A stretch of DNA of 64,000 nt from Candidatus Saccharimonadia bacterium (lineage in GTDB: Bacteria; Patescibacteriota; Saccharimonadia; UBA4664): the NCBI GenBank assembly GCA_041743505.1, contig JBGTMQ010000008.1, positions 69,183 through 133,182 of the forward strand, written 5' to 3'. Under the pieces are notes generated by a model. The model did not search any database. It was not told where the DNA came from and worked only from the letters and a program-made list of their open reading frames with translations. This document shows positions 1 through 64,000 of the stretch, in pieces; positions within the stretch are counted from its first letter, which is position 1; each line of letters starts with the position of its first letter. The position numbers and the translations under genes are program-made.

Positions 1-241
1 CCAAATTCTGCAGCTTGCGCAAGATGCAATTAAAGAAGTGACTGCGTGATCGTTCAAGCGCTCGGTCAATCCGGTCATAACCAAGATAGTACAACCCATC
101 GCCGATAGTGTCATGAATGGCAATCAACAACAAAGTCGGGTTAAGAAGGAGGCCGGCGATCAATTCGACCGCTCCAAGGCCCACAAACAACCAACCGGCC
201 CGCACCAGCGGCCGGAGACGCGGTGGGGCTGGCTGATCCAT
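1..241 (-). CDS. hypothetical membrane protein, partial (N-terminus in window, C-terminus beyond window start)
   Basis: Reverse-strand ATG at 241 gives MDQPAPPRLRPLVRAGWLFVGLGAVELIAGLL..., a hydrophobic open frame running off the window edge. Confidence 0.3.
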   Translation of the reverse strand, partial: MDQPAPPRLRPLVRAGWLFVGLGAVELIAGLLLNPTLLLIAIHDTIGDGLYYLGYDRIDRALERSRSHFFNCILRKLQNL

Positions 242-295
242 ACTGGATCCTTTCGCTAGTGTCAAAGAAACAAGCGGCCCTCACCATACCAGCAT

Positions 296-517
296 TTATC
301 GGGCCTGGCAACGCTGGGCAGCTCGCTGCAGCATATAAACTTGGCGGATCAGTAAGTTAATGCACTCATCAGGTCTCTTATTGGCAGTCATACGCTCGAT
401 ATGCCGGCGCATCGTATCTTCCCAGTGTGGTTGGCAGAGGCCTTCATAGTTCTCGCCATTTGGGCTAGCAGGTGTAATAGCATCATTAGAGCAATCAGTC
501 CGGCTACACAAGGTCAT
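296..517 (-). CDS. hypothetical small protein (73 aa), Cys/His-containing
   Basis: ORF-track frame, divergent from the ABC-F gene. No recognisable family. Confidence 0.3.
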   Translation of the reverse strand: MTLCSRTDCSNDAITPASPNGENYEGLCQPHWEDTMRRHIERMTANKRPDECINLLIRQVYMLQRAAQRCQAR

Positions 518-2282
518 GACTCCTCCTCAAATATCAATGGACTGTATCTGTATCATAGAAGGTACCATATTTAAAGAAATGTGGTATCCTCAGGGACGTA
601 TGCTTATTAACCTCATTAACATCGGCAAAATCATCGGAGCCAAAGCTCTGTACGACGGCCTGAACCTGACCATCCAGCCAGGCGAGAAAATTGGCCTCAT
701 CGGACGTAATGGCATCGGCAAGACAACCTTGCTTGGAATCATGGCCGGCACGGATTCAGACTTTAGCGGCCAAATCGATCGACGTCGCGGCCTGGTTATC
801 GCCTCAACCGCGCAGGAACATCACGGCGTCATGGACCGGCCGGTGCTTGAGTATGTCCTCGAAAACCTGCCGGAATACGCCCGGCTCAAGCACATTATGG
901 ACAGCTACCCTGAAACCATGGGCGACGATATGAAACTCATCGGCCAATATACCGACGCCCTGTCGCGCTTTGGCGAGCTGGGCTATTACGATATTGAAGC
1001 CCGCGCCCGCGCCGAATTTGAGGCCTTCCAAGTTCCCGCCGACCGTCTCGAGGGGCCCATGAACGCGCTATCCGGCGGCCAAAAGCGATTCGTGGAGCTG
1101 GTCAAGGTCACACTTAGCGACGCCGACCTGGCGCTCATCGACGAGCCCACCAACCACATGGACTATGTCGCCAAAGAAACGTTCATCAAATGGCTGGAGG
1201 CTGCTGAGCAGGCGGTCGTGGTCATTACCCATGACCGCGATGTGCTAGCCGGCGTCGACCGCATCATCGAGATGAAAGGGCATGGCATTATTAATTTCCC
1301 GGGTAACTATGAGGCCTATCTCAAGCAAAATGGCGCTTCCACTGCCAAGGACATCGATACCTATGAAAATGGCCAGAAGCGCATCATCAAGCTTGACAAG
1401 CAAATCCGGGAGGCCCGGGCCAAGAAAGCCAGCTGGAGCGGTACGGCCGACAAAACTAACCCGTTCATGCTGCTCGAGCGCCGCCTCACCAAAGAGCGCG
1501 ATGAACTCCAAACCACCCTCACCAAACCGGATTTCTGGATCGACCAGGAAACCATCGACACCATGCAAGACAAAGTGGTGGCCAAATACGACAAATACAA
1601 AACCCGCAACATCAAACTACGCACCGGAGGCGAGCACCGTCAACGCGGGCTGTTGATAGTTGACGACCTGGTCTTGGGTTATGGCGACGACCCACTATTC
1701 AAGCCGGTCAGCTTCGGGTTGGCGGTTGGTGAGCGCTTGCAAATTCACGGGCGCAATGGCGTCGGCAAGTCAACGCTCATCAAGACCATCCTCGCCACCG
1801 CCGCCAACCGCCCGTCCAGCTCACGAATCCTCGGCGGCGATCTCCAGCTCGACCCCAAGACCATCATCGGCATCTACGAGCAGGAAATCGACGCCAAATA
1901 TCTGGATCTACCACTCGGCGCCGCCATCCATCGGGTTTACGCCGACTTTGGGGTAGCAGTGACGGACCAAAGGGTCAAGCAAGTGCTGGCCGAATACTTG
2001 TTTGACCCGCAACAAGACGGCCGGCTCGAGATCCGGCGCCTCAGCGGTGGACAAAAGGCACGCTTCCAGCTCATCATCATGCTTTGTCACCAACCCAATT
2101 TACTCATTCTCGACGAGCCCACCAATCACCTCGACCTGCCAAGCATCGAGGAGCTCGAAAAAGCTCTCGACCGCTACGCCGGTGCCATTCTATATATTTC
2201 CCACGACTCGTATTTCGCCAAGAATGTCGGCGGGGAAGTGGCTCATATTGTTCCAGCGACGACAATTTCTCCTGTGGGGTAG
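516..2282 (+). CDS. ABC-F family ATPase with two tandem ABC domains and no TM domain; true start probably internal (~MLINLINIGK, near 597)
   Basis: Two Walker A sites (GRNGIGKTTLL, GRNGVGKSTLI) and two ABC signatures (LSGGQKRF, LSGGQKARF) in a single 588-aa ORF. Confidence 0.85.
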   Translation: MTPPQISMDCICIIEGTIFKEMWYPQGRMLINLINIGKIIGAKALYDGLNLTIQPGEKIGLIGRNGIGKTTLLGIMAGTDSDFSGQIDRRRGLVIASTAQEHHGVMDRPVLEYVLENLPEYARLKHIMDSYPETMGDDMKLIGQYTDALSRFGELGYYDIEARARAEFEAFQVPADRLEGPMNALSGGQKRFVELVKVTLSDADLALIDEPTNHMDYVAKETFIKWLEAAEQAVVVITHDRDVLAGVDRIIEMKGHGIINFPGNYEAYLKQNGASTAKDIDTYENGQKRIIKLDKQIREARAKKASWSGTADKTNPFMLLERRLTKERDELQTTLTKPDFWIDQETIDTMQDKVVAKYDKYKTRNIKLRTGGEHRQRGLLIVDDLVLGYGDDPLFKPVSFGLAVGERLQIHGRNGVGKSTLIKTILATAANRPSSSRILGGDLQLDPKTIIGIYEQEIDAKYLDLPLGAAIHRVYADFGVAVTDQRVKQVLAEYLFDPQQDGRLEIRRLSGGQKARFQLIIMLCHQPNLLILDEPTNHLDLPSIEELEKALDRYAGAILYISHDSYFAKNVGGEVAHIVPATTISPVG

Positions 2283-2297
2283 TGATAAGATAAGTAC

Positions 2298-3131
2298 ATG
2301 AAGATAGATAACTTTCACTCCGACGGCCATGGCCATCCAGCTGAAGACGTCGCAGGCCATATCACAGACAGCGCAGGAGGCGTTTTTGCTGTTTTTGATG
2401 GGGTAACATTGCTGCACTATGATCCATACCCGGATCCCTCACCGGCCGCTATCGCTGCCCGGCGCGCGGTTGAAGCCGTCAAGAATGGCTACCGGCACAT
2501 CGGTGACCGGAAAATCAGCGAGCGTGACATGCGAGAGCTCATGGTGCAGGCAAATGACGCTATCCAGGCCTACAATAATGAGCTCGGCACCACGCCTAAT
2601 ACAGTTGATTTCCTCCGTCGCCAATATGCTGCCGCAGTCGGAGCTGCCGTTGTGATCAGCGGCCACAATCTTCATGCCGCACAGATCAACGACACCGAGT
2701 TATGTATCCTAAACCAGGATGGAGACCGCGTTTATCATTTAGCCAGTGATAAAACAGTCTTTTATCAATACCTGCGTCATCTTCAAGAAACAGGCGCACT
2801 CTCCAAGGGCACGCCGGAGGAGCATCACTACATTCGAAGTAAACTAGTCAATCATGAAGATGTCACCTATGAAGGTCGCTCGGCCCGTTCCGGTGTATTC
2901 ACCGGCGAGCAGGTCGCCAATAACTTCATTATGACAGGTGAGTTTCGCCTTGAACCAACGATGATAGTGCTCGTCTACAGTGATGGGTTCCTGCCTCTGC
3001 TAAAACAACCCGGTTTTTGCCATCTGTTAGCTTCGGCTGATTCGGATGAAATCAACCGGTCTATTGCTCAGCTCGAGAAACACGGCGCCAAATATCGGAG
3101 CGAAAAAACTATGATTCGTATTAGGGTCTAG
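2298..3131 (+). CDS. hypothetical protein, possible PP2C/SpoIIE-like Ser/Thr phosphatase
   Basis: FAVFDGV (PP2C motif-2-like) and VLVYSDGFLPLL (PP2C C-terminal SDG motif). The match is weak. Confidence 0.45.
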   Translation: MKIDNFHSDGHGHPAEDVAGHITDSAGGVFAVFDGVTLLHYDPYPDPSPAAIAARRAVEAVKNGYRHIGDRKISERDMRELMVQANDAIQAYNNELGTTPNTVDFLRRQYAAAVGAAVVISGHNLHAAQINDTELCILNQDGDRVYHLASDKTVFYQYLRHLQETGALSKGTPEEHHYIRSKLVNHEDVTYEGRSARSGVFTGEQVANNFIMTGEFRLEPTMIVLVYSDGFLPLLKQPGFCHLLASADSDEINRSIAQLEKHGAKYRSEKTMIRIRV

Positions 3132-3169
3132 CCTTGTAATTTCGCGTTACCGTAACCATAATTATATCC

Positions 3170-4030
3170 ATGACTCCTCAGGAAGCACTCGATTACATCA
3201 ATGCCGCCCACCCCGCCAAGGCCTATACGCTAAAAGCCCAGTTTAGTGGCGGCGAAAATCAGGGCGCGTTCCTCATAGTTGCCACCGACGGTACCCGGGA
3301 CGTTCTCAAGCTCAGCCGCAACCCGCTCTGGCTCAACCAGATCAAACGGGCCAAGGCCGCCACCGATCATCTGCGACCGTTAGGTTATCCGGCCCCCACC
3401 TATGGCCTTCTGGACGCTACTGATCGCGGCAGCTTCTGGATTCAAAACGAGCTTCCAGGCGAAAAACTCGTCAACCCGACAACCGAACAAATCCAAAACC
3501 TTATCAATACCATCGAGCTTCAAAAAGACCAGGTTATCTTTGAAGTTCAAGGTCAGGATTGGTGCTGGTACATTGGCAGTGTCGTTTTTCGTGGCGAATC
3601 CGGCCACGTTCGCGTCCTCATGCAATTCTCGACCGTCACCTCGGCTCTGGTATCCCGGGTTGAAGGCCTCGTGACGGGGTTAGAAGGCAAAGTTCTACCC
3701 AAACTCGATTTGGTCCATGGCGACTATAGTATCAACCAAATCCTAGCGACCGGACCCCAAATTACAGGCGTGCTCGACTGGGATCAGGCCGGCTATGGCG
3801 ACCGCACTCAAGATTTAATCGACCTCTGGTATTCACTCATCGATCTGCCTGAGCCGCGCGATCTGGTCATGAGCCATCTCCATACAATCTCTGACCCCCA
3901 GGTTATCAAGATCTTCGCCGCCTACAAAATGCTGGCAGTTATTGCATGGCACATCAATAAGATCCATGGCGATGTCGAAACTGCAGCTGCCCAGGCTAGC
4001 ACCGCGCTCGACCTGCTCGAAGCCATCTAG
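3170..4030 (+). CDS. phosphotransferase-family (APH / choline-kinase-like) small-molecule kinase
   Basis: Catalytic loop LVHGDYSINQIL (HGDxxxxN) followed by VLDWDQAGYGD (DxD metal-binding), in a 286-aa protein. Confidence 0.7.
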   Translation: MTPQEALDYINAAHPAKAYTLKAQFSGGENQGAFLIVATDGTRDVLKLSRNPLWLNQIKRAKAATDHLRPLGYPAPTYGLLDATDRGSFWIQNELPGEKLVNPTTEQIQNLINTIELQKDQVIFEVQGQDWCWYIGSVVFRGESGHVRVLMQFSTVTSALVSRVEGLVTGLEGKVLPKLDLVHGDYSINQILATGPQITGVLDWDQAGYGDRTQDLIDLWYSLIDLPEPRDLVMSHLHTISDPQVIKIFAAYKMLAVIAWHINKIHGDVETAAAQASTALDLLEAI

Positions 4031-4050
4031 ATATGCTAGACTAAACCAGT

Positions 4051-5442
4051 ATGAGTGGTCATTTCTACTTCATTGGTATCGCAGGCCATACGATTCGGGC
4101 GGTTGCGTTAGCGGTCCGCCAGCAAGGGCATGACGTCAGTGGCCTCGATGAAACAGCCGTGCCGCCTGGCAGTGATTGGCTCGACAAACAAGGCATCCTC
4201 TGGAGCCGGACTTTCGCGCCAGAGCAACTTGATGGGGTTTCAGCCGTAATTGTAACCGGCGCGCACGCTACCGAAGATCACCCGGCCATACTTGAGGCCA
4301 AAAAGCGGGGCATCGAAATTAAATCCTGGGCTAATCTCGTTGGTGAATTAACGACTGGTAAGCGCTCGGTCGTGGTGGCCGGCACTCATGGCAAGACCAC
4401 CACAACTTCATTGATTGCCTGGATCATGGAAGGCGCTGGGCACCAACCGGATTTCTTAATTGGTATCCAGCCATTCAACTTCGACTCAAGCGTCCGTCTA
4501 ACCGGCGCAGATTTGGTAGTGATGGAAGGCGATGAATATAAGGCCTCAGAGCTTGACCCCGTTCCCAAGCTACACTACTACCATCCCGATGTGCTGGTGC
4601 TAACCTCCATCGAACATGATCATCCCGATATGTACGCCGATCTTGAAGCTGTGGTTGGTGAGTTTACTAAAGTGGTCCAGGCGCTGCCATCAGACGGACG
4701 GCTCGTCGCCTGGTCGGGTAGTGAAACCGTGAAGCACATAGCACACAAAGCTAAATGCCAGGTCATAACGTATGGATTAGAAGAAGGCGATTACATCGCC
4801 CGCAACATTACCTACCTACCGACCGGCATCGAATTCGACGTCGAAACGAGCGAAGGTGTCATTGGCCGGATGGCCGTGCCTCTGTATGGCCGGCACAATG
4901 TCCTCAACGCATTAGCGGCCATAGCCGTAGCAGTAGGGGAAGGTCTGGTGCTCGATCAGCTACTAGACCCCGCCGCGACCTTCAAAGGTGCCTACCGTCG
5001 GTTTAATATACTGACCCGTCCAAAAGACCGAGTTACGGTCATTGACGACTATGCCCATCACCCCACAGAAATCCAAACTACCATCGAGGCGGCCAAATTA
5101 CATTTTAAAAATCAGCGGCTGGTGATAGTTTTCCGGCCACACACCTACTCGCGGACCAAAGCCTTTCTTGCCGAATACCAAGCCGCCTTCGATGGTGCCG
5201 GCACCATCTATATCACCGACATCGAGGGCGACCGCGAAGCCGCGCACCGGCAAACCGTTAGCGGGGCTGATATCGTTTCCGGACTTAGTAAAACAGCCGT
5301 GTTCGAGCCGGACCGAACCAAGCTGGCCGACCGTATAGCAGCCGATGCCAGAGCCGGTGACGTAGTGATATGCATGTCAGTATCCGGTTACCAAGATATC
5401 GCACCTGAGCTAGCTAGCTGCCTGAGCGAGGAGTTAGCATGA
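4051..5442 (+). CDS. Mur ligase family, UDP-N-acetylmuramate-L-alanine ligase (MurC) or Mpl-type
   Basis: N-terminal Rossmann start HFYFIGIAG...GHDVSGLD, P-loop GTHGKTTTTSLIAWIM, 463 aa. Confidence 0.8.
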   Translation: MSGHFYFIGIAGHTIRAVALAVRQQGHDVSGLDETAVPPGSDWLDKQGILWSRTFAPEQLDGVSAVIVTGAHATEDHPAILEAKKRGIEIKSWANLVGELTTGKRSVVVAGTHGKTTTTSLIAWIMEGAGHQPDFLIGIQPFNFDSSVRLTGADLVVMEGDEYKASELDPVPKLHYYHPDVLVLTSIEHDHPDMYADLEAVVGEFTKVVQALPSDGRLVAWSGSETVKHIAHKAKCQVITYGLEEGDYIARNITYLPTGIEFDVETSEGVIGRMAVPLYGRHNVLNALAAIAVAVGEGLVLDQLLDPAATFKGAYRRFNILTRPKDRVTVIDDYAHHPTEIQTTIEAAKLHFKNQRLVIVFRPHTYSRTKAFLAEYQAAFDGAGTIYITDIEGDREAAHRQTVSGADIVSGLSKTAVFEPDRTKLADRIAADARAGDVVICMSVSGYQDIAPELASCLSEELA

Positions 5443-5864
5443 AAACCGCGTCTACCAGCGCCGGATTGATCGTTCGCCTTGAAATCGGCGACTATATCCT
5501 CAGTAGTATAGAGACGGCCTGCAGCGAACATGGTATTCACAACGCCGAGGTTACCGGCCTCGGGTCAGCCGAAAAACTCACCCTAGCCCACTATCGCCGC
5601 GATACCAAAAAGTTTACCGAGCGGCAGCTTGACGGCATTTACGAAGTTGTTTCGCTCATCGGAAACGTCAGTCTGGTAGACGGCCAGCCGTTTGCCCATT
5701 GTCACATCGCCGTCTCTGATGCGGCTATGACAGTATTTGGCGGCCATTTGGCCAGAGGCGTTTGTTCGGCCACCCTCGAACTCATGATTCGGCCGCTACC
5801 CACTGCCTTCACGAAGGCCTACGACGACGACATTGGACTCAAGCTCTGGAACCTTGCCGCTTAG
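5439..5864 (+). CDS. PPC/DUF296-domain protein (predicted DNA-binding, PD1-like)
   Basis: 141-aa protein with the GLIVRLEIGDYILSSIETACSEHGIHNAEVTGLGS pattern typical of DUF296. Overlaps the upstream stop by 4 nt. Confidence 0.55.
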   Translation: MKTASTSAGLIVRLEIGDYILSSIETACSEHGIHNAEVTGLGSAEKLTLAHYRRDTKKFTERQLDGIYEVVSLIGNVSLVDGQPFAHCHIAVSDAAMTVFGGHLARGVCSATLELMIRPLPTAFTKAYDDDIGLKLWNLAA

Positions 5865-5916
5865 AGCGATACAATAACTACCTGCACCTTAAGATACACA
5901 CAACCGAGGAGGAACA

Positions 5917-7746
5917 ATGTCACTGGCTGTAACCACAGCACAGGAGTTTGCTAATCCCAATGTCGAGCGGTTTGTCGACGCCTGGGTCAAGCACTGCCGA
6001 CCCGATGAAGTGGTCTGGTGTGATGGCAGCGAAGAAGAAGACTGGACGCTGCGCCGCCAAATGGTCCGCGCCGGCACGCTGCGACAGCTTGATCATGCCA
6101 TATGGCCAAACAGCCATCTGGCCCTGTCCGACCCTCGCGATGTTGCCAGGGTCGAGAACCGGACCTTCATCTGCACGACCAACGTAGCCGACGCCGGCCC
6201 CACCAATAACTGGATGGCGCCGGGCGAGATGCGTGCCAGCATGTGGCAGTTATTTGCCGGCAGTATGCGCGGACGCACTATGTACGTCGTGCCCTATTGC
6301 ATGGGACCGCTAGGTAGCCCGTTCTCGCGTATCAGCATTATGGTGACAGATTCGCCCTATGCCGTCGTAAGTATGCGTATCATGGCTCGAATGGGCATCG
6401 AGGTGCTCCGCGCAATGACCAAGCACGATGATTTCATCGCCGGCGTCCATTCAGTGGGGGTCCCACTTGAATCAGGCCAGCCCGACGTGCCTTGGCCCTG
6501 TAATCCGGACAACATCACCATCAGCCATTTTCCAGAGCGTCAGCAAATCTGGTCCTTCGGCTCCGGCTATGGAGGCAACGCCCTGCTCGGCAAAAAGTGC
6601 CTGGCATTGCGGCTTGGCTCAGCGGCTGCGGTCAAGGAGGGGTGGTTGGCCGAGCACATGCTTATCATTAGGGTGACAAGTCCGGAGGACAAGGTTCACT
6701 ACCTGGCGGCAGCCTTCCCGTCAGCCTGTGGCAAGACCAACTTCGCCATGATGCAACCGGCTCTTCCAGGATGGGGGATCGAAACACTAGGAGATGATAT
6801 TGCCTGGATGCGATTTGGTGACGATGGCCGTCTCTATGCGATCAACCCGGAAGCCGGATTTTTTGGGGTTGTCCCGCACACTAGTCCCCAAACCAACCCC
6901 CACATGATCGAGGCCATGGGTCGGGGCAACGTTCTGTTCACAAACGTCGCCTACACTGAAGCCGGCGATATCTGGTGGGAGGGAATCGGCCATTCGGCTC
7001 CATCAAACCTGCGCGATTGGCGTGGGCAACCATGGTGCCAAGGCCAAGACACTCCAGCGGCCCACCCCAACGCCCGGGCGGCAGTACCACTTGGCAACCT
7101 GTCAATTGCTGATGCCTACACCTGGGACGATCCCGCGGGTGTGCCGATCTCGGCAATCCTGTATGGCGGCCGGCGCCCGAACATAGTACCGCTGGTGCGG
7201 GAAGCCAGAAATTGGACGGAAGCCGTGTTCGGAGCAGCCACATTGGCGTCCGAGACTACGGCCGCTGCCGAAGGACCAATTGGCCGGTTGCGGTTCGACC
7301 CGTCGGCAATGAAACCGTTCCTCGGTTGCAATGTCGGCGATTACTACCGCCATTGGCTGGAACTGGCGAACAAAGCACCGCACCCCGGCGCACTGCCGGA
7401 AGTCTTCTTTGTCAACTGGTTCCGCAAAAACGCCGATAACCAGTTCCTCTGGCCGGGCTTCGGCGAAAACGCCCGGGTACTTGAGTGGATCTTCCGCCGG
7501 CTCGATGACCAAGTCGGCGCCCACGAGACACCCATCGGGCTCCTGCCTCACCCGGAAGATCTCAATCTGGACGGGCTCGATCTGATTCCCGAAGCTCTGG
7601 CCGAGCTCACCAGCTACAGCCCCGCAGCCTGGGCCCACGAGCTGGCGCAGTATAACGATCACCTGGATTCATTGGGTGATCGTCTGCCGGTTGAACTACA
7701 CCAGTGGCTGGAGCAGTTACGATCAGCAGTAGCAAGCGAGCAATAG
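5917..7746 (+). CDS. pckG: phosphoenolpyruvate carboxykinase (GTP)
   Basis: Kinase-1a motif AAFPSACGKTNFAMM, 609 aa, which fits the GTP-PEPCK family. Confidence 0.9.
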   Translation: MSLAVTTAQEFANPNVERFVDAWVKHCRPDEVVWCDGSEEEDWTLRRQMVRAGTLRQLDHAIWPNSHLALSDPRDVARVENRTFICTTNVADAGPTNNWMAPGEMRASMWQLFAGSMRGRTMYVVPYCMGPLGSPFSRISIMVTDSPYAVVSMRIMARMGIEVLRAMTKHDDFIAGVHSVGVPLESGQPDVPWPCNPDNITISHFPERQQIWSFGSGYGGNALLGKKCLALRLGSAAAVKEGWLAEHMLIIRVTSPEDKVHYLAAAFPSACGKTNFAMMQPALPGWGIETLGDDIAWMRFGDDGRLYAINPEAGFFGVVPHTSPQTNPHMIEAMGRGNVLFTNVAYTEAGDIWWEGIGHSAPSNLRDWRGQPWCQGQDTPAAHPNARAAVPLGNLSIADAYTWDDPAGVPISAILYGGRRPNIVPLVREARNWTEAVFGAATLASETTAAAEGPIGRLRFDPSAMKPFLGCNVGDYYRHWLELANKAPHPGALPEVFFVNWFRKNADNQFLWPGFGENARVLEWIFRRLDDQVGAHETPIGLLPHPEDLNLDGLDLIPEALAELTSYSPAAWAHELAQYNDHLDSLGDRLPVELHQWLEQLRSAVASEQ

Positions 7747-7864
7747 CCCGCCGCGTTGGTTCTTTGTCCCTATTATGGGCAAGGAATCAACGCTTTTTCT
7801 ATCAATACAAAAAAAACCCTGCCATCCGGAAAACCGGATAGAAGGGTCATGATGCGGGCTCTGT

Positions 7865-9151
7865 CTAGTTAAGCGAGATACCCATGGATGCGAGCCGGTT
7901 GCTGTAGGCAAGAGCTTGGGCTCCCTCGGTCAAGGTATGAATGTCAAACTGCCTCATAACCTTCATGACCGCCTGAAAGTCCTGACTAGCCCTGTCATGG
8001 ACTCGCTCCAAGACGGCATCCTGGTCGCCCTTGAAGTGGGCCAGCTCCAGATCCGAGCCGTAGACGCCATAAATGCTGTCGAGCCGGTCGGTCAAGTAAA
8101 TCTTCCCGTTTGCTCTCAGAATCTCCTGAGCACCCCAGGTACCGAAACCGTTGGCCGGGCCGGCCACCAGGTCTGCTTGAACCAAGTTTGCATTGTCGAC
8201 CGTAAGAATGTTCTCCTTGGATGCGACTGCTAGGAGAACAGCATTCAAGCCGAGCCATTCCTCGTCATCAACCATGGTAGTGTCCCGGAAGCCAGCGACA
8301 CTACCCGTCACCTTCGTGTGCCGGGACAGATCATCGACATCAATGTTCGATTTCGACTTGATATTGCCCCATTCGTCTGCCACACCGACAATACGGCAGC
8401 CCCAGCGCTGCAGGAAGCGGGCCATAACCTGGCCGGCCTTACCGAACCCGTGGACGATGACCGGTGTTCCGAATTCCAATGGCATGCCATAGTGGCCGGC
8501 AGCCAGGTGCGCCATAACAGCGGCACCGTAACCGGTACATAGGCTTTGACCCGGCAACGCGCCGGGCTTGCCGGTAACACCGTCGGGGCCGACGATTTCA
8601 GCCATCACAGCCATATGCTCAGGCTTACTACCCAGGTCGGTGGCCGCAACGTACGTTGAACCAAGAATATCCCGGAAGCAAACGGCAAATCCACGAGCCA
8701 CGCCCACCAGCTCAGCAGGCGTGTAATGGTTGGCGTCAATTGGCACTCCGCTCTTGCCACCTTCTTTGTAAATGCCGAGGACATCGGCCTTATCAAGCAT
8801 GCCCCGACTCAGGAAACACATTTCTGGGCCGGTTACGCTCGTATCGAGCCGCCAACCGCCCTTATAAACGCCTTGGAGCCGCAGACAGTCATGCCATGGG
8901 TCGTAGGCCGAGGACAGAGCTACCAGGCCGGTCATCTCCTCACCAAACGGCTGCAGATGCTCGTCGAGCGCACGGAATTGGCGTTCCAGCAACTCAGTCT
9001 TACCGGTGACGGCCATTCGCTGCTCAGCATTAAGGCCCATTTTGGCGATCACCCGACTACTCAGTTCATCAGCATCTTGGATCAGGACTTCACCGCTTGC
9101 GATGTCGTCGGCGCGGACGGGTCCGGGTCCGGTCAGCAGACTGGACATCAT
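7865..9151 (-). CDS. Glu/Leu/Phe/Val dehydrogenase family (glutamate dehydrogenase-like)
   Basis: 428 aa; Gly-rich substrate region (KEGGKSG) and dinucleotide-binding HGFGKAGQV motif. Family-level call only. Confidence 0.65.
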   Translation of the reverse strand: MMSSLLTGPGPVRADDIASGEVLIQDADELSSRVIAKMGLNAEQRMAVTGKTELLERQFRALDEHLQPFGEEMTGLVALSSAYDPWHDCLRLQGVYKGGWRLDTSVTGPEMCFLSRGMLDKADVLGIYKEGGKSGVPIDANHYTPAELVGVARGFAVCFRDILGSTYVAATDLGSKPEHMAVMAEIVGPDGVTGKPGALPGQSLCTGYGAAVMAHLAAGHYGMPLEFGTPVIVHGFGKAGQVMARFLQRWGCRIVGVADEWGNIKSKSNIDVDDLSRHTKVTGSVAGFRDTTMVDDEEWLGLNAVLLAVASKENILTVDNANLVQADLVAGPANGFGTWGAQEILRANGKIYLTDRLDSIYGVYGSDLELAHFKGDQDAVLERVHDRASQDFQAVMKVMRQFDIHTLTEGAQALAYSNRLASMGISLN

Positions 9152-9409
9152 ACCTTCTCTCGGATAGCAGGGTTTCTGGCCATTACTTCATTAACTGCAC
9201 ACACGTTGCACAATATGTGCAATAATGACTTCATTACTCTACCACTCCCAGCCTAATATGACAACTCCCAGTGACACTTTTGACACTTTCGTTTATATAC
9301 CTCAGCTTGATAAGGCTATCAAAATACTTTAGAATAACATCAACCAGTGCGCTCGGCGCTGTTTTGTTTTGCGCCGAATCTAACTAATCAAAGGATTTCA
9401 TTCACTACC

Positions 9410-11488
9410 ATGGCCCGCGAATACTCGCTCGAAAACACTCGAAATATAGGCATTATCGCCCACATCGACGCCGGTAAAACTACTACAACTGAGGGTATTC
9501 TTTACCGTACTGGTAAAACCCATAAGATCGGTGAGGTCCACCAGGGCGAGGCCACCATGGACTGGATGGAGCAGGAGCGCGAGCGTGGCATCACCATTAC
9601 ATCAGCCGCCACTACCTGTTTCTGGAAGGGTAAGCGCATCAACATCATCGACACCCCCGGCCACATCGACTTTACCGTCGAAGTCGAGCGCAGTCTTCGT
9701 GTACTCGACGGCGCTGTCACAGTTTTCGACGGCAAGATGGGCGTGGAACCACAGTCCGAAACTGTTTGGCGACAGGCTGACAAGTACGGCGTTCCGCGTA
9801 TTTGCTTTATTAACAAAATCAACCAGACCGGCGGTGACTTCTACAAGAGCCTCGACAGCATCCACGAGCGCCTGAGCAAGCGCGCCTACGCCATCCACCT
9901 CCCAATCGGCTTTGAGCAGACAATCAATGGCGTCATCGATCTCATCGAAATGAAAGCCTACACCTACAAAGACTACAAAGACCACGAACTCATCGAAGGC
10001 GAAATCCCCGAGGACATGAAGGACAGGGCTGAACGCTACCGCCAGCACCTGGTCGAAGCCGCCGTCGAAGCCGATGATGAACTCATGGAAAAGTACCTCG
10101 AAGGCCACGTCCTAACAACTGACGAGCTCAAATCAGCCATCCGCAAGAGCGTCCTGACCGGCCAATTCTTTGCCGTTACCGGTGGTGATGGCCGCGGTGT
10201 CATCGTCGAGAAGCTCCTCGACGCCATGGTCGACTTCCTGCCCAACCCGCTCGACATTGGCTCAGTCTGGGGCACCGACCCCAAGACCGGCGACGAAATC
10301 GAGCGCAAGCCTTCCGACTCTGAGCCATTTTCCGCCCTGGCCTTCAAAATTGCCACTGACCCGTTCATCGGTAAATTGGCCTTCTTCCGTGTCTATTCCG
10401 GCATCGTCAAAAGCGGTTCCTACATCCTCAACGCCTCAACTGGTGAAAAGGAGCGTATCGGCCGTCTCGTCTTAATGCACGCTAACTCCCGCGAAGAAGT
10501 CCAGGAAGTCCACGCCGGCGAAATTGCTGCCGCTGTCGGCCTCAAGAACACGACCACCGGTCACACTCTGACCGACCTCGATCACCCGGTCATTCTCGAA
10601 AGCATCGTCTTCCCCGAGCCGGTTATTTCCATTGCTGTTGAGCCTAAAACTAAAGCCGACCAGGAAAAGATGGGTACCGCTCTCCAGCGCCTAGCCGAAG
10701 AAGACCCCACCTTCCGCGTACGCACCGACGAAGAAACCGCTCAAACCCTCATTAGCGGCATGGGCGAGCTCCACCTCGACATTATCGTCGACCGCATGAA
10801 GCGTGAGTTCAAGGTCGAAGCCAATGTTGGTAAACCCCAGGTTGCCTACCGTGAAACCATCAAAAAGACCGTTCAGGTCCAGGGCAAATTCGTGCGCCAA
10901 AGTGGTGGTCGTGGTCAGTACGGTGACGTCTGGCTCGAAGTATCGCCCAACGAAATGGGCGGCGGTTTTGTCTGGGATAACGCCATCGTCGGCGGTGTCG
11001 TCCCACGCGAGTACATCAACCCGACCGAACAGGGCGTCAAAGAAGCCATGCAAAACGGCGTGCTTGCCGGCTACCCGGTCGTGGACCTCAAGGTCAAGCT
11101 CTACGACGGCTCCTACCACGACGTTGACTCCAGCGAAATGGCCTTCAAAATTGCCGGCTCCATGGCTCTCCAGGAAGGCGTCCGCAAAGCCGACCCGATC
11201 ATTCTTGAGCCAGTCATGAAAGTTGAGGTTGTCGTCCCCGAAGAGTACATGGGTGACGTCATCGGCGATCTCAACTCCAAGCGCGGCCGTATCGAAAGCA
11301 TGGAAGACCGCTCCGGCGCCAAAGTCATCGCCGCCATGGTGCCACTGGCCGAGATGTTCGGCTACACCACCAGCTTGCGCTCCATGACCCAAGGCCGCGG
11401 CTCAAACTCCATGCAGTTCGACCACTACGAAGAAGTACCTCGCAACGTCGCTGAAGAGATTATCTCCAAGCGCGCCGCTAAAGCCTAA
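9410..11488 (+). CDS. fusA: elongation factor G
   Basis: [18 protein letters not shown]1 motif, DTPGHIDF, ~690 aa. The track ORF starts at 9347; MAREYS at 9410 is the likely true start, with AAAGGA upstream. Confidence 0.95.
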
Positions 11489-11509
11489 CCGGTTACGGCC
11501 TACACGATC

Positions 11510-11537
11510 AGACCCGCACCTGGCGGGTCTTTTTGTT
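11510..11537 (+). terminator. rho-independent terminator after fusA
   Basis: AGACCCGC-acctg-GCGGGTCT followed by TTTTTGTT. Confidence 0.7.
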
Positions 11538-11539
11538 GG

Positions 11540-12286
11540 ATAAATTATTGCGCCCGCATGGGTTAATTGATAAAATTCTCAAACGCACGCTCAAGCGCGC
11601 TAAGTTGTGAGACTGGTTCGCCAGGAGCGCTGGCCTTCCGCGTTTGCTCACACCAGTTCCGAGCCGCTGACACGGCTCGGAACTGGCTACTGGAAAGAAG
11701 GCGCCTTGCTGTTGCGGTCAAGGCAGCCGGCACGCGTAGGTTCTAACCCCCCACCTCCGCGCATAAGCCGGCTCAAGCTTTCCTTGTAATATTCGAGACG
11801 GAGTCTGGATACTTGATGCGGGTAATCCAGACTCCTGGGCCGGAACCGGCTGTACGCTGCGTCGGAAGCAATGATCATGCGCTATCAATACTGCCAGTCT
11901 GCAGCTGGCTGCGGCGCAGCGTTTCATAGCAGCCATCGCGCACCCGGTTCCGGCCGCCAAGGTCGTGCGTTTGGTGATCGCCTCATCGCCAAAAACGCAC
12001 GCGGCGGGTGGACAGATTCACCCGCCAATCAAGGCGCATACTCCGATCCGCTTCTCGCCGGCGAGATGCGCCCATAGGGCGGAACGGCGTTAACCCCCAG
12101 CCGTTCCGCCCCCTTTCGCAAAACCACAGACCGGTTCACCTCGAGCCCACCATCGGCGAGGTGAACCTAGGGCGGGGCGGTAGCTTCCGCCACGTAACAC
12201 CACTACCGCCCCACCCGCCTTTCCTTGCTCCATCTAGTTCCGGATAGAGCATAGCCCGGTTAACAGCCGGGCTACTCCTTTTTAAG
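11540..12286 (+). other. ~750-nt GC-rich non-coding structured element between fusA and tuf (candidate ncRNA, unidentified)
   Basis: No credible ORF. Perfect 14-bp hairpin 11653-11686 and 11-bp hairpin 12078-12110. A ~14-bp imperfect stem lies at 12169-12217. The region ends in a hairpin plus T-run at 12251-12286. Confidence 0.35.
12251..12286 (+). terminator. putative rho-independent terminator closing the fusA-tuf non-coding element
   Basis: AGCCCGG-ttaacag-CCGGGCT followed by ACTCCTTTTTAA, immediately upstream of the tuf promoter. Confidence 0.5.
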
Positions 12287-12289
12287 GGC

Positions 12290-12319
12290 TTTACAATGAG
12301 GGCTCTCTCTGCCTATAAT
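12290..12319 (+). promoter_or_regulatory. sigma-70-type promoter for tuf
   Basis: TTTACA (12290-12295), 18-nt spacer, TATAAT (12314-12319). AAAGGAG RBS at 12476-12482. Confidence 0.55.
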
Positions 12320-12487
12320 ATGGAGGTTCCCGGTGGGAGGTATTTTTTATGTTAAAATGCTTTTCACTCAAAATGACAATAAATTGGTTCCCGAGGTAGA
12401 TAGCTAATGCGGCGCCTTTTCCGGCCTCCCGCGTGGCAGAGCTGCCACATTAACTCTTAACTAAACGGAATCACTAAAGGAGTATCA

Positions 12488-13669
<1,182 letters not shown>

Positions 13670-13693
13670 TTTAAGTATCCATCAGTTAATACC

Positions 13694-13726
13694 AAAAAAC
13701 GGGCCTCTCGGTCCGTTTTTTGGTAT
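13694..13726 (+). terminator. rho-independent terminator after tuf
   Basis: AAAAAACGGGCC-tctc-GGTCCGTTTTTT, a 12-bp stem followed by a T-run. Confidence 0.8.
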
Positions 13727-13783
13727 TTTACGAATATCATGGCATAATCGAGGCGGGTATGTACCTTCTATCGAGGAGCTAAC

Positions 13784-14185
13784 ATGATTCTCACGCTTGT
13801 ACTGGACGGCTCGCCATCGAATGTCATGGCGTTGGTGAGTATCGTCGCTACCCACGAAAACGCGCTGCCGGTGAAGGTTACAATGTCCATGGAGGCTCAA
13901 CCACCCGAGTATGATAGCGGGCTTGGCCCACAGGATATCCTGGCCATGCCAATCGAGGACCTGGACTTGTCAGTCCGGGCCTATAACAATATCAAGAGGG
14001 CTGAACTCGACACACTGCGTGATCTTGTAGCGTGGACACGCGCAGAGATTGCCATGTTAGGCCATAATGATGACCATGCAACTGGGATGAATGACCAGGC
14101 AACTACCGAGGTTGTCGAAAGGTTGACTCGGTACGGGCTCAGTCTTACGCCCGAACCCAAGTCACCAGCCGCCAGGGCCAAGTAA
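13784..14185 (+). CDS. stand-alone RNA polymerase alpha-subunit C-terminal-domain (alphaCTD)-like protein
   Basis: IEDLDLSVRAYNNIKRAELDTLRDLVAWTRAEIAMLGHN...TTEVVERLTRYGLSL aligns with the alphaCTD helix-hairpin-helix (E. coli [59 protein letters not shown]). The bona fide rpoA lies at 34778. Confidence 0.6.
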   Translation: MILTLVLDGSPSNVMALVSIVATHENALPVKVTMSMEAQPPEYDSGLGPQDILAMPIEDLDLSVRAYNNIKRAELDTLRDLVAWTRAEIAMLGHNDDHATGMNDQATTEVVERLTRYGLSLTPEPKSPAARAK

Positions 14186-14234
14186 TGGCTATCCGAGTTC
14201 TTTCACAATCCAACTTCTGAAGATTGGACGCAGC

Positions 14235-14975
14235 ATGCCGGGCATCCACGACATCAACCCCATTGAACGCAAAATTCTCATCGCCAATCTCACCCAGTGT
14301 CTTGGCACCATGATGCTGGAGCACCAACAAAGTTTGCTTGAGTACTTTGTCGACGCCTTGCTCTCCTGTGGGGTCAAGCCCGAAGAGGTAATTTTCTACC
14401 GCCGTGACCCTTCCGGCACTGAATGGCACGGCATCCAACTTGGGAGCGGCCAAAGCTTCGGTCTCGGCGTTATTCACCAAGCCAGCGTACCTCGCTGGCT
14501 TGGTCTACGCATTGAAGCCCGGTCGATCAACTGTTTAGACGGGTCCTGGCTGTTCAGCTGGGATACGGTTCGAAACTGCCTTCGAGTCTCACGCAATAAC
14601 GAGCAAGACCATATCAAAAAGCCAGGGCTTGAGCACATCGTTAGTATTCTCGAGGATATTGTCGATGGGCCCCAGGTCAGCCGAAGCTTTTTGCTTCACT
14701 GGCTCAAGACCAAGCGTCAGTTAACCGACAAAGAGCTGGAGCAACAAAGCAATGTTGTTGATGCTTTCATCCGGTCAGCAGTGCTGCTCGGTTTAGGGCC
14801 CAAGCTACAGCCACTGACTGCGAACTCGTACGGTTTCGACCAAGGTATCTGGCATTGGCGCCGCACTCTCAAGCTAATGGTCGTAGGCTCCAACCGCCTG
14901 CTCCTCACCAGCCAAGGCCTACCGGTATCAAGCGCAGACACAGGGAGGAGATATGACGAGCTCACCCACAACTAG
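14235..14975 (+). CDS. hypothetical protein (246 aa)
   Basis: Long ORF in operon-like position. No recognisable motif. Confidence 0.45.
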   Translation: MPGIHDINPIERKILIANLTQCLGTMMLEHQQSLLEYFVDALLSCGVKPEEVIFYRRDPSGTEWHGIQLGSGQSFGLGVIHQASVPRWLGLRIEARSINCLDGSWLFSWDTVRNCLRVSRNNEQDHIKKPGLEHIVSILEDIVDGPQVSRSFLLHWLKTKRQLTDKELEQQSNVVDAFIRSAVLLGLGPKLQPLTANSYGFDQGIWHWRRTLKLMVVGSNRLLLTSQGLPVSSADTGRRYDELTHN

Positions 14976-15876
14976 CGGACTCGATATCGGAGCGCTTAAC
15001 GGGCATGCCGTCGGAATCATTCTCAAAGAACTAGTCCGGCGGGCCATGCGAATCATTCAAGCCAAAAGGCTAATCTTCGAGGCCAGAGCCAAGGACTCAC
15101 CGGGACGTCCAGACGACCTGGTAACCGATGCAGACGAAGCAGCTCAAGATAGATACGTCACTAGCCTGAAAGAGTGTTTTCCCGGCTTCGGCATCATCGC
15201 CGAAGAACATGATCACCGCGAACCTTGCACCATACCCGGCCGACAGCTCTATGCCATCATCGACCCGCTCGACGGCACCAAAGCCTTCGGTCGCCGGCAA
15301 TCAACCGGCGTTGCCACGCAGATCGCACTGGTTGATTTCGACACCGGACAGGTGTTATCGGCCTTCGTTGGCGACATCAACACCGGCGAGATCTACGGCT
15401 ATCGCCCAGATTCAATCAACGTCCACCGAATCACCGATCTGGTGCATTCGGAAAAATTGTCCGCGATCGGTCGGGGCCAACCGCTGACTAAGCAAGTTGC
15501 TATTCTTCGGGAACACCCCAGCACCTACAGTTGGCTTATTCGCCGCCTGGTCTCGCCGGCAACCAATGGCCTGGTCAAACATATCCTCATCGACAACGGC
15601 AGCATGTCGGTAATGTTTGCCAGACTCTGGAAAGGGGAAGTCGGCCTGCTCGTAAACGAGCCGTACAACGACACGCCCTGGGATTGTGCCCCTGTATTTG
15701 GTATCAGTCACACACTTGGGTTCGTCGCCCTTGCGCCAGATCCAAAGCGGGCGACCTTCGAGCCCTTCAGCGCCATCACCCCGCGTGAGGTTCGCTGGCG
15801 GAGTCATGAGGTCGTCTGGGTACATCAGACCCGCTTAGCCGAACTGCAGAGCTGGGCTGCCCGCCAACACATCTAG
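14953..15876 (+). CDS. inositol monophosphatase / CysQ family phosphatase
   Basis: VTDADEAAQ and IIDPLDGTKAF metal-binding motifs. Confidence 0.85.
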   Translation: MTSSPTTSGLDIGALNGHAVGIILKELVRRAMRIIQAKRLIFEARAKDSPGRPDDLVTDADEAAQDRYVTSLKECFPGFGIIAEEHDHREPCTIPGRQLYAIIDPLDGTKAFGRRQSTGVATQIALVDFDTGQVLSAFVGDINTGEIYGYRPDSINVHRITDLVHSEKLSAIGRGQPLTKQVAILREHPSTYSWLIRRLVSPATNGLVKHILIDNGSMSVMFARLWKGEVGLLVNEPYNDTPWDCAPVFGISHTLGFVALAPDPKRATFEPFSAITPREVRWRSHEVVWVHQTRLAELQSWAARQHI

Positions 15877-15889
15877 CTATCTACACCCC

Positions 15890-15931
15890 ATAGGGGCTCG
15901 CACATCCAGTGCGAGCCCCTATTTGACTTTT
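15890..15931 (+). terminator. rho-independent terminator after the IMPase-family gene
   Basis: ATAGGGGCTCGCAC-atcca-GTGCGAGCCCCTAT followed by TTGACTTTTG. Confidence 0.7.
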
Positions 15932-15998
15932 GACCTCGTCTCTGCTTAAATCAAACCCAGCAAATGACTAATTAATATGATCGAAAGATAGTACCCCC

Positions 15999-16325
15999 AT
16001 GGCCACAGCCGCAACCGAGAGTAAGCAACGTATTCGTATCCGTCTTAAGGCCTATGACTCCAAGGTCATCGACCAAAGTGCCAAACAAATTATTGAAACC
16101 GCAATCCGTACCGGCGCTACCGTTGCCGGACCTATTCCGCTCCCCACCGAGCGCAATGTCACAACCGTACTTCGCAGCCCGCATGTCTACAAAGACGCCC
16201 GCGAGCAATTCGAAATGCGAACCCACAAGCGCCTCATCGATCTCACCGATCCCACCCCCAAAACCATCGATGCCCTCATGAATCTCAACCTTCCGGCCGG
16301 CGTCGATATCGAAATCAAAATGTAA
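15999..16325 (+). CDS. rpsJ: 30S ribosomal protein S10
   Basis: [26 protein letters not shown]...[39 protein letters not shown]. Confidence 0.95.
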
Positions 16326-16402
16326 TTCTAGCTCGTCGAGGGCCCCCGCAAGGGGGCTTTTGAGTAAGAAAAACATTCGAAAACATAACTCACTTCTTAG
16401 CT

Positions 16403-17326
16403 ATGAACCCAAACTTATACATTCGATATATCCCAGTTGACGGCTCGACCGAGATCCCAATGGGTCAACTTGCGCGATCTCTTGAAGGCTTCGAGCAGGT
16501 GTTTCTTGAAATCGCAAAACTTTCTAAGATCAAGGGGGAGATGTCGGTATATGCGGCAGGCAGTGAGCGTGGCTCAGTCCTTATCCCTACTATCATACAA
16601 ATCATTACAAGCGGTCTACCTTTTGCAGATGTAAATCCTTTCTTAAATTTTCTAAAAGTAGCTGACCCTACAAGATATAAAGGTGCACTTGAGTTTTTAG
16701 GGACAGGGCACCGGACACTTAACGACTATTTTGCAAAAAATCCATTGGATCAAGCTACCCTCGAAACATTACTAGGGCTTTTTGTGGGGTACCTTATAGG
16801 GCATTCTCGTGGAATAAAAAGAAACATTGGCTCGCCCGAGATCGTCTCAAGGGTTCCAGTAGCATACGTGCGACCATTGAGAAAGCTTATTCATGAAGGA
16901 CGTTATAAAAAAGCATTCTCCCCGCTTATTGATGATACGGTTGACTCTATTGAGATTGGATCCCAACCCAAATCAGTCTTAGCTGTTGTGAACGATGAGA
17001 CATTGGAGGAATATTTAGAGGACAAGGAAATAATCCTGCCCCAATTTCAAGATGGCAAGGAAGTTAGGTTAAAGGCGGAACTGGTAAGTCTACAAAGTTC
17101 AAATGGTGAACACCTTGGCATCAAGATCCATGATTCAACACGAATAGTCTTGATGGCTTATCCTATTGTGGACACAACTACGGATGAATATATCGACTAC
17201 TACAAAAAGCACATCTTGATTAATGCCGCTGTGATTCGAGGATCAATGTACAAAAAACCCAAGCTTAAGCTGCTCAGTATCAAGCTTGAGCAAGAACAAT
17301 TGCCCAGCCATGAATTGGGGCAATAG
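16403..17326 (+). CDS. hypothetical protein (307 aa)
   Basis: ORF track only. Confidence 0.45.
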   Translation: MNPNLYIRYIPVDGSTEIPMGQLARSLEGFEQVFLEIAKLSKIKGEMSVYAAGSERGSVLIPTIIQIITSGLPFADVNPFLNFLKVADPTRYKGALEFLGTGHRTLNDYFAKNPLDQATLETLLGLFVGYLIGHSRGIKRNIGSPEIVSRVPVAYVRPLRKLIHEGRYKKAFSPLIDDTVDSIEIGSQPKSVLAVVNDETLEEYLEDKEIILPQFQDGKEVRLKAELVSLQSSNGEHLGIKIHDSTRIVLMAYPIVDTTTDEYIDYYKKHILINAAVIRGSMYKKPKLKLLSIKLEQEQLPSHELGQ

Positions 17327-17819
17327 GCGACAGTATAATGACCAACGTAAACCCACGGTATAAACTCAACTAAGCTAAGCAAGGCATCTTCCATGAGCGA
17401 ACAACAGATATTCATCATACCGACAAAGCATTAAACAACGTAGTCCAACAAATCAAAGATGACCAATGGAGTATGAAGCTGCCCGACTGGTTTCAGCTTG
17501 AAAGTCCTCAAAAAGATCTGAACTTACGCGATACCGGCAAAACCATCAGCGAAGTTGGCAATAAATTATGATGGAGATCTGCTAGGGGATAACCCTAAGG
17601 CCGCTTTTGCGAATATTGTTACTACAGCCACCACAGCGGTCAAAGGTCTGGTCCAAGGACTGTGGGACGAAGTTTCCTCGAGCCGGTAGAGGTCTCATCC
17701 GATGCGCCATTGCAAAACCGGCTCCTCGGTCTGTCAGGCCGCCGTCCGTAAGTCACTTGGACGTTTGACCTAGAATGCTATACAATCTCGCAGTGAGTCC
17801 GTTCATTCAACCGTAAGGA

Positions 17820-18488
17820 GTGATGATGAAGCGGATAGCACTTTTAGTACTTGGATTCGCGTTGTTGCTAACCGGCTGCACCGGTCAGGACGTCAACCCA
17901 TCGTCAGACCAAAGAGTAGCACCGAATGCAATCAGCCCCATCGACCCCGAACCGGGTCTACCGCCTTCACCGTCAAAGCATGCCGACTGCAACGAGAAAG
18001 ACCCGCCGGCGGGCAGTATTCCTGTCGAAGGCGGCGGTTCAATTCCTATTCACCACACGACAATGATTTGCGGCGCTCCGTTTGAGGACTATGTTGATCT
18101 CACCAGTATGGCCAATGGCTTGCCCGGTTGCAAAAACGTCCCGGCCAGAACCAACCCGGATCTTGGACGGCCATGCGACTATCCACTACGGCGAGAGCCA
18201 AATTGGCGTTCGGCGGCCTACACCAAGGATGAAGTACCGTGGAGTCCAGTCGAGGGTCAATTCCTGGCTAACGGCGAGGTTAACCCACCGCTGCACATCA
18301 GGTGCCAGGTGATTGGCGGAGTTACTACGGACGACCGCGGCATTGGCTCCAATATCTGGAACCTAGTCGATGACCGCCGGCTAAAAGGCAAAATCGGCTA
18401 CCTTCCAGACACCGTCACCAGTCCAAATCACGATGGTGGCCGGGGCTGGCGGAACATTCCCTGCACCGTAGATCAACTACAGCCATAA
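17820..18488 (+). CDS. putative lipoprotein
   Basis: Signal peptide MMMKRIALLVLGFALLLTGC with an LTGC lipobox. AAGGAG RBS. Confidence 0.6.
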   Translation: MMMKRIALLVLGFALLLTGCTGQDVNPSSDQRVAPNAISPIDPEPGLPPSPSKHADCNEKDPPAGSIPVEGGGSIPIHHTTMICGAPFEDYVDLTSMANGLPGCKNVPARTNPDLGRPCDYPLRREPNWRSAAYTKDEVPWSPVEGQFLANGEVNPPLHIRCQVIGGVTTDDRGIGSNIWNLVDDRRLKGKIGYLPDTVTSPNHDGGRGWRNIPCTVDQLQP

Positions 18489-18553
18489 CCAACGACCATC
18501 AGCGGTAGAGGATTCGACCCCCTCTGCCGCTGTTTTATTTACTGGTCAGAACA

Positions 18554-18784
18554 TTAATAATCTGTGGCCATAACATGCTCGTAAGCCTCAGTGAAATCGT
18601 ACCAGCTTTGGCTGCCAAACTCATTGCGAAACGTTTCCCAGGGCTCATTCTCACCGATCCGCAACCCTAGCCGGTCGGCAATTGCCCCTAGTTCCTCGGG
18701 TTCAAGCATCTCAACCTTAGATTCAAAATCTGCCCACTGCTCGGGCGTACAGTCATTCTCAATTATTTCGCGGCTATCAATCAT
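18554..18784 (-). CDS. hypothetical small acidic protein (76 aa)
   Basis: ORF track only. Confidence 0.35.
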   Translation of the reverse strand: MIDSREIIENDCTPEQWADFESKVEMLEPEELGAIADRLGLRIGENEPWETFRNEFGSQSWYDFTEAYEHVMATDY

Positions 18785-18882
18785 AACCTAGTTGTCTCAA
18801 ATTTCACTGCAAATGTCCATAAATTTCACCAGCGAATCTTAAGTATCACTCTGCTAAGATAACCAAAACAAGGAGCGTCAAT

Positions 18883-19446
18883 ATGCGGGAAATCGAAGCG
18901 TTTGTCAGGTCCAATCAATTGTTTAGCAAATTCGTGGCTCAGATCCAAGACAACCAGTGGGACGCACCCACGCCTAACACCGAGTGGAACGTACGCGATC
19001 TAGTTGCCCATGTCGCCGATGAAAATCGCTGGATTCCGCCTATGCTAGGCGGAAAACGCATAGCCGAAGTCGCCGGTGATTTTCGAGACGATGCCTTGGG
19101 CGCCGACCCCAAAGCCGGTTGGGGCAAAAACGCTAAAGCCGCCGAGGCCAGCATTAATAAGCTAACAGATCTCGGCCATCCCGTGCATTTGTCTTATGGC
19201 GATGCACCAGCTTCCGAATACCTTCAACATATGACCATCGATCATGTCATACACAGCTGGGACCTGGCGCGGGCCATCGGTGCAGATGAACAATTGGACG
19301 AGAAGTTAATCCAGACCGTCTATGATTGGCTCGAACCCATAGCCGAAAGCTGGCGAGCCTCCGGCGCATTTGGACCAGCGGTGCCTACCCCGCCTGACGC
19401 CAGTCTGCAAACCAAGCTATTGGCCTTATCTGGACGTGAAGTCTAG
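18883..19446 (+). CDS. DinB_2 / mycothiol-maleylpyruvate-isomerase N-terminal-domain-like protein
   Basis: WNVRDLVAHVADENRWIPPMLGG... (HxxD) pattern of the DinB/YfiT four-helix family. Confidence 0.55.
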   Translation: MREIEAFVRSNQLFSKFVAQIQDNQWDAPTPNTEWNVRDLVAHVADENRWIPPMLGGKRIAEVAGDFRDDALGADPKAGWGKNAKAAEASINKLTDLGHPVHLSYGDAPASEYLQHMTIDHVIHSWDLARAIGADEQLDEKLIQTVYDWLEPIAESWRASGAFGPAVPTPPDASLQTKLLALSGREV

Positions 19447-19567
19447 TCGTGTTTAGCATTATTTACAAGTTAATATTGACTGTCAACAAAATATTGTAAG
19501 AATAACCAATAACACAACACCCTTCGGTCAATATGATAATAGCGGCACCTAACGCTGGGAGGACATT

Positions 19568-19840
19568 ATGGAATATCGGGATCAAAACGAGTACGAGCGT
19601 CGCATTGAAATAATTCACGAGATCGCTACACAGCACCCCGAACTTCTAAAGTCAATCACGGCTGAGGACCGCGAGCAGCTGCAGAAATACTTCCTTGATG
19701 CCAGAAAGCAACCCAAGCGGACTGAATACCGGCACAATCTCATCAAAGAAACCCCAACCATCGAGCTATCAGCTAATAAAGCCTATGAACGGTTCCTGGC
19801 TGAAGCCGGCTTACCGGAAACATTGCCTCACCAATCGTAA
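19568..19840 (+). CDS. hypothetical protein (90 aa)
   Basis: ORF track only. Confidence 0.35.
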   Translation: MEYRDQNEYERRIEIIHEIATQHPELLKSITAEDREQLQKYFLDARKQPKRTEYRHNLIKETPTIELSANKAYERFLAEAGLPETLPHQS

Positions 19841-19891
19841 ATACTACCCAATCTGCATACAAAAACCGAACAAGGATGTATAATCATTAGC

Positions 19892-21106
19892 ATGAATCTA
19901 TTCGGTGAAGCACAGCGGCCGTTGGCTGACCGGGTCCGCCCGCGCACGCTCGACGAGTTTATCGGTCAGGCTCAAATAGTGGGGGAGGGCCAGTTCTTGC
20001 GCACTCTCATCCAGAGTGGCCAGCCGACCTCGCTCATTCTCTGGGGCCCACCTGGCACCGGCAAGACTACCCTAGCCCGGATCATTGCCGCTGGTGGCGA
20101 CTTTGCCTTTGAGGAAATATCGGCCGTCACCAGCGGCTTACCCGACGTCAAAAAGGTCATTGAGCGCGCAGCCCAGCGGCGCAAAGTCGGCCAAAGCACC
20201 GTGTTGTTCGTTGACGAAATTCACCGCTTCAACAAGGCCCAACAAGACGCCTTCTTGCCACACATGGAAAATGGCACCATTATACTCATCGGCGCCACGA
20301 CCGAGAACCCATCGTTCGAGGTCATCGGACCGTTGCTCTCGCGCAGCCGCGTCGTGGTGCTAGAATCACTCAGCCCCGACCAGTTAACGGCCATTGTTGA
20401 ACGGGGTATGCGAGAGTTGGATGGCAAAACCATCGAGCCCGAAGCCGCCCGCCTGCTGGCCGAGCTGGCCGGCGGCGATGCCCGCGTGGCCTTAGGCGGC
20501 CTGGAGACCGCCGCCGGCCTAGCCGATAGCATCACCCCCGACACCATCAAGCAAGCCATGCAAAAAACCAGCCTCAAATACGACAAAGGCGGTGAATACC
20601 ATTACAATCTCATCTCGGCCTTCATCAAGTCCATGCGTGGCGGGGCAGTCGACGCAGCCTTGTTTTACCTGGCCCGCATGCTTGAAGCCGGCGAAGATCC
20701 CAAGTTTATTGCCCGCCGTATAGTTATCTTCGCCTCCGAGGACGTCGGGCTGGCCGATAACACCATGCTTCCCCTGGCCGTGAGCACGTTTCAGGCTATC
20801 GAACGAATCGGCCTACCGGAGGGACGCATTATTTTGAGCCAGGCCACCATTGCCATGGCCAGATCCCCCAAAAACCGCGACGCCTACGACGCCATCGCTG
20901 CCGCCACCACTGCCGTCCGTGACAACCCATCAGCCGAGGTGCCCCTACATTTGCGCAATGCGCCCACCGGTCTCATGAAACAACTCGAATATGGCAAAGG
21001 CTACCAATGGAAGCCAGGGTTTGAGCATGAGCAGGGCTTTTTGCCAAAAGAGCTGACCAATCAGCATTTTTACCGCCCACATCCAGACAAACGGGCGGCT
21101 TTGTGA
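19892..21106 (+). CDS. rarA: replication-associated recombination protein A (AAA+ ATPase RarA/MgsA)
   Basis: LILWGPPGTGKTTLARIIA Walker A, VLFVDEIHRFNKAQQDAFLPHMENG, 404 aa. Confidence 0.9.
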   Translation: MNLFGEAQRPLADRVRPRTLDEFIGQAQIVGEGQFLRTLIQSGQPTSLILWGPPGTGKTTLARIIAAGGDFAFEEISAVTSGLPDVKKVIERAAQRRKVGQSTVLFVDEIHRFNKAQQDAFLPHMENGTIILIGATTENPSFEVIGPLLSRSRVVVLESLSPDQLTAIVERGMRELDGKTIEPEAARLLAELAGGDARVALGGLETAAGLADSITPDTIKQAMQKTSLKYDKGGEYHYNLISAFIKSMRGGAVDAALFYLARMLEAGEDPKFIARRIVIFASEDVGLADNTMLPLAVSTFQAIERIGLPEGRIILSQATIAMARSPKNRDAYDAIAAATTAVRDNPSAEVPLHLRNAPTGLMKQLEYGKGYQWKPGFEHEQGFLPKELTNQHFYRPHPDKRAAL

Positions 21107-21186
21107 GTTCTAACAAAGCCGCCCTGCCATCTGGTACTCTATGCTTCAGACGCTAGTATTCTCATTATCGTCGCTAAGGAGGCAAC

Positions 21187-21723
21187 ATGGACTTATCAGG
21201 CAAGACCGTGGCGATACTGGCCACCGGCCTATTCGAAGAAAGTGAGCTAGTCGAGCCCAAAGCCGCGCTGGACCGGGCAGGCGCCAAAACCGTAATCATC
21301 GCACCGCATGACGGCGAAATCCAAGCTCTGCGCCACGCCGACAAAACCATCACAGTTCCCGTAGACGAAGTCTTAAGTCGCGCCGCTCCTGAAGATTACG
21401 ACGCCGTAGTCTTGCCCGGCGGCGCTATGAACGCCGATCATCTGCGCATCGACAAACACGCCCAAGAATTCGTCCGCACCATTGACGAAGCCGGCAAACC
21501 AGTGGCCGCCATCTGCCACGCGCCGTGGCTACTGATATCAGCCAAGCTCGTCGAAGGCCGTAACATGACCAGCTACCACACCATTGCCGATGACCTCATA
21601 AATGCCGGCGCCAAGTGGACTAACCAAGAAGTCGTGGTAGACGGTAACTGGGTCACCTCCCGCAAACCGGCCGATATTCCAGCCTTTAATGACGCAGCCA
21701 TTAAGCTCATTGCCGAAGCGTAA
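21187..21723 (+). CDS. DJ-1/PfpI family protein
   Basis: Nucleophile-elbow AAICHAPWLL, 178 aa. Confidence 0.85.
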   Translation: MDLSGKTVAILATGLFEESELVEPKAALDRAGAKTVIIAPHDGEIQALRHADKTITVPVDEVLSRAAPEDYDAVVLPGGAMNADHLRIDKHAQEFVRTIDEAGKPVAAICHAPWLLISAKLVEGRNMTSYHTIADDLINAGAKWTNQEVVVDGNWVTSRKPADIPAFNDAAIKLIAEA

Positions 21724-21744
21724 CCAGTATGGTTTAATAAGGGC

Positions 21745-21999
21745 ATGAAGAAAGCCCGAACCAAAACAACGATCCGTGAAGCCGATAGTGTCTATTTTCT
21801 CAAAATCCTGCTGTTCTTTTTGTTAAGCACGATCTGGATTAAACATAACGGCTATCTAGTGTTTCCGTTGGGGTTGGCTCTGGGCCTTCTCTTTACCCGG
21901 TCAGACCATTTTGTCATCGACCGCAAAATCGAATATGCCATTTTAATCATCGGCACCCTCTTGAGCGCCTCAGTTGGCGGAATCTGGCTAACGTTCTAG
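21745..21999 (+). CDS. small hypothetical membrane protein
   Basis: 84 aa with two hydrophobic helices. Confidence 0.3.
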   Translation: MKKARTKTTIREADSVYFLKILLFFLLSTIWIKHNGYLVFPLGLALGLLFTRSDHFVIDRKIEYAILIIGTLLSASVGGIWLTF

Positions 22000-22000
22000 T

Positions 22001-22204
22001 CTAATAGTCCTCAAGCACACGCTGGATAGTGATCCACATAGTCAAAGCCATCAAACCAAATTGAGCCAGGGCTAATGCAACCCGCACTGGCGTGTAGACT
22101 GGTGGCACTAGGCCATATAAAAAGCCAATTGCAATAATAACGCCCAACAAATACATAAGCTGGCGGGCATACGTGAGGCTGGTGTATGAGTAATCTGGTT
22201 GCAT
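22001..22204 (-). CDS. small hypothetical membrane protein
   Basis: 67 aa with two hydrophobic helices. Confidence 0.3.
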   Translation of the reverse strand: MQPDYSYTSLTYARQLMYLLGVIIAIGFLYGLVPPVYTPVRVALALAQFGLMALTMWITIQRVLEDY

Positions 22205-22398
22205 ATAAATCCTAACTTATTTGTATCAATCCTCTATTGTATCACATAACATTACATTTGTCAATAAAGTCATCCATCTGAGTCTCGCCATCTCCCCATC
22301 TCTCACGGGTGACGTCACTGGAGGGCTGCCGACAAACACCAATCGTTAGCGACTGGTTTCGAGCTAGCCCCTGGTTAGTGAGAAGTTACTGCTTAAGA

Positions 22399-22442
22399 AA
22401 AAAGTAAGGCCCCGCCGCTCTATAGTGAGAGCGGCGGGGCCG
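22399..22442 (-). terminator. rho-independent terminator for the minus-strand gene at 22523-22885
   Basis: Perfect 13-bp GC stem (22409-22421 / 22430-22442). On the minus strand it is followed by TTACTTTTTT. Confidence 0.65.
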
Positions 22443-22522
22443 GATAGCGGACGTCTAACGGTTACCGGAGTTGCCTTCGATGTGTCGTCTGGACGGTCAA
22501 CCCAGCTTGTTGGGTAAAAAGG

Positions 22523-22885
22523 TCACGCTGAAATGGGTTGCGTCGCTTCTGTGGTCACACCAAGCTCAGCGTGGGCGAACCACTTGCCCGAGAGGCGGTT
22601 GGCTTCTCCGCCCCGAGCTGCCAGTGACGTTCCATCGGGGAGGCCGATGGTGATTTGCTGCGGGTGCCCGACCGCCTGGGCGTTTGAGGCGGCACAGTGC
22701 GACGAGTGGTTGATTTCGAACAGGCAGTAAGAGTCCGGATACTGGCAAGCCGTCTGCGGGTCGTGAATGTTTACAACCACGAACGGGCCGTTGCCATACC
22801 AGCTGACAGGGTGAACGCAGTCATCAAGTAGGCTCGGATTCCAGACAACGGTGTCGCCAGTCTTGAATAGAGTCGCGGTGCTCAT
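22523..22885 (-). CDS. hypothetical protein (120 aa)
   Basis: ORF track. The terminator hairpin lies directly downstream. Confidence 0.45.
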   Translation of the reverse strand: MSTATLFKTGDTVVWNPSLLDDCVHPVSWYGNGPFVVVNIHDPQTACQYPDSYCLFEINHSSHCAASNAQAVGHPQQITIGLPDGTSLAARGGEANRLSGKWFAHAELGVTTEATQPISA

Positions 22886-23027
22886 TTGAGTCTCCTTGAG
22901 AAGACGGGTTGTGAAGGCAGCTCGGCATTAGACGGGACATCCCGCCGAACATCTCTACATTATAACATAAAGCGAATCTAAACACAAGTCTTACAGCCTC
23001 TTCAAACGCTCCATCAAAACATTCTTG

Positions 23028-23057
23028 TTGACAGAGAGCCATCAGATAAGCTATAGT
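23028..23057 (+). promoter_or_regulatory. sigma-70-type promoter upstream of rplC, leading the S10-less S10/spc operon
   Basis: TTGACA (23028-23033), 18-nt spacer, TATAGT (23052-23057). A ~130-nt leader follows before rplC. Confidence 0.5.
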
Positions 23058-23188
23058 CGCATGGTATTTGTCGGTGCCTATGCATCACAACTCGCAAGTT
23101 TCAGCTAGGACATGAGCAGGTCTGAGTAACATCAGATACCACTCGTAGCCTGGAGCTTGTTTTTGCCAGACTTTCTAACAGGGTAACC

Positions 23189-23845
23189 ATGAAGGCTATA
23201 CTCGGAACAAAACTCGGTATGACCCAACTCTTCGATGAGGCTGGCAATGTAGCCCGCGTGACGCTGATTCAGGCTGGGCCGTGCACCGTTACTCAGGTGA
23301 AAACGGTCGAGAGCGACGGTTACAACGCCGTTCAGCTCGGATTTGGCGACGCCAAGTATCAGCCCAAACCCCAGGAAGGCCACCTTAAGGCCGCCGGGGT
23401 AAATTCACGCACTATGCGTGAAATTCGCCTCAACGCTGTTAACGCGAACCACCCCAATGCCAAGGCTCAAAGCGAAGCGGAAGCCACTGCGTTGGCGCTC
23501 GAGGTTGGTGCGCAGATAGACGTATCGGCCTTCGAAGCCGGAGATGAAGTCCAGGTAACAGGTATTTCCAAGGGTAAGGGCTTTGCCGGCACCATCAAGC
23601 GCCACAACTTCCACCGCGGGCCCAAGACACACGGTTCACACAACTACCGTGCACCCGGCTCAATCGGCGCCGGTTACCCCGAGCATGTCTTTAAAGGTAT
23701 GCGCATGGCCGGCCAGATGGGCAACGCACAGGTAACCGTCAAAGGGCTCAAGGTCGTCATCGTCGATGCCGGCCGGAATGTCCTAGCAATCAAAGGCGCG
23801 GTACCCGGTCCCAAGCGCGGCACTGTAATGGTGAGAGGCTTCTAA
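23189..23845 (+). CDS. rplC: 50S ribosomal protein L3
   Basis: MKAILGTKLGMTQLFDEAGNVARVTLIQAGPCTVTQVK. Confidence 0.95.
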   Translation: MKAILGTKLGMTQLFDEAGNVARVTLIQAGPCTVTQVKTVESDGYNAVQLGFGDAKYQPKPQEGHLKAAGVNSRTMREIRLNAVNANHPNAKAQSEAEATALALEVGAQIDVSAFEAGDEVQVTGISKGKGFAGTIKRHNFHRGPKTHGSHNYRAPGSIGAGYPEHVFKGMRMAGQMGNAQVTVKGLKVVIVDAGRNVLAIKGAVPGPKRGTVMVRGF

Positions 23846-24480
23846 TGGCAACAGCGGTATCCTACTCCAAGACCGGCGCCAAGCACGACGCCGCAGCCAA
23901 GCTCAACAAGAGCATCTTTGGACTCGAAGCCAACCACGAATTAGTTGGACAAGCCTACCGGACATACTTAGCTAACGGCCGTGCCACGAGCGCCACTACG
24001 CTTAAACGCGGAGAAGTTCGCGGCGGCGGCAAGAAGCCATGGCGTCAAAAAGGCACCGGCCGTGCTCGCGTCGGTTCTATCCGCGTACCGAACTGGCGCG
24101 GCGGTGGCGTGATATTCGGCCCATCGGGCAACGAAAACTATAGCTTGACGCTGCCACTCAAGATGAAGCGCCAAGCCATCCGCCAGGCTCTCAGTCTGCA
24201 AGCCGGTGCCAGCCGCATCGCCACTATCGAAGCCTTTGACAGCCAGCAAGGCCGCGTTCGGCCAACCGTCGAGCTGCTCAGCAAGCTCGGTCTTGCCGGC
24301 AACGTCGTACTCGTGCTAGCAGCCAAAACTGATCTAACTGAGCGGGCTACCCGCAATATTTCCGGCCTGGAAGTCGTTTCGGCTACTTACCTTAACGTTT
24401 ATACAATTATGAATGCCGACCACATCATCTTCACAACAGACGCCCTCGAAACTGTTAACAGCTGGTTGGGAGAGAAATAA
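23845..24480 (+). CDS. rplD: 50S ribosomal protein L4
   Basis: RGGGKKPWRQKGTGRARVGSIRVPNWRGGG. Confidence 0.95.
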   Translation: MATAVSYSKTGAKHDAAAKLNKSIFGLEANHELVGQAYRTYLANGRATSATTLKRGEVRGGGKKPWRQKGTGRARVGSIRVPNWRGGGVIFGPSGNENYSLTLPLKMKRQAIRQALSLQAGASRIATIEAFDSQQGRVRPTVELLSKLGLAGNVVLVLAAKTDLTERATRNISGLEVVSATYLNVYTIMNADHIIFTTDALETVNSWLGEK

Positions 24481-24761
24481 TGAGTCAGTTAATCCTTACC
24501 CCCAAGATCAGCGAGAAAGCCATGCATTTGGCTGAACGCGGAATTTATGTTTTTGAAGTCCCCACAAACACCAACAAAATTGAGGTCGCCAAGGCAGTCG
24601 AAGCCGCCTTCAAGGTCAATGTTACTGACGTCAACATAGTCATCGCCAAAGGCAAGGTCAAGCGGTTCCGCCGCTTCCTGGGTCGTGAACGCGACGTCAA
24701 AAAGGCTATGGTTAAGGTCAAGGCTGGTCAAGCGATCACCTTGTTTGAGAAGGGTAAATAA
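24480..24761 (+). CDS. rplW: 50S ribosomal protein L23
   Basis: Position in operon. 93 aa with KISEKAM...YVFEV...KIEVAKAVE. Confidence 0.9.
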   Translation: MSQLILTPKISEKAMHLAERGIYVFEVPTNTNKIEVAKAVEAAFKVNVTDVNIVIAKGKVKRFRRFLGRERDVKKAMVKVKAGQAITLFEKGK

Positions 24762-25612
24762 TGGCAGTTAAACTCTTGCGACCAACTACTCCCGGCCGCC
24801 GCGGCATGACCACGGCTGATACTTCGGCTGTGACCAAGAAGCGTCCTGAACGTTCATTAATCGTAGCCAAGAAGGCCGGTTCAGGCCGCAACAACCAGGG
24901 CAAAATCACTGTCCGTCACCGTGGCGGTGGGGTCAAGCGGTTCTACCGCCTGGTCGACTTTGATTTTCGCTCGGTAACCTCAGCCGTTGTTACTGCTATC
25001 GAATATGACCCGAACCGCTCAGCCAATATCGCTCTGGTTCAAATCGATGGTGGCAAAAAAGCCTACGTCCTAGCCGGTTCCGGCATGAAGGTCGGCGATC
25101 AGCTGGCCTCAGGAGAAGAAGCCGCCATCCGCACCGGTAATCGTCTAGCACTCAAGAACATCCCGGCTGGTACCCAGATTTACAACATCGAACTGGTGCT
25201 CGGCAAGGGCGGTCAGATCGCCCGAAGCGCCGGGGCCAAGGCCCAGCTGGTCTCCAAAGAAGCTAGTCGTGAGGGTTTCGTGCAGGTCCGCCTGCCCAGC
25301 AGCGAGGTACGTCTGATCCATCAGGACTGCCAGGCCACCATCGGTACCGTCGGCAATGAGGCCCACCAGAACATCAAGTATGGTTCGGCCGGCCGTCGCC
25401 GCCGCTTAGGCTGGCGTCCGCAGGTTCGTGGTAAAGCCATGAACCCGGTTGATCACCCGCATGGTGGTGGTGAAGGTGCCCAGCCAACAGCAATTTATAA
25501 ATATGGCCAGAAGACCCCATGGGGTAAGCCGGCGCTTGGTCTCAAGACCCGCCGTCGCAAGCTTACCAATGCAATGGTTGTCCGTGGCCGCAATCAAGGT
25601 AGGAGACGCTAG
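24761..25612 (+). CDS. rplB: 50S ribosomal protein L2
   Basis: GRNNQGKITVRHRGGG...PVDHPHGGGEG. Confidence 0.95.
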   Translation: MAVKLLRPTTPGRRGMTTADTSAVTKKRPERSLIVAKKAGSGRNNQGKITVRHRGGGVKRFYRLVDFDFRSVTSAVVTAIEYDPNRSANIALVQIDGGKKAYVLAGSGMKVGDQLASGEEAAIRTGNRLALKNIPAGTQIYNIELVLGKGGQIARSAGAKAQLVSKEASREGFVQVRLPSSEVRLIHQDCQATIGTVGNEAHQNIKYGSAGRRRRLGWRPQVRGKAMNPVDHPHGGGEGAQPTAIYKYGQKTPWGKPALGLKTRRRKLTNAMVVRGRNQGRRR

Positions 25613-25885
25613 ATGAGCCGTTCACTCAAGAAAGGACCATTTGTAGACCAGCGCCTGCTGCAGCGAGTAGTCGCTTTAGGGCCCAATGATAAAACTGTGC
25701 TCAAGACATGGTCACGCGATTGCACGATATCACCAGAAATGGTGACTCACACCATCGCTGTTCACAACGGCCGGATGCACGTACCGGTTTTCGTGACCGA
25801 GAACATGGTTGGGCACAAGCTCGGTGAGTTCTCGCCGACCCGTAAATTCCGTCATCATGGCGGTAAGCTGGCAAAGGGTAAATAA
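25613..25885 (+). CDS. rpsS: 30S ribosomal protein S19
   Basis: [12 protein letters not shown]...[23 protein letters not shown]. Confidence 0.95.
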
Positions 25886-26298
25886 TGAAGACGAGCGCAA
25901 CAGCAAAATTCGTGGGCACGTCAGCTCGTAAAACCGGCTTGGTGGCTGGTCTTATTCGTGGACGCCGGGCAACTGACGCCCAAACCATCCTCGCCAACAC
26001 CGACAAACGCGCTACGGTGCCAATTGGTAAAGCGCTGACTTCAGCGATTGCCAATGCCGAGAATAACTTTAACGCCAAAGTCCGGGAGCTGGTTGTTGAG
26101 AGCGTATTAATTGGTCCCGGCCCATCACTCAAGCGCTCGCGCCCACGTGGCAAGGGTAGCGCTGCCCCGATCTTAAAGCGCTCCAGTCATATTACGGTGA
26201 TAGTATCCGATGGCAAGCCGGCTACCGAAGTGAACAAGCCCGCGGCAGCAGAAGAGCCAGCCAAGAACACTGACGAACCTAAGAAGGAGGCCAAGTAA
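25885..26298 (+). CDS. rplV: 50S ribosomal protein L22 (with K/A/E/P-rich C-terminal extension)
   Basis: AKFVGTSARKTGLVAGLIRGRRATDAQTIL... Confidence 0.9.
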   Translation: MKTSATAKFVGTSARKTGLVAGLIRGRRATDAQTILANTDKRATVPIGKALTSAIANAENNFNAKVRELVVESVLIGPGPSLKRSRPRGKGSAAPILKRSSHITVIVSDGKPATEVNKPAAAEEPAKNTDEPKKEAK

Positions 26299-26924
26299 TG
26301 GGTCAAAAAATCGATCCCCGCAGTATGCGCCTCCAGCTCAGCCGTGACTGGCAATCCCGCTGGTATGCAGACAAAGATTATGCCAATTATCTGATCCAGG
26401 ATCTCAAAATCCGTGGCGCTATCGCTGGGAAGCTCAACAAGCGGGCCGGTGTTGCTCGCGTTGATATTGAGCGTTCCACAAACCAATTAGTAATCACCAT
26501 TCATACGTCCAAACCAGGCGTAGTAATCGGCCGTGGTGGCTCCGGAGTTGAAGAACTCAAAAATATTTTGACCAAACTCGCCACCGGTCCACTCAAGGTC
26601 TCTATCGAAGAGGTCAAGAAACCAGAGATCAACGCCCAGCTCGTGGCTGAGAACATTGCCAGCCAGTTGGAGCGCCGCATCGGCTTCCGCCGGGCCATGA
26701 AAATGGCCGTCGAGAACGCCATGAAATCCGGCGCTCTGGGTGCTAAAGTCGCCGTAGCCGGCCGCCTCAACGGCGCCGAAATGGCCCGCCGCGAGTCAGT
26801 TTCACAAGGCAGCATCCCGCTCCATACCCTGCGCGCCGACATCGACTATGCCCGCGGCCTGGCCCGCACCACCTACGGCGTCATTGGCGTGAAGGTATGG
26901 GTCTATAAAGGCACGAAGTTCTAG
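26298..26924 (+). CDS. rpsC: 30S ribosomal protein S3
   Basis: MGQKIDPRSMRLQLSRDWQSRWYA; KH domain. Confidence 0.95.
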   Translation: MGQKIDPRSMRLQLSRDWQSRWYADKDYANYLIQDLKIRGAIAGKLNKRAGVARVDIERSTNQLVITIHTSKPGVVIGRGGSGVEELKNILTKLATGPLKVSIEEVKKPEINAQLVAENIASQLERRIGFRRAMKMAVENAMKSGALGAKVAVAGRLNGAEMARRESVSQGSIPLHTLRADIDYARGLARTTYGVIGVKVWVYKGTKF

Positions 26925-26933
26925 GATAAAACT

Positions 26934-27359
26934 ATGTTATTACCTAAGAAGACAAAGTATCGCAAGCAAATGAAGGGTCGTCTCCGCGGCGAGGCTTCGC
27001 GTGGCACCACCATTGCATTTGGTCAATTTGCACTCAAGGCCGAAACCGGCGAGCGTATTACTAGCCGCCAAATCGAAGCCGCCCGCCGGGCCATGACCCG
27101 CTACATCAAGCGTGGCGGTAAAATCTGGATCCGCATCTTCCCCGACACTCCCATCACCAAAAAGCCGGCCGAAGTCCGCATGGGTTCAGGCAAAGGCTCC
27201 ATTGATCACTATGCCGCCAAAGTCCGTCCTGGCCGCATTATGTTCGAGATGGATGGCGTCGCTGAGGATGTAGCCCGCGAGGCCATGCGCCTGGCCGCCC
27301 ACAAACTGCCGGTCCGCACCCGGTTCCTGGTCCGCGAAATCCCGGGAGAGGTTGAATAA
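26934..27359 (+). CDS. rplP: 50S ribosomal protein L16
   Basis: [19 protein letters not shown]. Confidence 0.95.
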
Positions 27360-27568
27360 TGAAACATCAAGAAATTACTAGAAAAACGGACGCCGAGCTG
27401 GCTGAGCTGATTCGCATGTCCCGCGCTGATCTCGCCCAAGCTGTTATCGACAGCCGCACCAAGGAGACCAAGGACGTCAAGAAACTGGCCCGGTTAAAAA
27501 AGACCATTGCCCGCGGGTTAACCATCACTCGCGAGCGGGAAATCGCAAAAATGGAGGCCGCACAATGA
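27359..27568 (+). CDS. rpmC: 50S ribosomal protein L29
   Basis: 69 aa, correct operon position, TAATG overlap with rplP. Confidence 0.85.
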
Positions 27569-27816
27569 TACGCACCCTGCACGGAACGGTAGTTTCCGAC
27601 AAAATGGACAAGACGGTTGTGGTTGCGGTTAACACCGTTAAAGAGCACCCGATCTACCGCAAGAAGTACAAAGTAACCACGAAGTTCAAGGCTCACGACG
27701 AAGGCAATACCTGCCAAATCGGGGATCTTGTAGAAATCACCGAGACCAAGCCGCTCAGCCGTGATAAGCGCTGGCTGGTAGCTCGTAAGGTAACCGCCAA
27801 GGAGATGGAGGCGTAA
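27565..27816 (+). CDS. rpsQ: 30S ribosomal protein S17
   Basis: [20 protein letters not shown]... Confidence 0.9.
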
Positions 27817-27817
27817 C

Positions 27818-28186
27818 ATGATTCAGTCAGAATCCAGACTCAGAGTCGCCGACAACTCCGGCGCCAAAGAAATCTACTGCATCAAAGTGTTAGGTGGTTC
27901 ACGCCGCCGTTACGCTGCTGTCGGCGACATCATCACAGCTAGTGTCAAATCAGCCATTCCTGGCGCTGCAGTTAAGAAAAAAGAAATTGTACGCGCCGTA
28001 ATCGTCCGCACCACCAAAGAAACAAAGCGCCCCGATGGTTCCAGTATCCGCTTCGACGAAAACGCGGCCGTATTGGTCAACAAAGACGGCCAGCCACGCG
28101 GTACCCGTATCTTTGGCCCAATCGCCCGTGAATTGCGCGACGGCGGCTACATGAAAATCGTGTCGCTCGCGCCGGAGGTATTGTAA
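27818..28186 (+). CDS. rplN: 50S ribosomal protein L14
   Basis: [33 protein letters not shown]. Confidence 0.95.
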
Positions 28187-28551
28187 TGAAACTTAAGCGT
28201 GAAGATAACGTCATAGTGATTCGCGGCCGCGACAAGGGGAAAACCGGTAAGGTAACCGCCATACTGCGCAGCGAGAACCAGGTTGTTGTCGAAGGTGTTA
28301 ATATGGTCAAGCGCCACACCAAACCGTCTCAGAAACAACCGCGCGGTGGAATCCTCGATATCACCAAGCCCATCGATACCGCCAAGGTTATGGTGCTCGA
28401 TCCGGCCAGCGGCAAGCCTGCCCGCATCGGTTACGAAATTAAGCCGGACGGCAGCAAAGAGCGCGTCTTTAAAGTCAGTCGCAATCATGAAGGTAAAAAG
28501 ACTAAAAAAGCCGAGCCCGCTGGGGACAGCGGCAAGGCAGGTAAGAAATGA
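28186..28551 (+). CDS. rplX: 50S ribosomal protein L24 (KOW; Lys-rich C-terminal tail)
   Basis: [23 protein letters not shown]. Confidence 0.9.
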   Translation: MKLKREDNVIVIRGRDKGKTGKVTAILRSENQVVVEGVNMVKRHTKPSQKQPRGGILDITKPIDTAKVMVLDPASGKPARIGYEIKPDGSKERVFKVSRNHEGKKTKKAEPAGDSGKAGKK

Positions 28552-29093
28552 ATCGATTTAAGGAAAAATATGTGAAGGAAGCCGTACCAGCCCTCAAGAA
28601 AGAGTTTGGATACACCAATCCCCACCAAGTACCTCGGATTATCAAGGTAGTGGTGAGTGCTGGTGTGGGTCGCGCAGTCAGTGATGCCAAGCATCTCGAT
28701 GCCGCGGCCGAGACTCTCCAGCGGGTCACGGGACAGCGCCCGGTAACTACGGTTGCCCGTAAAAGCATCGCTTCATTCAAGCTTCGTGATGGCATGAAGG
28801 TCGGCACCACCGTAACCCTGCGCGGTGAGCGGGCGCAGGAATTTTTGGATCAGCTGGTATCGGTTGTGCTGCCGCGTATCCGTGACTTCCGGGGTATCTC
28901 CGACACTGCCTTTGATCCGCACGGCAACTATTCTCTCGGCTTATCAGAGCACAGCATCTTCCCGCAAATTCCGTTCGAGGAAGTCGGTGTCGTCCATGGC
29001 CTCCAAGTCAACATCGTCACTACCGCCAAAACAGCCAATGAAGGCAAGCGGTTACTACAGTTAATGGGCTTTCCCTTTAGGAGGACTGCATAA
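28548..29093 (+). CDS. rplE: 50S ribosomal protein L5
   Basis: [33 protein letters not shown]... Confidence 0.95.
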
Positions 29094-29278
29094 TGGCAAG
29101 AACTGCTTTAATCGTAAAAGCTACGCGCAAGCCAAAGTTTTCAACCCGCAAGATCAATCGCTGCAAGGTTTGTGGTCGCTCACGTGCCTACATTCGTAAG
29201 TTCGGCCTCTGCCGTATCTGCTTCCGCGAATTTGCCTCCCGGGGTCAGGTTCCAGGTATTACTAAGGCTAGCTGGTAA
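29093..29278 (+). CDS. rpsZ: 30S ribosomal protein S14, type Z (zinc-binding)
   Basis: 61 aa with [23 protein letters not shown]. Confidence 0.9.
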
Positions 29279-29288
29279 GGAGTAAGTT

Positions 29289-29678
29289 ATGTTTTTCAAC
29301 GATCCAATCGCCGACTTGCTCACTCGCGTCCGAAACGCGGCCACGGCCCGCAAAAACACCGTGGTTATGCCATATTCCAAGATGAAAGAGCAGGTTGCTG
29401 GTATTCTCAAAACCAATGGCTATTTGGTAGATGTTCGCGTCGCTGAAGCGGGCGGCTTTAAGTCACTCGAGTTTACATTGCCCCAAGACCCCGAGGTTAT
29501 CACCTCATTAGTCCGCGTATCCAAACCGGGCCGCCGCGTATATGTCTCCGCCAAGGAGATCCCAAGTGTATTAGGCGGCCGGGGTTTGGTTATTATATCA
29601 ACGTCCAGCGGCATTATGTCGGGCCGCGAAGCCCGGGGCAAAGGCCTCGGCGGCGAATTAATCTGCAAGGTGTGGTAA
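29289..29678 (+). CDS. rpsH: 30S ribosomal protein S8
   Basis: DPIADLLTRVRNA. Confidence 0.95.
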   Translation: MFFNDPIADLLTRVRNAATARKNTVVMPYSKMKEQVAGILKTNGYLVDVRVAEAGGFKSLEFTLPQDPEVITSLVRVSKPGRRVYVSAKEIPSVLGGRGLVIISTSSGIMSGREARGKGLGGELICKVW

Positions 29679-29679
29679 G

Positions 29680-30219
29680 ATGAGCCGGATTGGACGACAA
29701 CCAATTACAGTGCCCGCCGGCGTTACCGTCGAGCAGACCGGTCATCTTATCAAGGTTACGGGGAGCAAGGGCTCTCTTGAGCTTCAGCTCATGCCCGACC
29801 TAATCCTGAATCAAGCTGATGGTGTATTAACGCTTTCTAGAGCTATAGAGACGTCAGAAACTCAGCGCTCCTACGGCCTCATGCGCACCCTAATCAACAA
29901 CATGGTATTAGGCGTTTCACAAGGTTTCACCCGCCAGCTCGAGATTAACGGCGTCGGCTTCCGGGCCAGCGTCTCTGGCAACGTCATTACGCTGAGTCTC
30001 GGATTCTCTCACCCCATCAACTTCAACTTACCCGCCGGCGTTGACGCCAAGGTAGAGAAAAATATCATCACATTGACCGGATATGACAAACAAGCCGTCG
30101 GACAGGTTGCTGCCAATCTGCGCGCTCTCAAGAAGCCGGAACCGTACAAGGGCAAAGGTATCAAGTACGTCGAGGAGCGGATCCGCCGCAAGGCCGGTAA
30201 GACCGCTACAAAGGGTTAA
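29680..30219 (+). CDS. rplF: 50S ribosomal protein L6
   Basis: MSRIGRQPITVPAGVTV. Confidence 0.95.
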   Translation: MSRIGRQPITVPAGVTVEQTGHLIKVTGSKGSLELQLMPDLILNQADGVLTLSRAIETSETQRSYGLMRTLINNMVLGVSQGFTRQLEINGVGFRASVSGNVITLSLGFSHPINFNLPAGVDAKVEKNIITLTGYDKQAVGQVAANLRALKKPEPYKGKGIKYVEERIRRKAGKTATKG

Positions 30220-30224
30220 AACTA

Positions 30225-30572
30225 ATGAATAATACACTACTACAACAACTTAATCGCCGCCGGGCCCGGGTTCGCGCCCGCGTGACTGGCACACCAGAAC
30301 GTCCGCGACTGTCGGTCAGGATTACGCTGCGCCACATCGTCGCGCAGCTCGTGGATGATACCACCGGCCGAACGCTAGCCTATGTCACCACCATTCGCAG
30401 CGACGCCAAAGGCAACATGACTGAGCGGGCCATCTGGGCTGGTGAGCAAATCGCCACACATGCCAAGAAAGCCAAGATCAGCCGCGTCGTCTTCGATCGC
30501 GGAGGCCGCATTTACCATGGCCGTCTTCACGCACTAGCCGAAGCCGCCCGCAAAGCAGGATTGGAGTTTTAG
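30225..30572 (+). CDS. rplR: 50S ribosomal protein L18
   Basis: RRRARVRARVTGTPERPRLSV...GGRIYHGRLHALAEAARKAGLEF. Confidence 0.9.
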   Translation: MNNTLLQQLNRRRARVRARVTGTPERPRLSVRITLRHIVAQLVDDTTGRTLAYVTTIRSDAKGNMTERAIWAGEQIATHAKKAKISRVVFDRGGRIYHGRLHALAEAARKAGLEF

Positions 30573-31073
30573 ATGGCGATTGTTGAGCAACCCAAAGAAT
30601 TTGAAGAAAAAGTCATTAATATTGACCGCGTCGCCCGCGTAGTCAAAGGGGGCCGCCGGTTCCGCTTCCGCGCCACGGTAGTGGTAGGAGATGGCAAAGG
30701 CCGGGTTGGCGTCGGCGTCGGCAAAGGTTCCGAGGTCATGACTTCAATTGCCAAGGCTGTATCACGAGCCAAGAGCCAAATGATCACCGTGCCCCTCAAA
30801 GACCATACCATCCCGCACGAGATTCAGGTCCGTTTTTCCGGCGCCCAAGTACTACTCAAGCCTGCCTCGCCCGGAACCGGCGTCATAGCCGGCGGTGCGG
30901 TTCGCAATGTAGTTGAGGTAGCAGGCATCCGTGACCTCTTGACCAAATCGCTCGGGAGCAGTAATAAAGTAAATAACGCTTATGCCACGGTTGTAGCGCT
31001 ATCACAGCTTAAAGCCGCCCCGGTCAAGGCCAACAAAAAGGCCGCAGCTGTTACCGAAGAAATAGCGGCTTAG
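30573..31073 (+). CDS. rpsE: 30S ribosomal protein S5
   Basis: [37 protein letters not shown]. Confidence 0.95.
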
Positions 31074-31083
31074 GAAACGAATC

Positions 31084-31581
31084 ATGAAGATCCACGAATT
31101 AAGTCTCAAATCCGCCAAAGACCGCAAACGTATCGGTCGTGGTATTGGCTCAGGGTACGGCAAGACTGCCGGCCGAGGAACCAAAGGCCAAAATGCCCGG
31201 ACCGGTGGCGGTGTCCGTATCGGCTTCGCCGGCGGTCAAAACCCATTGGCTAAGTTGCTCCCTAAAAAGCGCGGCTTCAAAGCCATTTTCCCGGTAACAA
31301 ACCAGGTGGTCAGCATCGGTCAACTCGACCGTCTCAAGGATGGCGCCACGATCGACAACGAAGCCCTGGCTAAAGCCGGCTTCATCAAGAAGGCTGACGA
31401 GCGCGTCAAACTGCTCTCCGGCGGCGAACTGACCAAGAAACTGACTGTTAAAGTACAGGCAGCTAGCGCAGCCGCAAAGTCCGCCGTCGAAAAAGCAGGT
31501 GGCACATTTGAGCTAACAGAACTTCCGAAGGTTGCTAGCAAAAAAGCCACTCGTAAAACAGAAGATACCTCTGCCTCATGA
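31084..31581 (+). CDS. rplO: 50S ribosomal protein L15 (directly follows S5; no L30 gene between)
   Basis: GRGIGSGYGKTAGRGTKGQNARTGGGVRIGFAGGQ. Confidence 0.95.
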   Translation: MKIHELSLKSAKDRKRIGRGIGSGYGKTAGRGTKGQNARTGGGVRIGFAGGQNPLAKLLPKKRGFKAIFPVTNQVVSIGQLDRLKDGATIDNEALAKAGFIKKADERVKLLSGGELTKKLTVKVQAASAAAKSAVEKAGGTFELTELPKVASKKATRKTEDTSAS

Positions 31582-32891
31582 ACTTAACGACGCTTAAGCA
31601 GGTCTACCGTTCTCCTGATCTGCGGCGTCGTGTGCTCATGGTACTGGGCCTATTAATCATCTTTCGTCTCCTGGCCCACGTTCCTGTACCCGTACCCGAC
31701 AACGCGGCTCTGGCTAACTTCCTCAAAACTATCTTTAGTTCCAACCAGATTCTTGGGTTTGCTGACCTGTTCTCCGGTGGCGCCCTGACAAACTTCTCCA
31801 TCGTCATGATGGGTGTTGGGCCGTATATTAACGCCTCAATTATTATTCAGCTGCTCACTCAAGTTGTGCCAAAGCTGGAAGCTTTATCCAAAGAAGGCGA
31901 GATGGGGCGGCGAAAGATCAACCAATATACCAGGCTCTTTACCTTGCCGCTGGCCTTAGTTGAGTCATTTGGTATGGTATTGCTTATCCAGCAAACATCC
32001 ACCAGGGTCACCGGCCAGGACCTGATCGGCCATCCCAACTTTTTCCAATGGCTATTGCTTATCTCAACCATTACAGCCGGAACGATGCTATTGATGTGGA
32101 TCGGTGAGATCATCACCGAGAAGGGAATTGGCAATGGTATTTCCCTCCTGATCTTCTGTGGCATCATTGCCCAGCTTCCGTCGACAGTCGGTCAATTTGG
32201 CTCACTAGCCAGTGGTGACTCCGCCAAACTTGTAACTCTAGCTTTCTTCCTGGTAGCAACCCTTCTCATTATTGCGTTTATCGTGATACTCAATGAAGGA
32301 ACCAGAAATATTCCAGTCTCGTATGCTAAACGCACCCGCGGCAATCGAATCTATGCAGGCGTCGATACCCATTTGCCTGTGCGCGTCATTACGGCCGGCG
32401 TCATCCCCATCATCTTCTCTTTGGCCTTCTTAAGTGTGCCCGGTATTTTGGGACAATTACTATCGACCGCCAAAACCCAGTGGGTAGCCTCGGCCGCCAA
32501 GGAACTAACCACACTATTCGCACCGAGCGGCTTCGTCTACGCGCTCTCGTACTTCCTCTTAGTTGTAGGCTTTACGTACTTCTACACCTCAATCGTATTC
32601 AAGCCTACAGAGATTGCCGAGAATCTGCAGAAACAGGGCGGTTTCGTGCCAGGCATCCGGCCGGGTAACCAGACAGCGGCGTACCTGAAAAAAGTCGTCA
32701 ACCGCATCACTCTGGCCGGTGCATTAGGTCTTGGTATTGTCGCGGTCCTGCCGTTCATTGCTGAGAGCTTCACCAAAAGCCAGATCCTCACCTTTGGTGG
32801 TACCGGGCTCCTTATTGTTGTCAGCGTGGCGCTAGAGACATTGAAACAGCTTGAGGCCCAAGCAATTACGACTTCATATGAACAGTATTAA
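31578..32891 (+). CDS. secY: preprotein translocase subunit SecY
   Basis: 437 aa, 10-TM profile, correct operon position. Confidence 0.9.
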   Translation: MNLTTLKQVYRSPDLRRRVLMVLGLLIIFRLLAHVPVPVPDNAALANFLKTIFSSNQILGFADLFSGGALTNFSIVMMGVGPYINASIIIQLLTQVVPKLEALSKEGEMGRRKINQYTRLFTLPLALVESFGMVLLIQQTSTRVTGQDLIGHPNFFQWLLLISTITAGTMLLMWIGEIITEKGIGNGISLLIFCGIIAQLPSTVGQFGSLASGDSAKLVTLAFFLVATLLIIAFIVILNEGTRNIPVSYAKRTRGNRIYAGVDTHLPVRVITAGVIPIIFSLAFLSVPGILGQLLSTAKTQWVASAAKELTTLFAPSGFVYALSYFLLVVGFTYFYTSIVFKPTEIAENLQKQGGFVPGIRPGNQTAAYLKKVVNRITLAGALGLGIVAVLPFIAESFTKSQILTFGGTGLLIVVSVALETLKQLEAQAITTSYEQY

Positions 32892-32972
32892 CGGAAATAT
32901 GGCAAAACTCATCGAAAAAGCCTTTACAACCCAGCCAGAAGTCACTATAATCGACAACTGTAGTCATTAGAC

Positions 32973-33209
32973 ATGTCAGACGCAAAGAAAACCACAAAGG
33001 AAGTAATTGAAGTAGAGGGCACCGTCGAAGAGACTCTGCCCAATGCTTTGTTTCGAGTCAAGCTCGAGAATGGTCATGAAATACTGGCACACATCTCGGG
33101 CAAGATGCGTATGCACTACATCCGCATCATTCCTGGTGACCGCGTCACGCTAGAAATGACACCGTACGACCTGTCCAAAGGCCGTATCACTTACCGACAT
33201 AAGAACTAA
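32973..33209 (+). CDS. infA: translation initiation factor IF-1
   Basis: [45 protein letters not shown]. Confidence 0.9.
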
Positions 33210-33228
33210 CGACGAAGGATACTCAACC

Positions 33229-33345
33229 GTGAAGGTACGCGCTAGCGTCAAGAAAATCTGTGATTCCTGCAAGGTTGTACGCCGTGAAGGTGTCGTGCGG
33301 GTAATCTGCCCGGTCAAGCCTCGTCATAAGCAGAGGCAGGGTTAA
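33229..33345 (+). CDS. rpmJ: 50S ribosomal protein L36 (GTG start; not in ORF track because <60 aa)
   Basis: [38 protein letters not shown] (C-x2-C...C-x motif). TAATG overlap with rpsM. Confidence 0.8.
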
Positions 33346-33731
33346 TGGCACGTATCGCCGGAGTAAATATTCCTGAGGCCAAGCGCGTTGAGGTAGCCCT
33401 AACGTATGTCTATGGTATTGGCATCACCACCAGCCGCCAGATTCTGGCAGCAACCAAGATCAGCCCCGACACGCGGGTCAAGGACCTAACAGAAGCGGAA
33501 ACCTCAAAACTCCGCGAGTACATCGACAAAAACTGCCAGGTGGAAGGTGACCTCCAACGCCAGGTGAGTTTGAATATCAAACGGCTCAAGGAAATCAATG
33601 CCTACCGGGGTTTGCGCCACAAGGCCAACCTTCCGGTGCACGGCCAGCGCACCAAGACCAATGCCCGCACCAAGCGCGGCAAGAAGGTCACGATGGGTTC
33701 CGGCCGCAAGAAGTCAGCAGCTAAGACGTAA
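33345..33731 (+). CDS. rpsM: 30S ribosomal protein S13
   Basis: [26 protein letters not shown]. Confidence 0.95.
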
Positions 33732-33739
33732 GGTAACCA

Positions 33740-34141
33740 ATGGCAAAGACACCCACTAAATCCACAACCACCCGCCGCCGCAAGATCCGCCGCACCGTTG
33801 CCGCCGGTCAGATGCATGTACAGGCCACGTTCAATAACACCATCATCTCGTTTACCGACGAGCGCGGCAACTTACTGTCATGGTCGAGCGCTGGCTCATC
33901 TGGCTTCAAGGGCTCTCGCAAGAGTACTCCCTACGCTGCTCAGTCTGCCGCCGAGAAGGCCGCTACGCTGGCCAAAGACCACGGCCTCAGCCGCGTTGAT
34001 GTATTCGTCCGTGGCGTTGGCAGTGGCCGTGAGTCGGCCATCCGCGCCCTCATCACTGCCGGCATCGCCGTTTCTAGCATTAAAGATGTAACCGGCATTC
34101 CGCACAACGGCTGCCGGCCACGTAAGGCCCGGAGAGTTTAA
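33740..34141 (+). CDS. rpsK: 30S ribosomal protein S11
   Basis: [43 protein letters not shown]. Confidence 0.95.
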
Positions 34142-34143
34142 TC

Positions 34144-34761
34144 ATGGCACGAAACCTTACCCCCATCCTCAAAGTCTCCCGTCGCGAAAAAACCGCACTG
34201 CACCCTAAGGCCATCAAGGGCATGACCAAGCGCCCATACGGTCCCGGCCAGCATGGTCCATCCAGCGGACGGCAGAAGCTGACCCAGTATGCCGTACAGC
34301 TGCGGGAAAAGCAAAAAGTTAAGCGCATGTATGGTCTGCTCGAGAAACAGTTCGCCAAAATTGTCCGTGAATCAAGCCGCCGTCAGGGCGTCACCGGCGA
34401 TATTATGGTTCAGTTATTGGAACAGCGTCTCGACAACGCCGTTTATCGTCTGGGTCTGGCCCCTTCCCGTCAAGCAGCCCGTCAAGTCGTCACCCACGGT
34501 CACATTCTGCTGAATGGCCGCCGGGTAGATATTCCTTCGATCCTTCTCAAAGCCGGTGATGAGTTCCAGGTCCGCCCGAAGAGCGCCTCTAACGCGTACT
34601 TCAAGGCCCTAACTGGTCAACTGGCTGGCAACGCATCATCAGTCCGCTGGCTAAGCTTTGATAACAAAAAATTATCAGGCAAAGTTACTGGACTACCGGC
34701 GCGGGAGGATGTCGCGGAAGAAATTCATGAGCAGTTAATTATCGAATTCTACTCAAGGTAA
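34144..34761 (+). CDS. rpsD: 30S ribosomal protein S4
   Basis: MARNLTPILKVSRREKTAL, S4 domain VYRLGLAPSRQAARQVVTHGHILLNGRRV. Confidence 0.95.
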   Translation: MARNLTPILKVSRREKTALHPKAIKGMTKRPYGPGQHGPSSGRQKLTQYAVQLREKQKVKRMYGLLEKQFAKIVRESSRRQGVTGDIMVQLLEQRLDNAVYRLGLAPSRQAARQVVTHGHILLNGRRVDIPSILLKAGDEFQVRPKSASNAYFKALTGQLAGNASSVRWLSFDNKKLSGKVTGLPAREDVAEEIHEQLIIEFYSR

Positions 34762-34777
34762 GGAAAGGACGACCAAA

Positions 34778-35713
34778 GTGTTACATCCCATTCAGCTCCC
34801 AGAGCTTAAACCGGTCCGCGAGGAACAAAATAAGGCTACATTTGCCATTGAGCCTCTGTATTCCGGTTACGGCATGACCCTCGGCAACTCATTGCGCCGG
34901 GTCATTCTATCGAGCCTTGGCGGTGCCGCCGTAACGGCCGTTAAGATCGACAGTGTCGCCCATGAGTTCTCGACTATTGAGGGGGTCAAAGAGGACGTTG
35001 TTGAAATCATCCTTAATCTCAAAAAACTACGGTTTCGCGTCTATTCTGACGAGCCGCAATTCCTGGTTTTGACTGCCTCCGGCAAGGGTGAGGTGACGGC
35101 AGCAAGCATCAAGACCACCTCAGACGTGGAAATCGTAAACCCAGATCAGCTCATTGCTACCCTGGACAATGCCAAGGTCAAGCTCGGCATGGAAATCAAG
35201 GTCGAGAAAGGCCGCGGCTACGTACCAGTCGAGAACCGCGAAAGCGAAAAGCTCGAGGTAGGTATGATTGCTGTCGACGCCCTCTACTCGCCAGTCCAGC
35301 GCGTCCGCTACAATGTCGAGAATACCCGCGTCGGCCAGATGACCGATCTGGACCGCCTCGTGCTTGAGGTTGAGACTGACGGCACCATAACGCCGGCCGA
35401 AGCCATCCGCCAGGCCGCCGAGATACTTGTTGATCACTTCCAGGTAGTAGCCGGCAACCCGGTTGGCGCCTCTGTCGGTGCCCAAGCCGACGAGCGGACC
35501 GAGGCCGGTGTAGCTAAGATCAATGTTGAAGAAGTCAACTTGACCCCACGCACCACCAATGCGCTCATCAATAACGATATTAAGACCGTCAAGGACTTAC
35601 TGCGCCTAAGCGACCAGGAGCTACGCGAGCTCAAGGGCTTTGGCTCCAAGGCCTATGACGAGGTTAAAGAAAAGATCGCAGAGCTCGGCTTTGCGACGGA
35701 GAAGGTAGACTAA
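34778..35713 (+). CDS. rpoA: DNA-directed RNA polymerase subunit alpha (GTG start)
   Basis: GYGMTLGNSLRRVILSSL..., with a C-terminal HhH alphaCTD. Confidence 0.95.
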   Translation: MLHPIQLPELKPVREEQNKATFAIEPLYSGYGMTLGNSLRRVILSSLGGAAVTAVKIDSVAHEFSTIEGVKEDVVEIILNLKKLRFRVYSDEPQFLVLTASGKGEVTAASIKTTSDVEIVNPDQLIATLDNAKVKLGMEIKVEKGRGYVPVENRESEKLEVGMIAVDALYSPVQRVRYNVENTRVGQMTDLDRLVLEVETDGTITPAEAIRQAAEILVDHFQVVAGNPVGASVGAQADERTEAGVAKINVEEVNLTPRTTNALINNDIKTVKDLLRLSDQELRELKGFGSKAYDEVKEKIAELGFATEKVD

Positions 35714-35715
35714 TT

Positions 35716-36174
35716 ATGCATCGCCACGGATATAAAGGGCGCAAGCTTCAGCTCGATGCCGCTCCGCGCCGCGCACTCATCCGCGGCCAGCTGACTTCGC
35801 TCGTTTTACACGAGGCCATTACGACTACTGAGGCCAAAGCCAAGGAAGTCGCGCCTCAATTCGAACGACTAGTAACTCACGCCAAAAAAGGCACTCTGGC
35901 CGGCAGCCGCCAGCTACGCCGCGAGCTCCTCACCGAGAATGCGGTCCAGAAGATGCTCCAGGAGCTGACGCCCGCCTTTGAAAGCCGCCAGGGTGGTTAC
36001 ACCCGAATCATCAAACTCGCCAACCGGCGCGGTGATAACGCACCCATGGTGCAACTATCGCTCGTATTGGAGGCGGGGGACACCGAAGCCGAAGATAAAG
36101 CCAAAGCTGATGCCAAGCCGGCGACCAAAAAGTCGGCCTCCAAGAAGGCTGACAAAGTAGAGGCAGGGGCATAA
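35716..36174 (+). CDS. rplQ: 50S ribosomal protein L17 (with K/A/D-rich C-terminal tail)
   Basis: MHRHGYKGRKLQLDAAPRRALIRGQLTSLVLHEAITTTEAKAKE. Confidence 0.9.
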   Translation: MHRHGYKGRKLQLDAAPRRALIRGQLTSLVLHEAITTTEAKAKEVAPQFERLVTHAKKGTLAGSRQLRRELLTENAVQKMLQELTPAFESRQGGYTRIIKLANRRGDNAPMVQLSLVLEAGDTEAEDKAKADAKPATKKSASKKADKVEAGA

Positions 36175-36605
36175 TGAAGACCTATTCACCCAAACCAACC
36201 GAATTAACTCATGACTGGTACATCATCGATGCCCAGGGTAAGACACTCGGCCGCCTAGCTACTCAGATTGCGACCTACTTGCTGGGTAAGCACAAGCCAC
36301 AGTTTAGCGCACACCTGGATTGCGGCGATAATGTCGTCGTTATCAACGCTGCCCGGATTGTAGTGACCGGCAACAAGCTAGAGGATAAAAAATATTATCG
36401 CCACTCCGGCTACCCTGGCGGTATCAAAGAAACCAATCTTGCTACACTGCTAGAGAATAATCCAGCCAAGGTGATTGAGAAAGCTGTAGCCGGCATGCTA
36501 CCCAAGAACCGCCTGCATGATGACCGCATGTATCGTCTGAAGGTTTACCCCAGCAACGAGCATCCGCATGCCCCACAGGCACCTAAGACCCTAGGAGATA
36601 ACTAA
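36174..36605 (+). CDS. rplM: 50S ribosomal protein L13
   Basis: WYIIDAQGKTLGRLATQIATYLLGKHKP. Confidence 0.95.
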   Translation: MKTYSPKPTELTHDWYIIDAQGKTLGRLATQIATYLLGKHKPQFSAHLDCGDNVVVINAARIVVTGNKLEDKKYYRHSGYPGGIKETNLATLLENNPAKVIEKAVAGMLPKNRLHDDRMYRLKVYPSNEHPHAPQAPKTLGDN

Positions 36606-37003
36606 TGGCCGAAGCTACCCATTATCACTATGCCCGCGGCCGCCGCAAAGAAGCCATTGCTACCGTCCGGCTCTACCCAGGCCGTGGCGAGGTACTCATT
36701 AACGAGAAGCCAGCCGCCGACTACTTCAACAATGACCTGCTCATGGCCGTTATTGAGCGCCCCATCAAGCTAGCTGGTCAGGAGCAAAAGCTTCGCGTCA
36801 GCCTGCACGTCAAAGGTGGTGGCAAAGCCGGTCAGGCCGATGCAGCCAGTCTCGCCATCGCCCGCGCCCTCAATGTCATGAGCGAAGACCTGCGACCTAC
36901 CCTCAAAAAGGCCGGTATGCTCACCCGCGACCCCCGCGAAAAAGAGCGTAAGAAGCCTGGACTCAAGAAAGCCCGCAAAGCCCCACAGTTCTCTAAGCGC
37001 TAA
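36605..37003 (+). CDS. rpsI: 30S ribosomal protein S9
   Basis: YHYARGRRKEAIATVRLYPGRGEVLIN...KKAPQFSKR. Confidence 0.95.
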   Translation: MAEATHYHYARGRRKEAIATVRLYPGRGEVLINEKPAADYFNNDLLMAVIERPIKLAGQEQKLRVSLHVKGGGKAGQADAASLAIARALNVMSEDLRPTLKKAGMLTRDPREKERKKPGLKKARKAPQFSKR

Positions 37004-37022
37004 ACCAAGTTGCTCCATTTCC

Positions 37023-37050
37023 AAAACCGGCTCGTCAGGGCCGGCTTTGG
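37023..37050 (+). terminator. weak putative terminator after rpsI
   Basis: CCGGC-tcgtcagg-GCCGG followed by CTTTGG. Confidence 0.3.
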
Positions 37051-37068
37051 TAGTGCTAGAATTAATTC

Positions 37069-37500
37069 ATGAACCGTGAAGAACTATTTCAGTTCTTACG
37101 TCACCTCGCCCTTCCCGAAGGGCAATGGGTGGTTTTTGGCGGCAGCTGTCTGGCAGCGCACGGCATTCGACCGGCCAATGACGTCGACATTTTTGTCCAT
37201 CCGCTCCTTTACGATCAGCTCAAACACCAGCGCTGGACCGAACACACAGCTAGTTCCACCGGATCAAACTTCTTAAAAACCACTGCCAGTAATATCGAGA
37301 TCCAAGCCTTTATTACCTGCGGAAGTGATCAATGGGTCCCACAAGTCGAGGCCTATTTACGTGATCCGGAGTTCATCAATGGCCTACCGTTCATGCCACT
37401 CTCTCAGATGTACGCCTGGAAAGACACCACCCGCCGGCCCAAGGATATAATCGATATCGAGCTGATCAAAAACTATTGGGCCGAACAAGCTGCAAAGTAG
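37069..37500 (+). CDS. hypothetical protein, possible minimal nucleotidyltransferase (MNT) fold
   Basis: GGSCLAAHGIRPANDVDIF resembles the GS...DxD nucleotidyltransferase motif. The match is weak. Confidence 0.45.
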   Translation: MNREELFQFLRHLALPEGQWVVFGGSCLAAHGIRPANDVDIFVHPLLYDQLKHQRWTEHTASSTGSNFLKTTASNIEIQAFITCGSDQWVPQVEAYLRDPEFINGLPFMPLSQMYAWKDTTRRPKDIIDIELIKNYWAEQAAK

Positions 37501-37533
37501 CGCATACTAGCATAAGCACGATATAATGCCAGT

Positions 37534-38529
37534 ATGGACAAACATGACTCCAAGACAATCTGGTGGCTGTCATCGGCAGCCCTAGTTTTGTTAATTAGCA
37601 GCACACTCGGCTTTATGGGTTTAGCCGACTTACCGGCCACCGAGGCCCTGTATGTAACGCTAATAATTCTTTTGACCCACTATGACCATCATGGCTTCCA
37701 GGATGCTGGTTCGCGAGCTCTGGTGCTCTTCCTCATCCTCAGCTCCTATGCCGTCATCGCTTATTTGCTTAAGATGTTTGCAGAAAGTATTATGGGATTA
37801 TCAGGAAATGTACGGAAACTACGCGTGAAAACACGAGTCGACAAACTAAAAGATCATTACATTATTTGCGGTCTAGGCCGGGTCGGATCGCAAGTGGCTC
37901 GTGAAATGTACCAAGAAGATGTACCTTTTGTGGCGCTCGACCGCGATCAGGAGCGGGTAGACGAGGCCATAGCCCAGGGCTATTTGGCAATGTGCCTGGA
38001 TTCAAGCAAAGAAGACGCCATGGAACAAGCGGGCATTGAGCGGGCCACCGGTTTAGTCGCCTGTCTAAACGAAGACTCTCTTAACCTTTTCGTCACCCTG
38101 GCCGCCCGGTCAATGAACCCGCATCTCTATATCGTCGCCCGGGCCAATCGGCCGGACAGCGAAGTTAAGCTCCGCCGGGCCGGCGCCGACCGCGTAGCCA
38201 TGCCATACCGTATCGGCGGCTACCACATGGCCTCCATGGCCCTGCGCCCCAATGTCGTCGACTACATGGACATCGTATCCGGCAAAAACGGCACCAGCGA
38301 CCTAGAGGTCGAGGAAATGATCGTCGGCGAGCACTCACCACTAGCCGGCCGCCGCCTCGGCAAGACTCTGGCCGAAGGCGAAGTCGGAGCTACGGTCATT
38401 GCCATCAACGGCGCAGATGGTACCAGCCGCGTCCGCCCAACCGGCAAAGAAACGATTTATCCCGGCGACCGGTTAATTATCCTCGGGGCCAAGCGCGAAC
38501 TAACCAACGCCTCGGCGCTTATCCGTTGA
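37534..38529 (+). CDS. RCK/TrkA-N domain putative ion channel (two N-terminal TM helices + NAD-binding-like RCK + TrkA-C)
   Basis: YIICGLGRVGSQVAREM Rossmann motif, with hydrophobic helices at the N-terminus. No canonical TVGYG selectivity filter was seen. Confidence 0.7.
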   Translation: MDKHDSKTIWWLSSAALVLLISSTLGFMGLADLPATEALYVTLIILLTHYDHHGFQDAGSRALVLFLILSSYAVIAYLLKMFAESIMGLSGNVRKLRVKTRVDKLKDHYIICGLGRVGSQVAREMYQEDVPFVALDRDQERVDEAIAQGYLAMCLDSSKEDAMEQAGIERATGLVACLNEDSLNLFVTLAARSMNPHLYIVARANRPDSEVKLRRAGADRVAMPYRIGGYHMASMALRPNVVDYMDIVSGKNGTSDLEVEEMIVGEHSPLAGRRLGKTLAEGEVGATVIAINGADGTSRVRPTGKETIYPGDRLIILGAKRELTNASALIR

Positions 38530-39419
38530 ACCGCGAATTGGTCGTACCAATCGGAGTCGCTGCCAAGCGGCTCGATGTGTTTTTAGCCGAAACCCTTAAG
38601 CTATCCCGCAGCCAGGTCCAACGGTGGTTTAAGCATGACCAGGTAACAGTGAACGGATCACCAGTCCGGGCCAATTACGTGCCCCAAGCAGGGGACCTGC
38701 TTACGATTCGAGTGCCGGAAAAACCAGCCGCATCATGGCCCGCACCCAAACTGCCAATAGTTTACGAAGACGATGACTTGATAGTCATAGACAAGCCACC
38801 CGGCATCGCGGTCCACGCCGGCAACGGCCGCTCCGACGAACCGACGGTCGCCGACTTCGCCCGGGTCCACACCACCGATCCCGATCCGGAGCGGCCGGGC
38901 ATTGTGCATCGTCTTGACCGTGACACGTCAGGCTTGCTAGTGATCGCCAAGACGCCGCATGTCAAACAACTCCTGCAAGACCAATGGCGCAGCCGGACGG
39001 TCACCAAGACGTACCGGTTACTAGCTGTCGGGCGAGTCGAGCCAGGCGAAGCCGTCATCGATTTACCGCTTGGCCGCGACCCGGCCCATCCCACCAAACG
39101 GCATGTCAGCTCCACGGGACGGATAGCCGTCACCCGCTACACAACGCTCGCATCATACCCAGGCTACAGCTATATCGAAGCCTATCCTGAAACCGGCCGG
39201 ACCCACCAAATCAGGGTGCACTTCGCCGCTCTCGGCCATGCCGTTGCGGGCGACGTAGTTTACGGCCCCAATCACCGGCCGCTAGGATTAAAGCGCCAAT
39301 TTCTGCACGCCACCCGGCTCGTTTTTACCGCTCCCTCAGGCCGTCAACTCGATTTACAAAGTTCACTGCCATTAGATCTCGAAACCGTTCTCACGGCGCT
39401 CGAAGAACCGTATACTTAG
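38526..39419 (+). CDS. RluA-family pseudouridine synthase (RluD-like, N-terminal S4 domain)
   Basis: Catalytic motif HRLDRDTSGLLVIAKT. Confidence 0.9.
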   Translation: MNRELVVPIGVAAKRLDVFLAETLKLSRSQVQRWFKHDQVTVNGSPVRANYVPQAGDLLTIRVPEKPAASWPAPKLPIVYEDDDLIVIDKPPGIAVHAGNGRSDEPTVADFARVHTTDPDPERPGIVHRLDRDTSGLLVIAKTPHVKQLLQDQWRSRTVTKTYRLLAVGRVEPGEAVIDLPLGRDPAHPTKRHVSSTGRIAVTRYTTLASYPGYSYIEAYPETGRTHQIRVHFAALGHAVAGDVVYGPNHRPLGLKRQFLHATRLVFTAPSGRQLDLQSSLPLDLETVLTALEEPYT

Positions 39420-39422
39420 ATT

Positions 39423-40310
39423 ATGAACTTACTCTCGCACCATGTCACAGAGCGTCAACTGGAAACAGCTCTGGAAGATATGGCGAGCGGCTATATCTTC
39501 CATGGTATTCGTTCGGTTGGCAAAGCCACCGCCGCCCGGGAACTTGCCCGCCGGCTCAATTGCCGCGGCGACGACATCAGACTATGCAATCCTTGTCGCC
39601 AGTTTAACTCAGGCTCGTACCCAGATTTTCTGGAACTCGGCCCCGAAAACCGGCCCAGTATCACCATTGAGCAGATTCGGCAACTCAACCACTCCCTATC
39701 TCTGAGCCCATACTACGCCGGCGGAGCCCGGGTGGTACTGATCGATGAGGCCCACATGCTAACAGTCGAGGCGCAAAACGCCTTGCTTAAGCTCATCGAA
39801 GAACCGCCGCCCCACACACTATTTGTTCTGGCCGCCGAGCATCTGGAAGCTCTGTTGCCAACGGTTTGCTCGCGGCTATCAGCCGTCTACTTTGCGCCAG
39901 TGTCAGACCAGCATGTGGCCGATTGGCTAATGGCCACCCGTAGCGTGGGCTTAGCCGACGCCAACCGGCTAGCCGCGCTAGCAGCTGGAGCTCCGGGCCA
40001 AGCCATCCGCCTGCTCCAGGACGCAGCCGCCAGCGACCAGCTAGCTGAGCTAGACCAAGCTGCCCAAAACGCTCTCACCAGCGGGCTATTTGACCGCCTC
40101 CTCCTGGCCAAGCAGCTAGCCGACAAAAAGGTTGACCTGCCAGCTTGGTCACAGCGCTTACAGCAGACGCTGCTACAAGCCTTGCGCCAAGAGCAGGCGC
40201 CCTCCAGCCAAATAGCCTCACGACTCGAGGCCGTCGAGCGGTTTCGGCGTGGACTTGTAGCAAATGTGGGGCCAAGAGTTGCCCTCGAGCGGTTAATGCT
40301 GGAGTTATAA
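39423..40310 (+). CDS. holB: DNA polymerase III delta-prime subunit
   Basis: FHGIRSVGKATAARELARRLNC...C..C P-loop-like motif with zinc module; VVLIDEAHMLTVEAQNALLKLIEEPP. Confidence 0.8.
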   Translation: MNLLSHHVTERQLETALEDMASGYIFHGIRSVGKATAARELARRLNCRGDDIRLCNPCRQFNSGSYPDFLELGPENRPSITIEQIRQLNHSLSLSPYYAGGARVVLIDEAHMLTVEAQNALLKLIEEPPPHTLFVLAAEHLEALLPTVCSRLSAVYFAPVSDQHVADWLMATRSVGLADANRLAALAAGAPGQAIRLLQDAAASDQLAELDQAAQNALTSGLFDRLLLAKQLADKKVDLPAWSQRLQQTLLQALRQEQAPSSQIASRLEAVERFRRGLVANVGPRVALERLMLEL

Positions 40311-40312
40311 CG

Positions 40313-40927
40313 ATGCTTGAGGTGATCATCTTGGCCGCGGCTGTCGTCGTCTTTCGGCGTCAGCTAGCGGCTTTGAGCAGTGCTACGCCCACCAGGCCGG
40401 CTGCCTTCATCCCGCCCAAACGGGTATCGCAAATCACGCAGCTAGCCGAGTATGCCGACCGGCTCTATACCGAGAAAAGATGGCTAGCCGCCGAAAAAGC
40501 CTACTTAAATGTCCTCAAAGCCGACCACAAGAATGTCACCGCCTATAGCCATTTGGGTGTAATTTACACTACACAAAAAAACCTGGCCGACGCCATTGAA
40601 TGTTTTGAGATTGCAGCCAGACTCCGGCCCGGCGCCGGAACCTACCAAAACCTGGGGCTGGCCTATTACGAAAACCGAAACTTCATAAAATCCATTGCCG
40701 CCTTTGAGAAAGCGATTATGTTTGAACCTAGCACTCAACGCCAAATCGGCCTAGCCAAGGCCTACAAAAAGATCGGCAACATCCCGCAAACGACCAAGGC
40801 CCTGGAACGCGCCGCCGAACTGGATCTCTCCAAAAAAGTGCTCCAACTGCTAGCTGAGGCCTACGAAGACGGCGGCCGGGGAGATGATGCCACGGCAACC
40901 TACGAGCGCCTCCGCCATCTTTCATAA
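40313..40927 (+). CDS. TPR-repeat protein with N-terminal TM helix
   Basis: MLEVIILAAAVVVF, then TPR-like AYLNVLKADHKNVTAYSHLGVIY...AIECFEIAARLRP. The track ORF at 40145 overlaps holB; the internal ATG at 40313 is preferred. Confidence 0.65.
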   Translation: MLEVIILAAAVVVFRRQLAALSSATPTRPAAFIPPKRVSQITQLAEYADRLYTEKRWLAAEKAYLNVLKADHKNVTAYSHLGVIYTTQKNLADAIECFEIAARLRPGAGTYQNLGLAYYENRNFIKSIAAFEKAIMFEPSTQRQIGLAKAYKKIGNIPQTTKALERAAELDLSKKVLQLLAEAYEDGGRGDDATATYERLRHLS

Positions 40928-41019
40928 ATTACGCTCAAGCCATACTTGATCCTAAGACCACAACCTGTTACCATAACCTAGTTGAAAACGCTAAATACCG
41001 ACGAAAAGACGGCCCCTAT

Positions 41020-41094
41020 GCCGACGTAGCTCAACGGTAGAGCAACAGTTTTGTAAACTGTAGGTTGCGGGTTCGATTCCTGTCGTCGGCTCCA
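41020..41094 (+). tRNA. tRNA-Thr (anticodon UGU), CCA encoded
   Basis: Acceptor GCCGACG/CGTCGGC, anticodon stem ACAGT/ACTGT with loop TTTGTAA, T-loop GGTTCGATTCC. Confidence 0.7.
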
Positions 41095-41196
41095 GAAGTT
41101 GTAATTATACTCTCTTCCACCACTAGCTTTCATTCAGTCTTTATCAAGGGTCTTATTAGTATTCTCGAGCTGCCGGACCCTACCCCCGAGCAGCTT

Positions 41197-42102
41197 GTGG
41201 CCGTTACCACCAGTGCCATCGCCTTAGGCAACCATACCCTCCTAGACAGAGCCCGAAAACTTATCACACCCCGTCTCCAGTCCACAGCAATCAATACCTC
41301 AAGCGAAGACTTTCAGGTACTCAGGCATATCTTCGCCGCTTCAGACCCATTCGCATTGGTGCATCATCGCACCACACCGGCTGGCTTCGGGCTCCAGTAT
41401 AACGAGCTTCGAAGCTTCCGTCCCCGGCGCGAGTCCACTACTGCAACACCAACTGTGCACCGGCCATTCGAACCAGCAAAATTCAATTTTACACACATTT
41501 CAGGAGAGCGGTACTGGCAGGGAAGCTTTGGGAACAAACTGCTAGCTTGCTACTACAACAAGTATCCGTTTGCGCCATACCATACTTCACTTGTACCGGA
41601 TCCAGACAGCGACCATGAGCAGTTTCTAACTCAACCTTACCATGAACTAGCCTGGAATTTCCTACAAGCACTGGCCGGTGAGCAGCCAAAGGCCGTGCTC
41701 GGCTATAACTCTCTTGGCAGTTATGCCTCCATTAACCATCTCCACTTTCAACTCGTAGCTGATGGGCACAAGCTCCCGTTGTTGCACTCAAAGAACCTTA
41801 CTACCTATCCCATACCGGTAACCGAGCACCAAAACATCCAAACTGCTTGGCGTCAGATAGCTCACTTACAAGCCACTCAGCAGCCGTTTAATCTCATCTA
41901 TAGCGCCGGCCGGATGATTGTCATTGAACGGCAATTCCAGGGCACCTACCCACAACCAAACTGGACCACCGGCTTTGCCTGGTATGAATTATGCGGCGGC
42001 ATTATCACGGTCAGCGAGGACGCGTTCGATCGTATCACCGACGACGATATCACAACCGCCCTACAAACCACAGTTTCCGTGGCTAAAGCCTTGTCCAGTT
42101 AA
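41197..42102 (+). CDS. hypothetical protein; possible HIT-superfamily GalT-branch (HxHxQ) nucleotidyltransferase/phosphorylase
   Basis: INHLHFQLV (H-phi-H-phi-Q). The track ORF (41065) overlaps the tRNA and has no ATG after the tRNA end; GTG at 41197 was chosen tentatively. Confidence 0.4.
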   Translation: MAVTTSAIALGNHTLLDRARKLITPRLQSTAINTSSEDFQVLRHIFAASDPFALVHHRTTPAGFGLQYNELRSFRPRRESTTATPTVHRPFEPAKFNFTHISGERYWQGSFGNKLLACYYNKYPFAPYHTSLVPDPDSDHEQFLTQPYHELAWNFLQALAGEQPKAVLGYNSLGSYASINHLHFQLVADGHKLPLLHSKNLTTYPIPVTEHQNIQTAWRQIAHLQATQQPFNLIYSAGRMIVIERQFQGTYPQPNWTTGFAWYELCGGIITVSEDAFDRITDDDITTALQTTVSVAKALSS

Positions 42103-42145
42103 GCAGTTTGTTATACAATAGCCAGGTTAAAAACCAAATTAACCG

Positions 42146-42231
42146 GCCGGGTTACTCAAGTGGCCAACGAGGGCTGACTGTAAATCAGCTGGCATTAGCC
42201 TTCGGGAGTTCGAATCTCTCACCCGGCACCA
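42146..42231 (+). tRNA. tRNA-Tyr (anticodon GUA), long variable arm, CCA encoded
   Basis: Acceptor GCCGGGT/ACCCGGC, anticodon stem GCTGA/TCAGC with loop CTGTAAA, T-loop GGTTCGAATCT. Confidence 0.7.
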
Positions 42232-42311
42232 TATCAAACATTGTGTATACAACAGACTGATGCAGTGCAAGGAATGACGAAGCAATGCGCAGGCTGTTGG
42301 AGACACGCTAA

Positions 42312-42386
<75 letters not shown>

Positions 42387-42411
42387 TGAACAATAAGGAA
42401 TTATCAAGACT

Positions 42412-42609
42412 ATGAAACGGCTTGTACGAAGCGAAAAGGATAAAAAAGTTGCAGGTTTATGCGGCGGTATTGCCGAATACGCCGATATTGACCCAACTGT
42501 CGTTCGTCTTATTGTATTAACCGTTATCATCATGAGCGGCGTCCTGCCTGGTATCTTACTGTATGCAGTGGCCGCCGCTATCACCCCCAAAGAAGGAGAA
42601 GTAAAATAA
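42412..42609 (+). CDS. PspC-domain small membrane protein
   Basis: KKVAGLCGGIAEYADIDPTVVRLIVLTVIIMSGVLPGILLYAVAA matches the PspC domain consensus. Confidence 0.7.
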   Translation: MKRLVRSEKDKKVAGLCGGIAEYADIDPTVVRLIVLTVIIMSGVLPGILLYAVAAAITPKEGEVK

Positions 42610-42771
42610 ATGCCTAAACGTAACCGGCCATTCGTGGCTTTGGAGTGCACAAGTTGCCATAACCGCAACTACACCACCTCCAAAAACCCCAAAAACACCA
42701 CCGATCGCCTAGAACTCAACAAGTTCTGCAAGCACGAGAAAAAAGTTCTGGTTCACAAAGAAACCAAATAA
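42610..42771 (+). CDS. rpmG: 50S ribosomal protein L33 (below the ORF-track size cut-off)
   Basis: [53 protein letters not shown], with the C-x2-C...C-x2-H pattern of L33. Confidence 0.8.
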
Positions 42772-42920
42772 TCTCTCCGCATCAGCGGATATAAAGTATG
42801 GGGCCTGGCTTCCAAAGGAGCCAGGCCTTTGTGGTCAACAGAACTCCAGACAGTATCTACTTAGCATGGACGCAAGTCACTACCCTAAGTATACTAACCG
42901 TAATAACATGAGCCTCATCC

Positions 42921-43871
42921 ATGGCCGAAAACCTCCAGCCAACTAGCGAACAAGAGCCAGACACCGGCTTTCCCCAAGCCGCCAAGCTACTAGCCGGCCT
43001 AAATGAAGCACCTCGACCGGCAATCCCCATGCCGCGTGCACCAAAAAAACGCCCGGAACTGCAACAGATTGATTTAGCCAACAAGCTCAGGCCAATCTAC
43101 CAGGAAGGAACTCAGTCAGAGCACGGCCATAACGAGCCACAAATACAAGAGCTGGCCGAACAGTACCAACTCAAATACCCCAACGAGCTTGAGGCTATCA
43201 CCATCCTCACTAATGTGCAGTCTTTCCTCGAACTCACCCAGCGTGTCAAAGATCCAGAACTCAAGCGGGAAGAAAAAAAGCCGCTTTTCAAGGAATTAAC
43301 CGAATATCAGTACCTTTGGACGCATTTTGTCATTACCAACTCTGACAAAACCCGGGTCATGGAGGACTTCTGGGAGGCTACCCACCGTATTGCCGAATCA
43401 GCCGGCTATGCAGAACCAGCCCGGGCATACCAATCCGGCATTATCACAGCCGCCGCCACCTATCAGATCTTTGAAGCTCTCGGCAAACAGCCACAATTGT
43501 CGCACCCTGCCGAGGACGCCTATGATGCAATTGATCTTTGGATTGACGAAACCAATCAACCCGTCCAAATCAAAAAAAGTAACGCGTCAGAAGTCGAAAT
43601 CGAAAAAACCGAAGACATAGAATTCCCTGCCCTAGAAGTAGCCGGCCCAGCCGGCCACACGCAGCATTTTGCCATCGAACAGCCAAACAGGGAACAGATC
43701 CAATTCAAGATGAACATCAAGCGATACGCCGAGCGTGTCGGTCATCCCGTGGATGGCTATTTTATACGCGTACCGTATGGACAGGTTGATTCCACCACCG
43801 GAAAACCGACACCAGAGCTAATCGAGCAAGTCCGCGCCAAACTCGCCGCCGAGGAACCCGAAGCAGCTTAA
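42921..43871 (+). CDS. hypothetical protein (316 aa)
   Basis: ORF track only. Confidence 0.45.
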   Translation: MAENLQPTSEQEPDTGFPQAAKLLAGLNEAPRPAIPMPRAPKKRPELQQIDLANKLRPIYQEGTQSEHGHNEPQIQELAEQYQLKYPNELEAITILTNVQSFLELTQRVKDPELKREEKKPLFKELTEYQYLWTHFVITNSDKTRVMEDFWEATHRIAESAGYAEPARAYQSGIITAAATYQIFEALGKQPQLSHPAEDAYDAIDLWIDETNQPVQIKKSNASEVEIEKTEDIEFPALEVAGPAGHTQHFAIEQPNREQIQFKMNIKRYAERVGHPVDGYFIRVPYGQVDSTTGKPTPELIEQVRAKLAAEEPEAA

Positions 43872-43921
43872 ACTCGACTAAGCCGCTTAAATTAAGTACA
43901 ATAAGCCGGTCATAACCATTT

Positions 43922-43997
43922 AGGGGTGTAGCTCAGTTGGTAGAGCACCGGTCTCCAAAACCGGGTGTCGTAGGTTCGAGTCCTATCACCCCTGCCA
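43922..43997 (+). tRNA. tRNA-Trp (anticodon CCA)
   Basis: Acceptor AGGGGTG/CACCCCT, anticodon stem CCGGT/ACCGG with loop CTCCAAA, T-loop GGTTCGAGTCC. Confidence 0.75.
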
Positions 43998-44012
43998 GAA
44001 ATTATCAAACAT

Positions 44013-44552
44013 CTAGGTTAGATCTAATTCAACAAAACTAGCCTTTTCTACCTCAAAATCCCAAGCTTGCTGATTTGTAAGCCCGTTCAGTAATCCATAG
44101 ATAGCCTGTACTATAACCATCGACGTAATGATAAGTACCGATTCGTATTTTTGTGTCCGCACTTCATCGATAAAACTCGCTGCCCGGGCTTTAACATCTT
44201 CTAGCGACTCACCATTATTAAAACGCACAGACCACCTATCATCAGCCTGATCGAGGGCTGCATAGTATTCTCTGAAATGCTTATCTTCATAACCCGTCCG
44301 GTTGTCGTTTAAGCGAGAATCTACCTTTACGGGAGCATTATGAAATTCATTAACGATTTCTGCGGTTTTCTGAGTGCGCTTAAGTTCAGATACAAAAATC
44401 TGGTCTATTCGTATCTTGCTGAGTTCTACGGCCAAACCCTTTACCTGTTGAATACCAGTTTCAGTAAGATGAACGTCCGTTTGCGGGTCGGAATTACACA
44501 AACCCAAGTCGTTATAATTAGTTTGTCCATGTCTAGCTAAGTATATTTTCAT
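44013..44552 (-). CDS. histidine phosphatase superfamily (phosphoglycerate-mutase-like) protein
   Basis: MKIYLARHGQTNYN (RHG catalytic motif). Low-GC gene. Confidence 0.8.
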   Translation of the reverse strand: MKIYLARHGQTNYNDLGLCNSDPQTDVHLTETGIQQVKGLAVELSKIRIDQIFVSELKRTQKTAEIVNEFHNAPVKVDSRLNDNRTGYEDKHFREYYAALDQADDRWSVRFNNGESLEDVKARAASFIDEVRTQKYESVLIITSMVIVQAIYGLLNGLTNQQAWDFEVEKASFVELDLT

Positions 44553-44681
44553 TTCTCTATAGTAAATGTATCTATCGCTATTACCTAAATCACTCGTGTC
44601 GTCCTCTTCACTTCTTTAAGGATAAACCAAAAATGGTGGCCTATATTTGCATTTTTACCACGCTAGTGGTTAAGTGTCGCT

Positions 44682-45251
44682 ATGGTCAAATTTGAGCCTG
44701 TACCTTCAGCTTCCAAACCCAAGTGCTATAGGATGGAGACACTAATACCTACAAGTACTGCCAATACACTTAAAACAATCCGCGACCTAGAAGGAAACAA
44801 TGTTACAGAAGTTGTTCGCAAAGTAGTAAGTATGTACAAATGGTATGACGACTGCAGAATAAACGGGAACCTTCTCATAGCCGCCCAACCACAGCAGCTA
44901 GAGGTGCTTGAGCCACCGGCCACCGTTAAGACCGGTGAAAATGAAGAACATGCAAAATTGTCCATCAAGGTAAGTCCAAGTATAAAGAGCTGTCTTGAGG
45001 TATTAATACCAGATGACCTCATGGATGAATCCGGTTTCTGGAAGGCAGCTGTTGTTTTTTATAGTTCCCTCATGGAAAAACAGCTTCTTGGCTCAAAATT
45101 CTATTGCATAGCCCCGGGTTTATCAGTCAGTCAATTTCACTTGGATGATCCTTTTGCGTCTGACAATAGTGCTCCAACAACCTTCGTTGAATGGAGATGG
45201 CTTAATCTTGATTTTGTGAGACGCCTATTCCGCAAGAAGCCACCTGGATAA
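44682..45251 (+). CDS. hypothetical protein (189 aa)
   Basis: ORF track; low-GC region. Confidence 0.4.
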   Translation: MVKFEPVPSASKPKCYRMETLIPTSTANTLKTIRDLEGNNVTEVVRKVVSMYKWYDDCRINGNLLIAAQPQQLEVLEPPATVKTGENEEHAKLSIKVSPSIKSCLEVLIPDDLMDESGFWKAAVVFYSSLMEKQLLGSKFYCIAPGLSVSQFHLDDPFASDNSAPTTFVEWRWLNLDFVRRLFRKKPPG

Positions 45252-45477
45252 GGTGGACACCACTCAATGCGATTCAACAGGGCAAACGAAAAACGGCTGC
45301 ACTATGCCCACCCCACGAAGCCATCACATGATGGCTTCTTTCTTGTTATAGACCCAAGCCAAAACAAAAAGCCCAAAAGTATTGCTATTAAACAATAAAA
45401 ATGATATAATATAATATCCTCAATCGAGTGATAACTCCTGCCCACATCCACCCCGAGACTCGAGGAGATGATCCGCA

Positions 45478-45855
45478 ATGTCGGATATCGAAACATTTTA
45501 CTACAACGCAGCAGCCAACGGCGTCGATTTCAAAGGGCACTGGGCAAGCATCATCCGGTGCTTTATCGTAGAGCCCCTCAGATTCGAAGCCCTGGTCGGG
45601 ACTGACGGACAAGTCAAATGGAAGGCACTCATGGAGCTCGGTCTCCTCGGTGCGCCCAGAAAGATCCGGCACCGGCACGGGTGGCACTTCCGCCCCTTCA
45701 CGACGACAGAAGTCGAAGCCATTTGCAGCTTATTCGCCGGTGGCGAAACAGTCCTCGGCCTTCACGCCCCAATCGACTTCTTCCACGGCCAGGACCGAGC
45801 CGTCTTCGGCAACCCCCTCGCGGGTACGGGCTTAATCCTACCACGTAACAACTAG
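45478..45855 (+). CDS. hypothetical protein (125 aa)
   Basis: ORF track only. Confidence 0.35.
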   Translation: MSDIETFYYNAAANGVDFKGHWASIIRCFIVEPLRFEALVGTDGQVKWKALMELGLLGAPRKIRHRHGWHFRPFTTTEVEAICSLFAGGETVLGLHAPIDFFHGQDRAVFGNPLAGTGLILPRNN

Positions 45856-46101
45856 CATCAACCGAGTAAACGGTCACAAGTCCACTAATGGCCAGGAGAA
45901 GCAACCCCTCTCCTGGCCATTCACATTACGATGTCATCTTCATCTATGCGTCAATCAAAATAGCCAAGCACACAAGATTATTGCAATTTTTTGATCGAGG
46001 CAGCCATATCTGGAAAGAAATGCAAGAAATGCCATTGCCAAGACATAAAAAAACAACATACAATAACACTAAAGTGGTTATGCTAAAAAGGTGGAGGGTT
46101 T

Positions 46102-49100
46102 ATGTTTCGATTGAGAAGCGTCCGGCGACTCGTACGTCAAAGTTCTATGGCTGCTAGTCGCCTTTTAAGTATAAAATTAATAGCAGCCTTGAAAGAACAT
46201 AAATTCAAGCAACCGGTAATTCATCTTTCAACAAACCCGTTTAGGGCGATATTAACACGCAACACCCTCAATATACTTGCCGTTGGCGTATTTTTTCTCA
46301 ATATTACCGCCATAGGTATTCCGGGCCTTATGGCCCAGTGGCAGGAGAAGGAGGCCCGAACGCCTCAAGCTCTTCAAGCTACGGATAATGATTTTGCTGC
46401 AGCCGCAGACGGCGCTAGTACCTCAAATAAGGCGTTAAAACTCGATAAAGCCGTAACAGATGAACTCGATAAGACGCGAGAAGAACTCATTCATGGTAAG
46501 GCAAAAAAGAATCCTAAACGCGTAAAAATGCTCGAAGAAGACCGTGACGTCAACTCCCGCGTTTTCTTAAATGACGATGGCTCAAAAACCCTAGAGAAGA
46601 GCACCTCTGCCACCAGTTACCGTGACAGCTTAGGCAAATGGAAAGACGTGGATGTCTCACTTGAGAAGGATTCGGTTAAAAATGAATGGAGTACAAAATC
46701 CAACTCCTGGAAGGCAACTTTTAAGGAAGCCAACGCTGAAACTGCAGTTGAATTATCACGTGGGGCACAAACTGTCCGCATTGCACCGGTAGGAGGCCAA
46801 AAGGTCAAGCCGACAGTAACTGGTAATGCGCCAAAACAATTAGTTACTTATAAAAACGTCTGGCCTGACGTCGATTTGCGTTACGTAGTAAATGGCTCGT
46901 CAGTAAAAGAGAGCATTTGGATTAAAGCGCCAACACAGCAAACAGAGTTTCAATTCAGCGTTAAAGGAGGCAACCTTTCGCCAAAGCCCGGTGAAACTGG
47001 CCGCTACAGTCTTGATGGGGAACTGTCTGATTTCACTCTCACGCGTTCATTTGTTGCCACAGCCGATCAGGGCATAGTGGGGGATGACGGATATATTACA
47101 CAGGATGTAAAACAAAACAGCATAATCCTAAAACTTAACCCGGAGTGGATTAAGCAGCAACCTGCTAAAGCATATCCGGTTGTCATTGATCCTTCCTTTA
47201 CTAGCTACACAACCGCACAAAACCATATGTCCTTTAAATCTGATGGCTGGTCATGCAACGCGCTCGACTGCGGAATAGGCACTGGCTACACAGGATCTCA
47301 CCAGTGGCGTAGTATAGCCTGGTTTCCCTATGACACCCTGGGACAAGCACCCACTAAGCACCTCACCAGCGCACAACTGTACTTGGAGATGGTTGACCCG
47401 GGAGTGATCAGCTACCCGGGTACCTATGACCCAAGGACAATCTCAGTCTATAAAGGCCAACGCGGCAGTAATGGTCATTATAATATAAACAGCGGCGTAA
47501 CTGATTATGGCATGGGTAGTGGCTCCATAGGGTACAACGGCACTATTGACGTTACAACTATATATCGCAATGCAATTGCAAATGCCGACTGGGGTATGCA
47601 TCTGTTCTTTGTTGGTGATGAAAGTCAGTATTCATACAAATTTAAGACATATCCAGATGCAAAGGTAACGTTTACCTATACTCACTCGCCGGGAGCCGCC
47701 ACACTCGAAGCACCCACAGATAAAGCATCTGTAGTTACGTCTCAACCTGTACTAAAAGCGAGCACCGCCACTGACCCCGATGGAGATCCGGTGCGGTACC
47801 GCTTTAAAGTGGCCACCAGTCCTGATGCCGAAGGTGGTACGGTAGTGAATTCGGGCTGGCTAGACACTCCGCAATGGACTGCTCCGGATGGCTCACTACA
47901 GGATGGAATGACATACTATTGGAAAGTTCAAACGTGGGACGGACTGTACATTAACTCATTTGGTACAGCAGGCTCCTGGAGCACCAGTTCAATCAGATCG
48001 TTCCGGGTTGATATGCGTAAAGGCAAAGACAATACTCAGGCCTATGACGCTGTCGGACCAATTAATGTCGATCTTGCTACAGGCAATCTAACAACAGGAA
48101 CAAAGAGCCACAGCATAGCTGCGCTTGGTGGTTCACTCGGCGTGAACCTGGACTACAACTCACCTCAGCGTTCACGCCCGGGCCTGATAGGTAAGTATTG
48201 GAATAATCCCACGCAGGCCGCAACATTCCCATCATCCTCAACCGCAGCTAGCGTAGAGCGGGTTGATGGCGTGGTTGACTTTAACTGGGGCAGCGGTTCG
48301 CCCGAGCCGGCCACTGTAACCACGGATAATTTTCTTGTCCGCTGGTCAGGTTATTTTGTAGCGCCGCAAGCTGGCACATATCAATTCGGAACCACCAGCG
48401 ATGATGGTGTACGCATTTACATCAATGACCTCAACACGGCATATGTTGATCAATGGAGTACTAGCCCAAGTAACATATATGGCGCAAGCGTGACGCTCGC
48501 GGCTGGTCAAGTAATTCCAGTTAAATACGAGTACCGTGAAGTCGGCGGACTGGCAAATACCAAGTTTCTCGTAAAAACGACTGATAGCTCTATTACTGCG
48601 CAACCTATACCAACTTCATGGCTGCAAACCGGCACACGATCTGTGGCGGTAGAACATGGACTCACTGGACGATACTTCGCCTACACAGGAGACAATCCGC
48701 CCGCCTCTCCATCAGATAGTGATCCAAGCCTATTCCTCAAACGCACAGATAGCAGCCCGTCATTCTATTGGAATAGTGCGGCCCCGGTATCTGGCGGGCC
48801 AACAGACAGGTTCTTGGTTCGTTGGACAGGTTATTATACGCCGGATGTGACAGACTCCTACCGATTCCGGATTGCAGCCGATGATGGCGTACGCATGTGG
48901 GTGAATAATCTTATTACGAACACGCAAGTTATTAACGACTGGGCAGATAATCCAGGCACGCGTGAGCAAGCCACGCCTATTTCACTAACCGCAGGGCAGT
49001 CCTATCCCGTTACAATCGAGTATTATGAGCACATTGGTAGCGCCATTTTCGACCTGCAATATAAAGGTTCCGATGGGATTTCTAAGGCCGTTCCATCTAA

Positions 49101-52100
49101 GTTGCTTAGCCCTAAGGTTCAAACGTTGCCCGACGGCTGGACGCTTGGTGGCGATATAAAGGGTGATCTGCCCTACGACTTTGCCCATATCGGCGCAAAT
49201 TCGGCAGTTCTCCAGGACACGAATGGTGAGTCGCATGAGTATAAGTGGACTGGCGCATCATACATTTCTCCTCCGAACGAAGACGGGCAGTTAACGCGTA
49301 ATGATGATGGCACCCTAACACTGCAGGCTGGCGATGGTCGCACCTACATCTTCGGGACAGATGGCAAGCTTTTGTCATCAACCTTACCAGCGGATGACAA
49401 AAATCCAGCTGCCGTTCAATACGAATATGGCCTGACGCCTTCTCGTCTCACTAAAATCAAGGACGGCATCAATCTTAACCGTTACGCTGAGTTGATTTAT
49501 GCTGGTGATAGCCGTTGTCCAAGTGCGCCAAGCGGATTTGTTGGAGCCAATGGCACAATGCTGTGCGCCGTCGTAACAACCGACGGCTCAACCACTACTC
49601 CGACAGATGCTAACATAACAAAGTTCTTCTATAGCGCCGACACCGGCGGCAACAAGCGTTTAGCCCGAGTAGTATCACCCGGAGCCGAGACAAGCGACTT
49701 CTCATACCTCACGGAGGATATTAACTCGCCAAACTCATGTTCTGGTTGTCTAAGTCAAATCCGCGACGCGATTGCAAATGACGCTGTAGCAGCAGGTGAA
49801 CGGTCACAAGACGCCACCGTAATGACTGAAATTGCATATGACGCGTTAGGACGAGTTATGAGCATAACTGGCCCAGCGGCACAGGCCGGGATAGCTCGAT
49901 TGGCCCACACTTACGAGTATCAAGCTGGCCACACGAAACTTCATACTACTGGCGCCACGGAGCCTAATGGCTTTACCCGGAAGGTTACATATGACAGCAC
50001 GTATAGGACGACAGAGGACCGCGATGCAGCCAATGTAGCTACATCAACCGAATGGGATGCTGGTAAAGACCAGGTTTTGTCATTAACGGATGGCGCTGGG
50101 CTTAAGAGCACAACGCATTACGACTACGCCGACCGGATAACCGACCAGTACGGCCCGGCCCCGGCCGGTTGGTTCGATATGACTCCTGGTACGAATTATA
50201 ATAAGCCTTCATCGGGCTATATCAATCAGATCCCACGTAAGCAAGCCAGCTATGACGAGGGCATTAACGGCCTCGCTGCCTCGTACTACACTTATAGCAC
50301 TAGCAGCAAAGCTCTAACGGGCGCGCCTAAGGGGCACCAAACAGGCATCGGCGGCACCGGCGGTGACGTAAATAAAAACTGGGCCGGCACGGCTCCATTC
50401 ACCACTTCATCACCATGGGGTGCGCGATTAACCGGCGATATCCTGTTGGGCGCAACCGGTAACTATACCTTCCGCATAGCCAGCGATGATGGAGTGCGGC
50501 TCTGGATTGACGATAAGCTCGTCATCAATGACTGGGCTGACGGCAGCTACCGCTCACATACCCAGCTCACAGGTGTGACAGTCAATAATGACACAGCCAA
50601 TAAGTACCATCGCATTCGCCTCGATTATTACAATAAAAGTAGTTCGGAGTCAGATGCGCAACTAGTGCTCTATATGACACCGCCAGGCGGCTCGGAGCAA
50701 TCCGGGCTCGGCAGTATTCTTGTTCCTCGCTATGGACTCGCAACAACTGCTAAAAACTACGACTCCTCCAGTAGCGTAGGTGATACTACCATCGCGACTA
50801 ACTACGGGAACAACCCAGAGCTAGCACTGCCGCAGTCTAAGACGGTTGATCCCGGAACGGGCACATTGAATCTTGCTAAAACCGCTAGCTATGAAACTCA
50901 GGGCGCAACCGGTAGTTACTTACGTCAACTCGGCACTGTACTGCCAGGCGGAAGTTCAACGAGTTATGGCTACTACTCGGCCACGGAAGTAAAAGATAAC
51001 CCTTGCACAACTGGCATTACCGAAACGTATGTGCAGGCCGGCATGATGAAGCTAAAGACACAGCCAGATCCTGATGGAGCCGGCTCTCAGGTCGGACGAA
51101 AATCGGAATCCATATATGACAATGCAGGACGAATAGTTGCCGCTCGTTACAATGCCGATTCATGGACATGCACAACCTATGACAACCGCGGCCGAGTAAC
51201 CCAAGTCTCAGTACCGAGCATAAATGGTCAGCCCGGCCGGACCATCACAACGAATTGGGCCGTAGGCAGCAATCCATTTGTAACCAGTATCACCGATAAC
51301 AACGGAACGGTAACTACAACTTCAGACTTATTAGGCAGAACAGTCATCTATCAGGACTCTCTCGGTACCTGGACCGACTACTCATACGATAGCCAAGGCC
51401 GCTTGATCAGTAAGGATAGCGATATGGGCTTAGAAGAGTTCGTCTATGACAGCTATAACCGGCTAACTGCGCAGAAGCTTGATGGCACAACGCTCGCAGT
51501 ACCGACGTATGATGCTTATAGCCGCATCACGAGCGTGACCTATCCGACGGCTGGGGCACAAGCTTTATCCATCTCACGGAATGACCATGGTCGCACCACA
51601 GGCTTAGATTACACCCTTGGCAACGGGTCAACGCACCTAACCGATTCCATTACACGTAGTCAATCTGGCAAGGTTGTAGGCGGTACAGAGTTAGGCCAGA
51701 CTAAGAGTTACACTTATGACAAAGCAGGCCGCCTTACGGCTGCGACTATCGGTTCGAACCAATTTACCTATAATTTCGGAGCCCCCACTGGCTGCTTAGG
51801 CGCCTATAACGCCGATGCGGGCAAGAACGCCAACCGTATAAGTATGAGTAAAACCGTAGGCGGAGTAACTACATCTACTTCTTACTGCTATGACTATGCT
51901 GACCGGTTGATCCAAAGTTCAGACTCCAACGCTGTAGACCCAGCCTATGACTCACATGGAAACCTCATAAATATGGGAACTTCGTGGAATGGCAAGTACA
52001 CGCAGTTCGCATATGACTCAAGTGATCGCAATATTGGTGTTCTTCAAAACTGGGGCAATGATTACGATATATATTACAACCGTGACGTTCAAAATCGCAT

Positions 52101-53166
52101 AACCTCAAGATTCGTTGCAGGCCTCAGTACAAGCTCAACCTGGTATGGTTTCACAGGTGCCAGTAGTGCGCCCGCCTTTACTCGAAATGCCAATTGGGAT
52201 ATTACAGAGAAGTATATGTCGCTCCCTGGCGGCGTACTATTAACCGTACGTCCCGGCCAAACTGGTGATAACCAAAAAGTATTCTCACTTCCCAACACTC
52301 ATGGTGATGTGATGGCTACCACCAACACGAGCGGCAACCAAACTGGTACGTTTAGCTACGATCCGTTTGGACAGACCCTAAGCTCAAGCATACCCGACAA
52401 TGCAGCAGGAGATGTCTCATTTGCTTGGGTTGGCCAACATCAAAAAGCCACTGAAGCAGATTTGGCGCTTAGGCCGATCCAGATGGGAGCTAGGGTGTAC
52501 ATTCCTTCACTTGGGAGATTCTCGAGCACAGACTCTGTAGAGGGTGGTGCCGAGAACGCCTATGTCTACCCTCCCGATCCAATTAATCTGTACGATATCG
52601 ATGGGAAGAACACGGCAGAGGAGGCCCTGGATGGTATAGGCGCCAGCGCAAATAGTGTTGGCTGGAAACTCGACGCACTCATGGTGGCCGTAGGTGTCGC
52701 ATGTGTAGCCAGCGGAGTCGGGGTAGTCATTTGTGGCGTAGGAGCCGCAACCGGTCTAGTTGTAACGACGGCTCAAGCATACAACAAGCACAATCGAGAT
52801 CCTGGCGCTGCAGCTGGAGAATTATTTCTATCAAGTATTTTCTGGGCAGCAGGTGGACCAATAGCTAAAAACATTGCTAAAATCAGCATCTCCTACATTG
52901 CTCCTGTCATTGCGCAGCGAGTAAAGCAGGTGGCGCCCGCAACGCCAATACGTGCAATTAATCGAACAGTGGCTACTGCAAAGCAGACTATACGGAACTC
53001 AATAGGTTATGCTGCAACCCTGTACGATGCGGCACGCCATATACCAGCTGCAAATCGGAACTATAATTATGGTGGAACACCCTATATGACAAGCCCATGG
53101 AGCGGGTATGCGGAGGTAAAAGAAATGATTCTGAAACACTTGGCTAATACGTGGAGAAGGGTATAA
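46102..53166 (+). CDS. giant polymorphic toxin: N-terminal signal-anchor, three PA14 domains, RHS/YD-repeat shell, RHS core ending DPINL, C-terminal glycine-zipper toxin domain
   Basis: GGAGG RBS. PA14-like segments start at ~48181, ~48658 and ~50269, each with the FLVRW(S/T)GY...DDGVR(I/M/L)(Y/W)(I/V)(N/D)(D/N) pattern. Many YD repeats ([29 protein letters not shown]...). RHS core tail ...[39 protein letters not shown] at ~52480-52605. The C-terminal 186 aa contain [26 protein letters not shown]. Confidence 0.9.
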
Positions 53167-53484
53167 ATGCGAATCTTTCCGGATAGATCCAGAAACTATA
53201 AAATCAAGGGGTGTGTTTGTGGAGAAACCAATGAGTCACTCAAGGTAAATAAGAACATGTATCATAATACGATCTTTCTATCTCTACTTAGTGTCCCGGT
53301 TATTCTGGGCTTTCCATGGGTAAGCCTGCACACTGATTTAGGTACAAAAGGTATAGTTGCCTGGGGGCTGATTCTAATTGTCTTGGGTTTTTATACATAC
53401 GGTACTACAAAGTTACTTGGTAAAGGCCATTCCTTGTTATGCTCTGTTCGACGAACAATGATTAATTTTGGAGCATTAACCTAG
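53167..53484 (+). CDS. putative cognate immunity protein (two-TM, CxCG...GHxLLCxxRR family), paralog 1
   Basis: Start abuts the toxin stop (TAAATG). MRIFPDRSRNYKIKGCVCGE..., two hydrophobic helices, ...GKGHSLLCSVRR. Confidence 0.65.
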   Translation: MRIFPDRSRNYKIKGCVCGETNESLKVNKNMYHNTIFLSLLSVPVILGFPWVSLHTDLGTKGIVAWGLILIVLGFYTYGTTKLLGKGHSLLCSVRRTMINFGALT

Positions 53485-53504
53485 GCACCAAATAACAGAT
53501 GTGA

Positions 53505-53888
53505 AGCACTGGCTCACACGACAATACGTCCGATGGCGCATTTGTAGGTGAGGCTGGGCTGGGCCTACTATTTCTTGGACTAGGCGGGGAAGGAGCAAAA
53601 CAAATAGCTAAGATAACAATAAAGCCCATCGCAGCCAAAATAGCTCAGACAGCTCGCCAAGTTGCACCAAAGATAACCATAAACAATAAGGTTGTCGCCG
53701 TAAAGCAGCGCATCCAATATACAATTGGATATGGTGCAACAATAACAGATACATTACGTCAGATCTGGCCCAGCAAGCCGGTTTATAACTATGGTGGTAC
53801 GCAGTATATGACAAGTCCTTGGAGCGGCTTAGCGCAAGCAAAGGAAGTCATTATGAAATACTTAGCTAAGGCGTGGAGCGGGGCTTAG
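53505..53888 (+). pseudogene. orphan, start-less toxin C-terminal cassette paralogous to the last ~105 aa of the 46102-53166 toxin
   Basis: Frame-0 translation ...GGEGAKQIAKITIKPIAAKIAQTARQVAPKITI...[35 protein letters not shown] aligns with the toxin end ...[29 protein letters not shown]...[35 protein letters not shown]. No start codon; the frame is bounded upstream by a stop at 53502-53504. Confidence 0.7.
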
Positions 53889-53889
53889 A

Positions 53890-54217
53890 ATGCAAATATT
53901 CCCAAATCGCAAAAAAAAAGCAAAGCGTTACTTCATGTATTTGTGGGCGGTCTAACGAAATGCAAAAGATAAATAAAGCGAAATATCACAATATGACCCT
54001 ATTAATCAGTATGGGCCTAGTTGGTTACCTAGGTGCATTAGTGATTTTCCCGATGTTACTGCAGTCGCCCCGAGGTGTTACTACGAGAGGATGGATTGCC
54101 TTCGCCATAGGCACTTGCATGGTAGCGTATCTGATCTTCCTTGTCAGAAAAAATACAAAGCAGGGCCACAAATTACTTTGTTCAATGAGAAAATCCATGT
54201 TTCAGCTTGCGAGTTAG
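53890..54217 (+). pseudogene. immunity-family paralog 2 interrupted by a frameshift in an A9 homopolymer (53911-53919)
   Basis: ATG at 53890 reads MQIFPNRKKK, then hits a stop after 21 codons. The -1 frame continues ...KQSVTSCICGRSNEMQKINKAKYHN...QGHKLLCSMRKSMFQLAS. Removing one A restores a 108-aa paralog. The track's intact ORF needs a GTG at 53873 inside the preceding cassette. Confidence 0.6.
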
Positions 54218-54264
54218 CCGAGCACTCCTAAGTGCTCAATGTAGCGAGCACCACTTACACTAAG

Positions 54265-54543
54265 ATGAAAATATTTCCCCTCCCTTTAACGAAATATCCT
54301 CTAGACAAGGCGCTCAAAGAGATTAAGTTGTTCTTGGCCATTGGTTATTCAATACTTGCCTTAACGGTGTTCGTAAGCATATTCTTCGCATTGCCTGCGA
54401 TGGTGGTATGCGGTCGTCCGCTCGTATTGTGCTTTAATCCCGCTGTCAAAAAGCATCCAGATGGTAAAAAATACATGACTGCGAGTGTTGTGTTAGCGGT
54501 CCTATCGGTTCTATGCTTTGTGGTGTATCTAATAGTCAAGTAG
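54265..54543 (+). CDS. small two-TM membrane protein (MKIFP... N-terminus, distinct core), putative immunity paralog 3
   Basis: Internal Met start MKIFPLPLTKYP chosen by analogy with the paralog N-termini. Two hydrophobic helices. Lacks the GH.LLC motif. Confidence 0.45.
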   Translation: MKIFPLPLTKYPLDKALKEIKLFLAIGYSILALTVFVSIFFALPAMVVCGRPLVLCFNPAVKKHPDGKKYMTASVVLAVLSVLCFVVYLIVK

Positions 54544-54593
54544 CATTCTCCGCACACTACTTACATTTATATAAAGTTTAAGCAGCTGATAAC

Positions 54594-54914
54594 ATGAAAT
54601 TTTTCCCAGACCGTTCAAAAAAATATAAGCTAAAAAAATGTGTATGCGGGAAAGAAACCGAAAATGTCAAAGTTAACAGGAGCATATATCATAACGTAAT
54701 TCTATTTACGATAATTGGCGTTTTCGGTTTCCTTCTCTTGACCGTAATCAGTTTCTATACTCCGTTGCCTACTGATTCATGGATTGCCTGGCTGATTATG
54801 GCAGCAATACTTAGCTATGATGGATGGCAACTGTGGGTTAATACCCAACAGGGACATAATTTATGGTGCGCACTGAGAAGGGTCATGATAAGTGTTGCAG
54901 GAGCTAAAGACTAG
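54594..54914 (+). CDS. immunity-family paralog 4
   Basis: MKFFPDRSKKYKLKKCVCGKETE..., two TM helices, ...QQGHNLWCALRR. Confidence 0.65.
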   Translation: MKFFPDRSKKYKLKKCVCGKETENVKVNRSIYHNVILFTIIGVFGFLLLTVISFYTPLPTDSWIAWLIMAAILSYDGWQLWVNTQQGHNLWCALRRVMISVAGAKD

Positions 54915-54994
54915 AAAGACTCACAGAATACTTGAGCTTACAGCTATGATAATATTTTCTCATGCTTGCCAGACATCGAAATAACTAGCTCGAC

Positions 54995-55420
54995 ATGAAT
55001 AGCCCTGAAATTCTTGGCTGGATTATTTTTTGGCTTGGAACGTTGTTATTCACGGTCTTCTGTATTTATATTGCACTTCGAATAAAGGGTAACAAAGATC
55101 GTGAGTACACCGTTCGCCCCTGTATTTGCGGTCGCCGCGCCCCCTCAATCAGTTTATTCGCAGGCAATGGTTCAGGCTGGGCCGGATTCATCATTCTATA
55201 TAGCCTAATGGCGATATTACCCGCATTGTATATCGTAGACGCAACGAGTTTTATGCTGATTGAGATCCCCTGGTATTTATGGTTATCCTTGGCCCTATAC
55301 CTGTCAGGAGGTCTTGTCCCCCTTATTAAGTTCATCACTTGGGGCCATTCGCTATTGTGCGCATTACGCCGGGGACTTCTTGGCCTCGTATGGTTTTTTC
55401 ATTACAGCCACAAACACTAG
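54995..55420 (+). CDS. immunity-family paralog 5 (extra N-terminal TM helix)
   Basis: ...RPCICGRR... then TM helices and ...WGHSLLCALRR. Confidence 0.55.
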   Translation: MNSPEILGWIIFWLGTLLFTVFCIYIALRIKGNKDREYTVRPCICGRRAPSISLFAGNGSGWAGFIILYSLMAILPALYIVDATSFMLIEIPWYLWLSLALYLSGGLVPLIKFITWGHSLLCALRRGLLGLVWFFHYSHKH

Positions 55421-55522
55421 ATCCAATAGCCTTTGCGCTGTATCTAGCAGCCAAGTACACATTCGCGTGCCTGTACATGCGGCATATCAAAGGAAAAGCT
55501 TCAACGAAACCGGGCAATACTG

Positions 55523-55741
55523 GTGTTACAAAGTGGCTTGTTTATTATTGCTCTTCCAATAATACTTTCGCTGCTTATCTTTCTCGACTGGAGAGAAATG
55601 CTAAGTAAACTTTGGTTCGCCTACATATTCACGGCCGGGGAAGTCATTGCGCTCGTAATAATCGCTAGACGCTATCGACGCAAGCGTCATGGAACAATCT
55701 GCGCGCTACGCCGCGCACTTATCGCTATGTCGCCCAGATAA
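55523..55741 (+). CDS. immunity-family paralog 6 (short, C-terminal motif only)
   Basis: Two hydrophobic helices then RHGTICALRRAL. Confidence 0.45.
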   Translation: MLQSGLFIIALPIILSLLIFLDWREMLSKLWFAYIFTAGEVIALVIIARRYRRKRHGTICALRRALIAMSPR

Positions 55742-55810
55742 GCTTTCCTTTATATCCATATAATGGTAAAGTAGCTTATCCTTCCCGTTCATGTCCGAAA
55801 GGGGCGGAAG

Positions 55811-57097
55811 GTGGATGACTCCGCAACGACCGAACTCATTCGGTTAAACGCACTATGCGGCAAAAATATTGGTGCCTACATGAACCAAGTCCGCCGCATC
55901 CCATTCCTCATCCCTCAACTACAACAGGACCTAGCCACCATAGCCCAGGAAGGAGTTGAGGCCGAGGAAAGCCTGGAGAAGTGCCTCAAGGGCAAGCGCA
56001 CATTGACATCAGCCCAACGAAAAAGCCAATGGTACACTCGGCTTCAACGCCAAATCATCGCAGGCAAAGAGGCCCAAATCCGCCTGGTCTACCATAATCT
56101 GCGCTTCGCAGCCTACTTTGCCCGCCATTCCATGGGCTGGAAACAGCATTCCGATGATGAGTTCATTACTGAGCTGAACTTTGGAAAACCACGTGGTGGA
56201 GCGCCGCTACACACCCTGGATATGTTTGCGGGCAATTCATTGCCCCTGGAAGATAGGATACAGGTAGGCAATCTGTCGCTCATCAAGTCAGCCGGCAAGT
56301 ATCAACCATATTGCGGCGAGAGGATAGACCCGGTCACCGGAGCAAAAACCACCAAGCCCATCGCCAAATTCACGACCTATGCCGCCCATAACCTCTACGA
56401 TATGCTCCACCGGGCGTTTATGGTCGAAAAGTACCGTGACGGGCTATCACTCAGCTTGGCCAGAAGTATGCACCAAATGCAGGCAGCACGTAAAAAGCTC
56501 CGACGGCTCACAGGCTACGAGCCGTCCATCAATGAACTGGTGGACGACACCGATCTTGGTTACAAAGCCGTCGAATTTCGTCTCGAGGAGGAATTTGGAT
56601 GTCCCAACACCACGCTGGAAGAGCTAGCCACCACCACCTGGGTCCACGACCTCGCCACCAACGCCCGGCTGGGCCTGGCGGACCTGCTCTGGGATGACAC
56701 CATCCTGGACCCGCACGACACGCTCATCGAGCTTGATCTGCTAGATAGCATAGAGCGGGTTCTGGGCACCCTGTCAGAGCGCGAAGCCGGCGTAATTGCC
56801 TTGCGGTTTGGGCTTCGCGATGGCGAGTGCCGGACACTGGATGAGATTGGTTATGTCTATGGCGTAACCCGCGAACGCATCCGCCAAATCTTGGGCCACA
56901 CCATGACATTGCTTCGCCACCCGTCGCGAAGTAATCAATTGCGCAACCACTGGTGTGAGCAAGACCCGCTCGAAGAGCGCGATGAGCGCCGCGAAGCCAA
57001 GGAACGCCGCGACCGTACCATCACGCTCCTCTCGCATCCGCATCTCTACCCGGACACCATTAAGCCAATAGCCAAGCACAGGGCTAAGGCCAAATAG
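55811..57097 (+). CDS. sigma-70 family RNA polymerase sigma factor, highly divergent with insertions in region 2
   Basis: Region 1.2-like YMNQVRRIPFLIPQLQQDLA. Region 2.1/2.2 IRLVYHNLRFAAYFARH ... DRIQVGNLSLIKSAGKY. Region 2.3/2.4 FTTYAAHNLYDMLHRAF. Region 4 LSEREAGVIALRFGLRDGECRTLDEIGYVYGVTRERIRQILGHTM. Basic/acidic C-terminal tail. Confidence 0.75.
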   Translation: MDDSATTELIRLNALCGKNIGAYMNQVRRIPFLIPQLQQDLATIAQEGVEAEESLEKCLKGKRTLTSAQRKSQWYTRLQRQIIAGKEAQIRLVYHNLRFAAYFARHSMGWKQHSDDEFITELNFGKPRGGAPLHTLDMFAGNSLPLEDRIQVGNLSLIKSAGKYQPYCGERIDPVTGAKTTKPIAKFTTYAAHNLYDMLHRAFMVEKYRDGLSLSLARSMHQMQAARKKLRRLTGYEPSINELVDDTDLGYKAVEFRLEEEFGCPNTTLEELATTTWVHDLATNARLGLADLLWDDTILDPHDTLIELDLLDSIERVLGTLSEREAGVIALRFGLRDGECRTLDEIGYVYGVTRERIRQILGHTMTLLRHPSRSNQLRNHWCEQDPLEERDERREAKERRDRTITLLSHPHLYPDTIKPIAKHRAKAK

Positions 57098-57207
57098 ACC
57101 TTCATCCATGCAAAAAATAGCCGCTCTCCAGGACATTACGTCTTGAAGTGCGGCTTTTCAATTAATAAAGTGGCCCTCACTGGTTGCGAGACCCCACTTG
57201 ACGGAAC

Positions 57208-58152
57208 CTAATCAACGCTCTCTTCGTCATCGATATCGGTACCGTTATCTCCAGTTTGCCCATTATCAGGAGCACAGGCTGTTAGCCGCAAGCGGCGGCG
57301 CGCAAACTTGGCCTCAAGCATCTCACGAGTCTGGAAGAACTTATTGCCATGCCAAATCTCCGCCAGCGACGTATCCTGCACATTACCCACCGTCAACCAG
57401 CGCGAGAACACGCACGGCAGAACATTACCGGTACGGGTGATAGCCACCACGCTCTTAACGCAATGCCCACAGAGCTCGTCGGTAGTAGCACACAGGCTGC
57501 GCTCTCCGCGCCCCACCTGCCGCAAATGATCCATCCGGATAGACTTCTCGAACACCCCCAGAGACATGAGATCCCTGCGGGCGCCGGCACAATCCTGGCC
57601 ATTGCCCGAATCAACAATCCCAACCCGCAGCCGGATATCCCGGCGAAGTGCCTCAATAATATTATCTCTAGTCCGCCCATGGCTGCCACGCCGCTTGGTG
57701 ATAGCGTCATGCTCAGTGGCAATGCTCGAATGATAGCTCGTAGCAACCCTCACGCCCGGGAGCGAGAAAACCTCCCACACCTCCGGCTCGACGAACATAA
57801 GGTTGGTGTAAACCTCTACCTTGAGCTCACACGAAAGTGCGTAACGAATCAAAGACGACAGGGAAGGATGTAGTGTCGCTTCACCCCCAATGAACTGCAC
57901 CATATCGGCGCCAAGTACCTTAACGTCACGAATCACCCGCCGCCAGTCGTCATCCGACATGCTACCGTGATTGCCACGAGGGCCAGCGTTCAGGTAGCAG
58001 ATAGTACACTCTTCGTTGCACTTGTCGGTAATCTCAAGCCACGCGAACTTGAGTCCCGTGCTTGCCGTCTGCGACCTTGCTTCTTCTGCTACCAGTGCAG
58101 TCATAGCGGTCCTGCTTCCTATTGGGATGGATAGAACACAATGCCGGCCCAT
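57208..58152 (-). CDS. radical SAM enzyme with C-terminal SPASM/twitch-like Cys-rich domain
   Basis: CNEECTIC (C-x3-C-x2-C) SAM-cluster motif. C-terminal LCGHCVKSVVAITRTGNVLPCVF... Confidence 0.75.
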   Translation of the reverse strand: MGRHCVLSIPIGSRTAMTALVAEEARSQTASTGLKFAWLEITDKCNEECTICYLNAGPRGNHGSMSDDDWRRVIRDVKVLGADMVQFIGGEATLHPSLSSLIRYALSCELKVEVYTNLMFVEPEVWEVFSLPGVRVATSYHSSIATEHDAITKRRGSHGRTRDNIIEALRRDIRLRVGIVDSGNGQDCAGARRDLMSLGVFEKSIRMDHLRQVGRGERSLCATTDELCGHCVKSVVAITRTGNVLPCVFSRWLTVGNVQDTSLAEIWHGNKFFQTREMLEAKFARRRLRLTACAPDNGQTGDNGTDIDDEESVD

Positions 58153-58256
58153 GCCCTGGAGTAGGCAATATATGCGCCGGCATAACGATAAGTATACATT
58201 AAAGTGTCAATATGTTCTAGAATGCGCTAGAAAATATAATAGCGTAAACTTACATA

Positions 58257-59645
58257 ATGAAGCATGATTTTTTTAACGACCTCGACTCATATATTCAAGA
58301 CACACGCCCAGGGTTCGAAAAACAATTAGCCGAATTGGTCGCCATTCCCACCGTCAGCACCGATCCGGACCACGCTGCCGATATTATACTTGGCGCACAA
58401 CTTGCCGTCACTTATCTCACTAGAATCGGATTCACCGCCAGAGTTGTGCCCACCGCCGGACACCCGGTAGTAGTTGGCGAGTTAATCGGAGACGCCAGCT
58501 GGCCCACCGTCACTATCTACAACCACCTCGACGTCCAACCGGCCGACCCCGGTGAGTGGCAAACCCCGCCGTTCATGCTCACTACGTCTGACGACAAGTA
58601 CTTTGGCCGCGGCGCCACCGATGACAAAGGGCCGGCCTTAACTGCTCTCATGGCCACAAAATATGCCCACGAACACCAGCTGCCGCTCAATTTTAAATAC
58701 ATCTGGGAATTCGAAGAAGAGAGTGGCAGCACCCATTTCGAAGACTTCATAGTAGCTGAGCGTGCGGCTCTGGACACCGATTCGGTTTTGGTATCGGACA
58801 GTGTCTGGATCTCCGCCGGCCGCGCGGCTATACCATATGGCTTGCGCGGATTGGTTTCGTTCGAATTGAGGCTCCAGACCGGCCGTAGCGACGTCCACTC
58901 CGGTCTGGCCGGCGGCGCAGCTCGCAACCCACTGGGCGAGCTAATGCAAATCATCATCGAATGCTACGACGCCACCACCGGACATGTCAAAGTCCCCGGT
59001 TTCTACGACAGCGTTCAACCCGTCACCGAAGCCGAACTGGACAGCTTTGTCGCTTCGGGCTTCGACGCTAAAGTCTTCGCCAAAGCACATGGTCTCAGCT
59101 CAATGCGCACCGTCGATAACCGTGATCTCGCCAGACGAGTTATGGCTGAGCCAACATTTGAGGTCCATGGCCTGCTTGGCGGCTATACTGGACCGGGTAT
59201 TAAAAACATCATTCCACCTGCCGCCACCGCCAAATTAAGCACCCGGCTCGTACCCGGCCAACATCCAGAGCAAACATTTGATCTAATCAAGAAGTTCATC
59301 AACCAGAAGCACCCAGACGTCGTAGTAAGCCCAGGAGATGCCTGCGAGCCATATCTCGGCGCGTTTGAAGGATCATACACAACTGCCGCCATAAACGCCA
59401 CTAACTATGCCTTCGGCTCCACTCCGGCGTTCATTCGTGAAGGCGGCTCAATCGGTTCCGTGCTGACCATGGCACATCACCTTAAAGCTCCCATAATACT
59501 CCTTGGGCTAAGCCTGCCCAGCCACGGCTACCACTCGGTCAATGAACACTACGACTGGACTCAGGCCTCAGGCGGCATCAAATTGTTCGTCAAGTACTTT
59601 AGTGAGATCGCAGATATTAAGCGCGGCCACATCACGTCGAGCTAG
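58257..59645 (+). CDS. M20 family metallopeptidase (dipeptidase/deacylase-like)
   Basis: YNHLDVQPAD, GRGATDDKGPALTALMA, EFEEESGS. Confidence 0.8.
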   Translation: MKHDFFNDLDSYIQDTRPGFEKQLAELVAIPTVSTDPDHAADIILGAQLAVTYLTRIGFTARVVPTAGHPVVVGELIGDASWPTVTIYNHLDVQPADPGEWQTPPFMLTTSDDKYFGRGATDDKGPALTALMATKYAHEHQLPLNFKYIWEFEEESGSTHFEDFIVAERAALDTDSVLVSDSVWISAGRAAIPYGLRGLVSFELRLQTGRSDVHSGLAGGAARNPLGELMQIIIECYDATTGHVKVPGFYDSVQPVTEAELDSFVASGFDAKVFAKAHGLSSMRTVDNRDLARRVMAEPTFEVHGLLGGYTGPGIKNIIPPAATAKLSTRLVPGQHPEQTFDLIKKFINQKHPDVVVSPGDACEPYLGAFEGSYTTAAINATNYAFGSTPAFIREGGSIGSVLTMAHHLKAPIILLGLSLPSHGYHSVNEHYDWTQASGGIKLFVKYFSEIADIKRGHITSS

Positions 59646-60817
59646 TATCCAGCCCTCTGTGCCAGGCCCAATGCGTAGTCTGGCCACCATTCGCCGGCCT
59701 TCGGCTCATTGCGACCACACTCGCCGTCAGACTCGCCAGGCGATTTGATCCATAGATACGCATCGACTAACGGAACGCCGGTCTGAGTAGTCGGCTTCGT
59801 ACCCAAAGCACGGCCGGTCGGATTGCACCACTGACCGTCAGTACCTAACCCATTGCGGCTAGTATCGATGACAAAATGCTTGCCTCCAACCAGCGCCGAG
59901 ATCTGGTAGCCATAAACAGTATTCTCGGGGGTAGTAATAAAGTTTGACACATTCAGCGAAAAGCCGTCTGCCGCACCAACGCCGGCCGAGTTCAACCGTG
60001 AAGCCATAGTTACTGGAGTCTGCCAGGTAACATTGCCGGCATCCAAATAAACCGCCGCTTGCTTATTGCGCTTAAGAATCGACGTGGTGTTGCGCAAAAT
60101 ATTATAAACCTCAGTCTGCTGCACAGCACTAAAACACTCGATTTCAGCCAGCGAATCAGGCTCCAAGATATACATGACTGGCTGCTGGCCGGCCGCCACG
60201 GCAACCCGCTCAATCCAGGCCATATAAGCCGCCGTACTACTAGCTCCGCCAGACGAATAACTGCCGCAATCCCGGTTCGGTAAGTTATACAGCACCACCA
60301 CGGGTAGGGCACGGGCTGCCGCAGCTCCTCCAATATACCGGCCCGCCTCTTCATACGGATCCACATTCCAGTCGCCCAGCCACTTGGCCTGCGGCTGACT
60401 CGCCATACGGCGAAGGGTGGCAGCATCACCTACCCGAGCCGCATCCCACACAGCAGCCTGTTGGCTCACACTCGTATTTGGCTCCACATACAGCGGCAAC
60501 TTCAGCAAGGCAGCAATAGCTACCGACGGTTGGGTTACTATCCTGGGTAAATTCGGTACAACCGGGGCTTTAACCGGAACCGGACCGGCAGTTGGCTTGG
60601 GGGTTGGAGTTGGGCTTGGCTTAGGGCTGGGCGTAGGTGACCGCGACGGAATTGGTGTTGGCGAAGCTTCTTCCGTTGACTGCACATGGCTAGTCTGAGT
60701 CGGCTTTTGACGGTTTATAACACTAAGGGTGCCTCCAATACCAAGTATCGCAACCACAATAACGATCGTATGGAAATGGTAGGACACAAGTATGGATTTG
60801 AGCCGCGAACTATGCAT
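59642..60817 (-). CDS. glycoside hydrolase family 6-like (cellulase-like) protein with N-terminal membrane anchor and Pro/Thr/Ser-rich linker
   Basis: VVLYNLPNRDCG (GH6 catalytic-acid motif region) and YLWIKSPGESDGECG. PT-rich linker SPTPIPSRSPTPSPKPSPTPTPKPTAGP. Confidence 0.65.
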   Translation of the reverse strand: MHSSRLKSILVSYHFHTIVIVVAILGIGGTLSVINRQKPTQTSHVQSTEEASPTPIPSRSPTPSPKPSPTPTPKPTAGPVPVKAPVVPNLPRIVTQPSVAIAALLKLPLYVEPNTSVSQQAAVWDAARVGDAATLRRMASQPQAKWLGDWNVDPYEEAGRYIGGAAAARALPVVVLYNLPNRDCGSYSSGGASSTAAYMAWIERVAVAAGQQPVMYILEPDSLAEIECFSAVQQTEVYNILRNTTSILKRNKQAAVYLDAGNVTWQTPVTMASRLNSAGVGAADGFSLNVSNFITTPENTVYGYQISALVGGKHFVIDTSRNGLGTDGQWCNPTGRALGTKPTTQTGVPLVDAYLWIKSPGESDGECGRNEPKAGEWWPDYALGLAQRAGY

Positions 60818-60857
60818 AGCGTTCCCTAGCGAGCATTACCGCTTAATATAGTACCAT

Positions 60858-62009
60858 CTAAACCGCTATCTGTTGGAATTCTTGAGTCGCCATACCGGCC
60901 AGTAATTCCACAAACCCCTGCCGCACCGGTATCGCCTCATAAGGCAATCCCGGACCCCGGCAATTAAAGTCAACTACCAACCATTGCTCCTCATCTCGCC
61001 CGGACGGCTTCACGCGTATCCAATCCACGGCTCCATACAAGTAGGGAACATTTGAAGCCCCGGCCAATTCCAAGGCAGCCTTAACGGACTTCTCATAGAT
61101 ATAAGATCCAGGCGGAAAACTGTCTGGGTGAATTGGCACAATCTCGTGAAATGGCAGCCGGTTGGTACCCGGAGCACTCGTTTTGACGAGCGGGTATGCC
61201 TTGGCGCTACGCTGGCCCCGCGAGTCGGTTGTGACCATCACATGCATCCGGACTTCGCGCGCCCGGTCGGCTCTGGCATTAGCGGCCAACAACTGACCAC
61301 TATGGTACCTAGTAAGTGGCATCAAATCTTGTAGGGGCTGAGTCGTATCAAAAAAAGGCTGGATAAGACCATTCGCACCCAGGCTACCTGCCTCCAACGC
61401 AACCCATACATCAGCCGGCAAATCGAATGTTCTAATCCCCTTACTCCTGGAACCACCCAGAGGTTTATAAATAACTGGATGGTCGCCGTACCTATCCGCC
61501 AGCTTATCTATGTCCCAGACATTCCACGTATCAATCGCCACGCCGCAATGCTCTAAAATAGTATGCATTTTGTCCTTACGGTTGCCAAAGTACTGGACGC
61601 TCTTATGATTAAGCAGCCGCCTTGCAGGTAATCCAATCCCATGGGCAACCCGCTCAATAGTGCCATCGGGGTGGGTAATTTCCTGCTGAAAGTTAGACAC
61701 CCAATGATCAATGATGACAGGGTAATCTACAATGGAGCCAGGCCCAAAAGTCGCCTCAACCAATACGCCCTCGAGATTATATACGGGATCTCTGGCAATC
61801 CTGACCTGCGGCAATTCATCACGCCCAGTCGGCTTATGAACCACACAGGCAATGTGAAACTCCAGACTAGCCGCCCGCAGGTCACGCTGAAGCAGATCCG
61901 GCCTGAAAAACATATCCTCTTGCCAAGGATGAAGCGCATGGTTCCCGTATAGCATGAGAATCGCATGAGTCATGGTCCACGTACTATATATCAGGAAGGG
62001 CCGCCGCAT
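60858..62009 (-). CDS. hypothetical protein, possible ATP-grasp fold
   Basis: VIYKPLGGSRSKGIRTF resembles the ATP-grasp Gly-rich loop. The match is weak. Confidence 0.4.
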   Translation of the reverse strand: MRRPFLIYSTWTMTHAILMLYGNHALHPWQEDMFFRPDLLQRDLRAASLEFHIACVVHKPTGRDELPQVRIARDPVYNLEGVLVEATFGPGSIVDYPVIIDHWVSNFQQEITHPDGTIERVAHGIGLPARRLLNHKSVQYFGNRKDKMHTILEHCGVAIDTWNVWDIDKLADRYGDHPVIYKPLGGSRSKGIRTFDLPADVWVALEAGSLGANGLIQPFFDTTQPLQDLMPLTRYHSGQLLAANARADRAREVRMHVMVTTDSRGQRSAKAYPLVKTSAPGTNRLPFHEIVPIHPDSFPPGSYIYEKSVKAALELAGASNVPYLYGAVDWIRVKPSGRDEEQWLVVDFNCRGPGLPYEAIPVRQGFVELLAGMATQEFQQIAV

Positions 62010-62232
62010 ATAGGTATTTTTGCCAAAAAAGCCGCCTGTGGAAAAATAAGCTATTGATTCTTCAAACCGCTCATGCTAAAAACAAACTAGATAGTTTGGA
62101 GTGGAGATTAGTTTACATTCAAATAGAGCACGTCTCTTTTTGCATGGGTACTGCAGGTGCCAACACTAAGCTTCGCAAACTATCTGACAGACGGGTGCAA
62201 AATACGCCCGTCTGTTTTTTTAGGACTAAAGC

Positions 62233-62625
62233 TTACACCGTCCTGCGACTCGAAACCGTCATTTGCCTTATCTTGCGCAGCACCTCACTCGGGGTAACAC
62301 GACCCTTAACAAGATAATCAGAAGCCCCTAGCTTCAAAGCTTTTTGCAGCTCATTGGATTCGCTCAAAACCGAAAAAATCAGTATTGGCGGGTGGCTTGT
62401 TTTATAACCGTTCTGGAGCTCCACAATACTGCTTGCACCGGCTCCAGGTTGATGTGTCAAGTCTAAAATTACCAAATTAATTTTGTAGCGCCGTATCATA
62501 GAGATAGCCTGAAGAGCAGTCGGTGTAGCCATCACCCGATAACCAGCCTCCTCCAGCAGAATCCCATATTTATCCAGAAATGATTGGTCGGCGTCGACGA
62601 AAAGCACAGTTAAGCGGGTCGCCAT
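62233..62625 (-). CDS. stand-alone response-regulator receiver (CheY-like) domain protein
   Basis: VLFVDAD, LVILDLTH (phosphoacceptor Asp), ILIFSVLS, KLGASDYLVKG. 130 aa. Confidence 0.8.
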   Translation of the reverse strand: MATRLTVLFVDADQSFLDKYGILLEEAGYRVMATPTALQAISMIRRYKINLVILDLTHQPGAGASSIVELQNGYKTSHPPILIFSVLSESNELQKALKLGASDYLVKGRVTPSEVLRKIRQMTVSSRRTV

Positions 62626-62755
62626 TGTGCTTGTTTCCCCGTTCTAGTCTGCTGGTTCTGCTGATTATGCCCCATGACCCGCGCTCCTGGTAACGCGTTA
62701 GTTACTGGGAAGTAACAGTACTACCTAGAGATTACCACAGTAAGGTTAGGTAGCG

Positions 62756-64000
62756 CTACGGCGTTAGCCTGTTAATATCCCGCGGGAACAGCGTGGCCTC
62801 TTTAATGTTATGCAAGCCCACAACCTTCTGCGCCAGACGGTCGATACCAAATCCGCAACCTCCATGAGGTGGCAACCCGTACTTAAAAGCCTGCAAATAA
62901 TACTTGTACCCCGGATGCTCCGGGTCCATGCCCTTAGCCTTCATTTGCTCTACTAACTTGTCATAGTGGTGCTCCCGTTGCGGACAGGTCGCAATCTCAA
63001 CACCCCGAAACAACAAATCTGCCCACATAACCGTTTGCGGATTATCCGGGTTAACCATGTGATAGAACTTCATGCTCTCAATAGGGAACTCGGTCACAAA
63101 CACCGCCTCACTGCCATCATGATCTTTCGCATACTCGCATAACCAGCGCTCTTCGTCCGGCCGCATATCTTTTTCACCAATGGTTGAGGTACCGGTAGCC
63201 TTCGTATACATCTCATGGACCTGGGCTACCGTATAACGCGGAAACTGCGGCTTGAGCACCAATTCGGGCGCGTTCAAGGCCTTCAGCTCCTCCCTGTGAT
63301 CCTCGTATGCCCTCGTAACAGCCGAGTACACCATACACTGGACGGTATCCAAAACGTCGTCAAGACTTTCAATAAAGCCCATCTCAATATCAAGCATGGT
63401 TACTTCGCTCATATGACGGGTGGTAGCGCTGGGCTCAGCCCTAAAGGCCGGACCAATCTCATACACCCGCTCAAACGCACCCACCATCATTTGCTTGTAC
63501 AGTTGTGGGCTTTGAGCCAGCGTCGCCTCTTGACCAAAATAATCCAACTTGAAAACTTCCGCACCGCCCTCAGTTGCGCCGGCCAGCAACTTTGGTGTCT
63601 GAATTTCCACAAAATCATGCTCGGTCAAAAACTCCCGGATGTAACGGTTAAGCCCCGCCCGGATCCGAAAAATCGACCGCTCCTGCAAGTTGCGCACATT
63701 AGTCGCCCGGTTCTCAAACAGCGTGTCCAAATTCTCGCTCTTGTGGTCAATCGGCTTATCAATCTCAATCGGTGGCACATCGTGCACCGGCGTAATAATG
63801 ACTATTTTTGGCTCATGCATTTCCACGCCACCGACAGCCCGCGGCTCAGACACAACACTACCGTGAATCTCCAATACAGTCCCTGGATACAACCCCTCAA
63901 GCTTGGCCTGCTCAGATTCATCCTTAACCACAGCCTGCACCACGCCATGACGGTCGCGCAGCACTACGAACACCATACCTCCAAGGTCACGCCGCTTGTG
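62756..64000 (-). CDS. class IIb aminoacyl-tRNA synthetase, asparaginyl- or aspartyl-tRNA synthetase, partial (N-terminus beyond window end)
   Basis: Motif 2 FRAEPSATTRHMSEVTMLDIEM, motif 3 GGCGFGIDRLAQ, OB-fold ...RDLGGMVFVVLRD running off the window end. Confidence 0.85.
   Translation of the reverse strand, partial: HKRRDLGGMVFVVLRDRHGVVQAVVKDESEQAKLEGLYPGTVLEIHGSVVSEPRAVGGVEMHEPKIVIITPVHDVPPIEIDKPIDHKSENLDTLFENRATNVRNLQERSIFRIRAGLNRYIREFLTEHDFVEIQTPKLLAGATEGGAEVFKLDYFGQEATLAQSPQLYKQMMVGAFERVYEIGPAFRAEPSATTRHMSEVTMLDIEMGFIESLDDVLDTVQCMVYSAVTRAYEDHREELKALNAPELVLKPQFPRYTVAQVHEMYTKATGTSTIGEKDMRPDEERWLCEYAKDHDGSEAVFVTEFPIESMKFYHMVNPDNPQTVMWADLLFRGVEIATCPQREHHYDKLVEQMKAKGMDPEHPGYKYYLQAFKYGLPPHGGCGFGIDRLAQKVVGLHNIKEATLFPRDINRLTP

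What the first reader, a model, noticed from the sequence alone, without database searches (positions are those of the whole stretch)
53167..55741. Array of six small two-TM proteins; four or five share a split Cys/His motif (CxCG at N-terminus, GHxLLCxLRR at C-terminus)
Paralogs 1, 2, 4 and 5 share a 'C(V/I)CG' element before two TM helices and a '(Q/K/W)GH.L(L/W)C(S/A)(V/M/L)R(R/K)' element after them. Paralog 6 keeps only the C-terminal element; paralog 3 has only the shared MKIFP N-terminus. Most share an MxIFPDRS N-terminus. For a helical hairpin both elements lie on the same side of the membrane, so they could form one three-Cys/one-His metal site. Immunity-gene arrays downstream of RHS/CDI toxins are well known, but I do not recognise this motif combination.
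Basis: partly seen in the sequence, partly recalled or inferred. Interest (0 to 1): 0.7.

Follow-up and report, generated by a model that had tools for sequence, protein, structure and literature searches.

The report
Membrane immunity proteins with split Cys/His motif
Downstream of a giant RHS toxin gene, probably in a Saccharibacteria genome, lie five diverged copies of an undescribed ~100-residue membrane protein family; its three cysteines, one histidine and one arginine never vary, and it is most likely a new kind of toxin-immunity protein held together by a metal site.

Summary
In 75 sequences (about 70 database clusters at 50% identity plus the window copies), C-x-C before two membrane helices and H-x3-C-x2-R after them never vary.

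- Copy 6 does encode the CxCG element, but no start codon precedes it.
- Copy 2 starts with MQIFP and is frameshifted by an A9 run.
- Copy 5 has a third helix.
- "Paralog 3" belongs to a different small two-helix family that recurs in related RHS loci.
- The 390-nt gap after copy 1 holds an orphan toxin-tip fragment, 50% identical to the RHS C-terminal tip (CT). The layout is therefore toxin–immunity–orphan toxin–immunity, followed by extra immunity genes.

A homologous toxin tip in an unrelated metagenome is also followed directly by a family member. Distant members follow other PA14-RHS toxins. RHS relatives are mostly Saccharimonadales MAGs.

The AlphaFold2 model (pLDDT 88.5) puts CxCG in a β-hairpin loop and H/C at the start of a C-terminal helix. 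Charge bias puts both on the cytoplasmic side.

There is no match in Pfam, NCBIfam, PADLOC, PHROGs or the PDB. My verdict is a new family of a known kind (two-helix immunity proteins). Neither the metal site nor protection has been tested.

The parts
46102..53166 (+). 2354-aa secreted RHS polymorphic toxin: N-terminal hydrophobic anchor, three PA14 domains, RHS/YD repeats and RHS-associated core
   Evidence: Pfam PA14 2e-61 (3 stretches) and RHS_repeat 1e-14. NCBIfam Rhs_assc_core 1.5e-11. 39% identical over 2051 aa to the L005 RHS.
52573..53166 (+). C-terminal toxin tip (CT) after the [11 protein letters not shown] motif: a ~35-residue Gly/Ala/Val/Cys-rich hydrophobic segment, then a helical region, then the [15 protein letters not shown] tail
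   Evidence: Hydrophobic 19-mers up to KD 2.53 at CT residues 31-66, net charge +6. No family hit. 40% identical to the CT on L041. The AlphaFold2 model is unreliable (pLDDT 41).
53167..53484 (+). Copy 1 (105 aa), presumed cognate immunity gene; its ATG directly abuts the RHS stop (TAAATG)
   Evidence: Family HMM 5e-30.
53505..53888 (+). Orphan toxin-tip fragment (127 codons, no start codon, stop codons upstream). It lacks the hydrophobic segment and matches the last ~120 residues of the RHS CT.
   Evidence: Translation. BLASTP 50% identity over 121 aa, E 2e-35. 100-nt direct repeat 53062-53161 / 53784-53883 at 77% identity.
53890..54217 (+). Copy 2: ATG 53890 (MQIFPNRKKK), then a +1 frame disruption at the A9 run 53911-53919, then the CICG...GHKLLCSMRK frame. 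It starts one base after the orphan CT's TAG.
   Evidence: The A9 run is identical in two independent Logan assemblies and is the longest homopolymer in the window. Gene callers skipped this gene.
54265..54543 (+). Copy 3 (92 aa from MKIFP): member of a second small two-helix family ('B'), not a paralog of the Cys/His family
   Evidence: hhalign probability 3.7% against the family. A profile of four B proteins from L005, L013, L020 and L023 scores it 25.6 bits, against a maximum of 8.1 bits in 500 shuffles.
54594..54914 (+). Copy 4 (106 aa), an intact family member with no adjacent toxin
   Evidence: AlphaFold2 model pLDDT 88.5.
54995..55420 (+). Copy 5 (141 aa), three-helix subfamily: an extra N-terminal helix and an FxHYSHKH tail
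   Evidence: Relatives are P0004, P0005, P0008, P0010, P0012 and others.
55448..55741 (+). Copy 6: the open frame encodes ACTCG...RHGTICALRR, but the first possible start (GTG 55523) lies after the CxCG. It is a 5'-truncated, probably defunct copy.
   Evidence: HMM 3e-19.

Best explanation
The array is a poly-immunity locus for a Sec-exported, surface-displayed PA14-RHS polymorphic toxin, probably in a Saccharibacteria (Patescibacteria) genome.

Shown:
- The RHS protein ends in a ~185-residue tip with a long Gly/Ala-rich hydrophobic segment.
- Five of the six small genes belong to one undescribed family of ~100-residue proteins.
- Their build is a basic N-terminal β-hairpin carrying C-x-C-G, two membrane helices, then a basic C-terminal helix that starts with G-H-x3-C-x2-R.

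Inferred:
- Both ends lie in the cytoplasm.
- The two Cys of the hairpin loop and the His and Cys on the first turn of the C-terminal helix bind one Zn(II), a knuckle-plus-helix arrangement as in treble-clef fingers. This clamps the two ends of the helical hairpin into a rigid unit.
- The variable membrane helices and outer loop recognise the cognate toxin tip in the membrane and stop it from inserting or assembling. This is as proposed for other two-helix immunity proteins, such as Tsi5 against the Rhs pore-former Tse5.
- Copy 1 protects against the resident toxin.
- The orphan tip plus copy 2 (frameshifted) is a displaced older toxin-immunity module.
- Copies 4 and 5 are orphan immunity genes against neighbours' toxins. 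Copy 6 is decaying.
For: Position and coupling:
- Copy 1's ATG abuts the RHS stop. Copy 2's ATG is one base after the orphan tip's stop. The conserved TGGAG in both toxin tails sits ~11 nt upstream of the immunity ATG.
- Similar abutting or overlapping junctions occur in L003 (ATGA), L038 (TGAATG) and L005.

Module duplication:
- The orphan tip is 50% identical to the RHS tip. There is a 77% DNA repeat.

Independent co-occurrence:
- L041: a tip 40% identical to the window's, followed by P0011.
- L005-L008: PA14-RHS followed by two family members.
- L020 and L021: a member right after the RHS. L012: a member after an orphan RHS tip.
- P0004 lies in a PA14-RHS locus.
- P0037 sits next to a soluble protein 46% identical to one in an RHS poly-immunity array.

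Metal site:
- C, C, H, C and R are invariant in 69-75 sequences that are otherwise ~19% identical per column.
- Spacing is fixed at 72±4 residues, and the flanks are positive.
- The AlphaFold2 model has pLDDT 88.5. CVCG lies in the loop between strands 10-14 and 24-28, and H88/C92 lie at the start of helix 90-103.

Other:
- The paralogs are only 19-36% identical to each other, as expected for diversified specificities.
- Analogy: Tse5/Tsi5 (PMC9637101), ExiCD orphan membrane immunity (PMC12744356), and the two-helix Imm-CdiI and Imm17 families (PMC3482391).
Against: - No functional data exist: protection, toxin activity and metal binding are all untested.
- The toxin tip has no recognisable family, and its model is unreliable (pLDDT 41). 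Membrane action is inferred only from its hydrophobic segment and from the immunity protein being membrane-bound.
- A similar hydrophobic segment follows the cleavage motif in RHS tips whose downstream genes are soluble or belong to other families (L009, L013, L023). It may therefore be a general entry module rather than the toxic part.
- Tips homologous to the L005 tip (L013, L023) are followed by family B rather than this family. The toxin-immunity pairing is therefore not one-to-one.
- Two divergent members (P0026, P0065) show no RHS gene nearby.
- Several supporting loci (L012-L021) were fetched through RHS homology, so they are biased towards toxin context.
Confidence: 0.65

Rival explanations
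1. They are immunity proteins, but they act from the cytoplasmic face. The toxin's hydrophobic segment only carries its C-terminal domain across the membrane. The invariant Cys/His/Arg cytoplasmic module of the membrane-anchored protein then captures that domain as it emerges.
For: The hydrophobic segment is shared by RHS tips with many different downstream genes, as expected of a generic entry module. The orphan fragment keeps only the C-terminal ~120 residues, yet is still paired with copy 2. The invariant Arg is not needed as a metal ligand.
Against: The cytoplasmic module is the invariant part, while the toxin tips differ (window type, L005 type, L020, L021). Specificity would be expected in the variable membrane helices and loop. 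No enzymatic fold or motif was detected in the tip.
Confidence: 0.15
2. The invariant Cys/His/Arg residues are not a structural zinc site. They form a catalytic or redox centre (a thiol-based enzyme or a Cu/Fe site) that chemically inactivates the toxin or modifies a lipid.
For: There are five invariant residues, including an Arg that a plain Zn site does not need. CxC motifs also bind Cu(I) (general knowledge).
Against: The cytoplasmic part is only ~45 residues, with no fold match. The hairpin-loop plus helix-start geometry and the H-x3-C spacing are typical of structural zinc sites such as treble-clef fingers and the ZAS Hx3Cx2C motif (general knowledge).
Confidence: 0.1
3. They are holin-like or release proteins that help export or liberate the toxin, as colicin lysis genes do, rather than immunity proteins.
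For: They are small two-helix proteins downstream of a toxin. There are weak sub-threshold hits to holin models (Phage_holin_8 E 0.053, Phage_holin_3_6 E 0.17, phrog_198 E 0.078).
Against: All hits are far below the curated cut-offs. The RHS protein has its own N-terminal hydrophobic export signal. Five diverged copies, an orphan toxin-tip/gene module and stand-alone tandem copies (L042) fit immunity, not release.
Confidence: 0.04
4. They are membrane-bound zinc anti-sigma factors (ZAS-like Hx3C motif) controlling the sigma-70-family gene immediately downstream (55811-57097).
For: A sigma factor gene follows the array (Sigma70_r4 5e-13). H-x3-C-x2-R resembles the ZAS motif Hx3Cx2C (general knowledge).
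Against: No sigma gene is adjacent to family members in L005, L012, L018, L020, L021, L037, L039, L041 or L042. There is no match to any anti-sigma Pfam or NCBIfam model. The third ZAS cysteine is an invariant Arg.
Confidence: 0.02

Closest known systems
Tse5 (Rhs pore-forming toxin) and Tsi5 of Pseudomonas aeruginosa (PMC9637101, PMC10684867)
   Same: An Rhs protein whose C-terminal tip has no enzymatic signature and acts on the cytoplasmic membrane. The immunity protein is a small integral membrane protein with two predicted helices, encoded next to the toxin.
   Different: Tse5 is delivered by a type VI system (PAAR/VgrG), whereas this RHS has an N-terminal export anchor and PA14 domains. 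No Cys/His motif is described for Tsi5. The host here is probably a Patescibacterium.
Imm-CdiI and Imm17, the two-helix immunity families of Zhang et al. 2012 (PMC3482391)
   Same: Two membrane helices, encoded beside polymorphic toxins or within poly-immunity loci. They are proposed to act at the membrane.
   Different: Imm17 is defined by WxW and an Arg between the helices, and Imm-CdiI only by hydrophobic residues. Neither has the CxC...Hx3CxxR signature. No Pfam hit to any Imm family appeared among hits with E<=1.
ExiC/ExiD membrane immunity to the glycine-zipper toxin EsxX of Staphylococcus aureus (PMC12744356)
   Same: Membrane proteins protect against a membrane-depolarising toxin arriving from outside. 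They also occur as orphan immunity genes without the toxin.
   Different: ExiCD are polytopic and act as a pair. The toxin is an LXG/T7SS substrate. No metal motif is described.
WapA/WapI of Bacillus subtilis (general knowledge)
   Same: A Sec-exported, wall-associated RHS/YD-repeat toxin in a single-membrane bacterium, with an immunity gene immediately downstream and variable tips.
   Different: WapA tips are tRNases and WapI is soluble. WapA has no PA14 domains.
Treble-clef zinc fingers and the ZAS anti-sigma motif Hx3Cx2C (general knowledge)
   Same: Two ligands come from a β-hairpin knuckle and two from the first turn of a helix. H and C are spaced i and i+4 apart.
   Different: Here the knuckle is CxC rather than CxxC. 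The two halves are separated by ~72 residues that form a membrane hairpin. The position of the third ZAS cysteine is an invariant Arg. Zinc binding is untested.

Membership tests
Polymorphic-toxin (RHS) immunity protein | Gene immediately downstream of, and on the same strand as, the toxin's variable C-terminal tip | tested here: met
   Copy 1's ATG abuts the RHS stop, and copy 2's ATG is one base after the orphan tip's stop. The same holds in L005, L020, L021 and L041.
Polymorphic-toxin (RHS) immunity protein | Homologous toxin tips are paired with homologous immunity genes in independent genomes | tested here: met
   Window tip against L041 tip: 40% identity over 157 aa, E 4e-29, followed by P0011 (32-35% identical to copies 1, 2 and 4). 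Caveat: tips of the L005 type are followed by family B in L013 and L023.
Polymorphic-toxin (RHS) immunity protein | Orphan toxin-tip/immunity modules and arrays of extra immunity genes | tested here: met
   Orphan tip at 53505-53888 plus copy 2. Copies 4 to 6 have no toxin. Tandem members occur in L042.
Polymorphic-toxin (RHS) immunity protein | Specific protection against the cognate toxin on co-expression | not testable with these tools
   This needs an experiment.
RHS/YD polymorphic toxin (the upstream gene) | RHS repeats, an RHS-associated core ending in a DPxG-type motif, and a variable tip | tested here: met
   PF05593 1e-14. TIGR03696 1.5e-11. '[11 protein letters not shown]' is followed by a 185-aa tip with no family.
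Imm17 (PF15562) / Imm-CdiI two-helix immunity families | Match to the family model; WxW and an Arg between the helices (Imm17) | tested here: not met
   No such Pfam hit at E<=1 for any copy. There is no WxW motif in the loop.
Structural zinc site (knuckle + helix, treble-clef-like) | Four invariant Cys/His ligands | tested here: met
   C, C, H and C are invariant in 69-75 sequences.
Structural zinc site (knuckle + helix, treble-clef-like) | The four ligands converge in space with tetrahedral geometry | tested here: inconclusive
   AlphaFold2 places CVCG in a hairpin loop and H88/C92 at a helix start, on the same side of the membrane. No coordinates were available, so no distances were measured. 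There is no PDB fold match.
Structural zinc site (knuckle + helix, treble-clef-like) | Stoichiometric metal binding | not testable with these tools
   This needs ICP-MS or a PAR assay on purified protein.
Holins | Match to a holin family above threshold; context of lysis genes | tested here: not met
   Best hits are E 0.05-0.17 at 12-14 bits, against cut-offs of 26-28 bits. phrog_198 E 0.078. There is no endolysin nearby.
Anti-phage defence proteins (PADLOC) | Match to a PADLOC model | tested here: not met
   No hits at E<=0.1.

The most novel reading that the evidence does not exclude
A family, possibly confined to Saccharibacteria and their relatives, of membrane immunity proteins built around a zinc site split across a two-helix membrane hairpin. 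The site is CxC on the N-terminal cytoplasmic hairpin and Hx3C on the C-terminal helix, with an invariant Arg. As far as I know, this would be the first metal-dependent membrane immunity fold. It may work together with a second small two-helix family (B, which follows it in three loci) as a two-part shield against membrane-inserting RHS tips used in epibiont-epibiont or epibiont-host warfare.
Probability: 0.35. Interest if true: 0.6.

Novelty: new variant of a known kind. Interest (0 to 1): 0.45.

Why it matters
Saccharibacteria and other Patescibacteria live attached to other bacteria, and almost nothing is known about how they fight or protect themselves.

This locus provides three things:
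- a defined toxin tip;
- its likely immunity partner;
- a diagnostic, easily mutated five-residue signature (C, C, H, C, R) that can be searched in metagenomes.

If the split metal site is real, it is a compact new way to lock a two-helix membrane hairpin. It would add a third, chemically distinct class to the few known membrane-embedded immunity proteins.

The finding also shows that poly-immunity arrays and orphan toxin modules, well known in Proteobacteria and Firmicutes, operate in what is probably a reduced-genome epibiont. Closely related RHS genes sit in genomes of Actinobacteria, the phylum that hosts Saccharibacteria.

It does not overturn current ideas, because the logic of the system is the established polymorphic-toxin logic.

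Tried and rejected
Searches that found nothing:
- Pfam, NCBIfam, PADLOC and PHROGs scans of all copies and of the toxin tip gave no significant family.

Tools that fell short:
- afdb50 was unavailable.
- Word-indexed homolog searches were nearly blind to this family: 5, then 4 hits. The search with the toxin tip returned nothing, not even the tip itself.
- Genome and metagenome scans with the three-helix subfamily patterns found nothing.
- The AlphaFold2 model of the toxin tip, built from two sequences, was unusable (pLDDT 41).

Ideas rejected:
- Copy 3 as a degenerate paralog.
- Anti-sigma and holin readings (see the rival explanations).
- A strict 'glycine zipper' label for the window tip. 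It has only three small-xxx-small-xxx-small motifs, none with two Gly, so I call it a Gly/Ala-rich hydrophobic segment.

Taxonomy:
- There is no synteny between the window flanks and the fetched Saccharibacteria loci.
- Taxonomy therefore rests on the RHS relatives and on the missing L30 gene.
Full report
**1. What is in the sequence**

They sit directly after a 2354-aa protein (46102-53166) that has three PA14 domains, RHS repeats and an RHS-associated core.

Copies 1, 2, 4 and 5 share C[VI]CG before two hydrophobic helices, and GHxL[LW]C[SA]xR[RK] after them. A regex for C.C...H...C..R over every ORF of the window matches only this array, five times. The array is AT-richer (GC 0.38-0.46) than its surroundings.

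**2. Corrections and additions**

- *Orphan toxin tip.* The 390-nt "gap" between copies 1 and 2 is not empty. In the frame that ends at TAG 53886-53888 it encodes 127 codons that are 50% identical (E 2e-35) to the last ~120 residues of the RHS protein. At DNA level, 53062-53161 and 53784-53883 form a 77% direct repeat. This is an orphan toxin tip: it has no start codon, it has stop codons upstream, and it lacks the hydrophobic segment of the full tip.
- *Copy 2.* It starts one base after that TAG, at ATG 53890 (MQIFPNRKKK). An A9 run (53911-53919) then throws the frame, and A8 would give an intact 108-aa member. The A9 run is identical in two independently assembled Logan contigs. It is the longest homopolymer in the 64 kb. 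Gene callers skipped this gene.
- *Copy 6.* Its open frame extends upstream of GTG 55523 and reads ...ACTCGISKEK..., so the CxCG element is encoded. No ATG, GTG or TTG precedes it. It is a 5'-truncated copy.
- *Copy 5.* It carries an extra N-terminal helix. It belongs to a three-helix subfamily with an FxHYSHKH tail.
- *Copy 3.* It is unrelated to the family (hhalign probability 3.7%). It matches a profile of four small two-helix proteins found in related RHS loci (L005, L013, L020, L023) at 25.6 bits, against a maximum of 8.1 bits in 500 shuffles. In three loci this family B follows a member of the Cys/His family (window, L005, L020).

**3. The motif defines a real family**

Word-indexed searches found almost nothing. 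The exhaustive profile search over 1.84 billion representatives found 70 proteins at E<1e-3 and 16 at E<1e-10. Most of them are 97-115 aa.

Findings from 75 aligned sequences:
- C-x-C is invariant in all 69 that have an N-terminus.
- H, C(+4) and R(+7) are invariant in all 75.
- Gly follows CxC in 59/69 and precedes H in 61/75.
- Mean column identity is only 19%.
- The CxC-to-H spacing is 72±4 residues.
- Mean net charges are +4.1 (N flank), -0.5 (inter-helix loop) and +4.0 (C flank). By the positive-inside rule, both motif halves are cytoplasmic.
- The three-helix variant adds one helix before the basic CxC segment, which keeps the motif on the same side.

AlphaFold2 on copy 4, using the 66-sequence alignment, gives pLDDT 88.5. 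The model has these elements:

| Element | Residues |
|---|---|
| β-strands (CVCG at 16-19 in the connecting loop) | 10-14 and 24-28 |
| Membrane helix 1 | 29-53 |
| Membrane helix 2 | 62-85 |
| C-terminal helix (begins just after H88; C92 on its first turn) | 90-103 |

This is the knuckle-plus-helix-start layout of treble-clef zinc sites (general knowledge), split here by a membrane hairpin.

**4. Genomic context elsewhere**

Contexts chosen through family membership:

| Member (locus) | Context |
|---|---|
| P0004 | 4 kb downstream of a 2326-aa PA14-RHS |
| P0033 and a P0038-like protein (L005-L008, four metagenomes) | directly follow a 2108-aa PA14-RHS that is 39% identical to the window's |
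| P0011 (L041) | directly follows a toxin tip 40% identical over 157 aa to the window tip |
| P0013 (L003), P0045 (L038) | abut or overlap an upstream ORF (ATGA, TGAATG) on very short contigs |
| P0009 | in an array of small genes |
| P0027 and P0017 (L042) | in tandem, with no toxin within 1.7 kb |
| P0037 (L043) | follows a soluble protein 46% identical to one in the L010 RHS poly-immunity array |
| P0026 (L037), P0065 (L039) | no RHS nearby; both are divergent members |

Contexts fetched through RHS homology are biased towards toxins. They show members right after the RHS in L020 and in L021 (a degenerate copy), after an orphan tip in L012, and 2 kb downstream in L018.

It is not met.

**5. 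The organism**

The RHS C-terminal region finds its relatives (46-50% identity) mainly in Candidatus Saccharibacteria/Saccharimonadales MAGs. In the window's ribosomal operon, S5 (30573-31073) is followed 10 nt later by L15 (31084-31581), with no L30 gene between them. A missing L30 is a hallmark of the Candidate Phyla Radiation (general knowledge).

A PA14-RHS "possible secreted toxin" with a neighbouring immunity gene was already noted in a rhizosphere Saccharibacterium (PMC6031116). The flanking genes show no synteny with the fetched loci, so the assignment is probable rather than certain.

**6. The toxin**

After [11 protein letters not shown], the tip has several features:
- a ~35-residue Gly/Ala/Val/Cys-rich hydrophobic segment (KD up to 2.5);
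- an overall positive charge, and a conserved tail ([15 protein letters not shown]);
- no family match, and an unreliable model.

Tips preceding family members in L005, L020, L021 and L041 have the same kind of segment. So do tips followed by other genes (L009, L013, L023). Whether the segment is the toxic element or an entry module therefore stays open. Tips of the L005 type are followed by family B alone in L013 and L023, so the pairing of tip types with the two small-protein families is not one-to-one.

**7. Mechanism**

The best-supported reading (confidence 0.65) is a poly-immunity locus.
- Copy 1 neutralises the resident tip.
- The orphan tip plus frameshifted copy 2 (plus copy 3) is a displaced older module.
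- Copies 4 and 5 are orphan immunity genes. Copy 6 is decaying.

The paralogs are only 19-36% identical, which fits diversified specificities.

I infer that the invariant cytoplasmic C2HC cluster is a structural zinc clamp joining the two ends of the hairpin. I also infer that the variable helices and loop bind the toxin in the membrane, as proposed for Tsi5 against Tse5 (PMC9637101), for Imm-CdiI and Imm17 (PMC3482391), and for ExiCD (PMC12744356).

The rival readings are:
- capture of the toxin at the cytoplasmic face;
- a catalytic or redox centre;
- holin-like release proteins;
- a ZAS-like anti-sigma factor for the sigma gene at 55811-57097.

The last two are disfavoured by their context in the other loci and by sub-threshold model scores.

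**8. Novelty and score**

The system logic (RHS toxin, adjacent immunity gene, orphan modules, poly-immunity arrays, two-helix membrane immunity) is established. Three things are new:
- the family itself;
- its five-residue invariant signature split across a membrane hairpin;
- its apparent home in Saccharibacteria RHS loci.

I rate it a new variant of a known kind, with interest 0.45.

Noticed in passing
window 53911-53919: An A9 run frameshifts copy 2, and A8 would restore it. It is the longest homopolymer in the 64 kb and is identical in two independent assemblies. Rescue by transcriptional slippage, or phase variation, is conceivable.
   Followed up: partly
window 54265-54543; L005 7854-8093; L013 8459-8752; L020 8962-9228; L023 2023-2271: A second undescribed family of ~80-90-aa two-helix proteins ('B': SKNPxKE...GR..L.F.P...YY) recurs in Saccharibacterial PA14-RHS loci. 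It follows a Cys/His-family gene in three loci and follows the toxin directly in L013. It could be a partner or an alternative immunity protein.
   Followed up: partly
L021 (Streptomyces sp. SID13031, NZ_JAAGLV010000030.1) and L011 (Allorhizocola rhizosphaerae): PA14-RHS genes 62% and 49% identical to the window's C-terminal RHS region sit in actinobacterial assemblies (locus GC 61-62%). L021 also carries a degenerate, frameshifted family member in which the invariant His is replaced by Ser. This suggests gene flow between Saccharibacteria and their host phylum, or mis-assigned DNA.
   Followed up: no
window 30573-31581: Ribosomal protein genes S5 and L15 are 10 nt apart with no L30 gene between them, as in Candidate Phyla Radiation genomes.
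   Followed up: partly
RHS tips in L009, L013, L020, L021, L023, L005, L041 and window 52660-52780: A ~35-residue Gly/Ala/Val/Cys-rich hydrophobic segment follows the DPxxxxDxxG motif in many Saccharibacterial RHS tips, whatever the downstream gene. It may be a shared membrane-entry module.
   Followed up: partly
window 55811-57097: A 428-aa sigma-70-family protein has a clear region 4 but only a weak region 2 match and a long divergent N-terminus. It lies immediately after the array, and the adjacency is not conserved in other loci.
   Followed up: no
L039 10001-11141 and L040: The divergent member P0065 is followed, with a one-base gap, by a 266-aa membrane protein in two unrelated contigs. 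It lies next to two Mtd_N (diversity-generating retroelement target) genes and has no RHS within 10 kb. This may be a different functional setting for the fold.
   Followed up: no
window 41020-43997: A cluster of four tRNA genes (Thr, Tyr, Thr, Trp) ends about 2 kb upstream of the RHS locus. Two small genes without any family match (44682-45251, 45478-45855) lie in between.
   Followed up: no
window 53145-53166 and 53867-53888: Both toxin tails end with ...W-(R/S)... encoded as TGGAG about 11 nt before the next gene's ATG. The toxin's last codons therefore double as a likely ribosome-binding site for the immunity gene.
   Followed up: no

Follow-up and report, generated by a model that had tools for sequence, protein, structure and literature searches.

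A start-less copy of an Rhs toxin tip, probably the remnant of a displaced module and not a poised switching cassette

'C-terminal displacement' and orphan modules were reportedly described by Jackson in 2009. Within the rhs-CT/rhsI and cdiA-CT/cdiI systems, an orphan module consists of a start-less tip fragment with its own immunity gene, which lies 3' of a full-length gene and the immunity gene of the latter, as part of an array; its tip is related to the tips of full-length proteins and is usually unrelated to the tip of the main gene beside it (PMC3150448, PMC3967940). Documented orphans retain the boundary motif together with the conserved sequence upstream of it (Poole 2011, PMC3150448), and orphans that recombine use this conserved sequence, shared upstream of the tip (Poole 2011, PMC3150448; Koskiniemi 2014, PMC3967940). 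Loading of orphans onto main genes was demonstrated experimentally in Salmonella (Koskiniemi 2014, PMC3967940) and was proposed for CDI/Rhs (Poole 2011, PMC3150448). A second body of work concerns effector displacement by homology-facilitated illegitimate recombination, a route proposed for Rhs loci and for the T6SS clusters of V. cholerae (PMC5361080). There, a new module replaces the end of the effector, and the old immunity gene, sometimes with the old effector 3' end, is shifted downstream, which leaves a shifted-back effector 3' end and an immunity-gene array where effector remnants are few or absent (Kirchberger 2017, PMC5361080). Finally, within a group of CDI ionophores the toxins show moderate similarity, and identity among the immunity proteins is no more than about 30% (Halvorsen et al. 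2024, PMC11630599).

Here, we analysed an Rhs locus in a 64-kb stretch of DNA, called the window below, in which a sequence-only reading had recognised an orphan toxin cassette between two immunity genes. The features concerned are the following.

46102-53166, forward strand: main toxin gene for an Rhs/YD-repeat protein of 2354 aa (ORF; Pfam PA14 at E 2e-61 in three stretches, RHS_repeat at E 1e-14)
52576-52605, forward strand: 10-residue boundary motif of the DPxxL type, main residues 2159-2168, at the border of core and variable tip (aligned with DPINSSDITG of P0001 and DPVNSFDLDG of P0004)
52576-53166, forward strand: C-terminal tip (CT) of the main protein, 196 aa (hydropathy, AF2)
53167-53484, forward strand: P1, immunity-type membrane protein of 105 aa, whose ATG abuts the rhs stop (invariant CxCG...GHxxxCxxRR in the family alignment)
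53505-53888, forward strand: the orphan, a start-less, 5'-truncated putative CT remnant of 127 codons and TAG (blastp and tblastn to the main tip)
53784-53883, forward strand: the nucleotide tract in which orphan and main CT agree best (repeat search: 100 nt, 77% to 53062-53161)
53890-54217, forward strand: P2, immunity paralog paired with the orphan (start MQIFPNRKKK, typical of the family, out of frame with the body)
54265-54543, forward strand: X, membrane ORF of 92 aa that begins MKIFPLP as the family does (without the Cys/His motifs)
54594-54914, forward strand: P3, intact immunity paralog of 106 aa (38% identity to P1, E 1e-26; no toxin remnant 5' of it)
54995-55420, forward strand: P4, paralog of 141 aa with an additional N-terminal TM segment (family alignment)
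55448-55741, forward strand: P5, 5'-eroded paralog at the far end of the array (CTCG and the C-terminal RHGTICALRR kept; two stops in place of the MxIFP N-terminus)

The main gene fits the layout of an Rhs polymorphic toxin: RHS/YD repeats, a boundary motif, a variable tip and a small abutting immunity ORF. Its product carries an N-terminal membrane anchor or signal-like segment, three PA14 domains and RHS repeats. The core just before the boundary motif is conserved with the Rhs C-terminal fragments P0001 and P0004, and divergence sets in past the motif.

Between P1 and P2 the forward strand holds an open frame of 127 sense codons followed by TAG (53505-53888), with two in-frame stops immediately 5' of it (GTK-stop-QM-stop-STGSHD). 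Its only canonical in-frame starts are the ATG codons 102 and 117, no ATG, GTG or TTG being present before codon 102, and the near-cognate start codons lie in an unconvincing context. The frame is therefore start-less, just as the sequence-only reading had it. The ORF listing of the window contains none of at least 40 aa in this frame, the gene callers used on two assemblies did not call it, and no promoter-like site was found at its 5' end, in 53480-53520. Directly 5' of the frame and in phase with it, 53499-53504 reads ATG and then TGA, where a single base change would yield an ATG-initiated gene of 129 codons; this is probably a coincidence, since no SD-like sequence lies within 5-12 nt of ATG 53499. 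The frame does not appear to be open by chance, since only 14 of 20,000 nucleotide shuffles of the orphan were stop-free and each of its other five frames contains 4-14 stops.

When the orphan frame was compared with the last 250 residues of the main Rhs protein, blastp gave 61 identities in 121 positions (50%) with one 3-residue gap (E 1e-34). The match covers main residues 2231-2351, the last 121 residues of the alignable main tip (nt 52792-53154, forward strand), and includes the conserved 13-residue block of the main tip. The orphan tip was also matched by profile to P0001 and P0004. A tblastn search of all six frames of the 64-kb window with the orphan recovered the main tip (E 4.6e-31) and found no third copy. 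The frame is thus a diverged copy of the upstream toxin's end with the block retained, as had been claimed; formal alignment shows the protein similarity to be significant, and only the length required correction, from about 105 homologous residues to 121. Its reported position between two immunity paralogs is also confirmed, P1 and P2 being homologous (32% identity, E 2e-19). Along the forward strand the order is rhs (46102-53166), P1 (53167-53484), the orphan (53505-53888) and P2 (ATG at 53890), with 20 nt between P1 and the orphan frame and 1 nt between the orphan TAG and the P2 ATG.

Both tip/immunity junctions, main/P1 and orphan/P2, are built alike. The sequence TGGAG(A/C)(A/G)GGG lies in the last tip codons, about 10 nt before the immunity ATG, and the spacing from the CT stop to that ATG is 0-1 nt in both modules. 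The SD-like TGGAGAAGGG for P1 is located within the final rhs codons, and P2, a member of the immunity family directly 3' of the orphan stop, has the SD-like TGGAG upstream. Since the junction is conserved in both modules, CT and immunity gene would form one translationally coupled unit that is copied or moved together.

Compared with the orphan rhs-CT/rhsI and cdiA-CT/cdiI modules (PMC3150448, PMC3967940), the locus agrees in having a start-less tip fragment with its own immunity gene, 3' of a full-length gene and that gene's immunity gene, in a tip related to those of full-length Rhs proteins and in forming part of an array. In this broad sense the designation as an orphan CT/immunity module stands, the more so as orphans of the same tip family occur at two other loci (see below). 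The orphan differs in three respects. Its homology begins at main residue 2231, 72 residues past the boundary motif at 2159, and it lacks the Rhs core, the DPxxL motif and the first 72 tip residues, which include the only strongly hydrophobic segment. Its tip belongs to the family of the main tip (50% identity), unlike the usual rhs/cdiA orphans, and its immunity gene is frame-broken.

An exhaustive HMMER search with the tip family among 1.84 billion representative proteins yielded only four true tip homologues; comparative power is low as the family has only these four other members. P0005 and P0006, obtained in the same search, are repetitive proteins and were rejected as false positives. 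A word-indexed protein search with the main tip gave no match, and a search with a six-sequence tip profile matched P0003 alone. The latter (112 aa) starts exactly at the truncation point of the orphan and was considered as a second truncated orphan; it was rejected because the gene was called from an internal Met, in a tip that is cut short by the end of its contig. Scans of genome contigs with the tip pair and with the core-tip junction were both negative, as were scans of metagenome contigs with the tip pair and with P0002. Three loci with members of the tip or immunity families were informative.

L002: a tip end, then an immunity homologue (543-854)
L004: an immunity gene, a start-less frame (53 residues of Rhs core, the motif and a full tip) and the start of another immunity gene
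L005: a tip, an immunity gene in two frames, a frame with 140 residues of core, the motif and a full tip, and an immunity gene (1791-2093)

L004 and L005 are metagenomic loci carrying orphans of the same tip family, and these orphans begin at main residues 2106 and 2019, respectively, against 2231 in the window. The tip family thus appears to form canonical orphans, of which the copy in the window would be a more deeply truncated version. In L005, two frames share the immunity gene that separates the first tip from the orphan (512-791), through either decay or an assembly error.

The genes P1, P2, P3 and P4 are homologous, with identities of 25-38% (E 1e-6 to 1e-26). Across the family, including the homologues in L002 (543-854) and L005 (1791-2093), residues C16, C18, G19, G87, H88, C92, R95 and R96 (P1 numbering) are invariant. 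No match for the family was found in Pfam or NCBIfam. The AF2 model of P1 contains two TM helices, 29-55 and 61-85 (pLDDT 67), whose hydrophobic pattern is kept in seven homologues, and the invariant Cys/His residues flank this two-helix membrane hairpin. The arrangement suggests that the C-x-C...H-x3-C residues may come together as a metal site at one membrane face. Close homologues of P4 (47-58% identity) occur on short contigs, at L003 1742-2167 and L008 367-783, with no Rhs or tip nearby; the P4 subfamily is accordingly not always toxin-linked. The contig of P0011 carries a second PA14-Rhs with a P4-like gene 4 kb downstream.

The frame of P2 is interrupted by a run of nine A residues (A9, 53911-53919), which causes the mismatch between its start and body; a run of eight would give a protein of 108 aa. 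An alternative GTG start at 53873 would open an ORF of 114 aa. The A9 run is also present in assemblies L001 and L007, and P2 could have become a pseudogene recently or could depend on slippage for its expression, as a phase-variable gene. X shows no significant similarity to the immunity paralogs of the window and may be a very divergent family member or an unrelated insertion. From P2 to P5 the intergenic gaps are 15-100 nt, which leaves no room for more tip remnants in the array.

The sequence evolution of the orphan was compared with that of the main tip. By codon position the two tips show identities of 0.66/0.66/0.34, with 55% over all nucleotides. The Nei-Gojobori estimates are pN 0.33 and pS 0.78, the latter being saturated, which argues that essentially all of the tip divergence was built up while the protein sequence was constrained. 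Relative to four outgroup tips, 12 unique changes fall on the orphan branch and 10 on the main branch, and the orphan frame contains zero stops and zero frameshifts. The lack of rate acceleration and the intact frame both point to a recent silencing. A start-less fragment could not stay open through saturating divergence; this indicates that the orphan belonged, until recently, to a working gene or is still selected for its coding capacity. Main tip and orphan are each other's nearest relatives (50%, against 31-40% to other tips) and share a tail, consisting of the 13-residue block and a 7-residue insertion, which is absent from all other homologues.

Taken as a whole, the locus is best explained if the orphan is an inert 3' remnant of an Rhs tip that was formerly fused to rhs, was paired with P2 and was displaced by a newer module, and we consider this reading probable, with appreciable doubt. 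According to it, a related tip-plus-immunity module, the present CT and P1, would have been installed at the end of rhs, anchored via homology in the conserved rhs core. The right end of the incoming module, being non-homologous, would have been joined inside the resident tip, that is, by homology-facilitated illegitimate recombination. Such an insertion would have taken out the first ~72 codons of the resident tip and shifted its remaining 121 codons, together with P2, downstream. The remainder of the array may represent older rounds of displacement, and its members could be read as an erosion series, from the remnant with frame-broken P2, through the immunity-only X, P3 and P4, to the 5'-eroded P5; cells would keep the immunity genes of such arrays and not the toxin fragment. 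Like the displacement products of V. cholerae (PMC5361080), the locus combines a replaced effector end with a shifted-back 3' end and an array of immunity genes. Unlike in that system, the delivery system is an Rhs protein bearing PA14 domains plus an N-terminal anchor, no T6SS genes were seen in the window, all the immunity genes of the window are from one family, and the displacement history is one that we infer from the locus itself and not from a series of strains.

The identities among the immunity proteins bear on where the newer module came from. The window paralogs are 32-38% identical to each other and 32-35% identical to the L002 immunity protein, which comes from a different organism. 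Since the paralogs of the window are no nearer to each other than to the one from L002, acquisition is favoured over local duplication under Kirchberger's criterion. Two points count against parts of this explanation: sister tips with a unique shared tail would equally fit an old local duplication, and the intact 127-codon frame could also reflect ongoing selection for coding capacity. No strain was found with a full-length rhs carrying an orphan-type tip.

The local alternative would be a tandem duplication of the CT-immunity module in situ, followed by long divergence and a later 5' deletion in the downstream copy, without any horizontal displacement. The sister relationship of the two tips with their unique tail (the 13-residue block and the 7-residue insertion) is what this history would produce, and so is the conserved architecture of the junctions. 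We nevertheless regard it as unlikely. Synonymous saturation, an intact frame and equal branch rates would require both copies to have been functional nearly throughout their divergence; P1 resembles P2 (32%) no more than either resembles an immunity protein from a different organism; and the orphans of the relatives carry core fragments, which is a signature of displacement and not of a duplication of the tip alone. Whether displaced or duplicated, the remnant is most likely inert now. It would be neither translated nor delivered, because a promoter-proximal start, the boundary motif and the hydrophobic domain are all missing.

For RecA-dependent exchange about 20-30 identical bases are required, and such exchange drops steeply as divergence grows. 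These requirements bear on the proposal, made in the sequence-only reading, that the orphan is a substrate for C-terminal displacement, that is, a silent reserve cassette that would switch the specificity of both toxin and immunity by recombining into the main rhs. The longest exact run shared by rhs with P1 and the orphan with P2 is 11 nt, TATATGACAAG, far under the length needed, and at 23-45% divergence exchange is effectively excluded. Alignment of 52.9-53.16 kb with 53.5-53.9 kb, where a recombination-prone tract was expected, gave none of recombination grade. The best tract, 53784-53883, is the only one of at least 77% identity; it encodes the conserved 14-residue stretch and, further on, a W, contains the SD-like TGGAG of P2, and lies at the extreme 3' end of the orphan. 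A crossover there would retain the body of the main toxin, lose P1 and fuse the gene to the frame-broken P2, and thus it would not import the orphan toxin.

A reservoir cassette would nonetheless account for several features of the locus, namely the orphan-type position with a paired immunity gene, the intact frame without relaxed evolution and the occurrence of orphans of the same family elsewhere (L004, L005), and orphan loading itself has experimental precedent in Salmonella (PMC3967940) and was proposed for CDI/Rhs (PMC3150448). Set against these are, besides the 55% nucleotide identity, the lack of the core-coding sequence and boundary motif used for reloading, the loss of the first 72 tip residues with their hydrophobic segment, and the broken frame of P2. 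Moreover, two assemblies built from different read sets match the window at 100% and 99.993% identity over the whole locus, A9 run included, and therefore contain no variant in which main and orphan tips are switched. We thus hold an active reservoir to be quite improbable. The orphan appears, from its sequence, not to be a credible recombination substrate or a poised switching cassette, and this part of the earlier reading is not supported.

Still less probable, to the point where we give it very little weight, is expression of the orphan alone as a small protein, either a stand-alone toxin fragment or a modulator. Translation might begin at ATG 53499 and read through the TGA, use a non-canonical start or follow a single-base reversion, and the immediately adjacent in-frame ATG-TGA, the intact frame and the metagenome contig of P0002 (a lone tip gene of 164 aa followed by genes of 104, 112 and 105 aa, with no adjacent Rhs called) could be cited in its favour. 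However, the ATG has no SD within 5-12 nt, no promoter-like site lies in 53480-53520, the gene callers on two assemblies omit the frame, and the orphan has neither an export signal nor the hydrophobic domain. The orphan would gain an ATG start if TGA were read as sense; such recoding was considered and rejected because TGA terminates four of the 41 long ORFs of the window. The other stops of these ORFs are TAG (20) and TAA (17); TAG as the commonest stop is unusual for a bacterial genome of 53% GC.

The intact frame and unrelaxed evolution would also suit a silent donor of the pilS type, whose gene conversion would swap the specificity-determining middle of the tip while P1 is kept and the A9 run, through slippage, phase-variably supplies the matching P2 immunity to just a part of the population, but with a single copy in 64 kb, a best block of 77% over 100 nt and exact runs of at most 11 nt, nucleotide identity makes this reading highly improbable, and just as improbable is its specific form, a rare, non-reciprocal conversion between GG..AK.IAKI.I and the conserved 14-residue block.

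As to what the tips do, the main CT contains a strongly hydrophobic Gly/Ala-rich segment at residues ~27-69 (hydropathy maximum 2.53, window centres 36-60), followed by a part of ~120 aa that is predicted to be helical. The AF2 model of the main CT is an all-helical fold, though at pLDDT 35.6 the model is unreliable. The main tip has this one hydrophobic stretch of ~40 residues, and hydropathy analysis of the orphan tip gave no segment at or above 1.4. No match for the main tip was found in Pfam, NCBIfam or PDB sequences, PDB giving only chance hits to ribosomal protein L30. In its Gly/Ala-rich segment and predicted helical tip, the protein resembles the CDI ionophore CdiA-CTs (PMC11630599) and glycine-zipper toxins such as EsxX (PMC12744356), and its partners, like the immunity proteins of membrane-depolarising toxins, are predicted to be small integral membrane proteins. 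The identities of 50% between the tips and 32% between P1 and P2 also parallel the pattern of the CDI ionophores. From the setting in an Rhs gene, the hydrophobic segment, the membrane partners and this identity pattern, we infer that the main tip may act as a membrane toxin and that the small membrane proteins would be its immunity. Two differences stand against the likeness. For the main tip, no similar sequence was detected in Pfam, NCBIfam or PDB, and the invariant C-x-C...H-x3-C signature of the immunity proteins was not found described for CDI ionophore or glycine-zipper systems in the literature searched. Toxin tip and two-helix immunity protein with this signature together appear to constitute an undescribed and extremely rare family.

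The rhs locus lies in a chromosomal housekeeping region with genes for EF-G, EF-Tu, SecY, RpoA, MurC and HolB. GC3 is 0.36-0.50 throughout the rhs locus, compared to 0.65-0.74 in the housekeeping genes, and the locus (46102-55741) is consistent with a horizontally acquired island. A finer contrast, GC3 of 0.36-0.37 in the new module against 0.43-0.45 in the old one, was discarded, being within sampling error at ~100-125 codons each. Three tRNA genes (41020, 42312 and 43922; within 41020-43994) are found a few kb upstream of the locus. Just past the array, 55811-58152 holds a divergent sigma-70 family protein of 428 aa with a weak resemblance to the defence-associated sigma factor MzaA, and a radical-SAM/SPASM enzyme on the opposite strand.

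The orphan is a degraded orphan toxin/immunity module, and the arrangement itself is known and ordinary. The locus contributes little to what is understood of toxin switching. It offers a clear and well-preserved instance of what effector displacement would leave behind, and for its lineage and its toxin family nothing of the kind had been described. The two modules are a natural pair, with tips 50% identical and immunity proteins 32% identical, for the study of how specificity is encoded. If displacement took place as proposed, the truncation 72 residues inside the tip means that its right-hand join can fall within the toxin domain and not in the core alone, and for this reason immunity-only arrays may begin as such remnants.
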